Notes under the pieces: model-generated
What the model was told of the DNA's origin: nothing
The model's input: only the letters and a program-made list of their open reading frames with translations
Database searches by the model: none
In this document: positions 1 to 64,000 of the stretch, in pieces
Layout of the letters: each line of letters starts with the position of its first letter
How positions within the stretch are numbered: the first letter of the stretch is position 1
Assembly (NCBI GenBank): GCA_044340265.1
Contig: JBIITW010000003.1
Coordinates: 169 to 64,168 of the forward strand
Source of the DNA: Burkholderiales bacterium
GTDB lineage: Bacteria; Pseudomonadota; Gammaproteobacteria; Burkholderiales; CAIKXV01
DNA length: 64,000 nt
Direction of reading: 5' to 3'
Made by a program: the position numbers and the translations under genes

Positions 1-700
1 CCCGCTTCTCGAAAGCCGCGGCGCGCGGGGCGTAGTAGCCGCCGAGCGACACGCCCCACAGCGCGGTACGACCATGGTCGATGTCGCTGCGCGTCTCGAG
101 CCAGTCGAACACCGCCTTCACCGGCACTTCGTAGTCGCCGCGGATCGGGAACTCGTATTCCGCCTCGCCCTGCCCCGGGCCGTCGAAGGCCAGCGTCGCG
201 ATGCCGCGCTCGAGGAAGTTGCGCTCGTACGCGTCCATCTCCTCTTTGCAGGAGTCGAGGCCCATGCACATCACCAGCACCGGCGGACGCACGCTGCCGG
301 CCGGCTTGCGCAGTTCGCCCTTGAGCGTGGTACCCATGAACGGGATCTCGACCCGCTCGCCCGGCGGGTCGATCAGCGGCAGCGCCTTGCTGCGCGAGGC
401 CACCGCCTTCATGTGTGCCCACTTCATCTGTTCGAGGTCGTCGACGAACACGAACTTGGCGAAGTGGTGGCAGACCGCGGCGCGCGAGAAATGCTCGCCG
501 GCGGAAAGCCTGTGGCCTGCAGCGAGGTCGGCCTCGCCGAGCTGGTCATGCACGTCGCCGCGCGCGACCCACGCCTTGCACCAGTCGCCCCAGGACGCGA
601 GGCTGCCGGTGACATCCTGGAAATCGGTCAGCGGAATGCCATTGGCGATCAGGCGTGGCGCCCAGTGCGCAAGCGCGGATTGCAGTTGTGAATCGGCCAT
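1..700 (-). CDS. alpha/beta hydrolase (DUF1100 / dihydropseudooxynicotine-hydrolase-like); 3' end lies beyond the window
   Basis: Absent from the ORF track because it runs off the left edge. Reverse translation from the ATG (698-700) gives MADSQLQSALAHWAPRLIANGIPLTDF...PPVLVMCMGLDSCKEEM...ALWGVSLGGYYAPRAAAFEK, with a GxSxG nucleophile elbow. GGAGAGGAGA lies 8 nt upstream of the ATG. Confidence 0.8.
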   Translation of the reverse strand, partial: MADSQLQSALAHWAPRLIANGIPLTDFQDVTGSLASWGDWCKAWVARGDVHDQLGEADLAAGHRLSAGEHFSRAAVCHHFAKFVFVDDLEQMKWAHMKAVASRSKALPLIDPPGERVEIPFMGTTLKGELRKPAGSVRPPVLVMCMGLDSCKEEMDAYERNFLERGIATLAFDGPGQGEAEYEFPIRGDYEVPVKAVFDWLETRSDIDHGRTALWGVSLGGYYAPRAAAFEKR

Positions 701-825
701 CGTCCAGGTCTCCTCTCCGGCGGCTTGGGTCGCTTCGACGACGATCTCGGGACGGGACGGTGCCGACGCTCGCAAGGACCGGGAATGCTAGCCGCGCCCT
801 CCCCCCAGCGTCAACCAGAAACGGG

Positions 826-850
826 ATTGGTTCGATGCTACTGAACCAAT
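826..850. promoter_or_regulatory. inverted repeat ATTGGTTC-N9-GAACCAAT, candidate GntR-family operator
   Basis: Perfect 8-bp arms at 826-833 and 843-850, in the divergent intergenic region between the hydrolase gene and the GntR gene. The same half-site recurs at 947-968. Confidence 0.4.
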
Positions 851-946
851 ATGGCCCGTCCGGCAACGTGCGCCGTCCCTAGGCGATCAGGCGCTCGCTT
901 TGCTGCATTGCACCACCATTGCGGCGGTGCGAGATATGCCCGGGTT

Positions 947-968
947 GAACCAATCGGCACATTGGTTT
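947..968. promoter_or_regulatory. inverted repeat GAACCAAT-N6-ATTGGTT(T), candidate GntR-family operator
   Basis: Arms at 947-954 and 961-968 pair at 7 of 8 positions. It ends 16 nt upstream of the GntR start at 984 and shares the GAACCAAT half-site with 826-850. Confidence 0.4.
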
Positions 969-983
969 AGTTTCGACCGGACC

Positions 984-1664
984 ATGGCGCCGCCAAAACA
1001 GCCTCGAGCATCCACCCGCGAATTGCGCGCCTTCCTGCTCGCACAGACGCTCGCCCCGGACGGCCCGGGGCGAAAACTGCCGACCGAACGCGCGTTCGCA
1101 TCGAGCTTCGCCCTGCCGCGCAATGCGGTCCGGCGAACCCTGGCCGACCTGGAAGCCGAAGGCCGGATCCGCCGCGAGGTCGGCCGCGGCACCTTCATTA
1201 CCTCTGCGCCGGCGCCTGCCACGGCCGACCTGCCGAACGTCGCGCGCGCCAGTCCGGGCGAGCTGATGGATGCGCGGCTGCGCATCGAGCCTGCTGCAGT
1301 CGAGCTGATCGTGGTCAACGCCACCCCGGCCGACTATCAGCGCATGGACCATTGCCTCGACCGCGCCGAAGCCGCGGTCACGCTCGGAGAATTCGAGCTG
1401 TGGGATGCAGCGCTCCACCAGGCAATGGCAGCGGCGGCACACAACGCATTGATCGCGGGCATCTTCGAACTGTTCCACGCAGCGCGGCAGCAGACCGAGT
1501 TCGGCAAGCTGCGCGACCGGATCGTCACCGAAGCGCTGCGGCTGGAGTACCAGCGGCAACATCGTGCGATCGTCGCCGCGCTGAAGGCGCGCGATGCTGC
1601 CGCGGCCCGTGCGGCCGTCGTGGCGCACCTGACCTGCGCCCACCGGAACCTGTTCGACGGCTGA
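984..1664 (+). CDS. GntR family transcriptional regulator (FadR/FCD subfamily)
   Basis: ORF 900..1664. N-terminal winged-helix motif KLPTERAFASSFALPRNAVRRTLADLEAEGRIRREVGRGTFI, followed by a helical FCD-like C-domain. Start taken at MAPPKQ (984); the upstream part looks non-coding. Confidence 0.85.
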   Translation: MAPPKQPRASTRELRAFLLAQTLAPDGPGRKLPTERAFASSFALPRNAVRRTLADLEAEGRIRREVGRGTFITSAPAPATADLPNVARASPGELMDARLRIEPAAVELIVVNATPADYQRMDHCLDRAEAAVTLGEFELWDAALHQAMAAAAHNALIAGIFELFHAARQQTEFGKLRDRIVTEALRLEYQRQHRAIVAALKARDAAAARAAVVAHLTCAHRNLFDG

Positions 1665-1679
1665 GCCGCACCGAAGGAC

Positions 1680-2165
1680 TCAGCCCGCCGCCGCCGGACG
1701 GCGTCCGAGCCTCGGCCGCAGCACGCCCAGCACGACATTGAGCAGGGACAGCAGCAGGATCGTCCACAGGCCGATCCATTCGGTGCGCAGCAGTTCCGCC
1801 ATCAATGCCGGATCGGCCTGCCCGTCGACAGCCGCAGCGGACAGTTCAGCCGCGCGGCGCGAGGTCCCCTGCACCGTCACCAGCGTGCCCTCGAGCAGCC
1901 CGATGCCGGTGAGCGCCTTCGCCCACACCCAGCGCGCCTGGCAGAACGGATAGTGCACCGCCATCGCCAGCAGGCCGCTGAGCAGCACGATCAGCAGCGA
2001 CGGCAGCAGCAGGTACTTCGACACCGCGAGGATCGACTGGCGCACCGCCGCGTATTCGGCCAATGAAGTGTCGGGCGCGGTGATGACCAGGATCAGGTGC
2101 GCGGCCAGCGCGCCGGTCATCCCGATCCCGCCGATCTCGTGCATCAGTTTCAGGAAACGCTTCAT
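1680..2165 (-). CDS. small integral membrane protein (DUF2269-like)
   Basis: ORF 1680..2291. From MKRFLKLMHEIGGIGMTGALAAHLILV it has four hydrophobic helices. Start chosen at MKRF (2165). The DUF label is from memory. Confidence 0.65.
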   Translation of the reverse strand: MKRFLKLMHEIGGIGMTGALAAHLILVITAPDTSLAEYAAVRQSILAVSKYLLLPSLLIVLLSGLLAMAVHYPFCQARWVWAKALTGIGLLEGTLVTVQGTSRRAAELSAAAVDGQADPALMAELLRTEWIGLWTILLLSLLNVVLGVLRPRLGRRPAAAG

Positions 2166-2229
2166 CCCGTCCGCTCCACCCGCGAATCGCTGCGGGTGGA
2201 GTGTAGACGTGTGCGTCCGGCCCGAAGTG

Positions 2230-2255
2230 GAAAACCCCGCCTGCGCGGGGTTTTC
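2230..2255 (-). terminator. intrinsic terminator hairpin downstream of the PEP-CTERM gene 2296-2955
   Basis: GAAAACCCCGC-CTGC-GCGGGGTTTTC: an 11-bp stem with flanking A/T runs, 41 nt after the stop at 2296. Confidence 0.75.
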
Positions 2256-2295
2256 GATGCTGCCGATGCACGGCCCCGGAGGGCACTGCATTCGA

Positions 2296-2955
2296 TCAGG
2301 CAGTGCGCCGGCGTGCGAAGAAGCCGAACAGGCCGAGGCCGGCCGCCATCAGCGGCAGCGCTGCGGGAACCGGCACCGTGGCTACCGCGGCAGACTCGAC
2401 GCCGAGGATGTCGAACGCCCAGGCGTTCGTACGCGCGTTGTAGGTCGTGTTGCCACTGACGTCGCAAAAGGACGGGACGTTTGCGCATGTCGACTGGAAG
2501 GCAGCCGACCCGGTGAAATTTCCCTGTCCCGTGCGGGTAAAGCCGTCCGACAGGTTCGGTCCGATCGAGAAATTGTCGAACTGCATGACCGCCGCAGTGT
2601 ACTGCCCGGCCGCCAGGTTGCCGATCTCGAGGTAGGTATCAAAGCGGGCGCCGCTCAAGTCGACCGCCACGTTCGAGCCACCGTCGTCGTTCTGGCCGAT
2701 GCGCGCACCGGTCGAATCGAACAGGGCGAGGATCGGGTCGAAGCCGCCCCGGGCGATGGTCGCACCCGCCGCGTTCACCCCGCCCGCATAGGACCAGGTA
2801 CGCAGCAAGACGTTGGGCGATGACGCCCCGACGTTGAAGCTGAACAACTGGACGTCATCGTCCTGGCGGAAGGAGCCAGTGAAGGAAAAGTCGGCGGCCT
2901 GGGCTGCACTGGAACCGAGCAGCGCGGCGAACGTAAGCGTCTGGATGATTTTCAT
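2296..2955 (-). CDS. PEP-CTERM (VPxPA-type) sorting-domain secreted protein
   Basis: ORF 2296..3171, start at MKIIQTLTFAALLGSSAAQA (signal peptide; GAGAGG RBS). C-terminus is VPVPAALPLMAAGLGLFGFFARRRTA, i.e. motif + TM + Arg cluster. Confidence 0.9.
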   Translation of the reverse strand: MKIIQTLTFAALLGSSAAQAADFSFTGSFRQDDDVQLFSFNVGASSPNVLLRTWSYAGGVNAAGATIARGGFDPILALFDSTGARIGQNDDGGSNVAVDLSGARFDTYLEIGNLAAGQYTAAVMQFDNFSIGPNLSDGFTRTGQGNFTGSAAFQSTCANVPSFCDVSGNTTYNARTNAWAFDILGVESAAVATVPVPAALPLMAAGLGLFGFFARRRTA

Positions 2956-3281
2956 TCGAACCTCTCGATCGGGTTGTACCGGCGTTCCTCGCCGGAATCC
3001 GGAAAGCGGATTGCGAAGTGACAATGCGCGACGGACGCTTTCGAGACTGTTCGCACGTCTGCTTTTTTGCAAGTTGGCAGACCGTATTGGATAGTCCATT
3101 CGGACTAATCTCGACTGAATAAATCTCCCGCCTCTGCGTTTCTGACGAGCCTGAAGCCGCCAGGCGTCCAAACGCTCAAGCGTCGCTTCCCCTCATCACT
3201 TCGCGCGCCTGAACGAGACGAACATATCTGTCAGCAGGCGCGGCGCCCCCGTCGATGTGCGGGGCCGCCGCCGGTCGTCCG

Positions 3282-3881
3282 CTATTGCGGCGGCTTCACG
3301 CCGGCCTTCTCGGCCTGGATGCGCAGTGCCGTGATCGTGTTGTCCGGGCCCACCTGCGCCGCCACGATCACGTAGACGCCGGGCGCAAGGGCGGACCGGT
3401 CGGCGGGATCGAAGGCAACGACTGGCGTGCCGATCGGCACCCGCACCCGCTGCATGCCGTCCTTGTAGACCATCGTCAGGTCGCCGCCGCTGCTGGTCTG
3501 CACGTTGGCTTCCAGATAGGCGTTGGTCATCGAGGCACCCGGCTCGAAGTCAGACTCCGTGTGGCCCTCGCGGGCGGTCTTCGGGATCATGTGCAGGCCA
3601 CGCGCGACCAGTACACCGTCCGGTCCCTTGACCGCGGTGATGCCGACGAACGCGTTCTTCGGCAGGTCGGCGAGCTTCAGCGCACGCGCGGTGGCAACGG
3701 TGGTCTTGTCGGTCATGCGCATCTTCATCGCCGTCCCGTCCCGGGACTTCAGCGACAGCACATCGCCATCGATGGCAGCGATCGTCGCCCGGATGCGAAC
3801 GTTCTGCGGCGCCTGCGCGAACACGACAGCGGAGGTGCACAGCAGCAAGACGACCGCCGCGAAACGGAAGATCGCATTCAT
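3282..3881 (-). CDS. secreted hypothetical protein
   Basis: C-terminal 199 aa of track ORF 3282..4862. Starts MNAIFRFAAVVLLLCTSAVVFAQA (signal peptide). Its ATG overlaps the stop of the upstream hydrolase gene (ATGA at 3878-3881). Confidence 0.75.
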   Translation of the reverse strand: MNAIFRFAAVVLLLCTSAVVFAQAPQNVRIRATIAAIDGDVLSLKSRDGTAMKMRMTDKTTVATARALKLADLPKNAFVGITAVKGPDGVLVARGLHMIPKTAREGHTESDFEPGASMTNAYLEANVQTSSGGDLTMVYKDGMQRVRVPIGTPVVAFDPADRSALAPGVYVIVAAQVGPDNTITALRIQAEKAGVKPPQ

Positions 3882-4657
3882 GACAGTGCTCCTTCGATCA
3901 GCGCGACCAGCACCGCGGGTTGTTCCAGCATCGGGCAGTGTCCGCTGCCGGGAATCGCCGCATAGCGCGCGCCGGGTATCAGCCCGGCCATGTGCTCCGC
4001 CAGCTCGGGCGGCGTAGTGCGGTCGAGTTCTCCGCACAGGACCGTGGTGGGCGCGGCCAGCGAGGGCAGGCGATCGACGAGATCGAGTGCCGCCAGCGCG
4101 TGGCAGGCCCGCGCGAAGGCCGCCGTGTCGGCGGTGGCGAGCCGGCGCTTGCGATCGGCGACGACTGCAGGGTTCGCCTGCTGGAACGGCTCCGGGAACA
4201 TGCGCCCGATGGCTGCATCGAGCACCGTGTCCATGCCGCCCTCGGTGACCTTGCCGGCCATCAGGCCGAAGGGAATGCGGCCGGCCTCGGGAAACCCGGC
4301 GTTGACATCCGCGACCACCAGCCGGCGGATACGGCCGGGATTGTCGAGCGCGAACACGGTCGCGACGAATGCGCCGAAGCCGTTGGCGAACAGGTCCGTG
4401 CTGTCGGGCAGCGCCAGCGCGTCCAGGGCTTCGCGCAGGAAGGCGCCATAACCGGCGATGCTGTCGATCGGGCGCGCGGCGCTCGCGCCGTAGCCGGGCA
4501 GGTTGATCGTGGTCACGCGGCGCGACGCTGCCAGCACCGGCGCGATGCCTTCGAACACGCTGGCATCGGTAAGCAGCGAATGCACCAGCACGAGGTCCGG
4601 GCCGCTGCCCCACTGCTGGCATTCGACGGCGCGGCCGGACACTTCGATGACGGGCAT
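3878..4657 (-). CDS. alpha/beta fold hydrolase
   Basis: ORF 3878..4657: MPVIEVSGRAVECQQWGSGPDLVLVHSLL...FANGFGAFVA...GSGHCPMLEQP. Typical of the AB hydrolase-1 family. AGAGGAA RBS. Confidence 0.85.
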   Translation of the reverse strand: MPVIEVSGRAVECQQWGSGPDLVLVHSLLTDASVFEGIAPVLAASRRVTTINLPGYGASAARPIDSIAGYGAFLREALDALALPDSTDLFANGFGAFVATVFALDNPGRIRRLVVADVNAGFPEAGRIPFGLMAGKVTEGGMDTVLDAAIGRMFPEPFQQANPAVVADRKRRLATADTAAFARACHALAALDLVDRLPSLAAPTTVLCGELDRTTPPELAEHMAGLIPGARYAAIPGSGHCPMLEQPAVLVALIEGALS

Positions 4658-4770
4658 GGCGGTTCCTCTGGCTTGCGTTGCGGGCGTCCGCGTCGTGGCG
4701 GACAGGAGGCGATGGTCGTCCTTTGGCGGACGGTGGACAAGGGGGCAGAGAGCGTTCCGGTGGGTATCGG

Positions 4771-4881
4771 ATCGAGGCGATGGGACAGCTTGCGCGGCTC
4801 GTGTCCCCCGCCCCCGGGCGCGTGGCCGCGCCCGGGGGCTCCTCCTTTACCTCACCGCGCAAGCTGTCCCATCCCCTCGAT
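4771..4881 (-). repeat. 111-nt long-stem hairpin element, copy A (core reads on the minus strand)
   Basis: Arms 4771-4797 and 4855-4881 pair at 26 of 27 positions. The 57-nt core (4798-4854) contains the perfect hairpin CCCCCGGGCGCG-TGGC-CGCGCCCGGGGG. The reverse-complemented core is 49/57 identical to the copy B core. Confidence 0.85.
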
Positions 4882-4976
4882 CAGCGCATGTGCGGTGCGC
4901 AGGCCAAAGCCGTGCCGCCATCCGACAATCGTCCAGCGCCACGCAAGCCCTGCTCGCACCGCACGGTGATGGAACA

Positions 4977-5087
4977 GACGCGGGTATCGGGGGGCCGGCG
5001 GCGCGAAGTAAAGGCGGAGCGGCCGGGCGCGGCCACGCGACCGGCGGCGGGGGACATGAGCGACGCCGGCCCCCCGATGCCCGCGTC
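4977..5087 (+). repeat. 111-nt long-stem hairpin element, copy B (core reads on the plus strand)
   Basis: Arms 4977-5003 and 5061-5087 pair at 25 of 27 positions, plus one T.G wobble and one G.A mismatch. The 57-nt core (5004-5060) is homologous to inverted copy A. Confidence 0.85.
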
Positions 5088-5180
5088 CTGGCACCACACG
5101 TGGCAGAGCCCCCGATGCCCAGCACGACGAACGCACGCCGGGGTATCGTCCCACCCCGACCCCACCTGCCGAGACCGTCG

Positions 5181-6725
5181 ATGTCTAAACCTGCCGGGAG
5201 CCCGAGCGGCTCCAACGCATCCATCCCCACCCGCGGCCTGTTCATCGACGGCAGCGAACGGCCTGCATCGTCGCCGGAACTGATCGATGTGTACGACCCG
5301 TCGCGCGGCGAAGTCATCGCGCGCATCGGCCATGCGACCGACGACGATGTCGATGCCGCCGTGCAGTCGGCACGTGCCGCATTCTCCAGCGGGCCGTGGG
5401 CGACGATGACGGTGCGGGCGCGGGCGCGGCTGGTCAACAAGCTGGCCGATGCGCTCGAAGACCATCTCGAGGAGCTGTACCAGCTCGAGACCCGCAACAA
5501 CGGGCGGCCGATCACCGAGACGCGCGCCCAGCTCGGCCGACTGCCCGATTTCTTCCGCTACAACGCCGGCCTCGCGCTGGCGCGCCGCGATGCGGTGATC
5601 CCGGTCGAAGGCGACTACCTCTGCTACACCCAGCGCTCGCCGCTGGGCGTGGTCGGCAACTGCACGCCGTTCAACCATCCGCTGATGATCATGGCAAAGA
5701 GCCTGGCACCGGTGTTCGCCTCGGGCTGCACGACCGTGGTCAAGTGCTCGGAGTACACACCGCTGACCACGCTGCGTCTGGCGCAGATCTTCGTCGACGC
5801 AGGGCTGCCGCCGGGCGTGTTCAACGTGGTCACCGGACTGGGCGCCACCACCGGCAAGGCGCTGGCCGAACACCCCGGCATCGACAAGTTCGTGCTCACC
5901 GGCGGCACCGAGGCTGGCCGCATCTCGGGTGCGCTGGCGGCGCGCCACTTCGCGCACCAGACGATGGAGCTCGGGGGCAAGACGCCGGTGATCGTGTTCG
6001 ACGACTACGACCTCGAACAGGCGGTGAACTATGCAGCGTTCGGCGCCTTCATCGCCGCGGGCCAGACCTGCGTCTGTGCTGCGCGCCACATCGTCCAGCG
6101 CAGCATCCATGACGAGTTCGTCGAGCGGCTGGCACGCAAGGCCGCGGCAATCCGGGTCGGCGACCCGGCGCTGCCCTCGACGCAGATGGGCCCGGTGATC
6201 TCGGCGCGCCAGCGCGAACGGGTGCTGAAGCTGGTGGACATCGCCCGCCATGAAGGCGCCCATGCGGTGACCGGTGGCGGCACGCCCGACCACCTCGAAG
6301 GCGCGCTGGCCAACGGCTACTTCGTGCAGCCGACGGTGTTCGCCGGCGTCACCCCGTCGATGACCATCGCGCGCGAGGAAGTGTTCGGGCCGGTGACCGT
6401 GGTGATCCCGTTCGACACCGAGGACGAGGCCGTGCGCATCGCGAACGACTCGCCCTACGGGCTGGCGGCAGGCGTACGCACCGCAGACGTCGCCCGCGCA
6501 CACCGCATCGCACGCCGGGTCGAATGCGGCATCTTCTGGATCAACGACCACCATCGGCTGGATCCGGCCTCTCCCTGGGGCGGGGTGAAGGATTCCGGCA
6601 TCGGCTCCGAATTCGGCACCGAGTCTTTCGACGCCCACTTCAGCGTGAAGGCGGTGATGACCAACGTGTCGGGCAAGCCGTTCGACTGGTACGGCAGCAC
6701 CGAGGGCACGCGCCGGTTGAACTGA
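5181..6725 (+). CDS. NAD(P)-dependent aldehyde dehydrogenase
   Basis: Last 514 aa of ORF 4503..6725. ALDH hallmarks are present: ELGGKTP, the catalytic Cys region AAGQTCVCAARHIV, and EEVFGPV. Start at MSKPAGS; the upstream 226 aa are Arg/Pro-rich translated intergenic DNA. Confidence 0.9.
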   Translation: MSKPAGSPSGSNASIPTRGLFIDGSERPASSPELIDVYDPSRGEVIARIGHATDDDVDAAVQSARAAFSSGPWATMTVRARARLVNKLADALEDHLEELYQLETRNNGRPITETRAQLGRLPDFFRYNAGLALARRDAVIPVEGDYLCYTQRSPLGVVGNCTPFNHPLMIMAKSLAPVFASGCTTVVKCSEYTPLTTLRLAQIFVDAGLPPGVFNVVTGLGATTGKALAEHPGIDKFVLTGGTEAGRISGALAARHFAHQTMELGGKTPVIVFDDYDLEQAVNYAAFGAFIAAGQTCVCAARHIVQRSIHDEFVERLARKAAAIRVGDPALPSTQMGPVISARQRERVLKLVDIARHEGAHAVTGGGTPDHLEGALANGYFVQPTVFAGVTPSMTIAREEVFGPVTVVIPFDTEDEAVRIANDSPYGLAAGVRTADVARAHRIARRVECGIFWINDHHRLDPASPWGGVKDSGIGSEFGTESFDAHFSVKAVMTNVSGKPFDWYGSTEGTRRLN

Positions 6726-6913
6726 TCCGCAGCGCACATGGATTGCGCCACGATCCCCGCAAGCCTAGACTTTGGATCTCATGCCGCCATGGCGTTGTCA
6801 TCGAATGGTAATCAAGGGAGCCCTTCGAAGGCGTGCAGGCTCCTGCGGCCGCAGTCTTCAAGGCAAGCATCCGCAAGTAGGCAAACCCTGCAGTACCTTC
6901 CCGGGAGATATCG

Positions 6914-7558
6914 ATGACCGTCGCTTTCCGCATGACCCTCGCAACCCTGTCGGCCGTGGCCTGCACCACCGCCTCGGCGGCCACGTTCACCATCGACCAG
7001 CGCAACGATTCGCAGGTGACCTTCAGCGGCCTCACCACCCGGCAGACCATCGGCCAGTCGTTCAGGCCGACCGTCGGTTCGATGAACGCGGTCGAGCTGC
7101 AGATCAACGACCAGAGCCCGTCGTTCATCGACGGGCCCACCGACCTGTTCGTGCGCATCCGCGCCGGCACGATCGGCGGGTCGATCCTGGGCACGAGTGC
7201 GGCGACCAGCTTCGACGACCAACTCAGCGGGGATCCGGTGCTCACCCGGTTCCTGTTCGGCGCGCCCGTGGCCCTGACCCCCGGCTCGACCTACTGGATC
7301 GAGTTCGTCATGGGCGACATCAGCTACCCCGGCAATTTCGGCGTGCTGGCCACCGGCTACGGGTTCGACGGCTACCCGGCAGGCGAACCGTTCGGCGATG
7401 CGCCCGGCTTCAGCGACCCGAGCCTGTTCCCGTTCGACCTCTGGTTCCGCCAGGGCAACGTGGCCGTCGTGCCGGTGCCAGCCGGGCTGCCGCTGTTCCT
7501 GTCGGGCCTGCTGCTCGCCGGCGTCTATGCGCGCAGGGGCGCGCGCCGGAACGCCTGA
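6914..7558 (+). CDS. PEP-CTERM (VPxPA-type) sorting-domain secreted protein
   Basis: ORF 6914..7558. Signal peptide MTVAFRMTLATLSAVACTTASA; C-terminus VPVPAGLPLFLSGLLLAGVYARRGARRNA; GGGAGA RBS. Confidence 0.9.
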   Translation: MTVAFRMTLATLSAVACTTASAATFTIDQRNDSQVTFSGLTTRQTIGQSFRPTVGSMNAVELQINDQSPSFIDGPTDLFVRIRAGTIGGSILGTSAATSFDDQLSGDPVLTRFLFGAPVALTPGSTYWIEFVMGDISYPGNFGVLATGYGFDGYPAGEPFGDAPGFSDPSLFPFDLWFRQGNVAVVPVPAGLPLFLSGLLLAGVYARRGARRNA

Positions 7559-7576
7559 TCGCAAGACCGAAGGAGA

Positions 7577-7600
7577 AACCCGGCATCGCACCGCCGGGCT
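7577..7600. terminator. short GC hairpin between convergent genes (possible terminator)
   Basis: CCCGGC-ATCGCACC-GCCGGG between the stops at 7558 (+) and 7617 (-). The T-tract is weak. Confidence 0.3.
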
Positions 7601-7616
7601 TCCCTCCGGCGCAGGG

Positions 7617-8267
7617 CTAGCTTGCCGCGGGCGCGCCCGGCTGCTTGAGCGGGTGCGCTTGCGCGAATGCCTCCAGCTGCATGCAGTGGTCGACGATCCG
7701 GTTGCAGGCAGGGAAGGGGGACGTGTCGAACTTCGACAACCGGGCGCCTGCCATGTGGGCAACCAGGCAGATGTCCGCGATCGTCGGCGAAGGCCCTGCG
7801 CAGAACGGCCCGGGAACCGCAGACAGATGCTGCTCCAGCGCAGCCAGTGCGGTGAGGCTCCAGTGTTCGAGCCAGGCCATGCGCGAGGGCTCGTCGAGCG
7901 CGAGCACGTCGGTCAGGTAGTTGCGCACGCGCGGCACCAGCAGCGGGTGCGCATCGCAGGCCGGGATCATCGCCAGCGCGCGCACATGCGCCCGGGCGCG
8001 CGGTGACGCCGGCAGCAGCGGCGGGTCGGGGTAGACCTCTTCGATGTACTCGAGGATGGCCATCGACTGGGTCAGCGGCGGATGCCCGTGCTCCACCAGC
8101 GCCGGAACGGCCGACATCGGATTGATCGCGCGGAACGAAGGTTCGTACTGGTCCCCCGAGAAGATGTCGACCCGGTGCTCGCGGTAGTCGACACCCTTCA
8201 GGTTGAGCGCGATGCGCACGCGGAAGGTGGCCAGCGAGCGCCAGAATCCATAAAGGTCGAGGGTCAT
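7617..8267 (-). CDS. maiA: maleylacetoacetate isomerase (zeta-class glutathione S-transferase)
   Basis: ORF 7617..8267: MTLDLYGFWRSLATFRVRIALNLKGVDYREHRVDIFSGDQYEPSFRAINPMSAVPALV, the characteristic GST-zeta N-terminus. Confidence 0.85.
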   Translation of the reverse strand: MTLDLYGFWRSLATFRVRIALNLKGVDYREHRVDIFSGDQYEPSFRAINPMSAVPALVEHGHPPLTQSMAILEYIEEVYPDPPLLPASPRARAHVRALAMIPACDAHPLLVPRVRNYLTDVLALDEPSRMAWLEHWSLTALAALEQHLSAVPGPFCAGPSPTIADICLVAHMAGARLSKFDTSPFPACNRIVDHCMQLEAFAQAHPLKQPGAPAAS

Positions 8268-8280
8268 CCAGGGTCTCCGT

Positions 8281-9177
8281 TCAGTCGAGCAGGCGGCGCA
8301 CGTTCACCTGTACCGACATGCCCAGGTAATCGTTCGCCGCACCATACCAGGACCCGGCCAGGGGCACCGCCTGTGCCGGGTGCCGTGCATAGGCCACGCG
8401 GATCAGGCTGTGCCCGCCGGTCAGGCGATTGGTCGGATCGTAGGCCACCCAGCCGGCGCCGGGAAGGAAGGCATTGAGCCAGGCATGCGTCGCCCCGGCT
8501 CCGTACACGGGCGCGGAGAAGTCCGTGTTGGCCTGCGGATCGAGCGCCGGGTCGTACAGATAGCCCGAAACGAAGCGGCAGGCGATGCCCAGCCGGCGCA
8601 GTGCCTCGATCATCAGCCAGGCATAGTCGCGACAGGTGCCGCTGCGCAGCACCAGCGTCTCGAGCGGCGACTGGGTGCCTTCGGTATCGCGCGACTGGTA
8701 GGCGAAATTGTCGCGGATGTCGTCCATCATCTCATTGAGCACGACGCGCGTATCGCGGCTGTGGTCGAGGAACCGCTTGGCCCAGGCGGCGACGATGCCC
8801 TCCGGATCCTCGGTATGCGGCCGCATGAAACCCTGCAGGTCGAGCCACTCGTCGGGCGAATGCTGCAGCGGCACATGCATCGCCCGCGGCTCGAGGGGCA
8901 GTTCGGTCTCGCGCAGGCCGAGGTGCTCGATGGTGAATCGGCAGCGGAAGGAGAGGTCGATGCCCGGTTCGGGCAGCGTCACGAAGGCAACGGAGTTGGA
9001 GAACGCATCCTGGATCCAGCGCACCGCATGCGGCAGCGAGACCTCGAGCGAATCGTCCAGCACCCGGCTGTCATGGGCGGCACGCGGCCGGAACATCAGC
9101 CGGTGTTCGCCGAAAGTGACCGGATTTGCATACCGGTACCGGGTGGTGTGCAGCACTTCGAAACGCATCGGTGGCAT
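8281..9177 (-). CDS. transglutaminase family protein
   Basis: ORF 8281..9177. N-terminal MRFEVLHTTRYRYANPV (bacterial transglutaminase N domain) and a core with GTCRDYAWLMIEALRRLGIACRFVSGY (catalytic Cys). Confidence 0.85.
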   Translation of the reverse strand: MPPMRFEVLHTTRYRYANPVTFGEHRLMFRPRAAHDSRVLDDSLEVSLPHAVRWIQDAFSNSVAFVTLPEPGIDLSFRCRFTIEHLGLRETELPLEPRAMHVPLQHSPDEWLDLQGFMRPHTEDPEGIVAAWAKRFLDHSRDTRVVLNEMMDDIRDNFAYQSRDTEGTQSPLETLVLRSGTCRDYAWLMIEALRRLGIACRFVSGYLYDPALDPQANTDFSAPVYGAGATHAWLNAFLPGAGWVAYDPTNRLTGGHSLIRVAYARHPAQAVPLAGSWYGAANDYLGMSVQVNVRRLLD

Positions 9178-9185
9178 TCGCCCAG

Positions 9186-10973
9186 TCAGTCGATCACCGG
9201 CAGCAGCAACCAGCCGTCATGGCCGGGGCCGGCGTGCAGCGTGGTGCGGCCGGCAAATACCGATCGCGGCCGGTCGCGCGGGTCGTCATGCAGGAACGGC
9301 CCGCAGCCCTTCAGTTCATTCCGGAAATTGGAAAGCCGGGCGCCGGTAGACGCCTGCCATTCGTAGTCGCGGCCTCGGACCGTCAGCGCCAGCCGATGCC
9401 CGGCCGGCACCACGATCGACGTCGGCCACAGTTCGATGTCGAGCGCGACAGGCGTGCCCGGAACCAGCGGTTCGGCGCGATCGTGCCGGTGGTACGGGCG
9501 CCATGGCGTCGACAGCGCCGGATCGAGTCCTCGGTGCGACGCTCGAAGCCAGCCCTGGGCGACGGGCGTGTGCGGATCGATGGCTCCCATGAACACCACT
9601 TCCCGCAGGTCCGGGGTATACACGCGGAACACCGCGAACAGGTCGGCATCGGTAGTCGTGGAGGATACCCAGAGGCGCAAGGCGAGCGGCCCGGTGATCT
9701 CCGTTTCCTCGTCGAGCGGCGGCGCGAGAAAGGTGATGCCGTCACCGGCCGCATCGAAGGTGCAGGTTGCCGGGGACGCCGGCGGCTGTGCGCCGAGGGT
9801 ACCGGCGCCGGGATCGAGATGCAGCTTCGTCCAGCGGGTACGCGCGATCGGCCATTCGCCTTCCGCGCGCTCCTCGAAGCGGTCGACGTGCCGCACCTGC
9901 AGCAGCACCGGCGGGGCGGCATCCTGGCCGTTGTCGACACCCTTCAGGAAATGGTCGAAGAAGCGCAGCTGCAGCCGTCGGCCGTAGTCGGTGTAGAAAT
10001 GCGTCCAGTGCTCGAGCCCATGGGCCTCGAGCCATTTCTGCTTCGAAGCGGCGCGCAGGAAACCCTCGAAGTTGCCACGCGGATGCAGGCCCTGCCCGCC
10101 CCAGTTGGCCGCCGACAGGAAGGGCACGGTGATCTTCTCCCAGCGCGGCGACCGGGCGCGATGCCATGCGTCGTCGAACGGATGGTCGAGGATCTCGTCG
10201 CCGAAGCTGCACCGGCGGGCGGCAAGTTCGGCATCGGACAGCGTCTGGTCCCCGCACACCAGTGCGCCGGTGACCCGGCTGCGTGCGCCACGTTCGCCCA
10301 GCCCGTGCTGCACCGTCTTCACCTGCATGTCGTACCAGTTGGCCCAGAAGGTCGACAGGATGCCGCCATGGTGGGTCATGTCGCGGTAGAAGTCGGCCGC
10401 GCCCTCCCAGATGCACATCGCCGCCAGGTGCGGCGGCTGCAGCGAGGCCACATGCCACTGGTTGATGCCGAAGTAGGACACGCCGTTCAGCCCGACCCGT
10501 CCGCTCGACCAGGGCTGCACGCCGGCCCATTCGATGCAGTCGTGGAAATCGCGCGTCTCTCGAGGGGAAAACGGATCGACGAACCCGGGCGAACGACCGG
10601 CGCCGCGTGAATCGACGCGCACGCAGGCATAGCCTTCCGGCACCCATTTCTCGGGGTCGACCACCTCCCAGTTCTGGTAGCGGTTGCTCGATCCGTACGC
10701 GACATCCGGATGCTCCGCGACCATGCGCTGCCATGCGCTGGGATAGCCGTCCTGGAACGCAAGGCCCTTGGCATAGGGGCCATAGGTCAGCAGCACCGGG
10801 AAACGCCCTTCCCCGACGGGACGGAACACGTCGGCGCGCAGCACGACGCCATCGTCCATGGCGATGGGCACGTCGAACGCGCACAGCATGCCATCCCGGA
10901 CGACCGGTTCCCCGGCAGCCATGGAGACCTGCCCTGCGCCACCGGTCTGCGCCGGTCCCGTGCGCCCTGTCAT
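9186..10973 (-). CDS. CocE/NonD family hydrolase (S15 X-Pro dipeptidyl-peptidase fold)
   Basis: ORF 9186..11033: LRADVFRPVGEGRFPVLLTYGPYAKG...GLNGVSYFGINQW (nucleophile Ser). Start placed at MTGRTG (10973), which is preceded by GGGGGAAG. Confidence 0.85.
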   Translation of the reverse strand: MTGRTGPAQTGGAGQVSMAAGEPVVRDGMLCAFDVPIAMDDGVVLRADVFRPVGEGRFPVLLTYGPYAKGLAFQDGYPSAWQRMVAEHPDVAYGSSNRYQNWEVVDPEKWVPEGYACVRVDSRGAGRSPGFVDPFSPRETRDFHDCIEWAGVQPWSSGRVGLNGVSYFGINQWHVASLQPPHLAAMCIWEGAADFYRDMTHHGGILSTFWANWYDMQVKTVQHGLGERGARSRVTGALVCGDQTLSDAELAARRCSFGDEILDHPFDDAWHRARSPRWEKITVPFLSAANWGGQGLHPRGNFEGFLRAASKQKWLEAHGLEHWTHFYTDYGRRLQLRFFDHFLKGVDNGQDAAPPVLLQVRHVDRFEERAEGEWPIARTRWTKLHLDPGAGTLGAQPPASPATCTFDAAGDGITFLAPPLDEETEITGPLALRLWVSSTTTDADLFAVFRVYTPDLREVVFMGAIDPHTPVAQGWLRASHRGLDPALSTPWRPYHRHDRAEPLVPGTPVALDIELWPTSIVVPAGHRLALTVRGRDYEWQASTGARLSNFRNELKGCGPFLHDDPRDRPRSVFAGRTTLHAGPGHDGWLLLPVID

Positions 10974-11065
10974 CGTCGTCTTCCCCCTGCCGTGCGTACC
11001 ACCTAAATTGACGCCGGCCGCAAGCGGTGTCAAGTTCGCGGTCTTTCATCTCCGGAGGCGCCACG

Positions 11066-11950
11066 TTGAAGATCGGAATACTGGGTATCGGCCGCATGGG
11101 CGCGGCCATGGCAACCCGCCTGCTCGGCCTCGGCCATGAGGTGATCGTATGGAACCGCTCGCCGGAGAAGGCGCAGGCCCTCGCTGCGGCGGGCGCCCAG
11201 GTGGCGGCGACCCCGCGCGCGCTGGCCGAGGCGAGCGAGGCGATCCTCAGCATCGTCGCCGATGCGAAGGCGGTCGAGGCGACCTATTTCGGCCCGTCCG
11301 GTGCCGCCACTGGCAGCCTCGCCGGCAAGCTGGTGATCGAGATGAGCACGCTGCGGCCCGAGACGCAGCGCAGCCTGGCCGCCCGGCTGAAGGCGCTGGG
11401 TGCCGCGATGATCGAATGCCCGGTCGGCGGCACCACCGGTCCGGCCCGCGACGGCAAGCTGCTCGGCTTCGCCGGCGGCAGCCCCGAGGACTTCGCGCGC
11501 GCGAAACCGCTGCTCGACCAGTTGTGCCGGCGCGTCGAGCACATCGGCCCGGCCGGCGCCGGCGCCAGCATGAAGCTGGCGATCAACCTGCCACTGCTGG
11601 TCTACTGGCAGGCGCTGGGCGAGGCGCTGACGCTGATCAAGCCGCTCGGACTCGATCCGGCACGCATCATGGACATCCTCGCCGACACCTCGGGCGGGCC
11701 GAACGTGCTGAAGGTGCGCGGCGGCATGATCGCGCGGTCGCTCGAAGGCGGCGACACCGGGCCGGTGACCTTCGATGTCGACCTGATCCGCAAGGACCTG
11801 CAGACGATGATCGACGAGGCGGCCTCGCTGGGCTCGACACTGCCGGTGACGCAGCGTGCGCTCGACATGTTCGACGAGGCGTCGAAGGAAGGCATGGGCG
11901 CGGCCGACGCGGTCGCGCTGCCGGCGCGCTGGCTGAAACGGAACGGTTGA
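11066..11950 (+). CDS. NAD(P)-dependent oxidoreductase (3-hydroxyisobutyrate/6-phosphogluconate dehydrogenase-like)
   Basis: ORF 11027..11950. Rossmann motif KIGILGIGRMGAAMATRLLGLGHEVIVWNRS. A TTG at 11066 lies 5 nt after GGAGG. Confidence 0.85.
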   Translation: MKIGILGIGRMGAAMATRLLGLGHEVIVWNRSPEKAQALAAAGAQVAATPRALAEASEAILSIVADAKAVEATYFGPSGAATGSLAGKLVIEMSTLRPETQRSLAARLKALGAAMIECPVGGTTGPARDGKLLGFAGGSPEDFARAKPLLDQLCRRVEHIGPAGAGASMKLAINLPLLVYWQALGEALTLIKPLGLDPARIMDILADTSGGPNVLKVRGGMIARSLEGGDTGPVTFDVDLIRKDLQTMIDEAASLGSTLPVTQRALDMFDEASKEGMGAADAVALPARWLKRNG

Positions 11951-11995
11951 ACACCCCATAACGACAGCCCGCACCGGGCAACGAGGAGACAGGCG

Positions 11996-12829
11996 ATGCT
12001 GATCGTCGATTCGCAGGTACACATCTGGGGCGCGGACACCCCCGAACGCCCCTGGCCGAAACGTGCGGAAGCGCAGCGGCCGATCCCGCTCGACCACACC
12101 GACCTGCTGCGCGAGATGGACGAGGCGGGCGTCGACCGGGTGGTCATCGTGCCGCCGTCGTGGGAAGGCGACCGCAACGACCTGGCGATCGCCGCGCACC
12201 TCGCGCATCCGACCCGGTTCGCGACCATGGGCCGCATCGATCCCCAGGACCCTGCCGCGCGCGGTTCGCTCGCCGCCTGGCGCAGGCAGCCGGGCATGCT
12301 CGGCCTGCGCTTCACGTTCCACCTGCCGATGCTCGAAGCGCTGCTGACCGAAGGCCACATGGACTGGGTCTGGGGCGAGGCCGAGAAGGCCGGCGTACCG
12401 ATCTACGTGCTGGTGCCGCACCGGCTGGTGCCCGAGATCGGCAAGGTGGCCGAGCGCTATCCCGGGCTGCGGCTGGTGATGGACCACATGGGGCTCAACA
12501 GCAAGCAGCGCGATGCCGAGGCGTTCGCCGATTTCGACAAGCTGCTGGCGATCGCGAAGCAGCCGAACGTCGCCGCCAAGGCGAGCGCCCTGCCCTGCTA
12601 CACCAATGACAGCTATCCATACCGGTCGCTGCACGGCTATCTGCAGCGCGCCTATGACGCGTTCGGCCCGAAGCGTCTGTTCTGGGGCACCGACCTGTCG
12701 CGCTCACCGATTCCCTATCGACAGCATGTGACGATGTACACCGAAGAGATCCCCTGGCTGTCGGCGTCCGACAAGGAGTGGATCATGGGCCGCGGCGTCT
12801 GCGAATGGATCGGCTGGCCGGTGACCTGA
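11996..12829 (+). CDS. amidohydrolase family protein (Amidohydro_2)
   Basis: ORF 11996..12829: MLIVDSQVHIW...DRVVIVPPSW...MDHMG...FWGTD metal-ligand pattern. GAGGAGA RBS. Confidence 0.85.
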   Translation: MLIVDSQVHIWGADTPERPWPKRAEAQRPIPLDHTDLLREMDEAGVDRVVIVPPSWEGDRNDLAIAAHLAHPTRFATMGRIDPQDPAARGSLAAWRRQPGMLGLRFTFHLPMLEALLTEGHMDWVWGEAEKAGVPIYVLVPHRLVPEIGKVAERYPGLRLVMDHMGLNSKQRDAEAFADFDKLLAIAKQPNVAAKASALPCYTNDSYPYRSLHGYLQRAYDAFGPKRLFWGTDLSRSPIPYRQHVTMYTEEIPWLSASDKEWIMGRGVCEWIGWPVT

Positions 12830-12880
12830 CCGGGCGCTGCATCTCCAAACGCCTGCCGCCTCTCATGCAGACGACAGACG

Positions 12881-12914
12881 AAAAAAAAGCCCCGCAGACC
12901 GCGGGGCTTTTTTT
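12881..12914. terminator. bidirectional intrinsic terminator
   Basis: AAAAAAAAGCCCCGC-AGACC-GCGGGGCTTTTTTT between convergent genes ending at 12829 (+) and 12932 (-). Confidence 0.9.
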
Positions 12915-12931
12915 GCAGCACGCCGGCAGGA

Positions 12932-13603
12932 TCAGACGCTGGCCTTGCGACGGCGCGAGAAGCCGACGAGGCCGAGCAGGCCGGTGCCGAGCAGCCAGGC
13001 GGCGGCCGGGACCGGCACCACCGACGCGGCCGGCTCGTCGAAACCGACGGTGAAGCCGTAGTAGCTCTCGAAGATCGGGTTGGTCCACGAGATGCTCTCG
13101 AACGTGCCATAGAAGATCACGGAACCGTTGCGCTCGCCGGTGCCGCCGACCACGTTGCCGGCGACCGTGATCGGGATGCCGTTGTATTCCTGCGAACCAC
13201 CACCGGCGACGAAGGTCGGCGTCTGGTCGAAGGTGAAGTTCGCGCTGTTGCCCGGCTGGCCGAGGCTCCAGATCGCGAACACCGGGTTGAGCACCGCCTG
13301 CGAGAAGGTGATCGTGTTCAGCGGCGCGTTGCTGCCGCCGGTCAGCGTGCGGATCGCCGAACCGGCAACCGGCGCATTGCCGATCACCGCACCGTCGGCC
13401 CAGGTGGAAACCGGCAGCCAGTTACGCGCGTCGATATCGAGGTTGCCTGCCTGGCCGGCGAACGAGATGCCCACGGAACCGGCCGTGGCTGCGGTCGTCG
13501 AGGTCCAGGTGGCCCAGGTGATGGTCGCCGAAAGGGCCGGGGTTGCGCACAGCGCGAGCGCTGCCGAGACGGATGCCAGCTTGATCAGTGAAGCAGTGCT
13601 CAT
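12932..13603 (-). CDS. PEP-CTERM sorting-domain secreted protein
   Basis: ORF 12932..13603. Signal peptide MSTASLIKLASVSAALALCATPALSA; C-terminus VPVPAAAWLLGTGLLGLVGFSRRRKASV; AGGAGA RBS. Confidence 0.9.
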   Translation of the reverse strand: MSTASLIKLASVSAALALCATPALSATITWATWTSTTAATAGSVGISFAGQAGNLDIDARNWLPVSTWADGAVIGNAPVAGSAIRTLTGGSNAPLNTITFSQAVLNPVFAIWSLGQPGNSANFTFDQTPTFVAGGGSQEYNGIPITVAGNVVGGTGERNGSVIFYGTFESISWTNPIFESYYGFTVGFDEPAASVVPVPAAAWLLGTGLLGLVGFSRRRKASV

Positions 13604-13780
13604 GGTGTTCTCCTGGGGATTGGGGCCGGCGGTATCGCTGGGGCCAAGAAATGCGGCTGCCGAACAGGTCGATGCAGTTGCAGTGTGTTCGCTGCCCTTG
13701 TTCCTGTCGGTGAGATAAACATCGATGTTGCCGTGACGTATGCACGCGCGACCCCGTAAGCAACCCGGCCCGAGCGGCCG

Positions 13781-14329
13781 TCACTGCGCAGGGCGCGTCC
13801 CTCTTGTCCGGCCCGAGGTCGGCCTGAGCTCGATCCAGTGCAGCGAACGTGCGAGCAGGCATGGCTCGATCTCGCGCCGGCACAGCAGGTGCTGTACTGC
13901 AGGCTGGATGCCGGTCGCGCCTGCGGCTCGGCCACCGCGAGGCACCCAGCCGGGTTGCTCGGCCACGTGCCCGACGGCCGCTTCGAGGTAGCGGTCGTCC
14001 GCCAGCACTGCCGTACGCACGCGCACGATCCGCGCGGGCCGGACCACGGGCCCCTGTGACGCGAGTGCCAGCCGGGCATCGATGATGCCCACCTCGACCG
14101 TGTTGTCTATCGACGAGTCGGTCGCCATGGCCAGCAGGTGGTGGAGGTACTCGCTGTCGAACCAGAACTGATGCTCGCATGCGACTGGCGCGCGCGGCGT
14201 GTCGACGGACGAATCGACGGATTCGTCTACGGGTTCGATGGCGAACAGGGTCAGCGGCCTGCGCAATTGCACGACCGTATAATCACCGTCATGGAAAGTC
14301 AGCTTGAGCGTCTGATCGATGTCGAGCAT
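13781..14329 (-). CDS. hypothetical protein
   Basis: ORF 13781..14398. Third-position GC is consistent with coding. I recognise no family. Start placed at MLDIDQTLKL (14329), but M1 or M10 are possible. Confidence 0.5.
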   Translation of the reverse strand: MLDIDQTLKLTFHDGDYTVVQLRRPLTLFAIEPVDESVDSSVDTPRAPVACEHQFWFDSEYLHHLLAMATDSSIDNTVEVGIIDARLALASQGPVVRPARIVRVRTAVLADDRYLEAAVGHVAEQPGWVPRGGRAAGATGIQPAVQHLLCRREIEPCLLARSLHWIELRPTSGRTRGTRPAQ

Positions 14330-14649
14330 GGATGCTTCCGAGAACCCGTTCCTGCGTGTCCGCGCGCGCATCGCCCGTCGCTGGGTGAACGCATGCAATC
14401 CGGACTATCCGGTTCCGACTTTGCGAGAATCCGCCAGGAAATTCCGGTCGGCCTCGCGCCTGCGCCAGACGAGGCAACAAGGGAAGAGGAGGACGCAGTT
14501 TAACCAAGTGGCGAACGCTCCGGTATCGCCCAATTGCGGTATGACGGATCTGTTCCAGCATGCGATAAATCGCCCGGCAGAGTGACTCGTCCTCTGCCTC
14601 GTCGTTTGCATGTCCGCCAATCGACATACAAGAGTTCCTGGCCGCGCAG

Positions 14650-15336
14650 ATGCCGAATCCCGCCACCATTGTCGACGCCCGGATGCCGATTGCAGGCACC
14701 CTCGGCACTGCCGTGCGTGAACGGATTGCACAGACCATCCTCGACCATCTGATCCATCCGCTGCTGGTGGTCTCGGCCGACGGTACGGTCGTGCACAGCA
14801 ACTTCGCCGGATACCAGTTCATCGCGGGCCGGCACGGCCTGCAGGTCAGGGACGGCAGACTCACCACGACGCGGCGTGGCGAGAAAGGCGCGCTGGCCGA
14901 GCTGTTGATCGCCCTGTCGGATCCGGCCGCCCGGCCTGCACAGCCTGGCGTGCTGACCCTGCCGTCGCGCCAGGGACGAAACCCGAAAGTGATGCTGCTG
15001 ATGCCGATGCGGCCGACCGGCGCACCCTCCCTGAAGGCCGCGAAGATGCCGGAACGACTGGTGCTGATCGCAGTCATCGATCCCCCACACCGCCTGCTGC
15101 CGGACGAGCATCTGGTGCGCAGCGTCTACGGCCTGTCGGCCGCGGAGACCCGTATCGCGCTGAAGATCGCCGCTGGCAAATCGTTGTCGCAGATCGCGCT
15201 GGAAAGCCGCACCAGCCTGCACACCGTGCGCACGCAGTTGAAGGCGATCTTCGCCAAGACCGGCACATCGCGCCAGGCGCAGCTCGCGCTCACCCTGTCG
15301 GCACTCGCGCCGGCGATGCTGATGGCGGTGACCTGA
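14650..15336 (+). CDS. LuxR/GerE-family helix-turn-helix transcriptional regulator
   Basis: ORF 14650..15336. C-terminal LSAAETRIALKIAAGKSLSQIALESRTSLHTVRTQLKAIFAKTGTSRQAQL is a GerE-type HTH. The N-terminal sensory domain is unassigned. Confidence 0.85.
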   Translation: MPNPATIVDARMPIAGTLGTAVRERIAQTILDHLIHPLLVVSADGTVVHSNFAGYQFIAGRHGLQVRDGRLTTTRRGEKGALAELLIALSDPAARPAQPGVLTLPSRQGRNPKVMLLMPMRPTGAPSLKAAKMPERLVLIAVIDPPHRLLPDEHLVRSVYGLSAAETRIALKIAAGKSLSQIALESRTSLHTVRTQLKAIFAKTGTSRQAQLALTLSALAPAMLMAVT

Positions 15337-15370
15337 ACGGCGCGGACCTGACCGGCGACCGGCCGCTGCT

Positions 15371-16819
15371 TCAGGGCCTGCTGTCGAGGAATCGGTACCA
15401 GTGGAACAGCGCCCGCTGCGGCAGGCGCATCAGGCGGTGCAGCGGGAACGGCCGCACCGGATGGCCCGCCGCTTCGATCACCGGCGCGGTGGCATCGCCC
15501 GCGATGCGCGCCGCGATCAGCCGGCCGGCATACAGCGACAGAGAAACGCCGCTGCCCTGGTAGCCGACGGCATAGTGGACGGTCGGGTCGTCTTCAGCCT
15601 GGCGAATGCGCGGCAGGAAGTCCCGCGTGAACGCCACCCAGCCATGCCAGTCGTGTTCGATCTCGATGCCGTCCAGCGTCGGATACTTGGCGGTCAGTTC
15701 GCGGTAGAGGTACTGACGGTGGCTGGCGGTGCGCCCGGGCGTGTCCGAGATCAGCCCGCGCCCGCCGAACAGGATGCGCTGGTCGGGCAGGCGCCGCCAG
15801 TAGAAGGTGAGTTTGCGCGCATCGGTCAGCACGTCGCCGGTCACGAAGTTCGCGCCGGCCACGTCGGCATCGGTCATCGGTCGGGTGACGATGATGTGCG
15901 ACAGGATAGGCATCATCGCCGCACGCAGGTCGGCATGAAGGCCCGGCGGCGTGTAGCCGTTGGTTCCGATGACCACCTTCGCCGCGCGCACCGTTCCGTG
16001 CGGCGTCGACAGCAGGTGCGTGGCACCTTCCTTGCGCCAGCCGATCACCGGGCTCGACGAATGCACGGTGGCTCCCGCTGCGCGCGCCATGCGCAGCACG
16101 CCGGCCGCGAGCTTCATCGGATGCAACGCGATGGCGTCCGGGATGCGCAGCGCGCCCCAGGAATGGGCACCGCCCAGGTGATCGCGCTGCAGCGTGCGCG
16201 CATCGATGAACTCGGCGGGATACTGCAGTTCGCGCTGCATGAGCCGCGCTTCGGCCTCGAGCGCCGCCGCCCGCCCGGGCTTGGGCGCCACCTTCAGGTA
16301 ACCCGTCTCCGACGCATCGCAGTCGATGCCTCCGTCGCGGATCATCGCGCGCACGTTGTCGAGCGAGGCTCGGGTATGCGCGAAAAGGGCCTTCGCACCG
16401 GCCATGCCGAAACGCGCCACCATGTCGCTGAACGACAACCGACCGAACGCCATGCGCGCAAAGCCGCCATTGCGACCACTGCAGCCCCAGCCTGGACGGT
16501 TCGCTTCGAGCACCACCACCCGATGGCCGCGTCGCGCCAGGTGCAGCGCCGTCGACAGGCCGGTGTAACCGCCACCGATCACCGCCACGTCGGTATCGAG
16601 CGCAGGCGGCGCCGGCCCGTCGTCCGGGGGCAGCGCGCCTGCGGTCGACAGCCAGTACGACGGCGGGTGTGCGAGGCCGGTACCCGGGCTGTCGGCGAAG
16701 ATCGGGTCGTAGGGCTTCGTGCTCAGGGCAACCGACCGGCCTCGCGCCGCGCCTCGTAGGTCTTGCAGTGGGTATACGCGATCAGGTGCAGCCGGTCGTC
16801 CAGGCCATGGGCGCGGCAC
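15371..16819 (-). CDS. FAD-dependent oxidoreductase (DAO family, gamma-glutamylputrescine-oxidase-like)
   Basis: ORF 15371..17110: DVAVIGGGYTGLSTALHLARRGHRVVVLEA dinucleotide fold. The start is uncertain. The nearest canonical in-frame start is GTG at 16819, inside the upstream gene. Homology-length reasoning instead favours initiation near the CTG at 16726, which overlaps the upstream stop. Confidence 0.8.
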   Translation of the reverse strand: MPRPWPGRPAAPDRVYPLQDLRGAARGRSVALSTKPYDPIFADSPGTGLAHPPSYWLSTAGALPPDDGPAPPALDTDVAVIGGGYTGLSTALHLARRGHRVVVLEANRPGWGCSGRNGGFARMAFGRLSFSDMVARFGMAGAKALFAHTRASLDNVRAMIRDGGIDCDASETGYLKVAPKPGRAAALEAEARLMQRELQYPAEFIDARTLQRDHLGGAHSWGALRIPDAIALHPMKLAAGVLRMARAAGATVHSSSPVIGWRKEGATHLLSTPHGTVRAAKVVIGTNGYTPPGLHADLRAAMMPILSHIIVTRPMTDADVAGANFVTGDVLTDARKLTFYWRRLPDQRILFGGRGLISDTPGRTASHRQYLYRELTAKYPTLDGIEIEHDWHGWVAFTRDFLPRIRQAEDDPTVHYAVGYQGSGVSLSLYAGRLIAARIAGDATAPVIEAAGHPVRPFPLHRLMRLPQRALFHWYRFLDSRP

Positions 16820-17658
16820 TGCTCGAGCATGAAGCCGAGGATATGGTCGGCCTCGATCGGCCCGCCGCGCTCGATGTCGCGCGCCATCGACGCGCTGTAT
16901 GCCGCGTCGCGATTGGAGAACAATGCGCGGAACTCGTCGATGAAGCCCTGCTTCGGCGCGCAGCCGGCCCGGGTCGCGATCTCGATGTTCAGGTCGAAGA
17001 ACTCGTTCAGCAGCCGCGTGCCCTCGGGCGTGCGCGCGATCTCGCCGACGCTGCCGCGCATCAGGCAGGTCATGCCCGCCACCGTGGACAGGTGCACCAG
17101 CTTGATCCACAGGTCATGGCGGATGTTCGAGGAGACGGTCGCCACGACCGACGTACGGTCGAACAATGCCTTCAGCTGCGCGATGCGATCGGATGCGCGG
17201 CCATCGAGTTCACCGAAGGTGATGAATCGCCAGTCGCTCAGGTGCTTGACCACCCCCTCCGGCGTCAGCGTGGCCTGGATCTTCGCCAGCCCGCCGATCA
17301 CCCGCTGCTCGCCGAACTCGGCCACCAGCCGGTCGATGTGTGCATAGCCGTTGAGCAACGGCAGGATCGCCGTCTGCGGCCCGATCGCCGGGCGCACGGC
17401 CTCGATCGCGGCATCGAGATCGTAGGCCTTGCTGGTCAGCAGCACGAGGTCATAGGCCTGCGCCGGATCGACGGCGGTCACTGCATCGACCTTCAGCCGC
17501 GCATCGCCGAAGGCCGGGCTGTCGATCACCAGGCCATCGCGCGCGATCTGCGCCAGGCGACGCTCACGCACCAGGAAGGTGACATCGGCACCGGCTTCGA
17601 CCAGCCGCCCGCCGTAGTAGCCGCCGATCGCGCCGGCACCCAACACGAATATCTTCAC
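16723..17658 (-). CDS. ketopantoate reductase family protein (2-dehydropantoate 2-reductase, ApbA/PanE)
   Basis: ORF 16723..17658: MKIFVLGAGAIGGYYGGRLVEAGADVTFLVR, with ApbA N- and C-domains. Confidence 0.85.
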   Translation of the reverse strand: MKIFVLGAGAIGGYYGGRLVEAGADVTFLVRERRLAQIARDGLVIDSPAFGDARLKVDAVTAVDPAQAYDLVLLTSKAYDLDAAIEAVRPAIGPQTAILPLLNGYAHIDRLVAEFGEQRVIGGLAKIQATLTPEGVVKHLSDWRFITFGELDGRASDRIAQLKALFDRTSVVATVSSNIRHDLWIKLVHLSTVAGMTCLMRGSVGEIARTPEGTRLLNEFFDLNIEIATRAGCAPKQGFIDEFRALFSNRDAAYSASMARDIERGGPIEADHILGFMLEQCRAHGLDDRLHLIAYTHCKTYEARREAGRLP

Positions 17659-17793
17659 GCTGTTCGCTCCGTGGTCCGCCCTGCCGTCCCGGCTCGACTC
17701 GTGGCCGGGGATGCGGCGCAGGCCGCAGCCCCGATGTTACGGCGTCCGGGGCCTCGGTGCCCGGCGGCTCGAGCGTCTCGGGCGTCTGACGGC

Positions 17794-18456
17794 TCAGGCC
17801 AGCTTGCCCGTCGTGATCCGCTCGGCCTTGCGCGCCGCCCAGTACTCGGGCGAGGACTTGGATTGCGCCAGCGCATCCGCGGTCTCGAAACCGGGCGCCA
17901 TCGAACCATCCGTGCCGGCGAGGTACTGATGATGCTCGATGTTCAGCATGCGCAGCCAGCTCTGCTGGCCGTAGGTCAGCCCGATCGCGCAGCCCAGTTC
18001 GACCAGTTGCGGCTCGTCGAAGTTCGCGTGCATGCGGTCCCAGAAGGCGTCATCGGTATCGAGCCGCCAGACGATCGCCTCGGCGTAGGCCAGCGCCGCC
18101 TTCTGCCGCGCATCGTACTTCGTCGATTTCTCGAAGTTGATCAGGTCGTCGTACTTGGCTTCGGTGAGGCCCTCGGCCGCGCCCTTGATCGAGCGCTGGT
18201 TGCCACAGAACTCGCAGATGACCGACCGCGACACGTAGACCCGGCAGAGCTCCTTGATCGCATGCTCGACCACGCCGTTGCGAAAGATCTTTTCCCACGA
18301 GTCGGCGAAGAACCAGAAGCAGTCTGGCACGTGCGCGCGCACGGCCGAGCTCTCGGGCCTCGGCGTTCCGTCGCGTGCGCAACGCTCGAGTTCCCCGCGC
18401 ATGCGCGGGTCTTCGATCTGGTCGAACGGCACATAACTGATGCGTTGCTTCTTCAT
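17794..18456 (-). CDS. carboxymuconolactone decarboxylase (AhpD-like) family protein
   Basis: ORF 17794..18477, start at MKKQRISYVPF. Contains the ICEFCGNQR CxxC-like motif and the AhpD-like helical pattern. Confidence 0.7.
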   Translation of the reverse strand: MKKQRISYVPFDQIEDPRMRGELERCARDGTPRPESSAVRAHVPDCFWFFADSWEKIFRNGVVEHAIKELCRVYVSRSVICEFCGNQRSIKGAAEGLTEAKYDDLINFEKSTKYDARQKAALAYAEAIVWRLDTDDAFWDRMHANFDEPQLVELGCAIGLTYGQQSWLRMLNIEHHQYLAGTDGSMAPGFETADALAQSKSSPEYWAARKAERITTGKLA

Positions 18457-18534
18457 GTCGGCCTCCCCGGGCAGCAATCGCCGGCGCGTACAATCGCACC
18501 GTGGAAATCCGGAACGTATTCCCGAGTTATCTCA

Positions 18535-19083
18535 ATGTCAAGACATCAGGCTGATGACGCCGTAGGCCGGTTCGTCGCCCAGTGGCGATCGAGCCGTGAC
18601 GACCTCGACCCGGCACCCACCGAGGTGATCGGGCGCATCACCCGGCTCGCGCGCATCTTCCAGCGGCGGGCGGACGGCTGGCTCGCCGAGTTCGACCTGA
18701 CCTGGGAGACCTTCGCGGTGCTCGGCGCACTGCTGCGCCAGGGACCTCCCTACCGGCTGACGCCAACGGCGCTCTACCGGCAGGCCCTGCTGACCTCGGG
18801 CGCGATCACCAACCGCATCGCGCGCGCCGAGGCGATGGGCTGGGTCACCCGCGAACCCGATCCGCTCGATGCGCGATCGAGCGCGGTCCGCCTCACGCCA
18901 CAGGGACTGAAGCTCGCCAACAAGGTGATCGAACGACATTTCGCCGAGCAGGCGCGGCTGCTGGACGTGTTGAGCGAGGCCGAGCGCAGCACGCTCGCAC
19001 GCCTGCTGTCGCAGCTCGCGGCAGGGCATGAGCGGGAACCGGAAACCGCTGCCGCGAGCATCCGGAAAGGAAGACGCCGATGA
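18535..19083 (+). CDS. MarR family transcriptional regulator
   Basis: Last 182 aa of read-through ORF 16669..19083: LTWETFAVLGALLRQGPPYRLTPTALYRQALLTSGAITNRIARAEAMGWVTREPDPLDARSSAVRLTPQG, a winged HTH. Confidence 0.85.
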   Translation: MSRHQADDAVGRFVAQWRSSRDDLDPAPTEVIGRITRLARIFQRRADGWLAEFDLTWETFAVLGALLRQGPPYRLTPTALYRQALLTSGAITNRIARAEAMGWVTREPDPLDARSSAVRLTPQGLKLANKVIERHFAEQARLLDVLSEAERSTLARLLSQLAAGHEREPETAAASIRKGRRR

Positions 19084-19850
19084 ACACCGTACGCCCGCTG
19101 CTGCGCCTCTTCTGGCTGCTGGTCGCCGCCTGCGTAGTGGCACCCTCTGCGCTCGCCCAGCAGCAACCGGTCGGGCGTGTCGAACAGGCGGCAGGACTCT
19201 CCTGGGCGATTCCGCCGGGCGCGGCGGAGCGCTCGCTCGCCCGCGGCGACTCGATCTTCGAAGGCGAATCGATCGTCACCGCCAGCGACGGCGAACTGCT
19301 GATCCGCATGGTCGACGATGCGGTGATCGCGGTTCGTGCGAACACGCGGTTCACGGTCAGCCGCTACCAGTTCGCGGGACGCGAGCGCGTGAAGGAATCA
19401 TCGAGCCTGCTGTCGATCACCCGCGGCGCACTGCGCACGGTGACCGGCCTGATCGGACGCCAGAACCCGCGGGGTTTCCAGGTCGGCACCTCGACTGCGA
19501 CCATCGGCGTGCGCGGCACCGACTTCGAGACCGTGGTGCTCGAGGAAGACACGCCGGAAGCCGCCGCCGGCACCTACCAGCAGGTCACCTCGGGCGCCAC
19601 CGTGGTCACCGACCTGAAGAGCGGCCAGACCCTCGAAGTCAGCGCCGGACAGGTCGCCTTTGCTGCGCTGAACATCGCGGCCACCGCGCAGGGGCTGGGA
19701 CTGCTGAAGAACGTCCCCGCCGTGTTCCGCCCCGGACGCTACGACAACCTGCTGCAGGCTGCAGCCGACCTGCTGCAGCAGCAGTTGCTGAAGCAGGTGC
19801 CGGGAAACCTCAGGCAATTCGTGCCCAACCTGCCGGGGTTGTTCCGCTAG
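19080..19850 (+). CDS. FecR-domain secreted protein
   Basis: ORF 19080..19850. Signal peptide MNTVRPLLRLFWLLVAACVVAPSALA, then the FecR-like LARGDSIFEGESIVTASDGELLIRMVDDAVIAVRANTRF. Its ATG overlaps the MarR stop (ATGA). Confidence 0.75.
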   Translation: MNTVRPLLRLFWLLVAACVVAPSALAQQQPVGRVEQAAGLSWAIPPGAAERSLARGDSIFEGESIVTASDGELLIRMVDDAVIAVRANTRFTVSRYQFAGRERVKESSSLLSITRGALRTVTGLIGRQNPRGFQVGTSTATIGVRGTDFETVVLEEDTPEAAAGTYQQVTSGATVVTDLKSGQTLEVSAGQVAFAALNIAATAQGLGLLKNVPAVFRPGRYDNLLQAAADLLQQQLLKQVPGNLRQFVPNLPGLFR

Positions 19851-19856
19851 CGGCGC

Positions 19857-20618
19857 TCAGCCACCGTCGACAACGAGTTCCCGGCGCACGCCGCGCACGT
19901 CCATCTCGTATTCGAGGTCGACCACCGGCGGGCGTACCCAGTGCCAGGTCAGGCCGGCACGCATCGCACCGCGCCGCGCGAGTTCCGCCGCCAGGAACGG
20001 GTGCGGATCGTGGATCGTGTAGAGCTGGGCGCCGGTGGTGTCCGGCCAGGCGAAGCCGAGCGACGCCATCCGGCGCTCCATCTCGCCGAGCACCCAGCGC
20101 GCCTTCTCGAGGATGGCGTCGGGCGAGGTCTCGCCGCGGCGGACGATATGGCTCTCGTAGTGGCCCTTGCCTTCCGGGGCCTCGGCGCTGCCGGCCACGA
20201 CGAAGGTCGGCGGCGCATCGGCCGAAGGGACCGTGTACGAGAAGGCAAACAGGCTCGGCACCGCCGGCTTGTCGAGCTCGGGACAGACGTTGCTGCGTGC
20301 GACCGGGTTCACCCCATCGCGGATCAGGCCCCAGCGTTCGAGCGTCCCGACGTAATCGCGGTTGAACGAGACGAACCCCTCTTCGGTGAACGGCGCGGGC
20401 GAGCGCAGCTCGCACTGGCAGAAGGCGAGCGGCGAACGGCCGACCGAGGCGAGGTGGCGCTCGATGGCCGCGAAACCTTCGGCCAGCGGCATCGGCCGCA
20501 GGAAACGGGCGCGCACGATCTCGAAGCCGGGCTCGGCGGCGACACCCGCCGAATACTGGAACGGGCCGGGGACGAAGCGATAACCCCCGGGTGTGAAACG
20601 CGGCAACGACTCGGACAC
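19857..20618 (-). CDS. conserved hypothetical protein
   Basis: ORF 19857..20720. Start chosen at the GTG at 20618, preceded by GGGAGA with a 6-nt spacer. No family is confidently recognised. Confidence 0.6.
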   Translation of the reverse strand: MSESLPRFTPGGYRFVPGPFQYSAGVAAEPGFEIVRARFLRPMPLAEGFAAIERHLASVGRSPLAFCQCELRSPAPFTEEGFVSFNRDYVGTLERWGLIRDGVNPVARSNVCPELDKPAVPSLFAFSYTVPSADAPPTFVVAGSAEAPEGKGHYESHIVRRGETSPDAILEKARWVLGEMERRMASLGFAWPDTTGAQLYTIHDPHPFLAAELARRGAMRAGLTWHWVRPPVVDLEYEMDVRGVRRELVVDGG

Positions 20619-20780
20619 GTATGGTCTCCCTGCAGGATGGATCACGCATGGTAGCCGCTGCCGATCGCGGCCGCATGTCAGCGAGCGACCAGGCGCGAGG
20701 CCGACGGCGAGGTTGAACAATCCAGGGACGCCATGTTTGCGTGTCGTGACTGCGACAATTTCTCAACGGAGGAGATTCCA

Positions 20781-21398
20781 GTGGACCGTCCGCACATTTC
20801 CGGAATTCGCATCGCCCTCGCCAGCGCCGCCCTCGTCTGTTCCACGGCCGTCGCTCCTGCACTGGCGGATCCCTATCGGTTCTCCGCCAGTGGCGTATTC
20901 GATGCGCTGGCACCGCTTTCCGGCTTCTCCGCGCCGAGCGCGACCTGGTCGGTCTCCTTCCTGTTCAACGCCAATCCGCCCCTGTTCCCGGACCCGGGCT
21001 TCTCGTTCGCAGCCAATTTCTCGAACGCCGACATCCGCGTCAATGGTGCGCCCATCCTCCTCGTGCCCACCCTGTTCGGCGTCTACAACGCAGGGAACAG
21101 CGGCGGGATGGACATGTTCTTCGGGGACACCGCGAACGGCTCGAATGCGATCGAGTTCTTCGGTCCGCAGGTCTACACCGGAAGCGAACAGGCGCCGACG
21201 ATCGTGCCCGGCGTGTACATGACTTCCGCCACAGGCCCCTCGATCACCGGGTTCAGCGTGGTGATCGATGGCACGCGCACGAACCAGGGGGCGGCGGAGT
21301 TCACCATCACCGCCATCCCGTTGCCGCCGACCCTGCTGCTCGGAATGGCCGGCTTCGCACTGCCGGCCGGGGCGGGGCTGCGACGGCGCGCGGGCTGA
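20781..21398 (+). CDS. PEP-CTERM-like sorting-domain secreted protein (variant IPLPP motif)
   Basis: ORF 20733..21398. A GTG at 20781 follows GGAGGAG. Signal-like IRIALASAALVCSTAVAPALA; C-terminus IPLPPTLLLGMAGFALPAGAGLRRRAG. Confidence 0.8.
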   Translation: MDRPHISGIRIALASAALVCSTAVAPALADPYRFSASGVFDALAPLSGFSAPSATWSVSFLFNANPPLFPDPGFSFAANFSNADIRVNGAPILLVPTLFGVYNAGNSGGMDMFFGDTANGSNAIEFFGPQVYTGSEQAPTIVPGVYMTSATGPSITGFSVVIDGTRTNQGAAEFTITAIPLPPTLLLGMAGFALPAGAGLRRRAG

Positions 21399-21415
21399 CA
21401 AGCCAGGCACATCGA

Positions 21416-21449
21416 CCGTCGCGGGCAAACGCCAGCCGTCCCGCGACGG
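21416..21449. terminator. 10-bp GC hairpin between convergent genes (possible terminator)
   Basis: CCGTCGCGGG-N14-CCCGCGACGG between the stops at 21398 (+) and 21460 (-). No T-tract. Confidence 0.3.
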
Positions 21450-21459
21450 CGCGCGACGG

Positions 21460-22359
21460 TCAGGCTTCCCGGCGCCGTATCGTGAACAACAGGTAGCGCT
21501 TCTCGCGCCGGAACACTTCCGGATCGAGCGTATCGAGCCGCACGCCGTCGAGCTTCGCCTTCAGCGTGTCCCCGAACAGGTAGCCGAGCAGCCGCTTCTT
21601 CAGGAACAGCTTGTCGGCGCCGAAGCGCACCATCGGCAGCGCGAAGCGGGTCGCCAGCATGCGCCCGTAGGCCAGGCTGGGCACCACGTTTTCGGTGACG
21701 TCCACCCGTTCGGTGATTTCCAGCCCGTGCCGCGCGAGGGCCGCTTCGAAATCGGACAACACGTGCCCTGACCTGTTCTTCGCACCCGGCTGCAGGCGGT
21801 AGTAGTCGATGATGATCCAGCGTCCACCTGGCGCGAGCAGTGCGGCGATCTTCGCCAGTCCCTGGTCGAGGTCGATGTACTGGAACGATTCGGCGTTGAT
21901 CACCGCGTCGAACTTCGGATCGACCGCCGCGGCATCGACCTGCTCGAACGGGCTTTCGATCAGCGGGATGTGCGGCCAGCCGGCGCGGATATGCTGCGCA
22001 TGGGCCCGGTTCGGCGTGACCCCGGTCGGTTTCGCGCCGGCCCGGTCGAGGCGGTTGAGCAGCCCGCCCATGCCGCAACCGACATCGAGCACGCGTTCGC
22101 CGGGCCTGACCCGGTCGACCAGCAGCGACGCATAGTCGTCCATCGCACGGCTGACGTCGGCCAGGCTGATCTCTTCTGCCGACGCGGGAATCTCGCGGAA
22201 GTAGCCGTAGTGCAGGAAGTTGTTGCCGAAGATCGCGCCGTACAGTTCCAGCTCGAGGTCTTCCGCCGGATCCCAGACGGAACGATCGGCGCGGTGCTCG
22301 CGCATGTAGCGCAGCAGGGCCGGCAGGTTGAGCAGCCGGCCCGCGATGCGCCCGATCAT
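21460..22359 (-). CDS. class I SAM-dependent methyltransferase
   Basis: ORF 21460..22359. SAM motif I is VLDVGCGMGGL; the post-I acidic residue and motif II are present. Its start overlaps the upstream stop (TGATG). Confidence 0.85.
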   Translation of the reverse strand: MIGRIAGRLLNLPALLRYMREHRADRSVWDPAEDLELELYGAIFGNNFLHYGYFREIPASAEEISLADVSRAMDDYASLLVDRVRPGERVLDVGCGMGGLLNRLDRAGAKPTGVTPNRAHAQHIRAGWPHIPLIESPFEQVDAAAVDPKFDAVINAESFQYIDLDQGLAKIAALLAPGGRWIIIDYYRLQPGAKNRSGHVLSDFEAALARHGLEITERVDVTENVVPSLAYGRMLATRFALPMVRFGADKLFLKKRLLGYLFGDTLKAKLDGVRLDTLDPEVFRREKRYLLFTIRRREA

Positions 22360-24518
22360 CAGACCAGGGCTTTCGCGATCTGGTCCTTCGTCAACGGCAG
22401 GTCGCGCACGCGGACACCGATCGCATGCGCCAGCGCGTTGGCGATAGCCGCGCCCGTCGGGCCCTGCGCGGCTTCGCCGGCACCGAGCGACTTCTGGTCG
22501 GGCCGGTCGATCAGCACCACGTCGACTTCAGGCACTTCGTCGAAGCGCAGGATCGGGTAGTCGTCCCAGGTCATGCAGCGAACACCGGACGGATCGAACG
22601 GCACCGCCTCCTTCAGCGTCCACGACACCGCCTGGATCACGCCGCCTTCGGTCTGGTTGATGATGCCGTCCGGGTTGATCGCCAGTCCGGCCTCGACCGC
22701 AGCCACGCAGCGGGTGACGCGCAGTTCTTCCTCGATCGACACCTCGGCCACCACCGCACAGTACGACTGCTTGTTCTTGTACTGGGCGAATGCGATGCCC
22801 ATGCCGGTGCTGCCGTCGGAGGCCTTGCGCGACTTCCATCCGGCACGGTCGGCCGCGGCCTCGATCACGGCGCGCGCGCGCGGGTCCTTCATGTGGCGCA
22901 GCCGGTACTCGACCGGATCGACGCCCGCCGCCTCGGCGAGTTCATCCATGAATGTCTCGATGGCGAACACGTTGGCGAAGGCGCCGAGCGAGCGCAGCGC
23001 GGACACCCGCACCGGCATCTCGGTGATGAAGTGGTGGATCACCTTCGAATTGGGCAGGTCGTACAGCGGCACCGCGTTGCGGTCGCTGCCACCACCACCG
23101 GCCAGCGGGATCATCCGCGGCGGCGGCTTGGGCAGCGGGTCGGCCAGGTGCCAGCCGGCCATCAGCCAGGTGCCTTCCGGCTGCCGGCCCGGCCGCGTGC
23201 TCTGCGTGTTGCTCCACAGTTCATGCGTCCAGTCGACGATGTTGCCGGCGGCATCGAGCGAGGCGCTGACCTCGACGCTCATCGCCGGACCGAAGGGCTC
23301 CCACTGGAACTCGTCCTCGCGCGACCACTGCAGCTTGACCGGACGGCCGGGTACCGCGCGCGCGACCAGCGCCGCGTCGAGCGCCGCGTCGTCGGCGCCG
23401 TTGTGGCCGTAGCAGCCCGCACCTTCGGCATGGTGCACGGTGATCTCCGCCTCGGGCATGCGCAGCGACTTGGACAGGTCGACGCGCAGCGGGAAGATGC
23501 CCTGGCTGTGCGTCCAGATCTCGGGCTTGCCGTCGTTCCAGACCGCCACCGCGCAGGACGGTCCGATCGATGCATGCGCAATGTACGGCTTGGTGAACGA
23601 CGACTTCATCGTCTTCGCGGCCTTCGCCTTCGCCGCGTCGTCGGTCTTCTCGTGCACGACGTGCACGGTCTTGGGCAGCGTCTTCAGGTGGTCGTACACG
23701 GCGCCCTGCGTCGGCAGGTTCGTGCGGTCGTCCCACTTCGCGCGGTTGCGCAGTGCCCGCGCGGCGCGGATCGCCTGCTCTTCCTTGACGCAGATCACCG
23801 CCAGGAAGCTGCCATCGCGCACCACCTCGACCAGCCCGGGCATCGCGCGCAGGCCGGCCTCGTCGTCGATCGACAGCAGGCGTGCGTCATAGCTCGGCGG
23901 GCGCACCACGCGACCATGCAGCATGCCGGGCAGCACCATGTCGTGCACGTAGCTCGGCTTGCCGGTGACCTTGGCCGGGATGTCCAGCCGCGGCACGTCG
24001 GTGCCGATCAGCCGGAAGTCTTCGACCGCCTTGGGCGGGAACTCGGCCGTGGCCGAACGGTTGAACATGCCCGGCTCGAGCAGTTCCCAGTAGGTGATGC
24101 TGCTGCCGTCGCTGGCCGCGCTGATCACGCCGTCGTCGACGGTCAGGCGCTCTGCACTCACGCCGAGCTTCTGCGCCGCCTTCTGCAGCAGCGTGCCGCG
24201 GATCTCGGCGCAGACATAGCGGATCGCGATGCCGCTGTGCTCGATCGACAGGCTGCTCGAGGTCATCTCCTCGTTCGGCGAGGTGTCGGTGCCGGCCGGG
24301 CGCATCACGATGCGCGACAGCGACACATCGAGCTCGTCGGCGGCGATCTGCGCCAGCGCGGTGGAGATGCCCTGGCCGATGTCGACCTTGCCAGGCGACA
24401 CGGTGACGGAATGCGACGCCGGGCCGGTGTTGCCGGGGACCAGCCGCACCCACTTGTCGAGGACGGGATTGACCGAGAGGCTGCCGGGCAGCGGGGAGGA
24501 ATCGTTGGTACGCGACAT
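22359..24518 (-). CDS. molybdopterin-dependent hydroxylase large subunit (IorB / aldehyde-oxidase family)
   Basis: ORF 22359..24593, start at MSRTNDSSPL (24518; GAGG RBS). Aldehyde oxidase/xanthine dehydrogenase a/b hammerhead and Mo-binding domain pattern, paired with the upstream 2Fe-2S subunit. Confidence 0.85.
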   Translation of the reverse strand: MSRTNDSSPLPGSLSVNPVLDKWVRLVPGNTGPASHSVTVSPGKVDIGQGISTALAQIAADELDVSLSRIVMRPAGTDTSPNEEMTSSSLSIEHSGIAIRYVCAEIRGTLLQKAAQKLGVSAERLTVDDGVISAASDGSSITYWELLEPGMFNRSATAEFPPKAVEDFRLIGTDVPRLDIPAKVTGKPSYVHDMVLPGMLHGRVVRPPSYDARLLSIDDEAGLRAMPGLVEVVRDGSFLAVICVKEEQAIRAARALRNRAKWDDRTNLPTQGAVYDHLKTLPKTVHVVHEKTDDAAKAKAAKTMKSSFTKPYIAHASIGPSCAVAVWNDGKPEIWTHSQGIFPLRVDLSKSLRMPEAEITVHHAEGAGCYGHNGADDAALDAALVARAVPGRPVKLQWSREDEFQWEPFGPAMSVEVSASLDAAGNIVDWTHELWSNTQSTRPGRQPEGTWLMAGWHLADPLPKPPPRMIPLAGGGGSDRNAVPLYDLPNSKVIHHFITEMPVRVSALRSLGAFANVFAIETFMDELAEAAGVDPVEYRLRHMKDPRARAVIEAAADRAGWKSRKASDGSTGMGIAFAQYKNKQSYCAVVAEVSIEEELRVTRCVAAVEAGLAINPDGIINQTEGGVIQAVSWTLKEAVPFDPSGVRCMTWDDYPILRFDEVPEVDVVLIDRPDQKSLGAGEAAQGPTGAAIANALAHAIGVRVRDLPLTKDQIAKALV

Positions 24519-24540
24519 CGTTCGTGACCTCGTGTGGGGT

Positions 24541-25014
24541 TCAGGCAGCCATCGCCGCGGCGGCGCGCTCGACGGCGCGGATGATCCGCGCATGGGTACC
24601 GCAGCGGCACAGGTTGTCGCGCAGGGCTGCGGTGATCTCGGCCCGGGTCGGCTTCGGATTGCTGTCGAGCAGCGCCTTCGCGCTCATCACGATGCCGGTC
24701 ACGCAATAGCCGCACTGTGCGGCCTGCTCATCGATGAAGGCCTGCTGCAGCGGATGCGGTGCCTCGACCGTGCCCAGCCCTTCGATCGTGGTGATCGACC
24801 TGCCCGCGAAGTCGGACACCGGCACGTTGCACGACTGCACCGGCTTGCCGTCGACCAGCACCGTGCAGGCGCCGCACTGGCCCTGTCCGCAGCCGTAGCG
24901 CGCGCCCTTGAGCGACAGGTCGTTGCGCAGGATGTAGAGCAGCGGGGTTTCCGGGTCGCACTGTACCGTGTGCGCGCCGCCGTTGACGGTGAGCGTCAGC
25001 GTCTTGTCGGTCAT
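24541..25014 (-). CDS. (2Fe-2S)-binding small subunit of the molybdo-hydroxylase (IorA-like)
   Basis: ORF 24541..25014. Cys clusters GCGQGQCGACTV and QCGYCVTG...CRCGTH. Confidence 0.9.
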   Translation of the reverse strand: MTDKTLTLTVNGGAHTVQCDPETPLLYILRNDLSLKGARYGCGQGQCGACTVLVDGKPVQSCNVPVSDFAGRSITTIEGLGTVEAPHPLQQAFIDEQAAQCGYCVTGIVMSAKALLDSNPKPTRAEITAALRDNLCRCGTHARIIRAVERAAAAMAA

Positions 25015-25071
25015 GTCGATTCCATCCGTAGGTGATGCGGTCGTGGAGCGGTGGAGCAGGAGCCGGAGCGC

Positions 25072-26076
25072 CTAGGCGCGGCCGGCCAGTTGCAGCAATT
25101 GTCGGTAAAGCGGGTCGGGTATGTCGACCCCCTCGACAGCCGCGCGCGCGCGCGCGGCGTGCCGGCGGTCTCCGGGCAGGCGCACGCCGGGGTCGGCCAG
25201 CATCGCGGCGATCAGCGCCTCGACCCGCTCGAAGTACACCGCGCTGCCGGCGGTGGAGCCCGGGTCGATGGCGATCAGCGTATGCCCGATGCGCGGCTTG
25301 TTGCCGGGCTCGAAGTAGGAGTCGTTCTCGAACGCGAGTGCCGCGCCGGTCAGCCCGCAGCACAGCAGCTCGACCATCATCGCCAGCATCGCGCCCTTGG
25401 CGCCGCCGATCGCGAACAGGCTGCCGGTGAGTGCCGCCTTCGCATCGGTGGTCGGGTTGCCATCCTTGTCCACCGCCCAGCCTTCCGGGATCGGACGGCC
25501 TTCCTTTGCCGCGATCATGATCTTGCCGCGGGTCACCTCGGTCAGCGACAGGTCGATCAGCACCGGCGGCTTCGATGCGCGCGGGAACGCGGCGGCGATC
25601 GGATTGGTGCCGAACACCGGCCGGCGACCGCCCCAGGCATTGATCGCGCCCGGCGAGTTGGTCAGCGCGAGACCGATCATGCCGGCCGCGGCGATCGGCT
25701 CCAGGTGGTAGACCGCTGCGCCGTAATGATGGCTGTTGGTGAGAGCGACCAGCGAGATGCCATGGGTCCGCGCCCTGGAGATCGCCTCGGCGACCGCCAG
25801 CTCGCAGGCCTGGTAGGCGAGCCCGCCGCGCACGTCGATCAGGCAGCTGCCGCCCCGTTCATGGACGACGGCCGGCAGGGCGCTGCCGTCCACGCGCGCG
25901 GTCGACAGGTGGTCCACGTACAACGGAATGCGCGACACGCCATGGGTGGCGAGGTCGTCGCGATCGGCGGCGACCAGTGCGCGGGCGGTCGCGGCGGCCT
26001 GTGCCGGCGCTGCGCCGGCCCCGGCCAGCGTGGCGGCGGCGAGTTCGGTCAGTTGATCAAGGGCGATACGGGGCAT
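25072..26076 (-). CDS. Ldh family oxidoreductase (type-2 malate/L-lactate/sulfolactate dehydrogenase)
   Basis: ORF 25072..26199, start at MPRIALDQL: THGVSRIPLYV...NSHHYGAA...FGTNPIAAAFP...GGAKG, the Ldh_2 signature. Confidence 0.85.
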   Translation of the reverse strand: MPRIALDQLTELAAATLAGAGAAPAQAAATARALVAADRDDLATHGVSRIPLYVDHLSTARVDGSALPAVVHERGGSCLIDVRGGLAYQACELAVAEAISRARTHGISLVALTNSHHYGAAVYHLEPIAAAGMIGLALTNSPGAINAWGGRRPVFGTNPIAAAFPRASKPPVLIDLSLTEVTRGKIMIAAKEGRPIPEGWAVDKDGNPTTDAKAALTGSLFAIGGAKGAMLAMMVELLCCGLTGAALAFENDSYFEPGNKPRIGHTLIAIDPGSTAGSAVYFERVEALIAAMLADPGVRLPGDRRHAARARAAVEGVDIPDPLYRQLLQLAGRA

Positions 26077-26303
26077 CGGCGGTCCATGTGCGAATGGCGC
26101 CGGGAAGGCGGCGCGCAAAACGGCAAGTGTAATGGCTGGAAGGGGGAATTGCAGTGTGCCCGTGCTAGACTCGCGGGTTTTTGCCGGTGCAACCAGCACC
26201 GCTGCCGTGCGGGGCTGCGTGTATCAGGCCTCCTCGCACGACGCTTCCGACGCCGCCACGAGCGGTGCGGACCTCCTCGCTCACCGAACGGACGCCACCC
26301 CTC

Positions 26304-28136
<1,833 letters not shown>

Positions 28137-28252
28137 TTGCGACTGCGGAAATGTTGAATTACGGACATCCGTTCCTCATCGGAAGTCCGACCGCAGACTG
28201 CTTGTAGGTCACTCTCTGGACCGGCGGGAACCAACCTGCGGCAGCCGGGGTC

Positions 28253-28280
28253 TATCGAGGCAGAGGCATCTGCCTCGATA
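28253..28280 (+). other. perfect 12-bp stem / 4-nt loop hairpin
   Basis: TATCGAGGCAGA-GGCA-TCTGCCTCGATA. It lies 117 nt after the typA stop and 17 nt before the ATG of the next gene (28298). No U-tract. Confidence 0.5.
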
Positions 28281-28297
28281 CGTGGAGGAGCCACGCC

Positions 28298-28795
28298 ATG
28301 ACCCCTATCGGCACGCCTGCAGGCGTCTCGCCGCCGACCTCCGGTGAGCGCGTAATACAGGACCCCAGGCTGTTCCTGGGTACGGTCGCGGTCCTGGCCT
28401 GGTTCGTTGCATTGACCATGACCGACTTCGCGCATGATGCACTGGGCATCGCTGGCGCCGATCCGTCCACGCACCCGGCGGCGCATATCGGTTACGAACT
28501 CGCCTCCGGATACGTGCTGGGCGTGGTGGCCGCCTTTGCCATCGCGCTGCTGGGCGGGCTGCTGCGCACGCGCGACGCCGAGGGCACACCAACCATCCAT
28601 CCGTTGCTGCGCCAGCTGGCGCGCGTGGCCCTGTTCATCGTGGCGCTCGCCTGCATCACCGGTGCTGCGGTGCATAACGCGGACGGCATCACGCTGCTCT
28701 ACGATATCGCGTTCGCGACCGGGTTGATCCTCGTGTTCGTCGGTGTCGTGCCCCTGCACCAGCACATGCTGGGGACGCAGCGCGACGGCGCGTAG
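28298..28795 (+). CDS. hypothetical integral membrane protein
   Basis: ORF 28298..28795. GGAGGAG RBS and four hydrophobic segments. No family recognised. Confidence 0.6.
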   Translation: MTPIGTPAGVSPPTSGERVIQDPRLFLGTVAVLAWFVALTMTDFAHDALGIAGADPSTHPAAHIGYELASGYVLGVVAAFAIALLGGLLRTRDAEGTPTIHPLLRQLARVALFIVALACITGAAVHNADGITLLYDIAFATGLILVFVGVVPLHQHMLGTQRDGA

Positions 28796-28842
28796 TCGCC
28801 GACAAGCGGGAAGGCGGCCCGTGGGCGCGGCCACCCGCTGCG

Positions 28843-29397
28843 TCAGAACCGGTAGGTGAACTCCAGCATATGGAAATCCGCGCCGATGGTGCGGGATCCA
28901 TAGGCACCGGCGTCGGAGTAATGCTGGAACCGGTAGCCGATCCCGATCCGCCGATACAGGGGTACGGTTGCACCTAGCGTCAGGGCAGCCTGCAACGCGC
29001 CACCGAAGTCCTGATCGGCAAACCGGTGCTCACTGATCAGCGCCAGCCCGGCGCCAAGGTCGAACGTGAACCGGCCGTCCTGGCTGCCGAACGCCAGGAC
29101 CGGTATCGCCGACACGACGAGCGCGGTCTTGCCAGCGCCCTGCATGGTACCTGCGCTGGTGATGACCCGAGTGCCGAGACCCCAGCCTGACGGGTGATAG
29201 CGCTGCCAGGGCAGTCGGAAGGTCGCCACCAGGTCGTAGGCATCGAACGACTCGGGCGCCACCTGGCCGAGCACGCGCTTCTCGCCCACACGGGCCCGTA
29301 TGCCGGCGTTCAGAAGATCCAGGCCGGCCGCAGCAGTGGGCCAGGGAAACAGTGAAAGTGACAACAGGACAGCAGTGATCGTGCCGGATCGAGCCAT
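28843..29397 (-). CDS. acyloxyacyl hydrolase / lipid A deacylase (PagL-like) outer-membrane beta-barrel
   Basis: ORF 28843..29514, start at MARSGTITAVLLSLSLF. Alternating beta-strand pattern, a HYSDAG motif (His-x-Ser) and a terminal aromatic ...FTYRF. Confidence 0.7.
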   Translation of the reverse strand: MARSGTITAVLLSLSLFPWPTAAAGLDLLNAGIRARVGEKRVLGQVAPESFDAYDLVATFRLPWQRYHPSGWGLGTRVITSAGTMQGAGKTALVVSAIPVLAFGSQDGRFTFDLGAGLALISEHRFADQDFGGALQAALTLGATVPLYRRIGIGYRFQHYSDAGAYGSRTIGADFHMLEFTYRF

Positions 29398-29588
29398 GCT
29401 TGAAGCGTCCACTGCAGTGCACGGCCATCCGCAGCCAGAGGCCGAGTGCACGGGTTGAGAGGCGTTGCAGGCCTCACCCGAACCCGCGCAGGCAGCCGTG
29501 CATCCAGCGAACACAGACCACCGATCCGGCGGATAGTTCCCTGTCCTGCCGGACCCGCCGCCCTGCAGCGGTCGTGCGTGCGCCGGGA

Positions 29589-30341
29589 TCAGCGGCCGAT
29601 GGCGCCGAACACCCGGCGAGCAACATCGGTGGCCGCCCCCACGGGATTGGCGCGGATCTTCTTCTCTTCCTCGCCGACCATGAAGTACAGCCCGTCCAGC
29701 GCCTTGTTGGTCACGTAGGGCTCGAGCTTGGCCTGCTTTGCATCGACGACCCCGAGCGAGGCGCCGCGTTCGGCGATCTGGTTGTACTGCTGGGCGAGCC
29801 CGACCTTCTCGGTCGCCTTTGTGACAACCGGCAGGAAGCGATTGAAGAGCTCGCCGCTGGTGACCTTGCGGAAGTAGTCGGTCGCCGCCGTCTGGCCACC
29901 GGTGAGGATGCCCTGTGCATCCTGCACGCTCATCGACTTGATCGCCGACTGCAGCAGGGAGATCGACTGCGGAACCGCCGCCTCGGCGGCCTTGTTGATC
30001 GACTGGTGCAGTTCGTCGAACTGCCCGCCCATCCCGAGCAGGCGAGCGGGGCTGCGCAGCCGCTCGAGCGTGTCGGGCAGGGGAATCTTCACCTGCGGGT
30101 TGTTCCAGAAGCCGTTGGCCGTGCCGAGCAGCGACACCGCCGTGGATGCGCCCTGGCTGAGCGCAGCGCGCAGCGCACCCACCTGGTCCGCGCCCGAGAT
30201 GCCGGCGAGTCCCTGCGCGCGCACCGAGGCCGGCAGGCAGAGCAGGGCCGCGGAGGCGAGCAGCAGGCCGGCCACGTCACGGCGCTTCAGCGAAACTTCG
30301 ATCTCAGGATCGACCAGGATCAGTCCAGTCCGTGTGCGCAT
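29589..30341 (-). CDS. DUF4197 domain-containing periplasmic protein
   Basis: ORF 29589..30587, start at MRTRTG (GGAGGA RBS). Characteristic KALDGLYFMVGEEEKKIRANPVGA C-terminal region. Confidence 0.8.
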   Translation of the reverse strand: MRTRTGLILVDPEIEVSLKRRDVAGLLLASAALLCLPASVRAQGLAGISGADQVGALRAALSQGASTAVSLLGTANGFWNNPQVKIPLPDTLERLRSPARLLGMGGQFDELHQSINKAAEAAVPQSISLLQSAIKSMSVQDAQGILTGGQTAATDYFRKVTSGELFNRFLPVVTKATEKVGLAQQYNQIAERGASLGVVDAKQAKLEPYVTNKALDGLYFMVGEEEKKIRANPVGAATDVARRVFGAIGR

Positions 30342-30393
30342 CGTTCCTCCGGTATCGTTCCTTGTACGATTCTCGATCGAGTAGCGCGCGGGG

Positions 30394-31527
30394 TCAGCCG
30401 CCGGTTGACAGGGCCACGGGGGCGTCAGCCTGGACGGCGCCAGCGGGATCCTGGACGGCGCCAGCGGGATCCTGGACGACGCCGGCGGGATCCTGGACGA
30501 CGCCGGCGGGATCCTGGACGACGCCGGCGTCGTGGGCCTGCCGGTCTGCATGGTAGCTCGAGCGCACCATCGGTCCGCAGGCGGCATGGGCGAAGCCCAT
30601 CTTCATCGCCTCGGCTTCGTACATCGCGAAGGTGTCCGGATGCACGAAACGGGTCACCGGCAGGTGGTGGCCCGAAGGCTGCAGATATTGGCCGATGGTG
30701 AGCATGTCGACATCGTGCGCGCGCATCTCGCGCATCACGTCGAGGATCTCTTCATCGGTCTCGCCGAGCCCGACCATCAGGCCCGACTTGGTCGGCACCT
30801 TCGGATGGCGCGCCTTGAATTCCTTGAGCAGCAGCAGCGAGTTGGCGAAGTCTGCCCCCGGGCGTGCGGCCTTGTACAGCCGGGGCACGGTTTCCATGTT
30901 GTGGTTCATCACGTCCGGCGGGCCGGCGTCGAGGATGGCCAGTGCGCGCTCGCGCCGGCCACGGAAATCGGGCACCAGCACCTCGATCGTCGTGCGCGGC
31001 GACAGCGCCCGCACCGAGCGGATACAGTCGACGAAATGCCCGGCACCGCCGTCGCGCAGGTCGTCGCGATCGACGCTGGTGATCACCACGTAGCGCAGGC
31101 CGAGGGCAGCGATGGTCTCGCCCAGGTGGCGCGGCTCGTCGGGATCGGGCGGCAGCGGCCGGCCGTGGCCGACATCGCAGAACGGACAACGACGGGTGCA
31201 CAGGTCGCCCAGGATCATGAACGTCGCCGTGCCCTTGCCGAAACACTCGCCGATGTTCGGGCAGGACGCCTCTTCGCACACCGTATGCAGCTTCTGCTCG
31301 CGCAGGATCTTCTTGATCTCGTAGAACCGTGAATCGGGATGCGGCGCCTTGACGCGGATCCAGTCGGGCTTCTTCAGCGCCTCGCCCACCGGCACGATGC
31401 GGATCGGATTGCGCGAGGTCTTGGCCTGCGCCTTCTGCTTCTCGCCGGCGGCGGGCGATGACGCAGGGGATACCGGCGCCGATGCTGCGGCGGCGGACGA
31501 CGACGGAACAACCGGTGCGGAGCTCAT
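30394..31527 (-). CDS. lipA: lipoyl synthase, with a repeat-extended C-terminus
   Basis: ORF 30394..31527. Radical-SAM CPFCDV and N-terminal [12 protein letters not shown] clusters; ...[10 protein letters not shown] is followed by the tandem heptads VVQDPAG. Confidence 0.95.
30429..30533 (-). repeat. 5 x 21-bp head-to-tail tandem repeat inside the lipA 3' end
   Basis: Units start at 30429, 30450, 30471, 30492 and 30513: CCTGGACGGCGCCAGCGGGAT x2, CCTGGACGACGCCGGCGGGAT x2, and a fifth degenerate unit. In frame (7 codons per unit). Confidence 0.9.
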
Positions 31528-32207
31528 TCGGGAAGGATCGGGAAGTTGGCTTGCAGTCGGGAGATGAACAGTTCGGCGAGCCTGTCCGCCAGTTCAGCCG
31601 CGGTGCCATCGATGCCCAGGGAACGGGTCTGGGTCACGGCGAGGCCGGGAAAGCCGCAGGGATCGATCGCGGCGAACGGGGAGAGGTCCATGTCGACGTT
31701 GAGCGCCAGCCCGTGGTAGCTTGCGCCGCGCCGCACCTTCAAGCCGAGCGCGGCCACCTTTGCCGCCCCGACGTAGACGCCCGGGGCATCGACCCGGCCA
31801 AGCGCATCGACGCCCGACTCGCGCAGGCAGTCTATCACGGCCTGTTCCAGCAGCCGGACCAGCTGGCGCACGCCGAGGCGCCGGCGCCGCAGGTCGAGCA
31901 GCACATACATCACGACCTGGCCCGGGCCGTGGTAGGTGACCTGCCCCCCCCGGTCGCTGTGCACGATGTCGATCGGGCCACCCGCCGCGGCCGGGTGCAG
32001 GTGCGTGCTGCGCCCGGCCAGGCCCAGCGTGTAGACCGGCAGATGCTCGGTCAGCCACACCTCGTCGCAGGTCGTGCCATCGCGTCCGTCGGTGAACGAC
32101 TGCATCGCGGCCCAGGTCTCGCGATAGCCGGTGCGGCCAAGGTGGCGTACCAGGGGGAGGCCATCGACGCCGGGCCGGTCGGCAGCGTCAGGAATCTGCT
32201 TGCTCAT
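31524..32207 (-). CDS. lipB: lipoyl(octanoyl) transferase
   Basis: ORF 31524..32231, start at MSKQIP: [12 protein letters not shown]...[22 protein letters not shown]. Its stop overlaps the lipA start (ATGA). Confidence 0.95.
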
Positions 32208-32274
32208 GCCGCGATTGTAGGCGTGCAGCACTAGTTCACTGTGCGGGGGCCGCAGCTTGCCTCACACTTGCCGG

Positions 32275-32715
32275 ATGTCTTCTCCAACCCTCTGCCGCAC
32301 CGCGGCGCTGGCCGCAGCGGTCGTCGCGATCCTGCTGTCCGCCAGTCCGGCCCGATCGGCGAAAATGCTCCCTGCCTGTCCCGACAGTCCCAATTGCGTC
32401 TCGTCCCTGGCCACGCGCCCGGCGCAGCAGGTCGCGCCTTTCACCTTCACCGGCCCGGCCGAGGCCGCCCAGGGCCGGCTGATGCGCCTCATCGAGCAGG
32501 ACCGCAGCGCAACCGTGGTGGATGCGCGGCAGGGCTGGCTCGCCGTCGAATTCCGCTCGAAGCTGTTCGGCTTCGTCGATGACCTGCGCTTCGAGCTCGA
32601 TGCCACCGCCGGTGTGTTCCACGTGCAGTCGGCCTCGCGTTCGGGCTACTGGGATCTCGGCGTGAACCGGCGTCGGGTGGAAGCACTGCGGGCAAGGTTC
32701 AACGAAGCCCGGTAA
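32275..32715 (+). CDS. DUF1499 domain-containing protein
   Basis: ORF 32257..32715. Signal peptide, then CPDSPNCVSS and FVDDLRFELD...GYWDLGVNRRRVE, typical of DUF1499. Confidence 0.8.
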   Translation: MSSPTLCRTAALAAAVVAILLSASPARSAKMLPACPDSPNCVSSLATRPAQQVAPFTFTGPAEAAQGRLMRLIEQDRSATVVDARQGWLAVEFRSKLFGFVDDLRFELDATAGVFHVQSASRSGYWDLGVNRRRVEALRARFNEAR

Positions 32716-32761
32716 GCAGCACTGACGGTCCTCGCCCGCCAGTGCTATCGAGGATCGAGGA

Positions 32762-33436
32762 TCAGCGCTTCTTGCCCAGCAGCGTGCCGCGGCAGTTCTT
32801 CGATCCGCAACGGCAGGACCAGCGGCGCTTCTCGGCTGGCGTGTGCGGCGTCTCCAGCGTGATGTTGTAGTCGTAGTTCAGCTCTTCGCCGGCCTTGATG
32901 TCGCGCAACGACTCGATCCAGATGCGGCCGTCCACGATGTCCGACTCGCAGTTCGGCTTGCAGGAATGGTTGATCCATCGCGCGCTGTTCGCATCCTTGT
33001 TGCCGTCGAGCACGTACTTGTCATCGAGGGTGAACAGGAAGGTGTGCGACGGCTTGCTGTCGTCATCCGCGTACCAGCGGTCTGCCTGGGCCCAGGTGAT
33101 CTTGCGCGCCTTGTACTCGATCACGCGCTCGCCCTTGGGGATGTCGACGGTGGCGAACACGCCGCGGCCATGGATGGGCGAACGACGCACGATCGTCCTG
33201 CGCGGCGGATCCTTGACGACCGGCACCGCCTGCTTCGCGGCCACCTTCGACACGGTCTTTTTCCGGGGCGAGGCCTTCTTCGGCGTCGCTTTCCTGGTCG
33301 CGGCCTTCTCGGTCGCGGCCTTCTTGCTCGCGACCGTCTTGCTCACGGTCTTCTTGCCCGCGGCCTTCTTGCTCGCGGCCTTCTCCGGAGCCGCCTGCTT
33401 GCTGGCGGGTTTCTGCACGCGCTTCTTTGTGGCCAT
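32762..33436 (-). CDS. SET-domain protein-lysine N-methyltransferase with a Lys/Ala-rich histone-H1-like N-terminal tail
   Basis: ORF 32762..33523, start at MATKKRVQKPASK. SET signatures are RWINHSCKPNC and GEELNYDY; post-SET Cys cluster is CRCGSKNCRG. The first ~80 aa are KKAA/KKT repeats. Confidence 0.9.
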   Translation of the reverse strand: MATKKRVQKPASKQAAPEKAASKKAAGKKTVSKTVASKKAATEKAATRKATPKKASPRKKTVSKVAAKQAVPVVKDPPRRTIVRRSPIHGRGVFATVDIPKGERVIEYKARKITWAQADRWYADDDSKPSHTFLFTLDDKYVLDGNKDANSARWINHSCKPNCESDIVDGRIWIESLRDIKAGEELNYDYNITLETPHTPAEKRRWSCRCGSKNCRGTLLGKKR

Positions 33437-33489
33437 TCGGGATCCTGTGGGAATGCGGGGAAAGCTTGGAACGGGGAAGGACGGCGGCG

Positions 33490-33795
33490 CTAGAGGACCA
33501 TCACCACCATGGGGTGGTCGCACAGTTCCTTGTACAGCGCATCGAGCTGCTCGCGCGAGGTGGCGGTGACCGTTGCGGTGAGGCTGGCGTACTTGCCCTC
33601 GCGACTGCTGCGGATCTCGACCGTGGCCGGGTCGAAATCCGGCGCATGGCGCCGCACCACCGCGACCACGGCCGTCTCGAAGCCGGGCGCAGCCGGCCCC
33701 ATGACCTTGATCGGGAACGCCGACGGGTAGACGATCAGCGAGTCCGAGTCCGCACCTGCCTGCGGCGCGGCGCCCGAAGCATCGTTCACCGCCAT
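33490..33795 (-). CDS. ybeD: YbeD/DUF493 family protein
   Basis: ORF 33490..33795: YPSAFPIKVMG...ASLTATVTATSREQLDALYKEL. Sits in the conserved position next to lipB/dac genes. Confidence 0.85.
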   Translation of the reverse strand: MAVNDASGAAPQAGADSDSLIVYPSAFPIKVMGPAAPGFETAVVAVVRRHAPDFDPATVEIRSSREGKYASLTATVTATSREQLDALYKELCDHPMVVMVL

Positions 33796-33838
33796 GGCGC
33801 CTGCTCCAGGGGCCCCGGGCGCCCGGGGAAAGGGCCGA

Positions 33839-34687
33839 TCAGCAACCGGTCACCTCGCGCTTGAATACCTGGTAGTGCCCGTGGATCTGCTTCCATACGG
33901 GGCCGGGCTTGCCGCTGCCGACCGGCTTGCCGTCGAGCGTGGTGATCGCCAGCACTTCCTTCGTGGCCGAAGTGACCCAGATTTCGTCGGCGCCACGCAG
34001 TTCGGCTTCGGTGATCGGACGCAGTTCGTGCGGCATGCCGTGCTTCTTCGCCAGTTCGATGGCGACGTCGAAGGTGGTACCGGGCAGCAGCAGGTTGCTC
34101 TTCGGCGGCGAGTAGATGGTGCCGCCCTTGACGATCAGCACGTTGCTCGACGACGCTTCGGTCAGCATGCCGTCGCGGATCAGGATGGTCTCGACCGCAC
34201 CGACCTCGGCCGACTTCTGCCGCGCGAGCACGTTGCCGAGCAGTGCCGTCGACTTGATGTCGTTGTTGTACCAGCGATCGTCGTTCGCGGTGATCGCAGC
34301 CGCGCCGTCGGTATGCCATTCGGGCGGCGGCTTGCGCATCGGGTTGCTCATCATGAACACGGTCGGCGTCGTGTCCTTGGGGAACGCATGGTCGCGCGGC
34401 GCGACGCCACGGGTCACCTGGATGTACAGGCCCTGGTCGGGATGCGGCGTGCGCTCGATCATCTCGTTGCAGAGTGCTTCCCAGCGTTCGATCGAGTGCG
34501 GGTTGTGCAGGCCGATCTTGTCCATGCTGCGCTGCATGCGCTGCAGGTGCTCCATCATCCGGAACGGCTTCTTCCCGTAGACCGGGATCACCTCGTACAC
34601 CCCGTCGCCGAAGATGAAGCCGCGGTCGAGCGGCGAGATCTTCGCCTCTTCGATCGGGAGGAACTCGCCATTCAGGTGAACGATCAT
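33839..34687 (-). CDS. dat: D-amino-acid (D-alanine) aminotransferase
   Basis: ORF 33839..34975, start at MIVHLNGEFLPIEEAKISPLDRGFIFGDGVYEVIP. Fold-type IV PLP enzyme with the catalytic Lys region NNDIKSTALLGNVL. Confidence 0.85.
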   Translation of the reverse strand: MIVHLNGEFLPIEEAKISPLDRGFIFGDGVYEVIPVYGKKPFRMMEHLQRMQRSMDKIGLHNPHSIERWEALCNEMIERTPHPDQGLYIQVTRGVAPRDHAFPKDTTPTVFMMSNPMRKPPPEWHTDGAAAITANDDRWYNNDIKSTALLGNVLARQKSAEVGAVETILIRDGMLTEASSSNVLIVKGGTIYSPPKSNLLLPGTTFDVAIELAKKHGMPHELRPITEAELRGADEIWVTSATKEVLAITTLDGKPVGSGKPGPVWKQIHGHYQVFKREVTGC

Positions 34688-34704
34688 CGCTGTACCCTCG
34701 GTTG

Positions 34705-35904
34705 TCACTTCAGCATCAGCCGCAGGCTGTCCCAGGTGCGCCGGAAGATGTTCGCGGTCTGCACTTCCTGCAGCGCCACCACGGGATATTCTGCCAGCTG
34801 ACGGCCATCGAGCGTGAGCTTGAGCGTACCCACCCGCTGCCCGGCGGCGATCGGCGCCACCAGCGGCTGCACGCTTTCGAGGTCGGCCTTGACCCGGGTG
34901 CCGCTGCCGGCCGGCAGGGTGACCAGCAGGTCGCCTTCGAAGCCGGCGTCCACCATGCGCGACGAGCCCTTCCATACCGCGAGCGAGGCGACCGGCTGGC
35001 GCGCCGTGTACAGGCGGAAGTTGTCGAAGAACTGGAAGCCGTAGTTGATCAGCTTCTGGCTCTCGCTGATGCGTGCGCTCTCGGACGGCGCGCCGAGGAC
35101 GACGGCCACCAGCCGGCGCTCACCGCGTTTCGCCGAGGTCACCAGGCAGAAGCCTGCCGCCTCGGTGAAGCCGGTCTTCATGCCATCGACCGAGGGATCC
35201 AGCCAGAGCAGGCGGTTGCGGTTGGCCTGCTTGATCTTGTTGTAGGTGTAATCGCGCTGCGAGTAGAGCGAGTAGAACTCCGGGAAGTCACGCACGATGG
35301 CCGTTGCAAGGCGGGCGAGGTCGGAGGCGGTGCTGAAATGCTTCGCGTCCGGCAGGCCGGTCGAGTTGCGGAACGAGGTGTTCTTCATGCCCAGCCGCTG
35401 CGCCTCGCGGGTCATCGCATCGGCGAAGGCATCCTCGCCGCCAGCCACCGCCTCGGCGAGCGCGATGCTCGCATCGTTGCCCGACTGGATGATCATCCCG
35501 CGCAGCAGCTCGTCGACGGTGACCGGGATGCGCTGCTCGATGAACATGCGCGAACCCTCGGCCTTGCGCGCCCGGTCGGACACCGGGACCACCAGCGTCG
35601 GCATCAGCCGCTTCTGCCGGATCGAGTTGAAGGTGAGGTAGGCGGTCATCAGCTTGGTCAGCGAAGCCGGCTCGAACCGGTCGTCGGCCGCCTGCGACGC
35701 AAGCACCTGCCCGGTCGCGAAATCGATCAGCACGTAGGCGCGCGCATTGATCGCCGGGGGAACCGGCACCGGCAGCGCACCGGGCTGGGCGCGGGCGACC
35801 GGCGGCGCCAGCAGCATCACGCCGCAGAGCACGGTCGCCAGCACACGGAGACCGCGCTCGGCGGCACGGCGCACGGACCGTTTCAACAGCAGGTGGATCA
35901 CCAT
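34705..35904 (-). CDS. D-alanyl-D-alanine carboxypeptidase (PBP5/6 family, S11)
   Basis: ORF 34705..36012, start at MVIHLLLKR. Motifs SLTK (active-site Ser), SGND and KTGFT. Confidence 0.9.
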   Translation of the reverse strand: MVIHLLLKRSVRRAAERGLRVLATVLCGVMLLAPPVARAQPGALPVPVPPAINARAYVLIDFATGQVLASQAADDRFEPASLTKLMTAYLTFNSIRQKRLMPTLVVPVSDRARKAEGSRMFIEQRIPVTVDELLRGMIIQSGNDASIALAEAVAGGEDAFADAMTREAQRLGMKNTSFRNSTGLPDAKHFSTASDLARLATAIVRDFPEFYSLYSQRDYTYNKIKQANRNRLLWLDPSVDGMKTGFTEAAGFCLVTSAKRGERRLVAVVLGAPSESARISESQKLINYGFQFFDNFRLYTARQPVASLAVWKGSSRMVDAGFEGDLLVTLPAGSGTRVKADLESVQPLVAPIAAGQRVGTLKLTLDGRQLAEYPVVALQEVQTANIFRRTWDSLRLMLK

Positions 35905-35986
35905 CGGGAAGCCTTCCGGAAAACGATCGAGTATAGCCGACCGGTCGTGGCCCTCAGTCGTGCCAGACACGGTGCCTGATGCGGGC

Positions 35987-36014
35987 CTTGAAAACCCTCG
36001 GACGATGCACATCT
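35987..36014 (+). promoter_or_regulatory. candidate sigma-32 (RpoH) heat-shock promoter for hsp20
   Basis: CTTGAAA (35987-35993), a 13-nt spacer, then GCACATCT (36007-36014), compared with the consensus CTTGAAA-N13-15-CCCCATNT. It lies 147 nt upstream of the small-HSP start. Confidence 0.45.
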
Positions 36015-36160
36015 ACCGTGGACAGGCGCCGTGCCATCGGAAGCTGCAGGCACCGCCCGACCACCGTGATCCACCGTCCGCCTGCCATGCCTCCACGCAA
36101 TGCAGCCTGGCCGGAACGGGTCCGGGCGCGACATCAACCACACTCTGATGGAGGTCCACC

Positions 36161-36595
36161 ATGGCCCAGCTGATCCGCAATGAATCGTTCGACGACATCT
36201 TCAACAACCTGTTCCAGGGCTTCGTGTTGCGCCCGGTCGGCACCCAGGGCAGCGCGCCCGCCGGCGCGGCGCGTGCGTTCAGCGTGGAGGTCGTCGAGGA
36301 AGAAAAATCCTACGCGGTACATGCCGAGCTGCCCGGCGTCGCGCGCGACGACATCCATGTGACGATCGACGGCAACGATGTGGCGATCAGCGCAGAGGTG
36401 AAGAACCAGCGCGAGCAGAAGAGCGAAGGCCGGGTGCTGCGCAGCGAGCGCTACTACGGCAAGCTGTATCGTGCGTTCCAGCTGGCCGATGCGATCGACG
36501 AGACTGCCGCCGAAGCCAGGTACGACAATGGCGTGCTGCAACTGCGGCTGCCGAAGAAGGCGGTCACCTCGGCGAAGCGGCTCGAGATCCGCTGA
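36161..36595 (+). CDS. Hsp20/alpha-crystallin family small heat-shock protein
   Basis: ORF 36161..36595. Alpha-crystallin core: YAVHAELPGVARDDIHVTIDGNDVAISAE...YYGKLYRAFQLADAIDE...ARYDNGVLQLRLPK. Confidence 0.9.
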   Translation: MAQLIRNESFDDIFNNLFQGFVLRPVGTQGSAPAGAARAFSVEVVEEEKSYAVHAELPGVARDDIHVTIDGNDVAISAEVKNQREQKSEGRVLRSERYYGKLYRAFQLADAIDETAAEARYDNGVLQLRLPKKAVTSAKRLEIR

Positions 36596-37615
<1,020 letters not shown>

Positions 37616-37628
37616 CGCCTGCCCGCTG

Positions 37629-38291
37629 ATGGCCGCGGCGCATACCTGGGTCTTCGACCTCGACAACACGCTGCACTACTGCACGCCGCACATCTTCCCG
37701 CACATGAACCGGTCGATGACCGAGTACGTGATGCGGCACCTCGGGCTCGACGAAGCCGAGGCGAGCGCGCTGCGCCGACGCTACTGGCTGCAGTATGGCG
37801 CGACGCTGCTCGGCCTGATGAAGCACCACGACACCGACCCGGACCACTTCCTGCACGAGACGCACCAGTTCCCGGAACTCGAGCGCATGGTGATCCGCGA
37901 GATGGGGCTGCGCGGCCTGCTGCACCGACTGCCCGGGCGCAAGGTGGTGTTCTCCAATTCGCCGGAACGCTATTGCCGGGCGGTGCTTGAGGTGCTGGGC
38001 ATCACCGACCTGTTCGACGGCGTGTTCACCATCGAGCACACCCGCTACCAGCCGAAGCCCGACGTGCGCGGCTTCCGGGAACTGTTCCGCCGGCACGGCA
38101 TCGATCCGCGGCGCAGCATCATGGTCGAGGATTCGCTCGACAACCTGCTCACGGCGCGCAGGCTGGGCATGCGGACCGTGTACATCGTGCGCCGCAAGCC
38201 GGGGCTGCTGCGCGTCAGGCGTCCGGGCTACGTCGACCTGATGGTCACCGACCTGCGCGCGATGACACGCCGCCTGGCGCACCTGCGCTGA
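37629..38291 (+). CDS. pyrimidine 5'-nucleotidase (HAD superfamily)
   Basis: ORF 37629..38291. HAD motif I is WVFDLDNTLH; a C-terminal VEDSLDNL motif is present. Conserved argB-neighbour position. Confidence 0.85.
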   Translation: MAAAHTWVFDLDNTLHYCTPHIFPHMNRSMTEYVMRHLGLDEAEASALRRRYWLQYGATLLGLMKHHDTDPDHFLHETHQFPELERMVIREMGLRGLLHRLPGRKVVFSNSPERYCRAVLEVLGITDLFDGVFTIEHTRYQPKPDVRGFRELFRRHGIDPRRSIMVEDSLDNLLTARRLGMRTVYIVRRKPGLLRVRRPGYVDLMVTDLRAMTRRLAHLR

Positions 38292-38501
38292 CCCGGAGGC
38301 GTCGGCGATGTGGCGCTGCGGCAGGCGAAGAATGCACTGTCACAGCCTGCACTTTTCCATAACCGGCCCCTCCGAATCCGCCTAGAATCCCGTCGTGCAA
38401 CGAAGCGTGTGCTCACCATCGAGCATGCCGGACTCCTCCGGCTGCCGATGCGTTGCCGGTTCCGGGCGCGTTGCCGGACAGTATCCCGTGGAGGATCCAA
38501 C

Positions 38502-39080
38502 ATGCCGCCCCGTACAGGCGAGCGCAGGCTGCAGATCCTGCAGACGCTTGCCGAAATGCTCGAAGTGCCGAGCCCTGAAAAGATCACCACTGCATCCCTC
38601 GCCGCCCGGCTGGACGTATCCGAGGCAGCGCTGTATCGCCATTTCGCCAGCAAGGCCCAGATGTTCGAGGGCCTCATCGAGTTCATCGAACAGACCGTGT
38701 TCAGTCTCGTGAACAAGATCGCCAGCGAGGAACCGGTCGGGTTGAAGCAGGTCGACGCCATGGTCGCGGTGCTGCTCGCGTTCGCGAGGAAGAACCCGGG
38801 CATGAGCCGGGTGCTGATCGGCGAAGCGCTGGTGCACGAGAATGCGCGCCTGCAGGCACGCATCAACCAGATGCATGACCGGATCGAGGCCACGCTGAAG
38901 CAGGCGCTGCGGCTGTCGCAGACCCAGGGCGAACTGCCCGCCGATGCCGACGTTGCCGCACAGGCCAACGCGATCATGGCATTCGTGGTCGGCCGCTGGC
39001 ACCAGTTCGCCAAGAGCGGCTTCACCCGCGATCCGTCCCAGTTCTGGGCAGAGCAGCGCAAGATCCTGCTGTCGACCTGA
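38502..39080 (+). CDS. slmA: nucleoid occlusion factor SlmA (TetR family)
   Basis: ORF 38310..39080, start at MPPRTGERRLQILQTLAEMLE...ITTASLAARLDVSEAALYRHFASKAQMFEGLIEFIE. Confidence 0.85.
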   Translation: MPPRTGERRLQILQTLAEMLEVPSPEKITTASLAARLDVSEAALYRHFASKAQMFEGLIEFIEQTVFSLVNKIASEEPVGLKQVDAMVAVLLAFARKNPGMSRVLIGEALVHENARLQARINQMHDRIEATLKQALRLSQTQGELPADADVAAQANAIMAFVVGRWHQFAKSGFTRDPSQFWAEQRKILLST

Positions 39081-39110
39081 GACGGCCTGCAGCCCGTCTT
39101 CAGTGCAGGC

Positions 39111-39875
39111 TCAGCCTGCGCCGCGCACCGCGCAGACAGCACATCCGGGATCGCGCTTCACGCGCACCTCGCGCCATCCGGCATCGCGCGCACTGAACAG
39201 CAGCAGGCGGCCGGCGAGCGACCGTCCGACGCCGGCGACCAGCTTGAGCGCCTCGGCGGCCTGCATCGCCCCGATGATGCCCACCAGCGGGGCGAACACG
39301 CCCATCACCGCGCAGCGCTCCTCGGCCTCGGCATCGATGTCCACTCGCGGAAACAGGCAGTGGTAGCAAGGGCTGTCTTCCTGCCTCAGGTCGAACACCG
39401 ACACCTGCCCGTCGAAACGGATCGCGGCACCCGACACCAGCGGCCGGCGATGGCGCACGCAGGCGGCATTGAGCGCATGGCGGGTAGGAAAGTTGTCGCT
39501 GGCATCGATGACCAGGTCGGCCGCAGCGACGCGCTCGATCAGGGCCTCGCCTTCCAGCCGCTGCGCCAGCGCGACCACCCGCGTCGCCGGGTTGATCGCC
39601 TGCATCGCGCGCGCCATCGAGTCGACCTTCGGCAGGCCGATGCTCTGCGTGGTGTGCGCGACCTGGCGCTGCAGGTTGGTCAGGTCGACATGGTCCGCAT
39701 CGCAGACGGTCACCTCGCCCACGCCGGCGCTCGCCAGGTACAGCGCCACGGGTGATCCGAGCCCGCCGGCGCCGACCAGCAGCACGCGGCTGTCGAGCAG
39801 CCGCTGCTGGCCGTCGATGCCGATCTCGTCGAGCAGGATGTGGCGGCTGTACCGGGTAAGCTGGTCGTCGTCCAT
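39111..39875 (-). CDS. moeB: molybdopterin-synthase adenylyltransferase (HesA/MoeB/ThiF family)
   Basis: ORF 39111..39875: YSRHILL...VLLVGAGGLGSPVALYLASAGVG...NLQRQ...CYHCLFP...PGCAVC. Close to the E. coli MoeB layout. Confidence 0.85.
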   Translation of the reverse strand: MDDDQLTRYSRHILLDEIGIDGQQRLLDSRVLLVGAGGLGSPVALYLASAGVGEVTVCDADHVDLTNLQRQVAHTTQSIGLPKVDSMARAMQAINPATRVVALAQRLEGEALIERVAAADLVIDASDNFPTRHALNAACVRHRRPLVSGAAIRFDGQVSVFDLRQEDSPCYHCLFPRVDIDAEAEERCAVMGVFAPLVGIIGAMQAAEALKLVAGVGRSLAGRLLLFSARDAGWREVRVKRDPGCAVCAVRGAG

Positions 39876-39956
39876 CGTGCTGTCACCCGGGGGCGGCGTG
39901 TGCCACGCCCGGGTCGGTACGGGCGTGGGCGTCCGGCGCGTCCAGCGCCTGTCCGC

Positions 39957-41441
39957 TCAGCGGGCGGCGCCGGCGGCGGCCGCAGCCTCGGGTGCGGCGC
40001 TGGCGGTGGCGGCTGGCGCAGGCAGTTCCCGCAGCACGGGCTGCCCCTTCAGGTGGTTCAGTGCCTGCATCAGCTGGAAGTCTTCGCGGGAGAACACCTG
40101 CCCCGGTTCGAGCTTGATCGGCTCGACTCGCGGGCGGGCGGGCGCGTCCTTCTTCGCCTCGGGACGCGGACGCGGGGCAGCCTTCGACTCGCCACCCTTG
40201 CCATCCGACAGGTGGCGGTTGAGGTCGGCTTCGCGCACGCGCTGGTTTTCGCTGGGATTGCTCGGATCCTCGACCACCAGGTCCGGCGTGATGCCCTTGG
40301 CCTGGATCGAGCGGCCGTTCGGCGTGAAGTAGCGCGCCGTGGTCAGCTTGATCGCCGTGTTGTTGGTCAGCGGCAGAATGGTCTGCACCGAGCCCTTGCC
40401 GAAGCTCTGCGTGCCCATGATAGTCGCGCGCTTGTGGTCCTGCAGTGCGCCGGCGACGATCTCGGACGCCGACGCCGAGCCGCCGTTGATCAGCACCACC
40501 ATCGGCACCGACTTCACGTCCTTGGGCAGGCCGCGCAGGTAATCGCCCTGGCTCGCCCCGCGAAGGTAGAACTCGGGGCTGGCATTGAGCTTCATCCGCG
40601 AATCGGGCGCACGGCCGTCGGTGTAGGTGACCAGCGCATTCTGCGGCAGGAAAGCCGCGGACACGGCGACCGCGCCATTGAGCAATCCACCCGGGTCGTT
40701 GCGAAGGTCGAGGATCAGCCCGCGCATGTTGCCGTTGTTCTCCTTCCAGACCCGCTCGATGGCACGCGCGAGGTTCTCGCCGGTGTGCTCCTGGAACTGG
40801 GTGAGGCGGATGTAACCGAAGCCGGGCTCCATCAGCGCCGAACGCACGCTCTGGATCTTGATCACCGCGCGCGTCAGGGTGACCACGATCGGCTTCTCTT
40901 CACCCCTTCGCATCAGGGTCAGCGTGATGCTGGTGTTCGGCTTGCCGCGCATCCGGCGCACCGCGTCGTTCAGCGTCATGCCCTTCACCGGCGTCTCGTC
41001 GAGACGGATGATCAGGTCGCCCGGGCGCAGGCCGGCGCGCGAGGCAGGGGTATCGTCGATCGGCGACACCACGCGCACCAGGCCGTCTTCCATGCCGACC
41101 TCGATGCCGAGGCCGCCGAACTCGCCCTGGGTGCCGACCTGCAGTTCCTTGAAGGCTTCCTGGTCGAGATAGGCCGAGTGCGGATCGAGTCCCGAGAGCA
41201 TGCCGTTGATCGCCTCGGTGAACAGCTTGCGGTCGTCGACCGCCTCGACGTAATCGCTCTTGATGCGCCCGAAGACCTCGGTGAACACGCGCAGGTCCTC
41301 GATCGGCAGCGGGCTGGGCGCCTCGCGCTGCGCGACCGCGGAGAAATTGAGGCTGACGAGTACGCCGAGCACGACGCCGACGCAGATCAGTCCGATCTGG
41401 CTTGCCTTGTTGCGCATGATTGAACCCAGCGACCGTGACAT
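39957..41441 (-). CDS. S41 family carboxy-terminal processing protease
   Basis: ORF 39957..41441. PDZ region GGLGIEV...GDLIIRLD; catalytic region VLINGGSASASEIVAGALQD...GKGSVQ. Alternative start at MRNKAS (41417). Confidence 0.9.
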   Translation of the reverse strand: MSRSLGSIMRNKASQIGLICVGVVLGVLVSLNFSAVAQREAPSPLPIEDLRVFTEVFGRIKSDYVEAVDDRKLFTEAINGMLSGLDPHSAYLDQEAFKELQVGTQGEFGGLGIEVGMEDGLVRVVSPIDDTPASRAGLRPGDLIIRLDETPVKGMTLNDAVRRMRGKPNTSITLTLMRRGEEKPIVVTLTRAVIKIQSVRSALMEPGFGYIRLTQFQEHTGENLARAIERVWKENNGNMRGLILDLRNDPGGLLNGAVAVSAAFLPQNALVTYTDGRAPDSRMKLNASPEFYLRGASQGDYLRGLPKDVKSVPMVVLINGGSASASEIVAGALQDHKRATIMGTQSFGKGSVQTILPLTNNTAIKLTTARYFTPNGRSIQAKGITPDLVVEDPSNPSENQRVREADLNRHLSDGKGGESKAAPRPRPEAKKDAPARPRVEPIKLEPGQVFSREDFQLMQALNHLKGQPVLRELPAPAATASAAPEAAAAAGAAR

Positions 41442-41589
41442 GGAGAAGCGGTGACCTCAGGAAGGGTGGACTGCGGAGGATTCTGGCGCGGAAGCCTTGA
41501 TGTGGAAAGGATGTTAGCAGCTTGTCAAGCGCCGACGTGAGACGGAAGTTACGTCAACGCCGCCACATACGTAACAGACGGTAACGGTG

Positions 41590-41625
41590 GCCGTCGCCGT
41601 CGTCATCGTCATCGTCATCGTCATC
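41590..41625. repeat. hexanucleotide microsatellite (GCCGTC)2(GTCATC)4
   Basis: Plus strand reads GCCGTCGCCGTCGTCATCGTCATCGTCATCGTCATC. The last unit overlaps the envC stop codon (41624-41626). Confidence 0.85.
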
Positions 41626-43042
41626 AGCGCGTGCCCGACCAGCCGAGCGGGTCGACCGGCTTTCCGCGATGGCGAAGCTCGAAGTAGAGCCCGGCCTGGG
41701 CGGAGCCACCGCTGGACCCCACGGTGGCCACCGGATCGCCCCCGCGCACGCCGTCGCCGACCCGGCGCAGCAGCGATTCGTTGTTCCCGTACAGCGTCAT
41801 GTAGCCGTCGCCATGGTCGACGATCAGCAGGTTTCCGAAGCCGCGCAGCCAGTCGGCGAACACCACGCGGCCGGGGGCGACGGAACGCACCTCCTGGCCG
41901 GGGCGCGCGAGGATGGTGATGCCACGCCACTGCAGGCCCCCGTCGGCCCGCGCCTGACCGAACCGATTGGCAATCTCGCCGGTGACCGGAAGTGCCAGCC
42001 GCCCCTTCAGCGAAGCGAACACGCCGGCCGGCACGCCGGGTTCCGGGAGGCGTTCGTTGCGCGGGCCGCGCCCGGTCGCGGCATCGGCGCGGGCGCCTTC
42101 CTGGGCCGGCTGGCCGGCATCTTCCGGTGCCACGGCCCGACCAGGCGGCCGTTCCGGCGCCTTCGCCGGCGGGGCCTCGCCCGCTGCCCTGGCGCTGCGC
42201 TGCGCATCCTTCGCATCGCGCGCGGCCTTTGCCGCTTCCCGCGCCGCACTTGCCCTTGCCTGCGCCTCGCGTGCCGCGGCCTCCCGCGCACGCGCACGCT
42301 CGCGTTCGGCCAGCAGGCGCGCGATCTGTTCCACCAGCCGGGTCAGCCGATCCTCGTCACGGCGCAGGGTGGCGATCTGGCGCCGGCTGGATTCGATCTC
42401 CCTGGAGGCGCGCGCAAGCACCGCCTGGTGACGACCGCGTTCGGCCTCCAGCCGTACCCGCTCGCGACCAGCCTCTTCCTCGAGGGCGGCCAGTTCGGCA
42501 CCCTTCTTCCGCCGCTCGCCCGACACCACTGCCAGCCGTGCCAGTTCATCGCGCAGCGCCTCGATCTGCGCCAGGTAACCGCGATGCAGGTATCCGTAAT
42601 AGTGAAGCAGGCGTGCGGCCTCGGCCGGATTCGCGCCGGACAGTGCCAGTTGCAGCGGATCGGGATCGCCCGCGACATAGCGCCGCTGCAGCAGGCGACC
42701 GAGGCGGTCCTGCTGCGCCCTCACCCGGGCCTCGGCCGCGCCAGCCTCGCCGGACAGGCGCGTGATGTCCGCATTGACCGCGTTCTTCTCGGCGGCGATC
42801 TCGAACAGCCTGCGGTTGGCATCGCTGATCGCACGCTCGGATTCGCGCAGGGCATCGGCGGCCTCCGACTTGACCTCCTCCGCCCCTGCCACCTTCTTCT
42901 GCAGCCCCTCGATGCGCTGGCGCAGCTCCTGGAGTTCGCCACGCGCAGCCACTGCGGCCTTCGGCGATGCCGAGATGGCCGGTGTCTCGGCGGCCAATGC
43001 AGGGGCGCCCGACATCCAGGCCAGGAGACCGGCGCAGAGCAC
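41624..43042 (-). CDS. envC: murein hydrolase activator EnvC-like (coiled-coil + M23/LytM domain)
   Basis: ORF 41624..43042 (GTG start as listed). Long coiled-coil, then the C-terminal LytM-like region GITILARPGQEVRSVAPGRVVFADWLRGFGNLLIVDHGDGYMTLYG. gpmI-envC synteny is conserved. Confidence 0.85.
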   Translation of the reverse strand: MLCAGLLAWMSGAPALAAETPAISASPKAAVAARGELQELRQRIEGLQKKVAGAEEVKSEAADALRESERAISDANRRLFEIAAEKNAVNADITRLSGEAGAAEARVRAQQDRLGRLLQRRYVAGDPDPLQLALSGANPAEAARLLHYYGYLHRGYLAQIEALRDELARLAVVSGERRKKGAELAALEEEAGRERVRLEAERGRHQAVLARASREIESSRRQIATLRRDEDRLTRLVEQIARLLAERERARAREAAAREAQARASAAREAAKAARDAKDAQRSARAAGEAPPAKAPERPPGRAVAPEDAGQPAQEGARADAATGRGPRNERLPEPGVPAGVFASLKGRLALPVTGEIANRFGQARADGGLQWRGITILARPGQEVRSVAPGRVVFADWLRGFGNLLIVDHGDGYMTLYGNNESLLRRVGDGVRGGDPVATVGSSGGSAQAGLYFELRHRGKPVDPLGWSGTR

Positions 43043-43137
43043 GGCACACAGAGGCAGCAGTGGCCGCCACGCCGGACGGACACCCCGGCCTCGCGCCGCC
43101 GGCCGCGGCCATGACGACGCCGTGTCGGGAGGGCGGA

Positions 43138-44781
43138 TCAGTCGAACGAGACCAGCGGACGGCCGGTCATCTCCAGCGGCTGCTCGACACCCATCATGCG
43201 CAGCAGTGTCGGGGCGATGTCCTGCAACGCCCCGCCATCCGCGATCTTCGCAGGCCGGCCGACATGCACCAGCGGCACGACATTGAGGGTATGGGCGGTA
43301 TGCGCCTGCTTCGTCTCGGGATCGCGCATCATCTCGGCATTGCCGTGGTCGGCGGTGATCAGTACCTCGCCGCCCACCGCCCGCATCGCAGCCACCACCC
43401 GCCCGAGGCAGGTGTCGATCGCCTCGACCGCCTGCCGTGCCGCCTCGAAATTGCCGGTATGGCCCACCATGTCGCAGTTCGCGTAGTTGCAGATGATCGC
43501 GTCATGGCGACCGCTGGCGATCGCCGACTCGAGCTCGGCGGTGACCTCGAACGCACTCATCTCGGGCTTGAGGTCGTAGGTCGCGACCTTCGGCGATGGC
43601 ACCAGCACGCGCGACTCGCCGGGGTATGGCTCTTCGACCCCGCCGTTGAAGAAATAGGTGACATGGGCATACTTCTCGGTCTCGGCGATGCGCAGCTGGG
43701 TGAGGCCGCGCGAAGACAGGTACTCGCCGAAACCGTTGCGGATCGACTCCGGCGGGAAGGCGGCCGGCAACGCATCGAACTCGTCGCCATAGCGAGTCAG
43801 GGTGACGAATGCGGACAGACGGGGCTGCACGGCACGCGCGAAGCCGTCGAAACCGGGATCGGTGAACGCCCGGGTGAGTTCACGTGCGCGGTCGGCCCGG
43901 AAATTCATGAACACCACGGCATCGCCATCGCCGATCAGTGCCGGCCGGGTGCCCGGCGGCACGATCGCCGTGGCCTTCACGAACTCATCGGACTCGCCGC
44001 GTGCATAGGCGGCGGCAAGGCCTTCGACCGGACTGCCCGCGCCGTACTCGGCACCGCCCTGCGTGAGCAGGTCGTAGGCGACCTGGACCCGCTCCCAGCG
44101 CTTGTCGCGGTCCATCGCGAAATAGCGCCCGACGATCGTCGCGATGCGTGCCTTCGCCGGCGATCCGGCCGCGGCGAGCGTCTTTGCCAGCAGCACGAGT
44201 GTCGGCTCGGCACTCTTCGGCGGCGTGTCACGGCCATCGAGGAACGCGTGCAGCATCACCCGATCGAGGCCGTTGTCGAACGCCAGCCGGACGATCGCGG
44301 CCAGGTGCGCCTCATGGCAGTGCACGCCGCCCGGGGAGGCGAGCCCGAGCACATGCAGCGTGCCGCCGGCGGCCTTCGCCGCCTGGATGGCGCCGAGCAG
44401 GACGGCGTTGGTGGCGAACGCCCTGGTCTCGATCGCATGGTCGATCTTGGTCAGTTCCTGGTAGACGACGCGTCCGGCGCCGATGTTCAGGTGGCCGACT
44501 TCCGAATTGCCCATCTGGCCGACCGGAAGCCCGACGTGGCGCTCCGAGGCATCGATGGTGGTGTGCGCATTCTCGCGCCAGAGCGCATCCCATGTCGGCT
44601 TGCGCGCATGCAGGATGGCGTTGTCGTCGCCGGTTTCGCGATGGCCGAAGCCGTCGAGGATCAGCAGCAGGACCGGGGTGATCCCGGCGGGCCGCGCCGG
44701 GACCGGGACCGGGGTCTCGGCAGGCCTGGCGGCGGTCGTGTTGGACGGCGGCTGTGCAGTCATGGGCGGATGGGTGAGCAT
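43138..44781 (-). CDS. gpmI: 2,3-bisphosphoglycerate-independent phosphoglycerate mutase
   Basis: C-terminal 547 aa of ORF 43138..45291: LLILDGFGHR...MGNSEVGHLNIGAGR...ITADHGNAE. Start at MLTHPP (44781), with AGGA 10 nt upstream. Confidence 0.95.
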   Translation of the reverse strand: MLTHPPMTAQPPSNTTAARPAETPVPVPARPAGITPVLLLILDGFGHRETGDDNAILHARKPTWDALWRENAHTTIDASERHVGLPVGQMGNSEVGHLNIGAGRVVYQELTKIDHAIETRAFATNAVLLGAIQAAKAAGGTLHVLGLASPGGVHCHEAHLAAIVRLAFDNGLDRVMLHAFLDGRDTPPKSAEPTLVLLAKTLAAAGSPAKARIATIVGRYFAMDRDKRWERVQVAYDLLTQGGAEYGAGSPVEGLAAAYARGESDEFVKATAIVPPGTRPALIGDGDAVVFMNFRADRARELTRAFTDPGFDGFARAVQPRLSAFVTLTRYGDEFDALPAAFPPESIRNGFGEYLSSRGLTQLRIAETEKYAHVTYFFNGGVEEPYPGESRVLVPSPKVATYDLKPEMSAFEVTAELESAIASGRHDAIICNYANCDMVGHTGNFEAARQAVEAIDTCLGRVVAAMRAVGGEVLITADHGNAEMMRDPETKQAHTAHTLNVVPLVHVGRPAKIADGGALQDIAPTLLRMMGVEQPLEMTGRPLVSFD

Positions 44782-44866
44782 GGACGATGATCCTACTTCA
44801 TAATACGCGCCCGTCGATATCGGGCCCGTGGCATTTGTCACCGGCCAACCGCTGGAGTGCAGCCGA

Positions 44867-45298
44867 GTGAGTGTCTGGGATTTCCTGCAGCAGAACATCC
44901 TGCTGGTGACCGTGGCAGTGGTCAGCGGTTCGCTGCTCCTCTGGCCGCTGATCATGAGCCTGGTGAACGGCACGAACGAGGTCGGGGTGACCGACGCGGT
45001 CAACCTGATCAACCGCAAGGACGCGCTGCTGATCGACGTGCGCGACCCTGCCGAATTCGCGGCCGGGCATATCCCGCATGCGCGCAACGTGCCTGCCGCC
45101 CAGGTCGCGGAACGGCTGAAGGAATTCGAGAAGTACAAGGCGAAGCCGGTCATCATCCATTGCCGCAACGGGCAGCGCTCGGGTTCGGCGACCAACGCAT
45201 TTCGCAAGGCCGGGTTCACCGAAGCGGTAAAGCTGCGCGATGGCCTGACCGCCTGGGAACAGGCGAACCTGCCGATCCAGAAGGGCGCCAAGGGCTGA
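44867..45298 (+). CDS. rhodanese-like domain protein with an N-terminal membrane anchor (YibN-like)
   Basis: ORF 44828..45298. Rhodanese active-site loop is IIHCRNGQRS. A GTG at 44867 has GGAG 9 nt upstream; the GTG at 44828 is also possible. Confidence 0.85.
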   Translation: MSVWDFLQQNILLVTVAVVSGSLLLWPLIMSLVNGTNEVGVTDAVNLINRKDALLIDVRDPAEFAAGHIPHARNVPAAQVAERLKEFEKYKAKPVIIHCRNGQRSGSATNAFRKAGFTEAVKLRDGLTAWEQANLPIQKGAKG

Positions 45299-45341
45299 GG
45301 CGCCGGCGCAGCCGGGGCGAGCCCCTACAGGAGACTCAACG

Positions 45342-45602
45342 ATGCCGAAGATCACCATGTACGCGACCGGGGTCTGCCCGTACTGCCAGATGGCCGAGCG
45401 TCTGCTGCGCTCCAAGGGCGTCACCGAGATCGAGAAGATCCGCATCGACACCGACCCCGCCGTGCGCGACCGGATGATCGAACTCACCGGCCGGCGTACC
45501 GTGCCGCAGATCTACATCGGCGATCACCATGTCGGCGGCTTCGACGACCTGTCGGCCCTCGACCGCGCGGGCGGGCTGGAACCGCTGCTCGCCGGCAACT
45601 GA
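45342..45602 (+). CDS. grxC: glutaredoxin 3
   Basis: ORF 45342..45602: MYATGVCPYCQMAERLL...TVPQIYIGDHHVGGFDDL. Confidence 0.95.
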   Translation: MPKITMYATGVCPYCQMAERLLRSKGVTEIEKIRIDTDPAVRDRMIELTGRRTVPQIYIGDHHVGGFDDLSALDRAGGLEPLLAGN

Positions 45603-45722
45603 GCCCCATCCTCCGCTGCAGCCGTGAACTGCTGCAACGAGACCGACGCACGGCTCCGGTAACATCCGGCCGGCACAGACTTCCTACACCCGCCGCTTGC
45701 GCGGCAAACCACCGGATCCATC

Positions 45723-46208
45723 ATGGCTGAAACCAATCCTGCAGCAGGCGCGACACAACCCCAGTTCGCGATCGAGAAGCTCTACATCAAGGACCTCTCG
45801 CTCGAGGTACCGAACGCGCCGAACATCTTCATGGAACAGGGCCAGCCGGCGGTCGACCTGAACCTGCATACCGATGGCAAGCACATCCGCGACGATGCCT
45901 ACCATGTGACGCTGACGGTGACGGTCACCGCGAAGATGGGCGACAAGACGCTGTTCCTGATCGAAGTCGTTCAGGGCGGCATCTTCCGCATCGCCGGCGT
46001 GCTGCCCGACATGCTGCCGCAAGTGCTGGGCATCACCTGCCCGAACCTGCTGTATCCGTATGCCCGGGAAGTCGTGTCCGACGTCTCGGTCCGGGCCGGC
46101 TTCATGCCGATCGTGCTGCAGCCGATCAACTTCGAGATGCTGTACCAGCAGCAGGCGCAGGCTGCCGCAGTTGCAGCCCCGGCCGGCGCTGACGACCAGA
46201 AGCACTGA
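45723..46208 (+). CDS. secB: protein-export chaperone SecB
   Basis: ORF 45723..46208: FAIEKLYIKDLSLEVPNAP...CPNLLYPYAREVVSDVSVRAGFMPIVLQPINFEMLY. Confidence 0.95.
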   Translation: MAETNPAAGATQPQFAIEKLYIKDLSLEVPNAPNIFMEQGQPAVDLNLHTDGKHIRDDAYHVTLTVTVTAKMGDKTLFLIEVVQGGIFRIAGVLPDMLPQVLGITCPNLLYPYAREVVSDVSVRAGFMPIVLQPINFEMLYQQQAQAAAVAAPAGADDQKH

Positions 46209-46234
46209 GCGGCAGCGCATCCGGCTCCCGGCAC

Positions 46235-46720
46235 ATGTGCAAGCCATCGATCGCCGACAGGGTGCGCCGGGTCAAGATAGCGGCCGGCGCCGCCCTGCTG
46301 GCTTCGCTGGCCGCGCTGGCGCCGGCCGCCGTCTCTGCCCAGGAGTACCGCTCGATCGGCGAACCGGCGGCCGTCCTGTACGACGCGCCTTCGGTCAAGG
46401 CGAAACGCCTGTGGGTGCTGGGCCGGGGTTACCCGGTGCAGGTGTCGGTCTCGATCGAAGGCTGGACCAAGGTCCGCGACGCCACGGGTGAACTGTCCTG
46501 GGTCGAGAACCGTTCGTTGTCGACGGCGCGCACGGTACTGGTCCGCGCCGCGATGGGTACGGTGCGCGACAGCCCGTCGGAAGCGGGCTCGGTCGTGCTG
46601 CGCGTCGGGCGCGACGTGGTGCTCGACATGGTGGAGCCCCCGGTGGGCGAATGGGTCCGGGTGCGCCACCGTGACGGCGCGATCGGATTCATCCACGTGA
46701 ACCAGGTCTTCGGCTTGTGA
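46235..46720 (+). CDS. SH3 domain-containing secreted protein
   Basis: ORF 46235..46720. Signal peptide, then two bacterial SH3-like repeats (GYPVQVSVSIEGWTKVRD; VVLDMVEPPVGEWVRVRHRDG). Start uncertain. Confidence 0.7.
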   Translation: MCKPSIADRVRRVKIAAGAALLASLAALAPAAVSAQEYRSIGEPAAVLYDAPSVKAKRLWVLGRGYPVQVSVSIEGWTKVRDATGELSWVENRSLSTARTVLVRAAMGTVRDSPSEAGSVVLRVGRDVVLDMVEPPVGEWVRVRHRDGAIGFIHVNQVFGL

Positions 46721-47712
46721 TCATCGCCGTGCTCGGCGCCGGCGCATGGGGCACCGCGCTGGCATCGACCTTCGCCGACCAGCATGGCGTCACGCTCTGG
46801 GCCCGCGACGCCGCGTTCGCAGGCGAACTGCGCACCCACCGGGAGAACCTGCGCTACCTCCCGGGCCACCGGCTGCCGGCATCGATCGCCATCGATGCCG
46901 ACCTCGCACGCTGCCTGTCCGGCGCGACGCTGATCGTCGCGGCGGTGCCGACCGGCGCGCTAGCAGCGACGCTGGCGCGCGTCGAGGAAGTGCCCGGCGC
47001 GGGCGAAAGGCCGCTCGTCTGGGCCTGCAAGGGCTTCGACGCCACCACCGGCGAACTGCCGCACCGGATCATCGCCCGGGTGCGCACCGGCAGTGCCGCG
47101 AGCGGCGTGCTGTCCGGCCCCAGTTTCGCCGCCGAGATCGCGCGCGGCCTGCCCGCAGCCCTGACCCTCGCGTCTGCCGACGCCGGCTTCGCCCGTGCCA
47201 CCGCGCAGGCACTGCACAGCAGCCGGTTGCGCGTCTATTCGTCGACCGACGTGATCGGCGTCGAAGTCGGCGGCGCCGCGAAGAACGTGATGGCGATCGC
47301 CGCCGGCATCTGCGACGGACTGGCGCTCGGGCTGAATGCACGCGCGGCGCTGGTCACGCGCGGACTGGCGGAACTGACACGCCTCGGCCTGAAGCTCGGT
47401 GGCAGGCCCGACACGCTGATGGGCCTGAGCGGCGCCGGCGACCTGATCCTCACCTGCACCGGCGACCTCTCGCGCAACCGGCAGGTCGGCCTGCGGCTGG
47501 CGCAGGGAATGCCGCTGGCGGAGATCCTGCGCACGCTCGGCCATGTCGCCGAGGGCGTATCGAGCGCGCATTCGCTGGCTGCCCTTGCCCGCGGGAATGG
47601 CATCGAGATGCCGATCACCGAGGCGGTGTGCGGTGTACTGGACGGCCGGCTGCGGCCCTCGGACGCGGTCGATGGATTGATGCGCCGGGATCCCCGGTCG
47701 GAAGGAGAGTAG
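46717..47712 (+). CDS. gpsA: NAD(P)H-dependent glycerol-3-phosphate dehydrogenase
   Basis: ORF 46717..47712 (GTG start overlapping the upstream stop): IIAVLGAGAWGTALA...NLRYLPG...GPSFAAE...GAAKNVMAIAAG. Confidence 0.95.
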   Translation: MIIAVLGAGAWGTALASTFADQHGVTLWARDAAFAGELRTHRENLRYLPGHRLPASIAIDADLARCLSGATLIVAAVPTGALAATLARVEEVPGAGERPLVWACKGFDATTGELPHRIIARVRTGSAASGVLSGPSFAAEIARGLPAALTLASADAGFARATAQALHSSRLRVYSSTDVIGVEVGGAAKNVMAIAAGICDGLALGLNARAALVTRGLAELTRLGLKLGGRPDTLMGLSGAGDLILTCTGDLSRNRQVGLRLAQGMPLAEILRTLGHVAEGVSSAHSLAALARGNGIEMPITEAVCGVLDGRLRPSDAVDGLMRRDPRSEGE

Positions 47713-47810
47713 GCGCGGGTAACGCAACACGCCCGGTCCCACCGCGTGACATACTTTCCCGCACCGAATCCATCGTCGCCCTGCCCGATCCGGCGCGCGA
47801 CACCCACTCG

Positions 47811-49139
47811 ATGACCAGCCATGCCATTGCCCTGCGCCAGCGTTGCCTGCTGGCACTCGCAGCCCTCGCACTGCTCGCCGGTTGCACCACGACGCCCACG
47901 CACCCGCCTGAAGCGCCGCCGCGCGCCGAAGCCTGCCCGGCCGGCGTGCCCGAAGGCGCGCGCTGCCTGCGCGGCCAGGATTCCGCCGATTCCCACTACC
48001 TGATCGTGATGCCGGAGAAATGGAGCGGCGTGCTGGTGGTGCATGCGCACGGCGGTCCGACCCTCGGGCCGCCGAGCCGCAAGCGCGCCGACGAGGACAT
48101 CGCGCGCTGGGCGATCACCGTGCGCGAAGGTCATGCATGGGCCGGCTCGGTGTTCCGCCAGGGCGGCTTCGCGGTCACCACGGCCGCCGAGGACACCGAG
48201 CGGGTGCGGCGCATCTTCGTCGAGCATGTCGCCCAGCCGCGGCGCACGCTGCTGCACGGCCAGTCGTGGGGCGCGATGGTGGCCACGCGCGCGGCGGAAC
48301 TGTTCCCGCGCTCGTGGGAGGGCATCCTGCTCACCAGCGGCGTGGTCGCAGGTCCGGCCACCTACGACTTCCGGCTCGACCTGCGCGCGATCTACCAGTA
48401 CCTGTGCAACAACCATCCGCGGCCGGACGAGCCACAGTACCCGCTGTCGATCGGACTGCCGGCCGGGGCGAAGATGACCGGTGCCGAAGTCGCGAAACGC
48501 GCCGACGAGTGCCTGGGCACCGGCCGCCCCGCAGCGAAGCGCACGACCGAGCAGGCGGCAAGGCTGCGCACGATCGTCGACGTGCTGAAGATCCCCGAGT
48601 CGTCGGTGGTCGGGCACCTGAACTGGGGCACGTTCACGCTGCGCGACGTGGTCGAGAAGAACGGCGGCGAGAGCCCGTTCGGCAACGACACGGTGCGCTA
48701 CGCGGGCTCGCAGGACGACGCCGCCCTCAATGCCGGCGTGCCGCGTTTCCGCGCCGATCCGGCGGCGCGCGCCCGCTTCGCCGCGGATGTCGACCACGCC
48801 GGTCGCTTCCGGGTGCCGGTGGTGAATGCACACGGCATCGGCGATGCAACGGTGTTCGTCGAGGGCACCGACACCCTGCGCCAGCGCATGGTGGCCGCCG
48901 GCAACGGCGATCGGCTGGTGCAGGTGTTCGTCGATTCGAGCGAGCACAGCTACTGGGGCGATGCGTTCTACCCGCCGCTGTTCGAAGCCGTGCTCGACTG
49001 GGTCGAGAAGGGCCGCAAGCCCACGCCGGCGGGCATCGCGGCGCGCTGCCGCGAGCTGCGCGCCGCACAGGCGGCCGAGTGCCGGTTCCTGCCCGACTAC
49101 AAGCCGCGGCCGCTGGCGACGCGCATCTACCCGAGGTAG
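47811..49139 (+). CDS. lipoprotein, alpha/beta-hydrolase-like
   Basis: Last 442 aa of ORF 46746..49139. Lipobox LALLAGC; LLHGQSWGAMVA is a GxSxG-like nucleophile elbow. Specific family not recognised. Confidence 0.7.
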   Translation: MTSHAIALRQRCLLALAALALLAGCTTTPTHPPEAPPRAEACPAGVPEGARCLRGQDSADSHYLIVMPEKWSGVLVVHAHGGPTLGPPSRKRADEDIARWAITVREGHAWAGSVFRQGGFAVTTAAEDTERVRRIFVEHVAQPRRTLLHGQSWGAMVATRAAELFPRSWEGILLTSGVVAGPATYDFRLDLRAIYQYLCNNHPRPDEPQYPLSIGLPAGAKMTGAEVAKRADECLGTGRPAAKRTTEQAARLRTIVDVLKIPESSVVGHLNWGTFTLRDVVEKNGGESPFGNDTVRYAGSQDDAALNAGVPRFRADPAARARFAADVDHAGRFRVPVVNAHGIGDATVFVEGTDTLRQRMVAAGNGDRLVQVFVDSSEHSYWGDAFYPPLFEAVLDWVEKGRKPTPAGIAARCRELRAAQAAECRFLPDYKPRPLATRIYPR

Positions 49140-49171
49140 CAGGCCGCCCCCCCGCGTCCGCCCGCGCCCGA

Positions 49172-49636
49172 TCACGCCCCGCCGTCGAACCCCTGCTGCC
49201 GCCAGGCCTCGAACACCACGGCCGCCACCGAGTTGCCGAGGTTCAGGCTGCGCGACGCAGGCCGCATCGGCAGGCGCAGGCGGGCCCCCGGCGCGAAGCC
49301 CTGCAGCACCGCGTCCGGCAGACCCCGGCTCTCGGCCCCGAACACGAAGGCATCGCCCGGGCGGAACGCGATGTCGCTGTAACGGGTCGCACCCCGGGTG
49401 GTCACGGCGAACAGGCGCGCGCCGGCCAGTGCCTCGACGCACGCCGCCCAGTCGGCATGCCGGCGGACGCTCGCATGCTCGTGGTAGTCCAGCCCCGCCC
49501 GCTTCAGCCCCTTGTCGGTCATCACGAACCCCATCGGCTCGACCAGGTGCAGCCGGCAGCCGGTGTTCGCCGCGAGGCGGATCACGTTGCCGGTGTTGGG
49601 CGCAATTTCGGGATGGACGAGCACGATATCGAACAT
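49172..49636 (-). CDS. trmL: tRNA (cytidine/uridine(34)-2'-O)-methyltransferase TrmL
   Basis: ORF 49172..49750, start at MFDIVLVHPEIAPNTGNVIRLAANTGCRLHLVEPMGF...SLNLGNSVAAVVFEAWRQ. Collinear with E. coli TrmL. Confidence 0.9.
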   Translation of the reverse strand: MFDIVLVHPEIAPNTGNVIRLAANTGCRLHLVEPMGFVMTDKGLKRAGLDYHEHASVRRHADWAACVEALAGARLFAVTTRGATRYSDIAFRPGDAFVFGAESRGLPDAVLQGFAPGARLRLPMRPASRSLNLGNSVAAVVFEAWRQQGFDGGA

Positions 49637-49827
49637 GGTCCGGATGGTACCGGCAGCGCGCCGATGCGCGGGTCCAGCGAGGGCAGGCACTACCGGAACC
49701 GCCGGCGGACCGCTAAAGTCGTCGCCGGCCCGGTCGTTATCGGGGTTCACCCTTCAACCCGGCGGGCCGCGCCCGCCACCGTCGTCGTCCCGGCCAGCGC
49801 CGAGGGCGCGGTTCCTGGAAATCGTAC

Positions 49828-51534
49828 ATGCCGCGTCCGGAAAAGGTCCGCCTCGGGGAAATCCTGGTCCAGCAGAAGCTGCTGACCGAGGACCAGCTGC
49901 TGACCGCGCTCGCGCAACAGAAGAAGACCGGGCGCCGGCTCGGGCGGGTTTTCGTCGAGGGCGGCTTCGTCACCGAGGACGAGATCGCCTCGGCCCTGGC
50001 GCGCCAGCTCAAGGTGCCCTACGTCAACCTGAAGGTGTTCGACACCCGCAGCGAGGTGGTCAACCTGCTGCCCGAGACGATCGCCCGCCGCTTCCGGGCG
50101 ATCGTGCTCGAGGACCTGGGCAGTGCGCTGCGCGTGGGCATGGCCGACCCGACCGACCTGAATGCGTATGACGAGATGACGCGGCTGCTGCGCCGGGACA
50201 TCTCGCTCGCGGTGGTCAGCGAAACCGTGCTGCTGCAGGTGATCGACCGGCTCTACCGGCGCACCCACGAGATCTCCGGCCTCGCGCAGGAGCTGCAGAA
50301 CGAGCTCGCCGGTTCACCGGCGGTCGATTTCGGCACGCTGGGCACCACGCTGTCGGTCGAGGAAGCCCCGGTCGCCAAGCTGCTGCAGTCGGTGTTCGAG
50401 GACGCGGTGTCGGTGCGTGCCTCGGACATCCACATCGAGCCGATGGAATCGCGCCTGCAGATCCGCTTCAGGATCGACGGCGTGCTGCACCTGCAGACCG
50501 AATCGGACCTGCGCATCGCCTCGGCGCTGGTGCTGCGCCTGAAGCTGATGGCCGGCCTGGACATCTCGGAAAAGCGCCTGCCCCAGGACGGCCGCTTCAA
50601 CGTGAGGGTGCGCAACTACAGCGTCGACGTACGGATGTCGTCGATGCCGACCCAGCACGGCGAATCGATGGTGATGCGCCTGCTGACCCAGGCGAGCGGC
50701 CTGCTCGGGCTCGACCATATCGGCATGCCCCCGGACATGCTGGCCAAGCTGAAGCATGTGCTGCACCGGCCGAGCGGGATGGTGCTGGTCACCGGCCCCA
50801 CCGGCAGCGGCAAGACCACGACGCTCTACTCCGCGCTGTCCGAGATCAACACCCCGGCGCGCAAGATCATCACGGTGGAGGATCCGGTCGAATACCGCAT
50901 CCCGGGGATCAACCAGGTGCAGGTGCAGGACAAGATCGACCTGTCGTTCGACCGCGTGCTGCGCGCCGCCCTGCGCCAGGATCCCGACGTGATCCTGGTC
51001 GGCGAGATGCGCGACCAGGCAACGGTCGAGACCGGGCTGCGCGCGGCGCTGACCGGCCATCTGGTGTTCTCGACCCTGCATACCAACGATGCCGTCTCGA
51101 CACCGATCCGCCTGCTCGACATGGGCGCGCCCCGCTACATGGTGGCACTGTCGCTGCAGCTGGTCATCGCACAGCGGCTGGTGCGGGTGATCTGCGAGAG
51201 CTGTGCAGCACCCTGCGATCCGACGCCGGCGGAACGCGAATGGCTCGCGCTGTCGCTCGGGGATGCCGCGGAAGGCGGCACCTACCACCGCGGACGCGGC
51301 TGCTCGCACTGCAACGGCACCGGCTTCTTCGGCCGATCCGGCGTCTACGAGATGCTCGAGATGACGCGCCCGGTGGTCGAGGCGGCCAACCATGCCGACC
51401 CGGCGACCTTCGTGCGCGTGGGCACCGAGCAGATGGGCGGACGCACGCTGCGCCACCACGCAGCGATGCTGGTCGCCGCCGGCCGCACGACGGTCGACGA
51501 GGCGATGCGCGTGTCCTCGCAGTGGACCGACTGA
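49828..51534 (+). CDS. mshE: MSHA-type type IV pilus assembly ATPase with an N-terminal MshEN c-di-GMP-binding domain
   Basis: ORF 49828..51534. Tandem motifs RLGEILVQQKLLTEDQLLTALAQQ-KKTGR-RLGRVFVEGGFVTEDEIASALARQ. Walker A is GPTGSGKTT; GspE signatures and a tetra-Cys CESC...CSHC are present. Confidence 0.9.
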   Translation: MPRPEKVRLGEILVQQKLLTEDQLLTALAQQKKTGRRLGRVFVEGGFVTEDEIASALARQLKVPYVNLKVFDTRSEVVNLLPETIARRFRAIVLEDLGSALRVGMADPTDLNAYDEMTRLLRRDISLAVVSETVLLQVIDRLYRRTHEISGLAQELQNELAGSPAVDFGTLGTTLSVEEAPVAKLLQSVFEDAVSVRASDIHIEPMESRLQIRFRIDGVLHLQTESDLRIASALVLRLKLMAGLDISEKRLPQDGRFNVRVRNYSVDVRMSSMPTQHGESMVMRLLTQASGLLGLDHIGMPPDMLAKLKHVLHRPSGMVLVTGPTGSGKTTTLYSALSEINTPARKIITVEDPVEYRIPGINQVQVQDKIDLSFDRVLRAALRQDPDVILVGEMRDQATVETGLRAALTGHLVFSTLHTNDAVSTPIRLLDMGAPRYMVALSLQLVIAQRLVRVICESCAAPCDPTPAEREWLALSLGDAAEGGTYHRGRGCSHCNGTGFFGRSGVYEMLEMTRPVVEAANHADPATFVRVGTEQMGGRTLRHHAAMLVAAGRTTVDEAMRVSSQWTD

Positions 51535-51547
51535 GGGCCGGCCCCGG

Positions 51548-52810
51548 GTGCCCTACTTCACCTATACCGGACGTTCCGCCAGCGGCGACCTCGTGAAAGG
51601 CGTCGGCGAAGGTGCGAGCAGCAATGCGGTGGCCGACCAGCTGTCGGCAGCCGGCATCATCCCGCTCGACATCACGCCCTCGAACGCACCGAGCAGCGAG
51701 GCCGGTGGCGGCGATCCGTCATCGTCGGCCGGAGCGCTGTCCTCCCTGCTGCCCGGCCGCCGGGTGCCGCACGAGGAAGTACTGCTGTTCTGCCGGCAGC
51801 TGCATACCCTGCTCAAGTCGGGCGTGCCGATCCTGCGCGGGCTGGCCGGCCTGCAGGAATCGACGCGCAATCCGGCCTTCGCCGCGGTGCTGCGCGACCT
51901 GCGCGAAAGCCTGGAGAGCGGGCGCGAGCTGTCTTCCTCGATGCAGCGGCATCCGCGCGTGTTCAACCCGTTCTTCATCGCGATGGTGCGCGTGGGCGAG
52001 ACCACCGGCCAGCTCGAGGACGTGTTCCTGCGCATGTTCCGCCACCTCGAATTCGAACGCGAGATCCGCGGCCAGGTGGCCACTGCGCTGCGCTACCCGG
52101 TGATCGTGATGGTGTTCATCGGCGCGGCCATCGGCATCGTGAACCTGTTCGTGATCCCACAGTTCGCGAAGGTGTATGCAAACTTCAACACGGAACTGCC
52201 GCTGCTGACCCGGGTGCTGATCGGCTTTTCCAACTTCACCGTGTCCTACTGGTGGCTGATGCTCGCCCTGCTGGCAGCCGCCGTGTTCGGCACCCGCTGG
52301 TGGCTGTCCACGCCGGACGGACGCATCCGCTGGGACGAATGGAAGCTGCGCATCCCGATCGCCGGCAAGATCATCCTGAAGGCGACCCTGGCGCGGTTCG
52401 CGCGCAGCTTCGCCCTGTCCGGGCAGAGCGGCGTGCAGGTCACGCTCGGGCTGCGAACCGTCGCCCCCACGGTCGACAACAAGTACATCGAATCCAAGAT
52501 CGAGCAGATGCGCATCGGCGTGGAACGCGGCGAAAGCGTGCTGCGTACCGCCAGCGCAGCGGGCGTGTTCACACCGGTCGTGCTGCAGATGATCGCGGTG
52601 GGCGAGGAATCGGGCGCGATCGACGAACTGATGGAGGAGATCGGCGGCCTCTACCAGCGCGAAGTCGAGTACGAGCTGAAGACTCTGGGCTCGCAGGTCG
52701 AGCCGATCCTGATCGTCGCCCTCGGCGCGCTGGTACTGATCCTCGCGCTGGGCGTGTTCCTGCCGATCTGGGACCTGGGGCGCGCGGCGCTGGGCAAGAG
52801 CGGCGGCTGA
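51548..52810 (+). CDS. mshG: type II/IV secretion platform protein (GspF/PilC family, MshG-like)
   Basis: In ORF 51392..52810, with a GTG at 51548. Two GspF repeats (LLFCRQLHTLLKSGVPILRGL...; LARFARSFALSGQSGVQVTLGL...) and three TM segments. Lies immediately after mshE. Confidence 0.85.
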   Translation: MPYFTYTGRSASGDLVKGVGEGASSNAVADQLSAAGIIPLDITPSNAPSSEAGGGDPSSSAGALSSLLPGRRVPHEEVLLFCRQLHTLLKSGVPILRGLAGLQESTRNPAFAAVLRDLRESLESGRELSSSMQRHPRVFNPFFIAMVRVGETTGQLEDVFLRMFRHLEFEREIRGQVATALRYPVIVMVFIGAAIGIVNLFVIPQFAKVYANFNTELPLLTRVLIGFSNFTVSYWWLMLALLAAAVFGTRWWLSTPDGRIRWDEWKLRIPIAGKIILKATLARFARSFALSGQSGVQVTLGLRTVAPTVDNKYIESKIEQMRIGVERGESVLRTASAAGVFTPVVLQMIAVGEESGAIDELMEEIGGLYQREVEYELKTLGSQVEPILIVALGALVLILALGVFLPIWDLGRAALGKSGG

Positions 52811-53004
52811 CCGGCGGCGGCTGACCGGCGGCGGCTGGACGACGACCTCGGCCCGGCACGGACCGGGCGCGCGTTAGTCCGAAAGCACTACGGGCGTCCC
52901 TGCCGCCCCTTGAACCCCGGCCCGTCCTGCGGCACCGTGTCAGCGTGCCCCGATGGGCATGCGCGGCCGAAGGGCCGCGGCGACCGACGACCGGAGGGGC
53001 TGGC

Positions 53005-53496
53005 GTGCAACGCGCAGGACGGAAGCATCGGGGGTTCACCCTGATCGAACTCATCATGGTGCTGACCATCGTCAGCGTGCTGGCTGCGGTCGCACTGCCG
53101 CGGTTCGCGTCGATCTCCGCGGATGCCCGCATCGACAAGATGCGCGCGGCCGCCGGGGCGACCCGCTCGGCCGCGGTGATGGGCCGTGCACTGATGCTGG
53201 CGCGTGGCTACCCGGACAACTTCACCGGCGTGGCCGCATCGCCGGCGCTGGTGGTCGAGGGCATGCTGCTGTCGTTCGTCAACGGCTATCCGTCGGCCGA
53301 AGTCATCGCCGAACTGGCCGGCCTGGCCTCGCCGATGCCCGGTGGCAGCGGCTACACCGTCCAGGCGGCCATGGGTGGCGCACGTACCGTCCAGGCCGAC
53401 CCGCAGCGTCCCGGTTGCGCCTTCGCCTATGTCGAGGCCGCACCAGGAACGGCTCCCGGGATACAGGTCACCGCCTCGGTCTCGACCTGCGAATGA
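53005..53496 (+). CDS. type IV pilin-like protein (MshB-position minor pilin)
   Basis: In ORF 52945..53496. A GTG at 53005 follows GGAGGGG. Prepilin leader ...KHRG/FTLIELIMVLTIVSVLAAVALP. Confidence 0.8.
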   Translation: MQRAGRKHRGFTLIELIMVLTIVSVLAAVALPRFASISADARIDKMRAAAGATRSAAVMGRALMLARGYPDNFTGVAASPALVVEGMLLSFVNGYPSAEVIAELAGLASPMPGGSGYTVQAAMGGARTVQADPQRPGCAFAYVEAAPGTAPGIQVTASVSTCE

Positions 53497-53651
53497 CCGG
53501 CAACCGGGGCCGGGATGCCGGTGTTGCACCCGGTCGTCCAGCAGAAATTGATTTCCCGCGGGACTAAAGTCCTGCAGCCTGCGCGCCGTTAGAACGGGCA
53601 TCCGGGACTTCCTCAGTCCCGCTACCCCATTCGAGACGACCGGAGTCTGCA

Positions 53652-54113
53652 ATGCGTTCCAATCAGGGCGGTTTCACGTTGGTCGAGCTGGTGGTCGTTA
53701 TCGTCATCCTCGGCATCCTGGCAGCCACGGCCTTCCCGCGCTTCATCAACCTGACCTCGGACGCCCGCTCGGCCGCAGCAGCCGGCATGGCCGGTGGCCT
53801 GCGCTCGGCGGTGACGCTGGTCCAGGCGCGATACCAGGCGACCGGCAACTTCACCACCACCACCGTCACCATGGCCGACGGCACCACGGTCGCGGTCAAC
53901 ACGGGCGCCACCGGCGGATTCCCGACCGCGGCGCTGGCCGGCATCGGCAACGCCATGCGCTGTGAATCGGGCAGCGCCTGCAACGGATTCGGCTGGGCAG
54001 TGGCCACCGGCGTGGCGACGTTCACCCAGGTCGGCGCACCCACGGCATGCAACGTGACGTACGATGCGGCCACCGGTGTCGTGACTAACAACGCCACGAC
54101 GGCGAACTGCTGA
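53652..54113 (+). CDS. type IV pilin (MshA-position, probable major subunit)
   Basis: ORF 53652..54113. Short leader [31 protein letters not shown]. Four Cys in the C-terminal half. Confidence 0.85.
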
Positions 54114-54141
54114 CCGGGTTGAACGCGAGAATGACCAGGGC

Positions 54142-54657
54142 GTGCGGCTCCGATTTCCACCACCTTCCTCCCGAGGCAGACGGCGGCTGACCGCGCCGGG
54201 CTTCACCACGGTCGAACTGGTCGTGGTGATCGTCCTGCTGGCGGTGCTGTCCGCGGTGGCGGTGCCGCGCCTGGCCGGACGCAGCGCCTTCGAAGCGCGC
54301 GCGTTCGCAGACGAAGTCGCCTCCGCGGTACGCTATGCACAACGCACGGCGATCGCGATGCGGCGCACCGTGACCATCGTCGTCACCACGCCGGGCCGGA
54401 CGAATCCCTGCGCGCTGCAGTTGTGCCTCACGCCCGACTGCAGCCAGCAGGTGGTCAATCCGGCTACCAGCCAGTCGTTCTGCCTCGCACCGCCGCCGGC
54501 CGTGTCGCTTGCCGCGGACGGGGCGACGCGCACCGGGCTGCAGTTCGATGCCAGCGGCCGGCCGAGCGGCGTACAGACCTACACCGTGTCGAGCACCGGA
54601 GCCGGCGTGGACGCCCGCACCCTCACCGTCGAGGCGGAGACCGGCCATGTGCGCTGA
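54142..54657 (+). CDS. GspH/FimT-family pseudopilin (MshC position)
   Basis: ORF 54142..54657 (GTG): ...[29 protein letters not shown], followed by a GspH-like ADEVASAVRYAQRTAI. Confidence 0.75.
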   Translation: MRLRFPPPSSRGRRRLTAPGFTTVELVVVIVLLAVLSAVAVPRLAGRSAFEARAFADEVASAVRYAQRTAIAMRRTVTIVVTTPGRTNPCALQLCLTPDCSQQVVNPATSQSFCLAPPPAVSLAADGATRTGLQFDASGRPSGVQTYTVSSTGAGVDARTLTVEAETGHVR

Positions 54658-55204
54658 CCGCCGCCAGCGGGGCGCCTCGCTGATCGAGGTGATCGTGTTC
54701 ATCGTGATCATGTCGGTCGCCGCCGGTGCGGTGCTCGGTTCGCTGCAATGGTCGGTCCGCGCAAGCCCGGACCCGATGATCCGCAAGCAGCTGCTGGCGA
54801 TCGCCGAGTCGATGCTGGAAGAAGTGCTGCTGCAGCCCCACACCTGGTGCGACCCGACCGACGCGAACCTGGCCACGGCGACCGCGGCAAGCGGCTGTGC
54901 GACCCTTGCCGAAGCGCCCGGCCCCGAGCCTGGCGAAGATCGCTTCAGCACGCGCACGCCGTTCAACAACGTGAACGACTACCACGGGTTCAGGATGTCC
55001 GGCATCCGCAACGTTCGCGACGAGGCGGTAGCCGGCCTGGAGGACTACACGCTGGTGGTCCGGGTGGCGGACGCCAGGCTCGCCGCCGCTTCGGGTGAAG
55101 GCGCCGACGCCTTGCGCGTGCAGGTGACTGTCTCGGGTCCGGCGAATTCGGAGCTCGTGCTCGAAGGCTATCGCACGCGCCATGCGCCCAATGCCGCCCA
55201 CTGA
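54647..55204 (+). CDS. pseudopilin-like protein (MshD position)
   Basis: In ORF 54509..55204. The ATG at 54647 overlaps the upstream gene by 11 nt. N-terminus is RQRG/ASLIEVIVFIVIMSVAAGAVL. Confidence 0.7.
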   Translation: MCADRRQRGASLIEVIVFIVIMSVAAGAVLGSLQWSVRASPDPMIRKQLLAIAESMLEEVLLQPHTWCDPTDANLATATAASGCATLAEAPGPEPGEDRFSTRTPFNNVNDYHGFRMSGIRNVRDEAVAGLEDYTLVVRVADARLAAASGEGADALRVQVTVSGPANSELVLEGYRTRHAPNAAH

Positions 55205-56072
55205 AGCCATGGCGGCGCCCATCCGCAGCCAGGGCTTCACCCTGGTCGAGCTGGTGGTGGCGATCGTCCTCCTGGGCATCGTCGCGCTGATGGTGACCAC
55301 CTTCGCCACCGGGGCGATGCAATCCTATCTCGACGCCGAGCGCAGGGCCGAGCTGGTCGACGGCACCGAGACCGCGATGCGCAGGCTGCAGCGCGACGTG
55401 CGGCTGTCACTGCCGAACAGCGTACGCGTGGCCGACGACGGCAGCACCGTCTACCTCGAATTCCTGCCGGTGGTCGCCGGCGGCCGCTACCGTGCCGAAC
55501 TGGCGGGCAGGACGCCCGCAGGCGGCTGCGGCGTGGGCAGCAACGATCCGCTGATGTTCGGCGCAGTGGATGCGTCCTTCTCCACGCTGGGGCCGGTCCC
55601 CGACCTGCCGGCCGACGCGGGCACGCACTATGTCGTGGTCTACAACCTCGGTGCAGGCTTCAGCAACGCAGACGCCTATGCCAGCGGCGCATCGACCGGC
55701 GGCAACAAGGCCCGCCACTCGAAGAGCGCGACCGGCCCGTGCGAGAGCGTGCTCGCCTTCGAGCGGCATGTCTTCACCCTCGCATCGCCATCGAACCGGT
55801 TCCACCTGGTCGGCCGCCCGATCACGTACGCCTGCGACCTGCGCCGCGGCCAGCTGCTTCGCTACGCCGGCTACGACATCGAGGCAGTGCAGCCGATGCC
55901 GCCCAGGGGCACGCCCGCGCTGGTGCTCGACGGCATCAGCGGATGCACCATTGCCTACGATCCGGATGCGGTGTCGCAGCGCATCGGCGTGGTGTCCATC
56001 ACCCTCGAACGCAGCGCCGGCGGCGAGGCGGTCCGGCTGTACCAGGATGTCCGCGTGGACAATGCGCCATGA
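55182..56072 (+). CDS. pseudopilin-like protein (MshO position)
   Basis: ORF 55182..56072: ...[26 protein letters not shown] start at 55209 (MAAPIRSQG) would give a typical short leader. Confidence 0.75.
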   Translation: MRPMPPTEAMAAPIRSQGFTLVELVVAIVLLGIVALMVTTFATGAMQSYLDAERRAELVDGTETAMRRLQRDVRLSLPNSVRVADDGSTVYLEFLPVVAGGRYRAELAGRTPAGGCGVGSNDPLMFGAVDASFSTLGPVPDLPADAGTHYVVVYNLGAGFSNADAYASGASTGGNKARHSKSATGPCESVLAFERHVFTLASPSNRFHLVGRPITYACDLRRGQLLRYAGYDIEAVQPMPPRGTPALVLDGISGCTIAYDPDAVSQRIGVVSITLERSAGGEAVRLYQDVRVDNAP

Positions 56073-56518
56073 AGACGCCGCCTGCCCGCGCCGGCCGCGC
56101 ACGCGAACAGGGCTTCGCGATCGTCGGCGCGTTCTTCCTGGTGGTGATCCTGGGCGCGCTCGGCCTCTACCTGGCGCGCATCACCGCGCAGAACCAGGCC
56201 GGGTCCGCACTCGACATCCAGGGCGCACGTGCCTACCAGGCGGCGAACGCGGGCATCGAATGGGCGGCGGCCCGGTTGCTGCTCGAGCCAGTGGCACCGG
56301 CCTGCTTCCGCGACACCACCCTGTCCTTTGCCGATTCCGTGCTGGAACCGTTCACCGTGTCCATCAGTTGCTCGGCGACCGTGCAGGCCGAAGGCGGCGT
56401 CGATGTGTCGAGCTACCGCATCGTCGCCAATGCCTGCAACCAGCCTGCCTGTCCGTCCGCACGGCCCGCCGCGGGCTATGTCGAGCGGCAGGTGGAAGCG
56501 ACCATGGGGCGGCCATGA
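56069..56518 (+). CDS. MshP-position pilus biogenesis protein
   Basis: In ORF 55739..56518. The ATG at 56069 overlaps the upstream stop (ATGA). N-terminus REQG/FAIVGAFFLVVILGALGLYL has no Glu5. Confidence 0.65.
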   Translation: MKTPPARAGRAREQGFAIVGAFFLVVILGALGLYLARITAQNQAGSALDIQGARAYQAANAGIEWAAARLLLEPVAPACFRDTTLSFADSVLEPFTVSISCSATVQAEGGVDVSSYRIVANACNQPACPSARPAAGYVERQVEATMGRP

Positions 56519-59500
56519 CATCCGGCCGTGCGATCCGGGGTCGACTGGCGCACCTGCTGGCGCGCCTGCTGGCGCGGCGGCTGGTGCAGTTGCTGGTGCC
56601 CGCGATCCTGGCGGTGGCGGTGGCGGTGGCGGTGGCGTCGCCGGCCCGGGCCCAGCACTACCTGCGCGCGACCGGCGTACCGACCTCCGACCTGTCGACG
56701 ACCGCGCCCGCGACCGCGACGCTCGCCAACCATGATCCGGGGCGTGATTCAGCGGCAGGCCTGCTGCTGCAGAAAGGCGGCAGCGGCGCCACCGAGTCCG
56801 ACAGCCGGCGCTACCAGCGCTGGATGGGTCGGCCCGGCACGATGGTGCTGTCCGGGGAGTACCGACTCACGCTCTGGAGCGCGATGAAGGACTTCCGGAC
56901 TTCAAGGCAGGGGTCGGTGACCGCGTTCCTGCGCGACTGTGCCAGCAACGGCACGCAATGCACGCCGATCGCGACCGCGTCGCGCACGCTGTCGAACTGG
57001 TCGGGAGGATCAACGACCTGGGTCGAACGCACGATCGATTTCGCGGCGATCAACTACACCCTTGCGCCGACGCGCGTGCTCGAAGTGAAGATCATCGTCG
57101 ACGACCGCAGCGACGACGACATGCTGTTCGCCTATGACACCACGACATTTCCCTCCCGCCTGTCGGCGCATTCATCCTCGCCGGTGCAGGCGTTCCGCAA
57201 TGGCAGCTTCGAACTGTCGGCCTCCGACCCTGGCCAGTTCAACACCCTGTCCTCGGGCAGCACGGGCATCACCGGCTGGACGGTGATCGGCAACGACATC
57301 AACCATATCGGCACCTACTGGAGTTCGTCCGAGGGGCGACGCAGCGTCGACCTGGTCGGCGAGCAGGGCAGGGGCGGCGTCAGCCAGACCTTCTCCACCA
57401 CGCCCGGAACGGTCTATGAGGTCACGTTCGACCTTTCCGGGAACGCCAATGCCGGCCCGACCATCAAGCCTCTCACCGTCTCCGCCGCGGGGATCAGCCA
57501 GGCCTTCACCTTCGATGCCACGGGACGATCGAACGGCAACATGGGATGGTCGACCCGCACCTTCACCTTCACCGCCACCGAGGCGGTAACCACCCTGTCC
57601 TTCCTCAGCGACACCGGGTCTGACTGCTGTGCAGGCGCCGCGCTGGACAACGTGCGGGTGACGGCACGCACGCCGGTGAGCACCGGCGGAAGCTTCAACG
57701 CCTTTGAAGCCGCGACCGCGGCGGGATCGACCAGCGGCGTGATCCAGACCAAGGTCTCGGGCGTGAAGTTCAGCCTCGCCATCGTTGCGCTGAATGCCGG
57801 GCGCACGGCTGTCGATACCGCCTACACCGGAACCGCAAGCGTGACCCTGCTCGATGCAAGGGACAACTCCGGCGCGCTCGATGCCAACGGCTGCCGGTCG
57901 AGCTGGAGCGCGATCAGCACGACTGCAACATCGGTCACCTTCGCTGGCGGCAACGCCGGCCGCCTGAACGCAGGCCTTGCCGAAAGCAACGCCTGGCGCG
58001 AACTGCGGGTACGGATCGCCGCCGGCAACCGCATCGGCTGCTCGACCGACAGTTTCGCGGTGCGGCCGGCCGGACTGGTCGTGTTCGCGCTCGATGCCGA
58101 CTGGCAGACCGCCTACACGATGACCGGCACGCCACGCAGCCTGAACAACACTGCCGCGAACGGTGGCGTGGTGCACGGGGCCGGCAGGCCGTTCACGGTC
58201 AGTGCCTCGGCGGTCAATTCCGGCGGCGTGTTCCTCGCCGGCTACGATGGCTTCCCGACGGTGCGCAGCGGCAGCCCGACCTGCGTGCTGCCGGTCGGCT
58301 GCACCGCCGGCATCCTGTCATTGCCTGGCTGGGTGCAGGTCAGCGGCGGCACGATGCACGCGAGCGCGGCCACCTACAGCGAGGTCGGCACGTTCACGCT
58401 GCAGCTCGAGGACAGCTCGTTCGCGGCGATCGACGTGAACGACACCGACCTCGCCACCCGCACCATCCCGCAGAGCGGGGGCGCAACCACGGTCGGACGC
58501 TTCGTGCCGGTGGGCTTCGAACTGCAGCCCAGCGGCGCCGCGCCACTGCTGCGCACGATGAATGCCACCGACGCTTCGTGCAGCGCGTCGCCAGCCAGCA
58601 TGCCGCGACGGTCGTTCACCTACGTCGGCCAGCCGTTCGGCTTCGCCGTGCGACCGACGGCGACCATCCTGCCGCGCAACGCGGCCGGCGCGCTCACGGT
58701 CAACTACCGGGGGCCCCTCTGGAAGATCACCAGCGACCACATCGTGCGCCAGCTCACGGCGAACGACACCCTGCCCGCAGGCCAACCGGTGCTGGTGACC
58801 ATCGGCGGCGTCGCCCCCGCCGACGTGGTGAGCAACGGCGACGGGACAGGCCGCGTCACCACCAGCGCGCTCGACGCCATCCAGTACACCCGCAATGCAG
58901 CGACGCCGCAGGCGCCATTCACGGCCCGCATCACGACCGCGATCTGGATCTCGGATTCCACGGAAGGCGGCGTCGCCGGCAATCCGGCCACGATAGGCTC
59001 CGCGCTGACGCGCGCCTGCTTCAATGGCGGCGGCACCTGTGCCGTCCCCGGCGCGGGGATCGCCTTCGACTCCGCGGTCAGCGGCTTCCCGGGCAACGAG
59101 TTCCGTTACGGCCGGCTGCGCCTGGCGAATGCCAACGGATCCGAACTGATCGCGCTGCCGGCCCCGGCACTGGCCGAATACTGGAACGGTTCGGCATGGG
59201 TCTCGAACGCGCGCGACTTCTGCACCACCATCGATGCGGGCCGGGTCACGCTGTCGAACTGGCAGCGCAACCTGCAGGAGGGCGAAACACGGGTGGCATC
59301 GGCCGGGACGATGTACGAGGGCCGCCGCAGCATCGTGTTCCTTGCACCCGGAGCCGGCAACAGCGGCAGCGTGGACCTCGCGATCGACCTCGTCGCGGCC
59401 GGCCTGCCCTGGCTGCAGGGCGCATGGACCGGCGGCAGCCACGACCGGAATCCATCGGCGCGCATGACCTTCGGCACGGCCTCGGCACCCTCGCCGATGA

Positions 59501-59523
59501 TATTCAGGCGCGAGCGCTACTGA
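56515..59523 (+). CDS. mshQ: MshQ-like large pilus-associated protein with an embedded choice-of-anchor-C/DUF642-like module
   Basis: Last 1002 aa of ORF 55570..59523. The ATG at 56515 overlaps the upstream stop (ATGA). Signal/anchor LLVPAILAVAVAVAVASPARA. Internal module FRNGSFE...GWTVIG...SVDLVG...TVYEVTFDLSGN...ALDNVRV. C-terminal NEFRYGRLRLANANGSE region. Confidence 0.75.
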   Translation: MTSGRAIRGRLAHLLARLLARRLVQLLVPAILAVAVAVAVASPARAQHYLRATGVPTSDLSTTAPATATLANHDPGRDSAAGLLLQKGGSGATESDSRRYQRWMGRPGTMVLSGEYRLTLWSAMKDFRTSRQGSVTAFLRDCASNGTQCTPIATASRTLSNWSGGSTTWVERTIDFAAINYTLAPTRVLEVKIIVDDRSDDDMLFAYDTTTFPSRLSAHSSSPVQAFRNGSFELSASDPGQFNTLSSGSTGITGWTVIGNDINHIGTYWSSSEGRRSVDLVGEQGRGGVSQTFSTTPGTVYEVTFDLSGNANAGPTIKPLTVSAAGISQAFTFDATGRSNGNMGWSTRTFTFTATEAVTTLSFLSDTGSDCCAGAALDNVRVTARTPVSTGGSFNAFEAATAAGSTSGVIQTKVSGVKFSLAIVALNAGRTAVDTAYTGTASVTLLDARDNSGALDANGCRSSWSAISTTATSVTFAGGNAGRLNAGLAESNAWRELRVRIAAGNRIGCSTDSFAVRPAGLVVFALDADWQTAYTMTGTPRSLNNTAANGGVVHGAGRPFTVSASAVNSGGVFLAGYDGFPTVRSGSPTCVLPVGCTAGILSLPGWVQVSGGTMHASAATYSEVGTFTLQLEDSSFAAIDVNDTDLATRTIPQSGGATTVGRFVPVGFELQPSGAAPLLRTMNATDASCSASPASMPRRSFTYVGQPFGFAVRPTATILPRNAAGALTVNYRGPLWKITSDHIVRQLTANDTLPAGQPVLVTIGGVAPADVVSNGDGTGRVTTSALDAIQYTRNAATPQAPFTARITTAIWISDSTEGGVAGNPATIGSALTRACFNGGGTCAVPGAGIAFDSAVSGFPGNEFRYGRLRLANANGSELIALPAPALAEYWNGSAWVSNARDFCTTIDAGRVTLSNWQRNLQEGETRVASAGTMYEGRRSIVFLAPGAGNSGSVDLAIDLVAAGLPWLQGAWTGGSHDRNPSARMTFGTASAPSPMIFRRERY
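56611..56634 (+). repeat. (GCGGTG)4 in-frame hexanucleotide repeat in the mshQ signal-anchor
   Basis: GCGGTGGCGGTGGCGGTGGCGGTG encodes AVAVAVAV within the N-terminal hydrophobic segment. Confidence 0.85.
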
Positions 59524-59550
59524 GGCCCGGCCGGGCGCGCCACCGACCAC

Positions 59551-60804
59551 TCACCATGCCGCGTCGATCACCTCACGCAGCAGGTCCACCTCGCGCACGA
59601 ACTCGCGCTTCGGATCCGCGTTGAAGTTCTTCAGCGAGTCCTGCACGATCAGCGGCAACTGCTCGCGCGGCACCTGCACCGGCAATTGCGACAGTTTCAC
59701 CGGCAGGCCGAGCGCTCGTGCGCGCGCTTCGAACGCATCGGCTGCAAGGTGGTGCGCCTGCGTCGTTTCGTCGCGACCGGCACGGGCATCGAGTGCCCCG
59801 AGCGCGATGGCCATGTTCGCCGTGGCCTGCGGATCGCGCGGGCCGAACGCGCGCATCACGGCGGGGGTCACCGCCGCGTTCGCCTGCCCCTGCGAAACCT
59901 GGGGAAAACGGATGAACAGCGCGGTGGCGAACGCATACGCCACGCGCTGCACCCAGTGCTTGTCGAACATCGTGCCGCCATCGTCGGAATCACGGTTCTG
60001 CAGCCAGGCGGCCGCGCACAGTTCCAGCCGCGGCACCGGGTCGGTCGGTGCCGCGAGCAGGCGCGGCAGCGCGCGGTCGGCGAGCGCGAACGCCTGCCGG
60101 CGATTGCCTTCGACCAGCGGGTTCTGGCGCACCGTGCCCAGGTTCACCAGCGCGCGGCAGAAGATCGAGAAGCCGCTCTCCAGCGCCAGCGACAGCGGCG
60201 CGGTCTGCAGCGCACGGTAGTCCCAGAACACGGCCTGCGGCCGCGTCTTCGGATCGAAGAACTCCATCCGGTGATCGAGTTCCTCGTTGCGGATCGCCGA
60301 TCCTCCGCGATGGGTGGCCGAGGTGCCGACGGTGCAGATGTTGATGATCGGCAGCTTGGCCGCCATCAGCTTCGGGCTGATCGCCGGTCCCTGCTCCGGA
60401 TACTGGGTGATCATCTTCATCACGTCACCCGGCTCGGCGAGCAGGATCGCCACCACGCGGGTCGCCTGCATCACGCTGCCGCCACCGATCGCCAGCAGCA
60501 CGTCGGCCCCCGCCGCGCGTGCCGCATCGCGTGCCTCGACCACGTCCGGATACGGCGAATCCTTGCGCATGCGATCGAACTGACCGGCATACGCAGCGCC
60601 CAGGCGATCGCGCACCAGCGCGACCAGCCCCGTGCGCGTGGCGACCGAGCGGCCACAGACGATGAACGCACGCCTGGCCTTCAGCCGCGCGACCTCACCG
60701 GCCAGCGAATCGAGCGCAAGTTCGCCGCTGTACAGGCGCACTGCAGGCGCCACCGACCGGAAGTCGGTGACGAGTCTTGAACCTTCATCGGTGCTGCCGC
60801 CCAT
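59551..60804 (-). CDS. iron-containing (group III) alcohol dehydrogenase family protein
   Basis: ORF 59551..60804: RAFIVCGRS...LLAIGGGSVMQATRVVA, the Fe-ADH GGGS motif. AGGAGG RBS. Confidence 0.8.
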   Translation of the reverse strand: MGGSTDEGSRLVTDFRSVAPAVRLYSGELALDSLAGEVARLKARRAFIVCGRSVATRTGLVALVRDRLGAAYAGQFDRMRKDSPYPDVVEARDAARAAGADVLLAIGGGSVMQATRVVAILLAEPGDVMKMITQYPEQGPAISPKLMAAKLPIINICTVGTSATHRGGSAIRNEELDHRMEFFDPKTRPQAVFWDYRALQTAPLSLALESGFSIFCRALVNLGTVRQNPLVEGNRRQAFALADRALPRLLAAPTDPVPRLELCAAAWLQNRDSDDGGTMFDKHWVQRVAYAFATALFIRFPQVSQGQANAAVTPAVMRAFGPRDPQATANMAIALGALDARAGRDETTQAHHLAADAFEARARALGLPVKLSQLPVQVPREQLPLIVQDSLKNFNADPKREFVREVDLLREVIDAAW

Positions 60805-60831
60805 GGCCGGCGCCTCCTGGCTGATGCATGG

Positions 60832-60887
60832 CTGGGGTCAGGTCTTGAGTTTTGCATCGTGATGCAAAACTCAAGACCTGACCCCAG
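60832..60887. repeat. perfect 27+27 bp palindrome with a 2-nt centre
   Basis: CTGGGGTCAGGTCTTGAGTTTTGCATC-GT-GATGCAAAACTCAAGACCTGACCCCAG, in the 123-bp divergent intergenic region between the starts at 60804 (-) and 60928 (+). Confidence 0.95.
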
Positions 60888-60927
60888 TTAAGTATACTTT
60901 GCGCCGCACGCCCTAACGGAGCCTCAG

Positions 60928-61746
60928 ATGGCCAGCACGCTCGCAGAACAACCCGCGGTCACCGATTGCACACTCGCGATCGATGGCCGTGTCGCCACCC
61001 TCACCTTCAACCGCGATGACATCCGCAACGCGCTGTCGGGTTCGTCGATCGGCACCGAACTGGTGGACGTGGTCAACTGGGCCAGCGCCTGCCCGGACAT
61101 CTCGGTGCTGGTGCTGACCGGTGCCGGCTCGGCGTTCTCCGCGGGCGGCAACGTGAAGAACATGAAGCAGCGCACCGACGTGCCGGTGCACGAGGTGCAG
61201 CAGAACTACAAGTCGGGCATCCAGCGCATCCCGATGGCCCTGCACGAGTGCGAGCTGCCGGTGATCGCCGCGATCAACGGCCCGGCCATCGGCGCCGGCT
61301 TCGACCTGACCCAGATGTGCGACATCCGGATCGCGTCGACCGAGGCCCAGTTCGGCGAGACCTTCGTCAACCTCGGCATCATCCCGGGTGACGGCGGCTC
61401 CTGGTTCCTGACCCGCGCAGTCGGCTACCAGCGTGCGGCGGAGCTCACCTTCTCGGGGCGGCTGATCAAGGCCGACGAGGCGCTGTCGCTGGGGCTGGTG
61501 CTGGAGGTGGTGAAGCCGGAAGAGTTGCTGGCGCGTGCGCAGGACATGGCACGCCGTATCTCGTACAAGCCGCCGCAGGCACTGCGCTATTCCAAGCGCC
61601 TGCTCAAGCTGTCGCAGCGCATGCCGCTGCCCGAGTACCTGGACATCTGCTCGAGCTACCAGGCGCTGTGCCACAAGACGGAGGACCACGCCGAAGCGCT
61701 GCAGGCCTTCTTCGAGAAGCGCCGCGGCGAGTTCAAGGGGCGCTGA
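60928..61746 (+). CDS. enoyl-CoA hydratase/isomerase (crotonase) family protein
   Basis: ORF 60928..61746: VLVLTGAGSAFSAGGNV...AAINGPAIGAGFDLTQMCDIRIAS...ETFVNLGIIPGDGG. Confidence 0.9.
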   Translation: MASTLAEQPAVTDCTLAIDGRVATLTFNRDDIRNALSGSSIGTELVDVVNWASACPDISVLVLTGAGSAFSAGGNVKNMKQRTDVPVHEVQQNYKSGIQRIPMALHECELPVIAAINGPAIGAGFDLTQMCDIRIASTEAQFGETFVNLGIIPGDGGSWFLTRAVGYQRAAELTFSGRLIKADEALSLGLVLEVVKPEELLARAQDMARRISYKPPQALRYSKRLLKLSQRMPLPEYLDICSSYQALCHKTEDHAEALQAFFEKRRGEFKGR

Positions 61747-61749
61747 GCG

Positions 61750-62460
61750 ATGCGTGCGTTCGCCCCCCTGTGCATGGCCATGGGCCTGTCGCTGGCGCTG
61801 CTTGCCGCGCCCGCTGCAGCACAGGAAGCGCCGCTGCCGCCGGTCGATGCCGGCGCCAAGGATGCCTCCTGGGTGCAGTTCCACAAACGGCTGCTGGCCG
61901 CGGTCGAGCAGCGAGACGTGAAGTTCCTGCTGTCGATCCTCGACCCCAAGGTGCGCAACAGCTTCGAGAAACCCGACGGCGTGAAGGCCTTCGTCGAGCA
62001 GTGGGACCTCGACACCCCGGCGAAGGCGAAGGATTCGCCGCTCTGGACCGAGATGCGCTCGATGCTGCGCTTCGGTGCCGCGCCGGTCGAATCCGCGACC
62101 GGCGAACGCCTGCTCTGCCTGCCGTACGTGGCGGTGACCTTCCCGCCGACGATCGATCCGTACCTGTTCGCCGCGGTCGTGGTCGCCGATGCCCCGGTGT
62201 TCGCGAAACCGTCGACCCAGTCACCGATCGTGGCCAACCTGTCGCACCAGATCATCGGCGTGGAAGACTGGGACCTCGAAGACGAGGCGAAGTCGCCGCA
62301 ACGCTGGGTGAAGGTGGTGCTCAAGCAGGGCGGCGGATACATGGCCTCAGAGCATGTCCGCAGCGCGATCGAGGCCCGCGCCTGCTTCACCCGCAGCCGC
62401 GGCAAGACACCGAATGCCGGTCCCTGGCGGATGATGTCGCTCACCGTCGGCGGCGGTTGA
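61750..62460 (+). CDS. secreted hypothetical protein
   Basis: ORF 61750..62460. Signal peptide MRAFAPLCMAMGLSLALLAAPAAAQ. Tightly packed between the crotonase and GNAT genes. No family recognised. Confidence 0.6.
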   Translation: MRAFAPLCMAMGLSLALLAAPAAAQEAPLPPVDAGAKDASWVQFHKRLLAAVEQRDVKFLLSILDPKVRNSFEKPDGVKAFVEQWDLDTPAKAKDSPLWTEMRSMLRFGAAPVESATGERLLCLPYVAVTFPPTIDPYLFAAVVVADAPVFAKPSTQSPIVANLSHQIIGVEDWDLEDEAKSPQRWVKVVLKQGGGYMASEHVRSAIEARACFTRSRGKTPNAGPWRMMSLTVGGG

Positions 62461-62462
62461 GC

Positions 62463-62981
62463 ATGGTTGCACGGGCAGCCGGCTTCGTGGTCCAGCGCGC
62501 CGGCCCCGAGGACGCCCCGGCCATCTCCGAGCTCTGGTTCCGCCACCTCGCGGAAACCAGCGGCGGCGTCGACCCGACATTCACCCCCGCGCTGACGCCG
62601 CAGAAGGCAACCGCACGCCTGAAACGTGCGCTCGCCGCCGGCTCGCTGCTCGGCTGGATCGCGCGCGCCGAGGGGCAGTCACGCCTTCAGCTCGCCGGCT
62701 ACCTCACGGCACGGGTGCAGGTCGAGGATCCGCTGTTCGGCGACACCTTCGAGTACGAACCGGTGATGTACATCGTCGATGTCGACGTGGAACAGGCGTT
62801 CCGCCGCCGCGGCCTGAGCAGCCTGCTGATGGAGCATGCGTCGGAACATGCACGACGACAACGGATCGGAACGATCGAACTGGCGGTGGTGGTGCGCGAC
62901 GACCGGGCCGTCGCTGCCTGGAAGAAGCAGGGCTTCGAGCCCCGGGTCGCGGTGATGCGCAAGGCGGTGGCGAAGCGCTGA
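62463..62981 (+). CDS. GNAT family N-acetyltransferase
   Basis: Last 172 aa of ORF 61668..62981, ATG at 62463. The acetyl-CoA motif is VEQAFRRRGLSSLLMEHASEHARR (Q/RxxGxG/A-like). Confidence 0.75.
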   Translation: MVARAAGFVVQRAGPEDAPAISELWFRHLAETSGGVDPTFTPALTPQKATARLKRALAAGSLLGWIARAEGQSRLQLAGYLTARVQVEDPLFGDTFEYEPVMYIVDVDVEQAFRRRGLSSLLMEHASEHARRQRIGTIELAVVVRDDRAVAAWKKQGFEPRVAVMRKAVAKR

Positions 62982-62992
62982 GCCCGGCACGG

Positions 62993-63403
62993 TCAGTAGG
63001 TCATGCACGCCGCGTTCAGCAACCCGGCCGCCAGGGACATCGCGCCGAGGAACAGCCCGTGCGCGACCTTGCCTTCCGGGATGCCGGTGACGATGCCCGG
63101 CATCGCGAGCCGCACGCCGACGTACACCAGCAGTTGCACCACGAAGGCGACCGCGCCCCAGGACAGCATGTCGACCAGGTTCACGCTCTGTGCGACCGAA
63201 CGCGCGAGCGGCACGACGAAGCCGAACAGCGCGCCGGCCAGGCTGCAGGCTGCGGCGACGTTGCCCTCCCGGATCAGCACCAGTTCCGGATAAGGCGTGA
63301 TCCGGATGTAGATCGCGATGAACAGCACCACCATCGCCAGCGTCGCGACGAAATAGGTCAGGAAGGCCGGCACGCCCAGCATCGATTCGAACAGCACGCC
63401 CAT
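62993..63403 (-). CDS. DUF350 domain-containing membrane protein (YjfL-like)
   Basis: ORF 62993..63532, start at MGVLFESMLGVPAFLTYFVATLAMVVLF. Four TM segments. Neighbours a glutathionylspermidine-synthase-like gene, as in the yjfL-yjfC arrangement. Confidence 0.75.
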   Translation of the reverse strand: MGVLFESMLGVPAFLTYFVATLAMVVLFIAIYIRITPYPELVLIREGNVAAACSLAGALFGFVVPLARSVAQSVNLVDMLSWGAVAFVVQLLVYVGVRLAMPGIVTGIPEGKVAHGLFLGAMSLAAGLLNAACMTY

Positions 63404-63432
63404 CGGGTTTCCTCGTTCTGTTGGTGGTCGGT

Positions 63433-64000
63433 TCAGGAGAACCAGTGCGGAATGAAGCGACTGCTGTTGCGGGTGATCGGTGATCGATCCTCGCGGATGC
63501 CCATGCCGGCCGCGCGGTCGCCGACGATCCATGAACCGATCACCGGATAGCGGTCGTCGAAGCGCGGCAACGGTGCATAAGCCTGGTAGATGTAGCCCTC
63601 GGCGCCATAGATGCCGCCTTCATGATGGTCGCCCTGCGCCGAGCGGATCGTCACGTTGGCCCCCTCGCGCGAATAGAGGGGCTTCTTCACATGGCTGGAC
63701 GCCCAGCCACCGCTGCCGCCGTCGAGGCCGCCCGGCTCGAAGCTCGCCGCCAGCAGGTTCGGGTGGTCGGGGAACAGTTCCCACAGCAGCGGCAGGATCG
63801 CCTTGTTCGACAGCAGCATCTTCCACGGCGGCTCGATGAAGGCGGTGCCGCAGCCGGGGATGAGTGGCCCGAATGCCTCGCGCAGCATCCACTCCCAGGG
63901 ATAGAGCTTGAACATCGCCCGGATCGGATGGCCGTCGAGATCGACGAAGCAGCCGCCCTGACCGCCAGCACTGCCGTCCGCCTCGCCGATCCGCGGCGCC
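63433..64000 (-). CDS. glutathionylspermidine synthase family protein (YjfC-like); 5' end beyond window
   Basis: ORF 63433..63915, and the frame stays open to the right edge: KLYPWEWM...NKAILPLLWELFPDHPNLL...KKPLYSREGANV...IGSWIVGD, typical of the GSP_synth preATP-grasp family. Confidence 0.8.
   Translation of the reverse strand, partial: APRIGEADGSAGGQGGCFVDLDGHPIRAMFKLYPWEWMLREAFGPLIPGCGTAFIEPPWKMLLSNKAILPLLWELFPDHPNLLAASFEPGGLDGGSGGWASSHVKKPLYSREGANVTIRSAQGDHHEGGIYGAEGYIYQAYAPLPRFDDRYPVIGSWIVGDRAAGMGIREDRSPITRNSSRFIPHWFS

Follow-up and report, generated by a model that had tools for sequence, protein, structure and literature searches.

Two inverted hairpins in a hydrolase-aldehyde dehydrogenase spacer belong to a dispersed intergenic repeat family of Burkholderiales

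Two long hairpins, each about 112 nt and inverted relative to one another, lie between a pair of divergent genes in the window, a 64,000-nt stretch of Burkholderiales DNA. The pair (4770-5087) is one copy of a dispersed, non-coding family of intergenic palindromes, which is apparently undescribed. It is an evenly balanced call that the family is a non-autonomous mobile element of the REPIN/BIME/MITE type whose hairpin acts in the single-stranded state. Mobility would then depend on an enzyme supplied in trans, and the folded species would be single-stranded DNA rather than RNA.

The neighbouring genes, identified by Pfam, encode an alpha/beta hydrolase (3878-4657, minus strand) and an aldehyde dehydrogenase (ALDH; 5181-6725, plus strand). 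A repeat search places the outer arms of hairpin A at 4770-4797 and 4855-4882 (28 nt, 96% complementary) and those of hairpin B at 4977-5004 and 5060-5087 (28 nt, 93% complementary), with stems of 27-28 bp. The same search pairs A with B as a long inverted repeat (4773-4879 and 4979-5085; 107 nt, 73% complementary). The spacer carries an inverted repeat of its own, so the mirror symmetry of the pair extends past the stems (Table 1).

The sense RNA of A has a minimum free energy (MFE) of -97.1 kcal/mol (z -12.2) and that of B -87.7 kcal/mol (z -7.6); for each, 0 of 200 shuffles were as low. Covariance model (CM) R1 matches A at 4760-4892 on the minus strand (98.7 bits, E 1.3e-18), and the CM match to B spans 4966-5098 on the plus strand (78 bits, E 2.9e-14). 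A pattern search and a CM scan of the 64,000 nt found these two copies only. The unpaired 5' motif of A, GTAAAGGAGGAGC, is presumably Shine-Dalgarno-like, with 8 nt complementary to the 16S 3' tail CCUCCUUU.

Table 1. Features of the hairpin pair and of the surrounding intergenic DNA, in window positions.
Feature	Position	Strand	Basis or remark
Native conserved block near hydrolase (GGAGGCGATGGTCGTCCTTTGGCGG..GGACAAG)	4705..4741		in L120, L122, L125, L128, without the element
Block variable or inserted relative to orthologous loci	4747..5121		native flanks align up to 4746 and from 5122 (blastn against L120-L129)
Module A, hairpin repeat	4770..4882	minus (sense, GTAAAGGAGGAG)	arms, CM R1, MFE
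A conserved unpaired 3' motif GGCGGGGGACACGAG	4798..4812	minus	pattern match and family conservation
A inner hairpin, perfect 13 bp, 4-nt GCCA loop	4810..4839; arms 4810-4822/4827-4839	minus	repeat search
A conserved unpaired 5' motif GTAAAGGAGGAGC	4838..4850	minus	exact match
Doublet spacer, 94 nt	4883..4976		own inverted repeat GTGCGGTGCG (4890-4899) / CGCACCGCAC (4955-4964)
Module B, hairpin repeat	4977..5087	plus (sense)	arms, CM, MFE
B conserved 5' motif GTAAAGGCGGAGC	5008..5020	plus	pattern match
B conserved 3' motif GGCGGGGGACATGAG	5046..5060	plus	pattern match
Native conserved block near ALDH (CCGGGGTATCGT)	5138..5151		outside the element

The original prediction described this geometry well. 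On recounting, A and B are 111 nt each and lie where they had been placed, and their cores are 49/57 identical when A is reverse-complemented (13/57 otherwise). Stem A has 26 Watson-Crick pairs and one mismatch, stem B 25 with one T.G and one G.A, and the repeat search returns the inner hairpin with its GCCA loop. The distances to the hydrolase (113 nt) and ALDH (93 nt) genes are also correct. Arm identity between the copies is low, as had been said, at 15/27 and 14/27 instead of about 16/27; likewise, 10 positions, not about 11, differ on both arms without loss of pairing.

Across the family, modules are about 110-125 nt long. Each has a 24-30-bp outer stem and an inner hairpin, both variable, with unpaired GTAAAGGAGGAG before the inner hairpin and unpaired GGGGGACA after it. 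The unpaired strands form a large purine-rich internal loop, with GUAAAGGAGGAG on the 5' side and GGGGGACA on the 3' side; there are possible A/G swaps between the two. The sequence of the outer stem is free yet complementary, and the interior motifs are the conserved part. These motifs are also kept in 45 copies outside the search-pattern selection, while the termini are least conserved (information content at most 0.5 bit beyond +/-20 nt), which agrees with the earlier view that the interior is conserved.

Selection on the structure, also proposed at the outset, is supported by covariation. Among 100 non-redundant copies, 88.1% of cells are paired, compared with 59.2% when shuffled and 35-47% when slid, and double changes occur at 30/32 pairs. 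The covariation score is 0.715 versus 0.196 for shuffled data. The inner hairpin (helix 2) is 94% paired with double changes at 6/8 pairs; family-wide it varies in sequence and in length from 2 to 13 bp, and its pairs covary. Short inner hairpins are found in Variovorax. The 3' flanks are C/G-rich.

The structure matches no described RNA family, as had been suspected: Rfam 15 gives no match at gathering thresholds across the whole window, and at E <= 10 over 4600-5250 there are chance-level matches only. A literature search for the motif, REP elements or RAYT transposases in these genera returned no description.

Folding is specific to one strand. The GGAGGAG (sense) strand is the more stable in 145/148 copies, by a mean difference of -10.9 kcal/mol, and there are 313 G.U pairs on the sense strand versus 62 on the antisense strand. 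The bias is -10.7 kcal/mol both in modules co-oriented with the flanking genes and in those anti-oriented, with G.U counts of 65:11 and 68:15, respectively. Since the bias is equal in both, it is the element, not host transcription, that determines which strand folds.

The modules normally occur as a head-to-head doublet of about 300 bp (260-330 bp), which is the repeated unit. The sampled loci hold 71 doublets and 27 singles. Every one of the 71 adjacent pairs is head-to-head, as is the window's pair. The mirror layout thus belongs to the element and not to divergent genes. The spacer is usually 30-45 nt (the window's 94-nt spacer is longer), GC-rich and family-specific, and some spacers hold a central palindrome, TTCGACCGTCGAA. 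Between copies from one genome, similarity stops at the borders of the doublet in one family; in another it runs about 55 nt past one border. Remnants of an inverted partner are retained beside some singles, so singles are at least partly decayed doublets.

The family occupies at least 115 true loci in at least 66 Burkholderiales assemblies, with a maximum of at least 6 loci per assembly among the matches listed. In these loci nhmmer finds 190 copies, and CM R1 gives 183 matches across 115 loci (161 + 22). Carriers belong to the Rubrivivax/Ideonella/Methylibium/Rhizobacter group, and the family reaches Variovorax, with further copies on a chromid, and one Burkholderia plasmid. On viral contigs, only 1 of 5 pattern matches is real.

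Copies are intergenic and have no fixed gene partner. Only 11/170 share more than 40 nt with a predicted gene, and the neighbouring proteins match 96 unrelated Pfam families, those listed being common metabolic, transport and regulator types (clustering and Pfam). For doublets with both neighbours called, the genes are tandem in 39/55, convergent in 12/55 and divergent in 4/55. Counted as units, 25 are convergent, 4 divergent and 48 tandem against a background of 14/16/70% (p = 6e-6). The convergent share is 32% (background 14%) and the divergent share 5% (background 16%), so that units are enriched at gene 3' ends. By copy, 63 share the orientation of the next gene; 90 are opposed, facing a gene's 3' end.

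These counts bear directly on gene-specific cis-regulation, in which each copy would be a leader for the gene that it faces, or the pair a protein-bound cruciform of two divergent promoters. The original prediction proposed roles of this kind, and in the window the sense strands do point at the adjacent genes, 113 and 93 nt from their start codons. It named many copies in any context as a sign to the contrary, and this is what the loci present. The scarcity of divergent neighbours and the 63 co-oriented versus 90 opposed copies rule out a co-oriented leader as a family-wide rule. A palindromic protein site, moreover, needs neither a covarying stem of free sequence nor G.T tolerance on one strand. 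Leader and shared cruciform alike fail on the number of copies in every gene context, on the element-intrinsic layout and on absence from orthologous spacers, and regulation of the flanking genes is very improbable.

Evidence from orthologous spacers comes from related loci with the same hydrolase and ALDH genes. In the window the spacer, doublet included, is 523 nt long, compared with 177-242 nt in L120-L122, L128 and L129, where no CM matches were found. In the sister lineage L123-L126 the spacer is 361 nt and holds a 46-nt remnant only; part of the window's doublet spacer is also present in L125. Absence of the element from the orthologous spacers of close relatives, which had been named in advance as telling against cis-regulation, is therefore what is seen, save for the remnant in the closest lineage. 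Conserved native blocks separate the element from each gene, so the control regions of the genes probably lie nearer to them than the element does; the block beside the hydrolase is probably that gene's own control region. On the mobile-element reading, the element would have arrived in this spacer in the window's lineage and be unrelated to the regulation of either gene.

Two further ideas about the extent of the element were discarded. The 'tail' of about 50 nt to the right of B is native sequence common to relatives. Arms as inverted copies of target DNA were suggested by L125, where the left arm of B is present and the core is missing; but arms of this type are also found at non-orthologous loci such as L110.

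Target-site duplication was also considered. At the window locus, CCGGTGGGTATCG (4757-4769) resembles the ALDH-side string CCGGGGTATCG (5138-5148) and could conceivably be such a duplication; it was rejected for want of family-wide support. In 64 doublets the longest flanking direct repeat averages 6.6 nt, versus 6.5 nt in shuffled pairings, and no general conserved target motif was found.

If the family is mobile, the GGAGGAG strand would have to be single-stranded for the hairpin to form, and a trans-acting factor, most likely a transposase acting on single-stranded DNA, would recognise the invariant unpaired motifs. A search by tblastn with E. coli RayT over the window and all loci (about 0.95 Mb in 8-kb pieces) found no RAYT; the best match (E 0.08) is a radical-SAM ORF. 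The flanking proteins match 96 Pfam families, and the 25 commonest include no transposase. Nor did any sampled locus show two modules on either side of an ORF, as an autonomous version would. Mobilising genes such as RAYT are usually single-copy. Since only 8-kb pieces were searched, these absences are weak negative evidence. The unpaired, perfectly conserved Shine-Dalgarno-like sequence and the possible A/G loop swaps count against mobility, as they resemble an RNA motif more than a site for a transposase.

Alternately, the module may serve the host as structured RNA. A hairpin in a 3' UTR or in intercistronic mRNA would stabilise or process the message, and copies would be kept for that effect, with mobility secondary. 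It could block exonucleases, as REP does, or be a site for RNase III or RNase E, as Correia and ERIC hairpins are. The enrichment at gene 3' ends fits this, as do the G.U tolerance and the stems, since those of more than 20 bp are RNase III-sized; RNase III processing of transcribed copies is possible in any case. Of the singles between tandem genes, 7 are sense and 2 antisense, and one annotated single sits in sense orientation inside a catabolic operon, but the 7:2 skew is not significant (p = 0.11 including one extra annotated case). That 20/22 singles follow a co-oriented gene was discounted, being trivial in convergent regions; only the 9 tandem cases are informative.

Substitutions at orthologous sites also preserve the structure. 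In three Rhizobacter species, orthologous doublets stay paired despite at least 6 compensatory changes and 2 wobbles. This suggests constraint on resident copies, which a function at the host or RNA level would explain at least as well as pure selfishness does; gene conversion from paralogues could also account for it. Against host-level RNA, the sense bias is identical in modules that read-through would transcribe antisense, so the selected strand is not set by host transcripts, and read-through of a head-to-head doublet always reaches the antisense copy first. A scan of 4550-5300 found no promoter-like or terminator-like site: an intrinsic terminator (GC hairpin and T-run) is absent there, and there is no U-tract. 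The window-locus copy was also lost without replacement in a sister lineage. A host-level RNA function is a plausible but doubtful explanation.

The element might instead encode small RNAs of its own, the doublet being two divergently transcribed genes for a structured RNA of about 120 nt. The internal loop would show a perfect Shine-Dalgarno sequence or several GGA motifs, and the RNA could be a decoy for 30S subunits or a CsrA-type protein, or a protein cofactor. In the head-to-head arrangement both 5' ends lie at the spacer, so that one central region could drive both RNAs, and some spacers have a central palindrome, TTCGACCGTCGAA; the sense bias of both halves is independent of flanking genes, and the purine-rich loop strands are invariant. 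On the other side, the window's spacer has no promoter-like site, no conserved motif was found more than about 40 nt upstream of the core in 97 copies, the spacers are short, GC-rich and family-specific, and singles occur without one. With no terminator after the hairpin either, element-encoded small RNAs are quite unlikely.

It is unlikely, though a little less so, that the module is not merely selfish but a new structured single-stranded nucleic acid with a specific partner. This could be an outward-transcribed RNA of about 120 nt that titrates 30S subunits or a CsrA-like regulator, or the recognition hairpin of a new type of single-stranded DNA transposase that needs inverted, self-folded ends. 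In the RNA version, a structured purine loop, perhaps a two-tier G-quadruplex that the inner hairpin bridges, would expose a perfect 8-nt Shine-Dalgarno sequence together with GGA motifs. Such a partner is considered because of the invariant loops, the element-intrinsic strand bias, the compensation at orthologous sites and the lack of a known transposase in the sampled DNA.

REPINs, hairpin-forming doublets of REPs that go with RAYT transposases, are extragenic and multi-copy. Most are inverted doublets; the doublet is what replicates, and singlets are its decayed remnants (PMC3116915). The Burkholderiales repeat behaves alike in all these respects. Its two module subtypes form a mosaic with a family-specific linker, like the BIMEs of enterobacteria, and its one-strand signal is as expected for HUH enzymes acting on single-stranded DNA, as in REPIN/RAYT systems. 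Where REPs have a hairpin after a conserved unpaired 5' GTAG, it has GTAAAGGAGGAG. The short GC palindrome and GTAG-type tetranucleotide of a REP are not found; GTAA... and the inner hairpin only resemble them. Each half is a 110-125-nt compound hairpin, unlike a REP of 20-40 nt, and folds independently of the other, unlike a REPIN. Interior loops are conserved and stems are free to vary, which is also unlike REP. A RAYT gene, which in REPIN-RAYT systems is flanked by the repeats, was not found in the 8-kb pieces, a weak test.

Among MITE-like repeats that form hairpins are ERIC/IRU (127 bp) and the Correia/NEMIS elements of Neisseria (reviews: PMC10969869, PMC3184786, PMC2229807). Co-transcription of these elements can occur, and RNases target their hairpins. 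The repeat is like them in its size class of about 100-150 bp, in its long imperfect intergenic palindromes and in insertion polymorphism between relatives, a property of MITEs that the window locus displays at orthologous sites. In contrast, ERIC and Correia have conserved terminal inverted repeats and TA target duplications, whereas the Burkholderiales termini vary and covary and give no duplication signal; strict head-to-head doublets are found in the Burkholderiales repeat and are not known from ERIC or Correia.

The ends of IS200/IS605 elements and PATEs are also similar, with subterminal one-strand hairpins, no target-site duplication and strand-specific behaviour. However, in IS200/IS605 the two end hairpins share a strand and have different sequences, whereas the modules are inverted copies on opposite strands, and no TnpA or TnpB gene was seen near the sampled copies. 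Leaders and riboswitches in Rfam share the strong covariation and invariant loop nucleotides; unlike them, the repeat has no fixed gene partner or orientation, no conservation at orthologous sites and no Rfam match. The contrast first drawn with REP and MITE families thus stands for architecture, in which termini vary and the interior is kept, and not for population behaviour, which is REP/REPIN/MITE-like.

This repeat family is large and cleanly defined, and its carriers are environmentally important Burkholderiales, including Rubrivivax, Ideonella, Methylibium, Rhizobacter and Variovorax. The covariance model would let annotators mask or label copies and avoid calling them local regulatory RNA by mistake. 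At the window locus, the hairpins should not be taken as regulators of the hydrolase or aldehyde dehydrogenase genes. The usual REP/MITE pattern is reversed, with a free covarying stem around invariant interior loops. Together with a strand bias set by the element, this makes the family a good system for studying what keeps intragenomic repeat populations structured, and it poses the question of whether a single-strand-specific transposase or an RNA-level function maintains the structure.

The predicted pair of long-stem hairpins is real, and its two members are inverted relative to each other. When repeats and counts were recomputed, module A (minus-sense) and module B (plus-sense) proved to be mutually inverted copies, 73% complementary over 107 nt, with cores identical at 49/57 positions solely when A is reverse-complemented. 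Stem A has 26 Watson-Crick pairs and one mismatch, and stem B has 25 Watson-Crick pairs, one T.G and one G.A, exactly as first described. The original prediction also held that the outer arms diverge yet stay paired through compensatory change. This stands, with corrected counts: arm identity is 15/27 and 14/27, and pairing is retained at 10 positions where both arms have altered. Shuffled sequence folds far less well than either module, whether treated as RNA or as DNA. Motif and model searches found no further copies in the 64-kb window. The short repetitions listed in the table may be fortuitous, the DNA being GC-rich, or may record how the element was inserted.

Features of the hydrolase-aldehyde dehydrogenase region, in window coordinates
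Feature	Position	Strand	Remark
ORF with C-terminal PEP-CTERM sorting motif	2296-3171	minus	Pfam E 2.8e-05; unrelated to hairpins
Alpha/beta hydrolase	3878-4657	minus	neighbour gene
Conserved native block, hydrolase side	4705-4741		between element and gene; GGAGGCGATGGTCGTCCTTTGGCGG..GGACAAG
Inverted repeat of A	4770-4797/4855-4882		repeat search
Inner hairpin of A	4810-4839		perfect 13 bp; repeat search
Inverted repeat of B	4977-5004/5060-5087		repeat search
Exact 12-nt direct repeat CCCCCGATGCCC	5071-5082, 5109-5120		B's right arm; native, 22 nt beyond
GGGTATCG, related to CCCCCGATGCCC	4762-4769, 4982-4989, 5142-5149		three occurrences
Conserved native block, aldehyde dehydrogenase side	5138-5151		between element and gene
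Aldehyde dehydrogenase	5181-6725	plus	neighbour gene

It can be said with high confidence that the pair belongs, as one copy, to a new and dispersed family of intergenic compound-hairpin repeats, and that head-to-head doublets are the family's usual organisation. Two conserved core motifs, used as a pattern on one genome per species, gave at least 119 loci, of which 4 are chance matches; the true family loci number at least 115, from at least 66 assemblies. No family in Rfam 15 matches the element, and no description of it was found in the papers searched.

A profile search of all sampled loci returned 190 copies and 71 adjacent pairs. All 71 pairs share the window's arrangement, with a minus-sense module on the left, a plus-sense module on the right and the 5' ends facing. 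A mirror-image pair is how the element normally occurs. Besides the 71 doublets there are 27 singles (lone modules) and 21 copies that are unclassifiable because they lie near a locus end; some singles keep a fragment of the inverted partner at the expected distance. Two module subtypes are combined within doublets. Spacers are mostly 30-45 nt long (94 nt in the window) and frequently contain a small central palindrome, for example TTCGACCGTCGAA. Between doublets of the same genome, similarity is confined to the doublet or, in one subfamily, reaches at most about 55 nt past one border. Thus, the doublet is the copied unit.

In L037 (3836-4313) the doublet spacer is 311 nt and holds another small palindromic element, with a flanking direct repeat of about 35 nt (CTGCTGTGCGGTCGCACCGCCTG[T/A]AAAACCGAGACAGC) and an internal inverted repeat (GGTTGGAGTG...CACTCCAACC); its appearance is that of a further, unrelated MITE nested within the doublet. 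L039:94-224 is a chimeric module with a covariance model score of only 54 bits. Its inner stem and right arm are of the type found in B and at locus L110, and its unpaired outer left arm resembles that of A. Recombination between a doublet's inverted cores could have produced it by inversion.

The consensus fold, derived from an alignment of 100 non-redundant copies, has an outer helix (24 modelled pairs), a large internal loop (5' strand GUAAAGGAGGAG, 3' strand GGGGGACA) and an inner helix, modelled with 8 pairs but in reality 2-13 bp long. Covariation in the module is very strong. Paired cells make up 88.1%, against 59.2% after shuffling and 35-47% with the 3' partners slid; the covariation score is 0.715, against 0.196 and 0.11-0.16, and 30/32 pairs have changed on both sides. 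The U/C after GGGGGACA also covaries with A/G on the opposite arm. In copies selected by pattern, loop-motif invariance is imposed by the search itself. GTAAAGG[A/G]GGAG and GG[G/A]GGACA are, however, retained in 45 partner copies outside that selection. In 7 of these, A-to-G in the left motif accompanies G-to-A in the right, a swap that would fit a non-canonical purine pair, although the 7 may share ancestry. The 5' loop strand contains AAAGGAGG, presumably complementary to the 16S 3' tail; no conserved start codon accompanies this Shine-Dalgarno-like strand. Conservation fades 32-40 nt to each side of the core, and no target-like motif was found in the family's flanks beyond that distance.

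Gene context was assigned with a custom GC3-based gene caller, which recovered the window's genes correctly and gives approximate starts. Copies are intergenic; overlap with a predicted gene exceeds 40 nt in 11/170. Consistent placement upstream of a co-oriented gene is not seen: 63 copies are co-oriented with the next gene and 90 face a gene's 3' end. Doublets lie in 39 tandem, 12 convergent and 4 divergent regions, the window being among the 4. All classifiable units (25 convergent, 4 divergent, 48 tandem) differ from the intergenic background of 14/16/70% (p = 6e-6). Like REP-like repeats, they avoid promoters and accumulate at gene 3' ends. An apparent tendency of singles to follow a co-oriented gene (20/22) was withdrawn, as it is automatic in convergent regions; among informative tandem singles the split is 7 to 2, to which one annotated operon case is added (p = 0.11). 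The genes next to the copies come from many families unrelated to one another. With contexts so varied, the suggested roles as a gene-specific leader or a protein-bound cruciform shared by two divergent promoters fall away, and the window pair is, with high confidence, unrelated to regulation of its two flanking genes.

Orthologous hydrolase-aldehyde dehydrogenase pairs, reached via hydrolase homologues, bear on the same question. A regulatory element should have been retained in the relatives' spacers, and no model match was found in L120-L126, L128 or L129. The window's spacer is 523 nt with the doublet. In L120-L122, L128 and L129, where the hydrolase has 86-88% protein identity, it is 177-242 nt, without a match even at E <= 10 (L120-L122) or E <= 1 (L128, L129). 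In L123-L126, whose hydrolase falls in the same 90% protein cluster, it is 361 nt. These four share part of the window's spacer centre. A further 46 nt match window 4954-4999 at 91% identity, covering the final 23 nt of the spacer and the initial 23 nt of B's left arm. Non-orthologous loci, L110 among them, carry this arm type too, so it belongs to the element and not to the target. The common ancestor of these two lineages therefore carried the doublet, most of which has been deleted in one of them.

Native sequence is alignable up to 4746 and from 5122 onward. Because conserved native blocks separate the element from each gene, the genes' own control regions probably lie nearer to them than the element does. 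The hydrolase-side block is conserved in all relatives (L120, L122, L125 and L128), repeat or not, and is probably that gene's operator/promoter region. A possible target duplication of 11-13 bp flanks the window's variable block; no such signal was found family-wide.

The sense strand (that bearing GGAGGAG) is more stable than its complement in 145/148 distinct full-length copies, by a mean of -10.9 kcal/mol (Wilcoxon p = 8e-26), with 313 G.U pairs against 62. A double-stranded protein-binding site would show no strand bias, so it is as a single strand that the hairpin matters. This strand could be RNA, and an RNA-level role, either as a 3'-UTR or intercistronic stem-loop or as small RNAs transcribed outward from the doublet, is a serious rival, although compatible with a mobile element. 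Doublets between tandem genes, whose two halves run respectively with and against the flanking genes, speak against the stem-loop version. The bias is -10.7 kcal/mol in each half, with G.U counts of 65:11 and 68:15 respectively, so host read-through transcription does not decide the foldable strand.

Resident copies cut the other way. In three Rhizobacter species with orthologous doublets (flanks 91-96% identical), a single module compared between two species has six compensatory double substitutions, two G.T wobbles and zero disruptive changes. A second orthologous pair has one compensatory change and wobbles that pair on the sense strand only. This reflects either continuing constraint on resident copies or overwriting by paralogues through gene conversion.

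With moderate confidence, the element would be non-autonomous, like REPINs/BIMEs or hairpin MITEs; its hairpin would have to fold from one particular strand in the single-stranded state, and a trans-acting factor would recognise it through the invariant unpaired motifs. The most economical candidate for this factor is a transposase of single-strand DNA, because strand preference tracks element polarity and not host transcription. Weak tests on 8-kb pieces per genome detected neither a RayT-like sequence (about 0.95 Mb searched) nor a module pair flanking an ORF, and the Pfam families listed for flanking proteins include no transposase. The family is unusual among elements of this kind in that its stems are free and covarying while its interior loops are conserved, one of them containing a perfect Shine-Dalgarno sequence.

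Among the matches listed, nearly all hosts are Burkholderiales of the Rubrivivax/Ideonella/Methylibium/Rhizobacter/Aquabacterium/Paucibacter group, with a few Ramlibacter, Rhodoferax and Polaromonas. Viral contigs are essentially element-free (1 true match). Two further occurrences came from BLAST against plasmid records and were confirmed by the covariance model: a head-to-head doublet on the chromid of Variovorax paradoxus (NZ_CP138514.1, L130:19838-20098) and a lone module on a plasmid from Burkholderia. In the Variovorax copies AUAAAGGAGGAG replaces GUAAAGGAGGAG and the inner hairpin is just 2-4 bp, so the module does not depend on inner-hairpin length. The sole copy found in a Burkholderia record (sp. 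SFA1 plasmid AP022310.1, L131:19101-21691) lies between meta-cleavage-product hydrolase and aldehyde dehydrogenase genes of an aromatic-degradation operon; about 10-19 kb beyond it, the same stretch carries IS elements and a mer operon. This suggests that the catabolic cluster was horizontally transferred from a repeat carrier; that the window's flanks encode the same two enzyme types may be coincidence. Typical copies also occur on short contigs of out-of-group MAGs labelled Chloroflexaceae and Caballeronia novacaledonica (L062, L059) or Bordetella (L084, L098, L108). Mis-binning of these contigs is likelier than genuine carriage by such taxa, and the repeat could thus be used to flag contamination.
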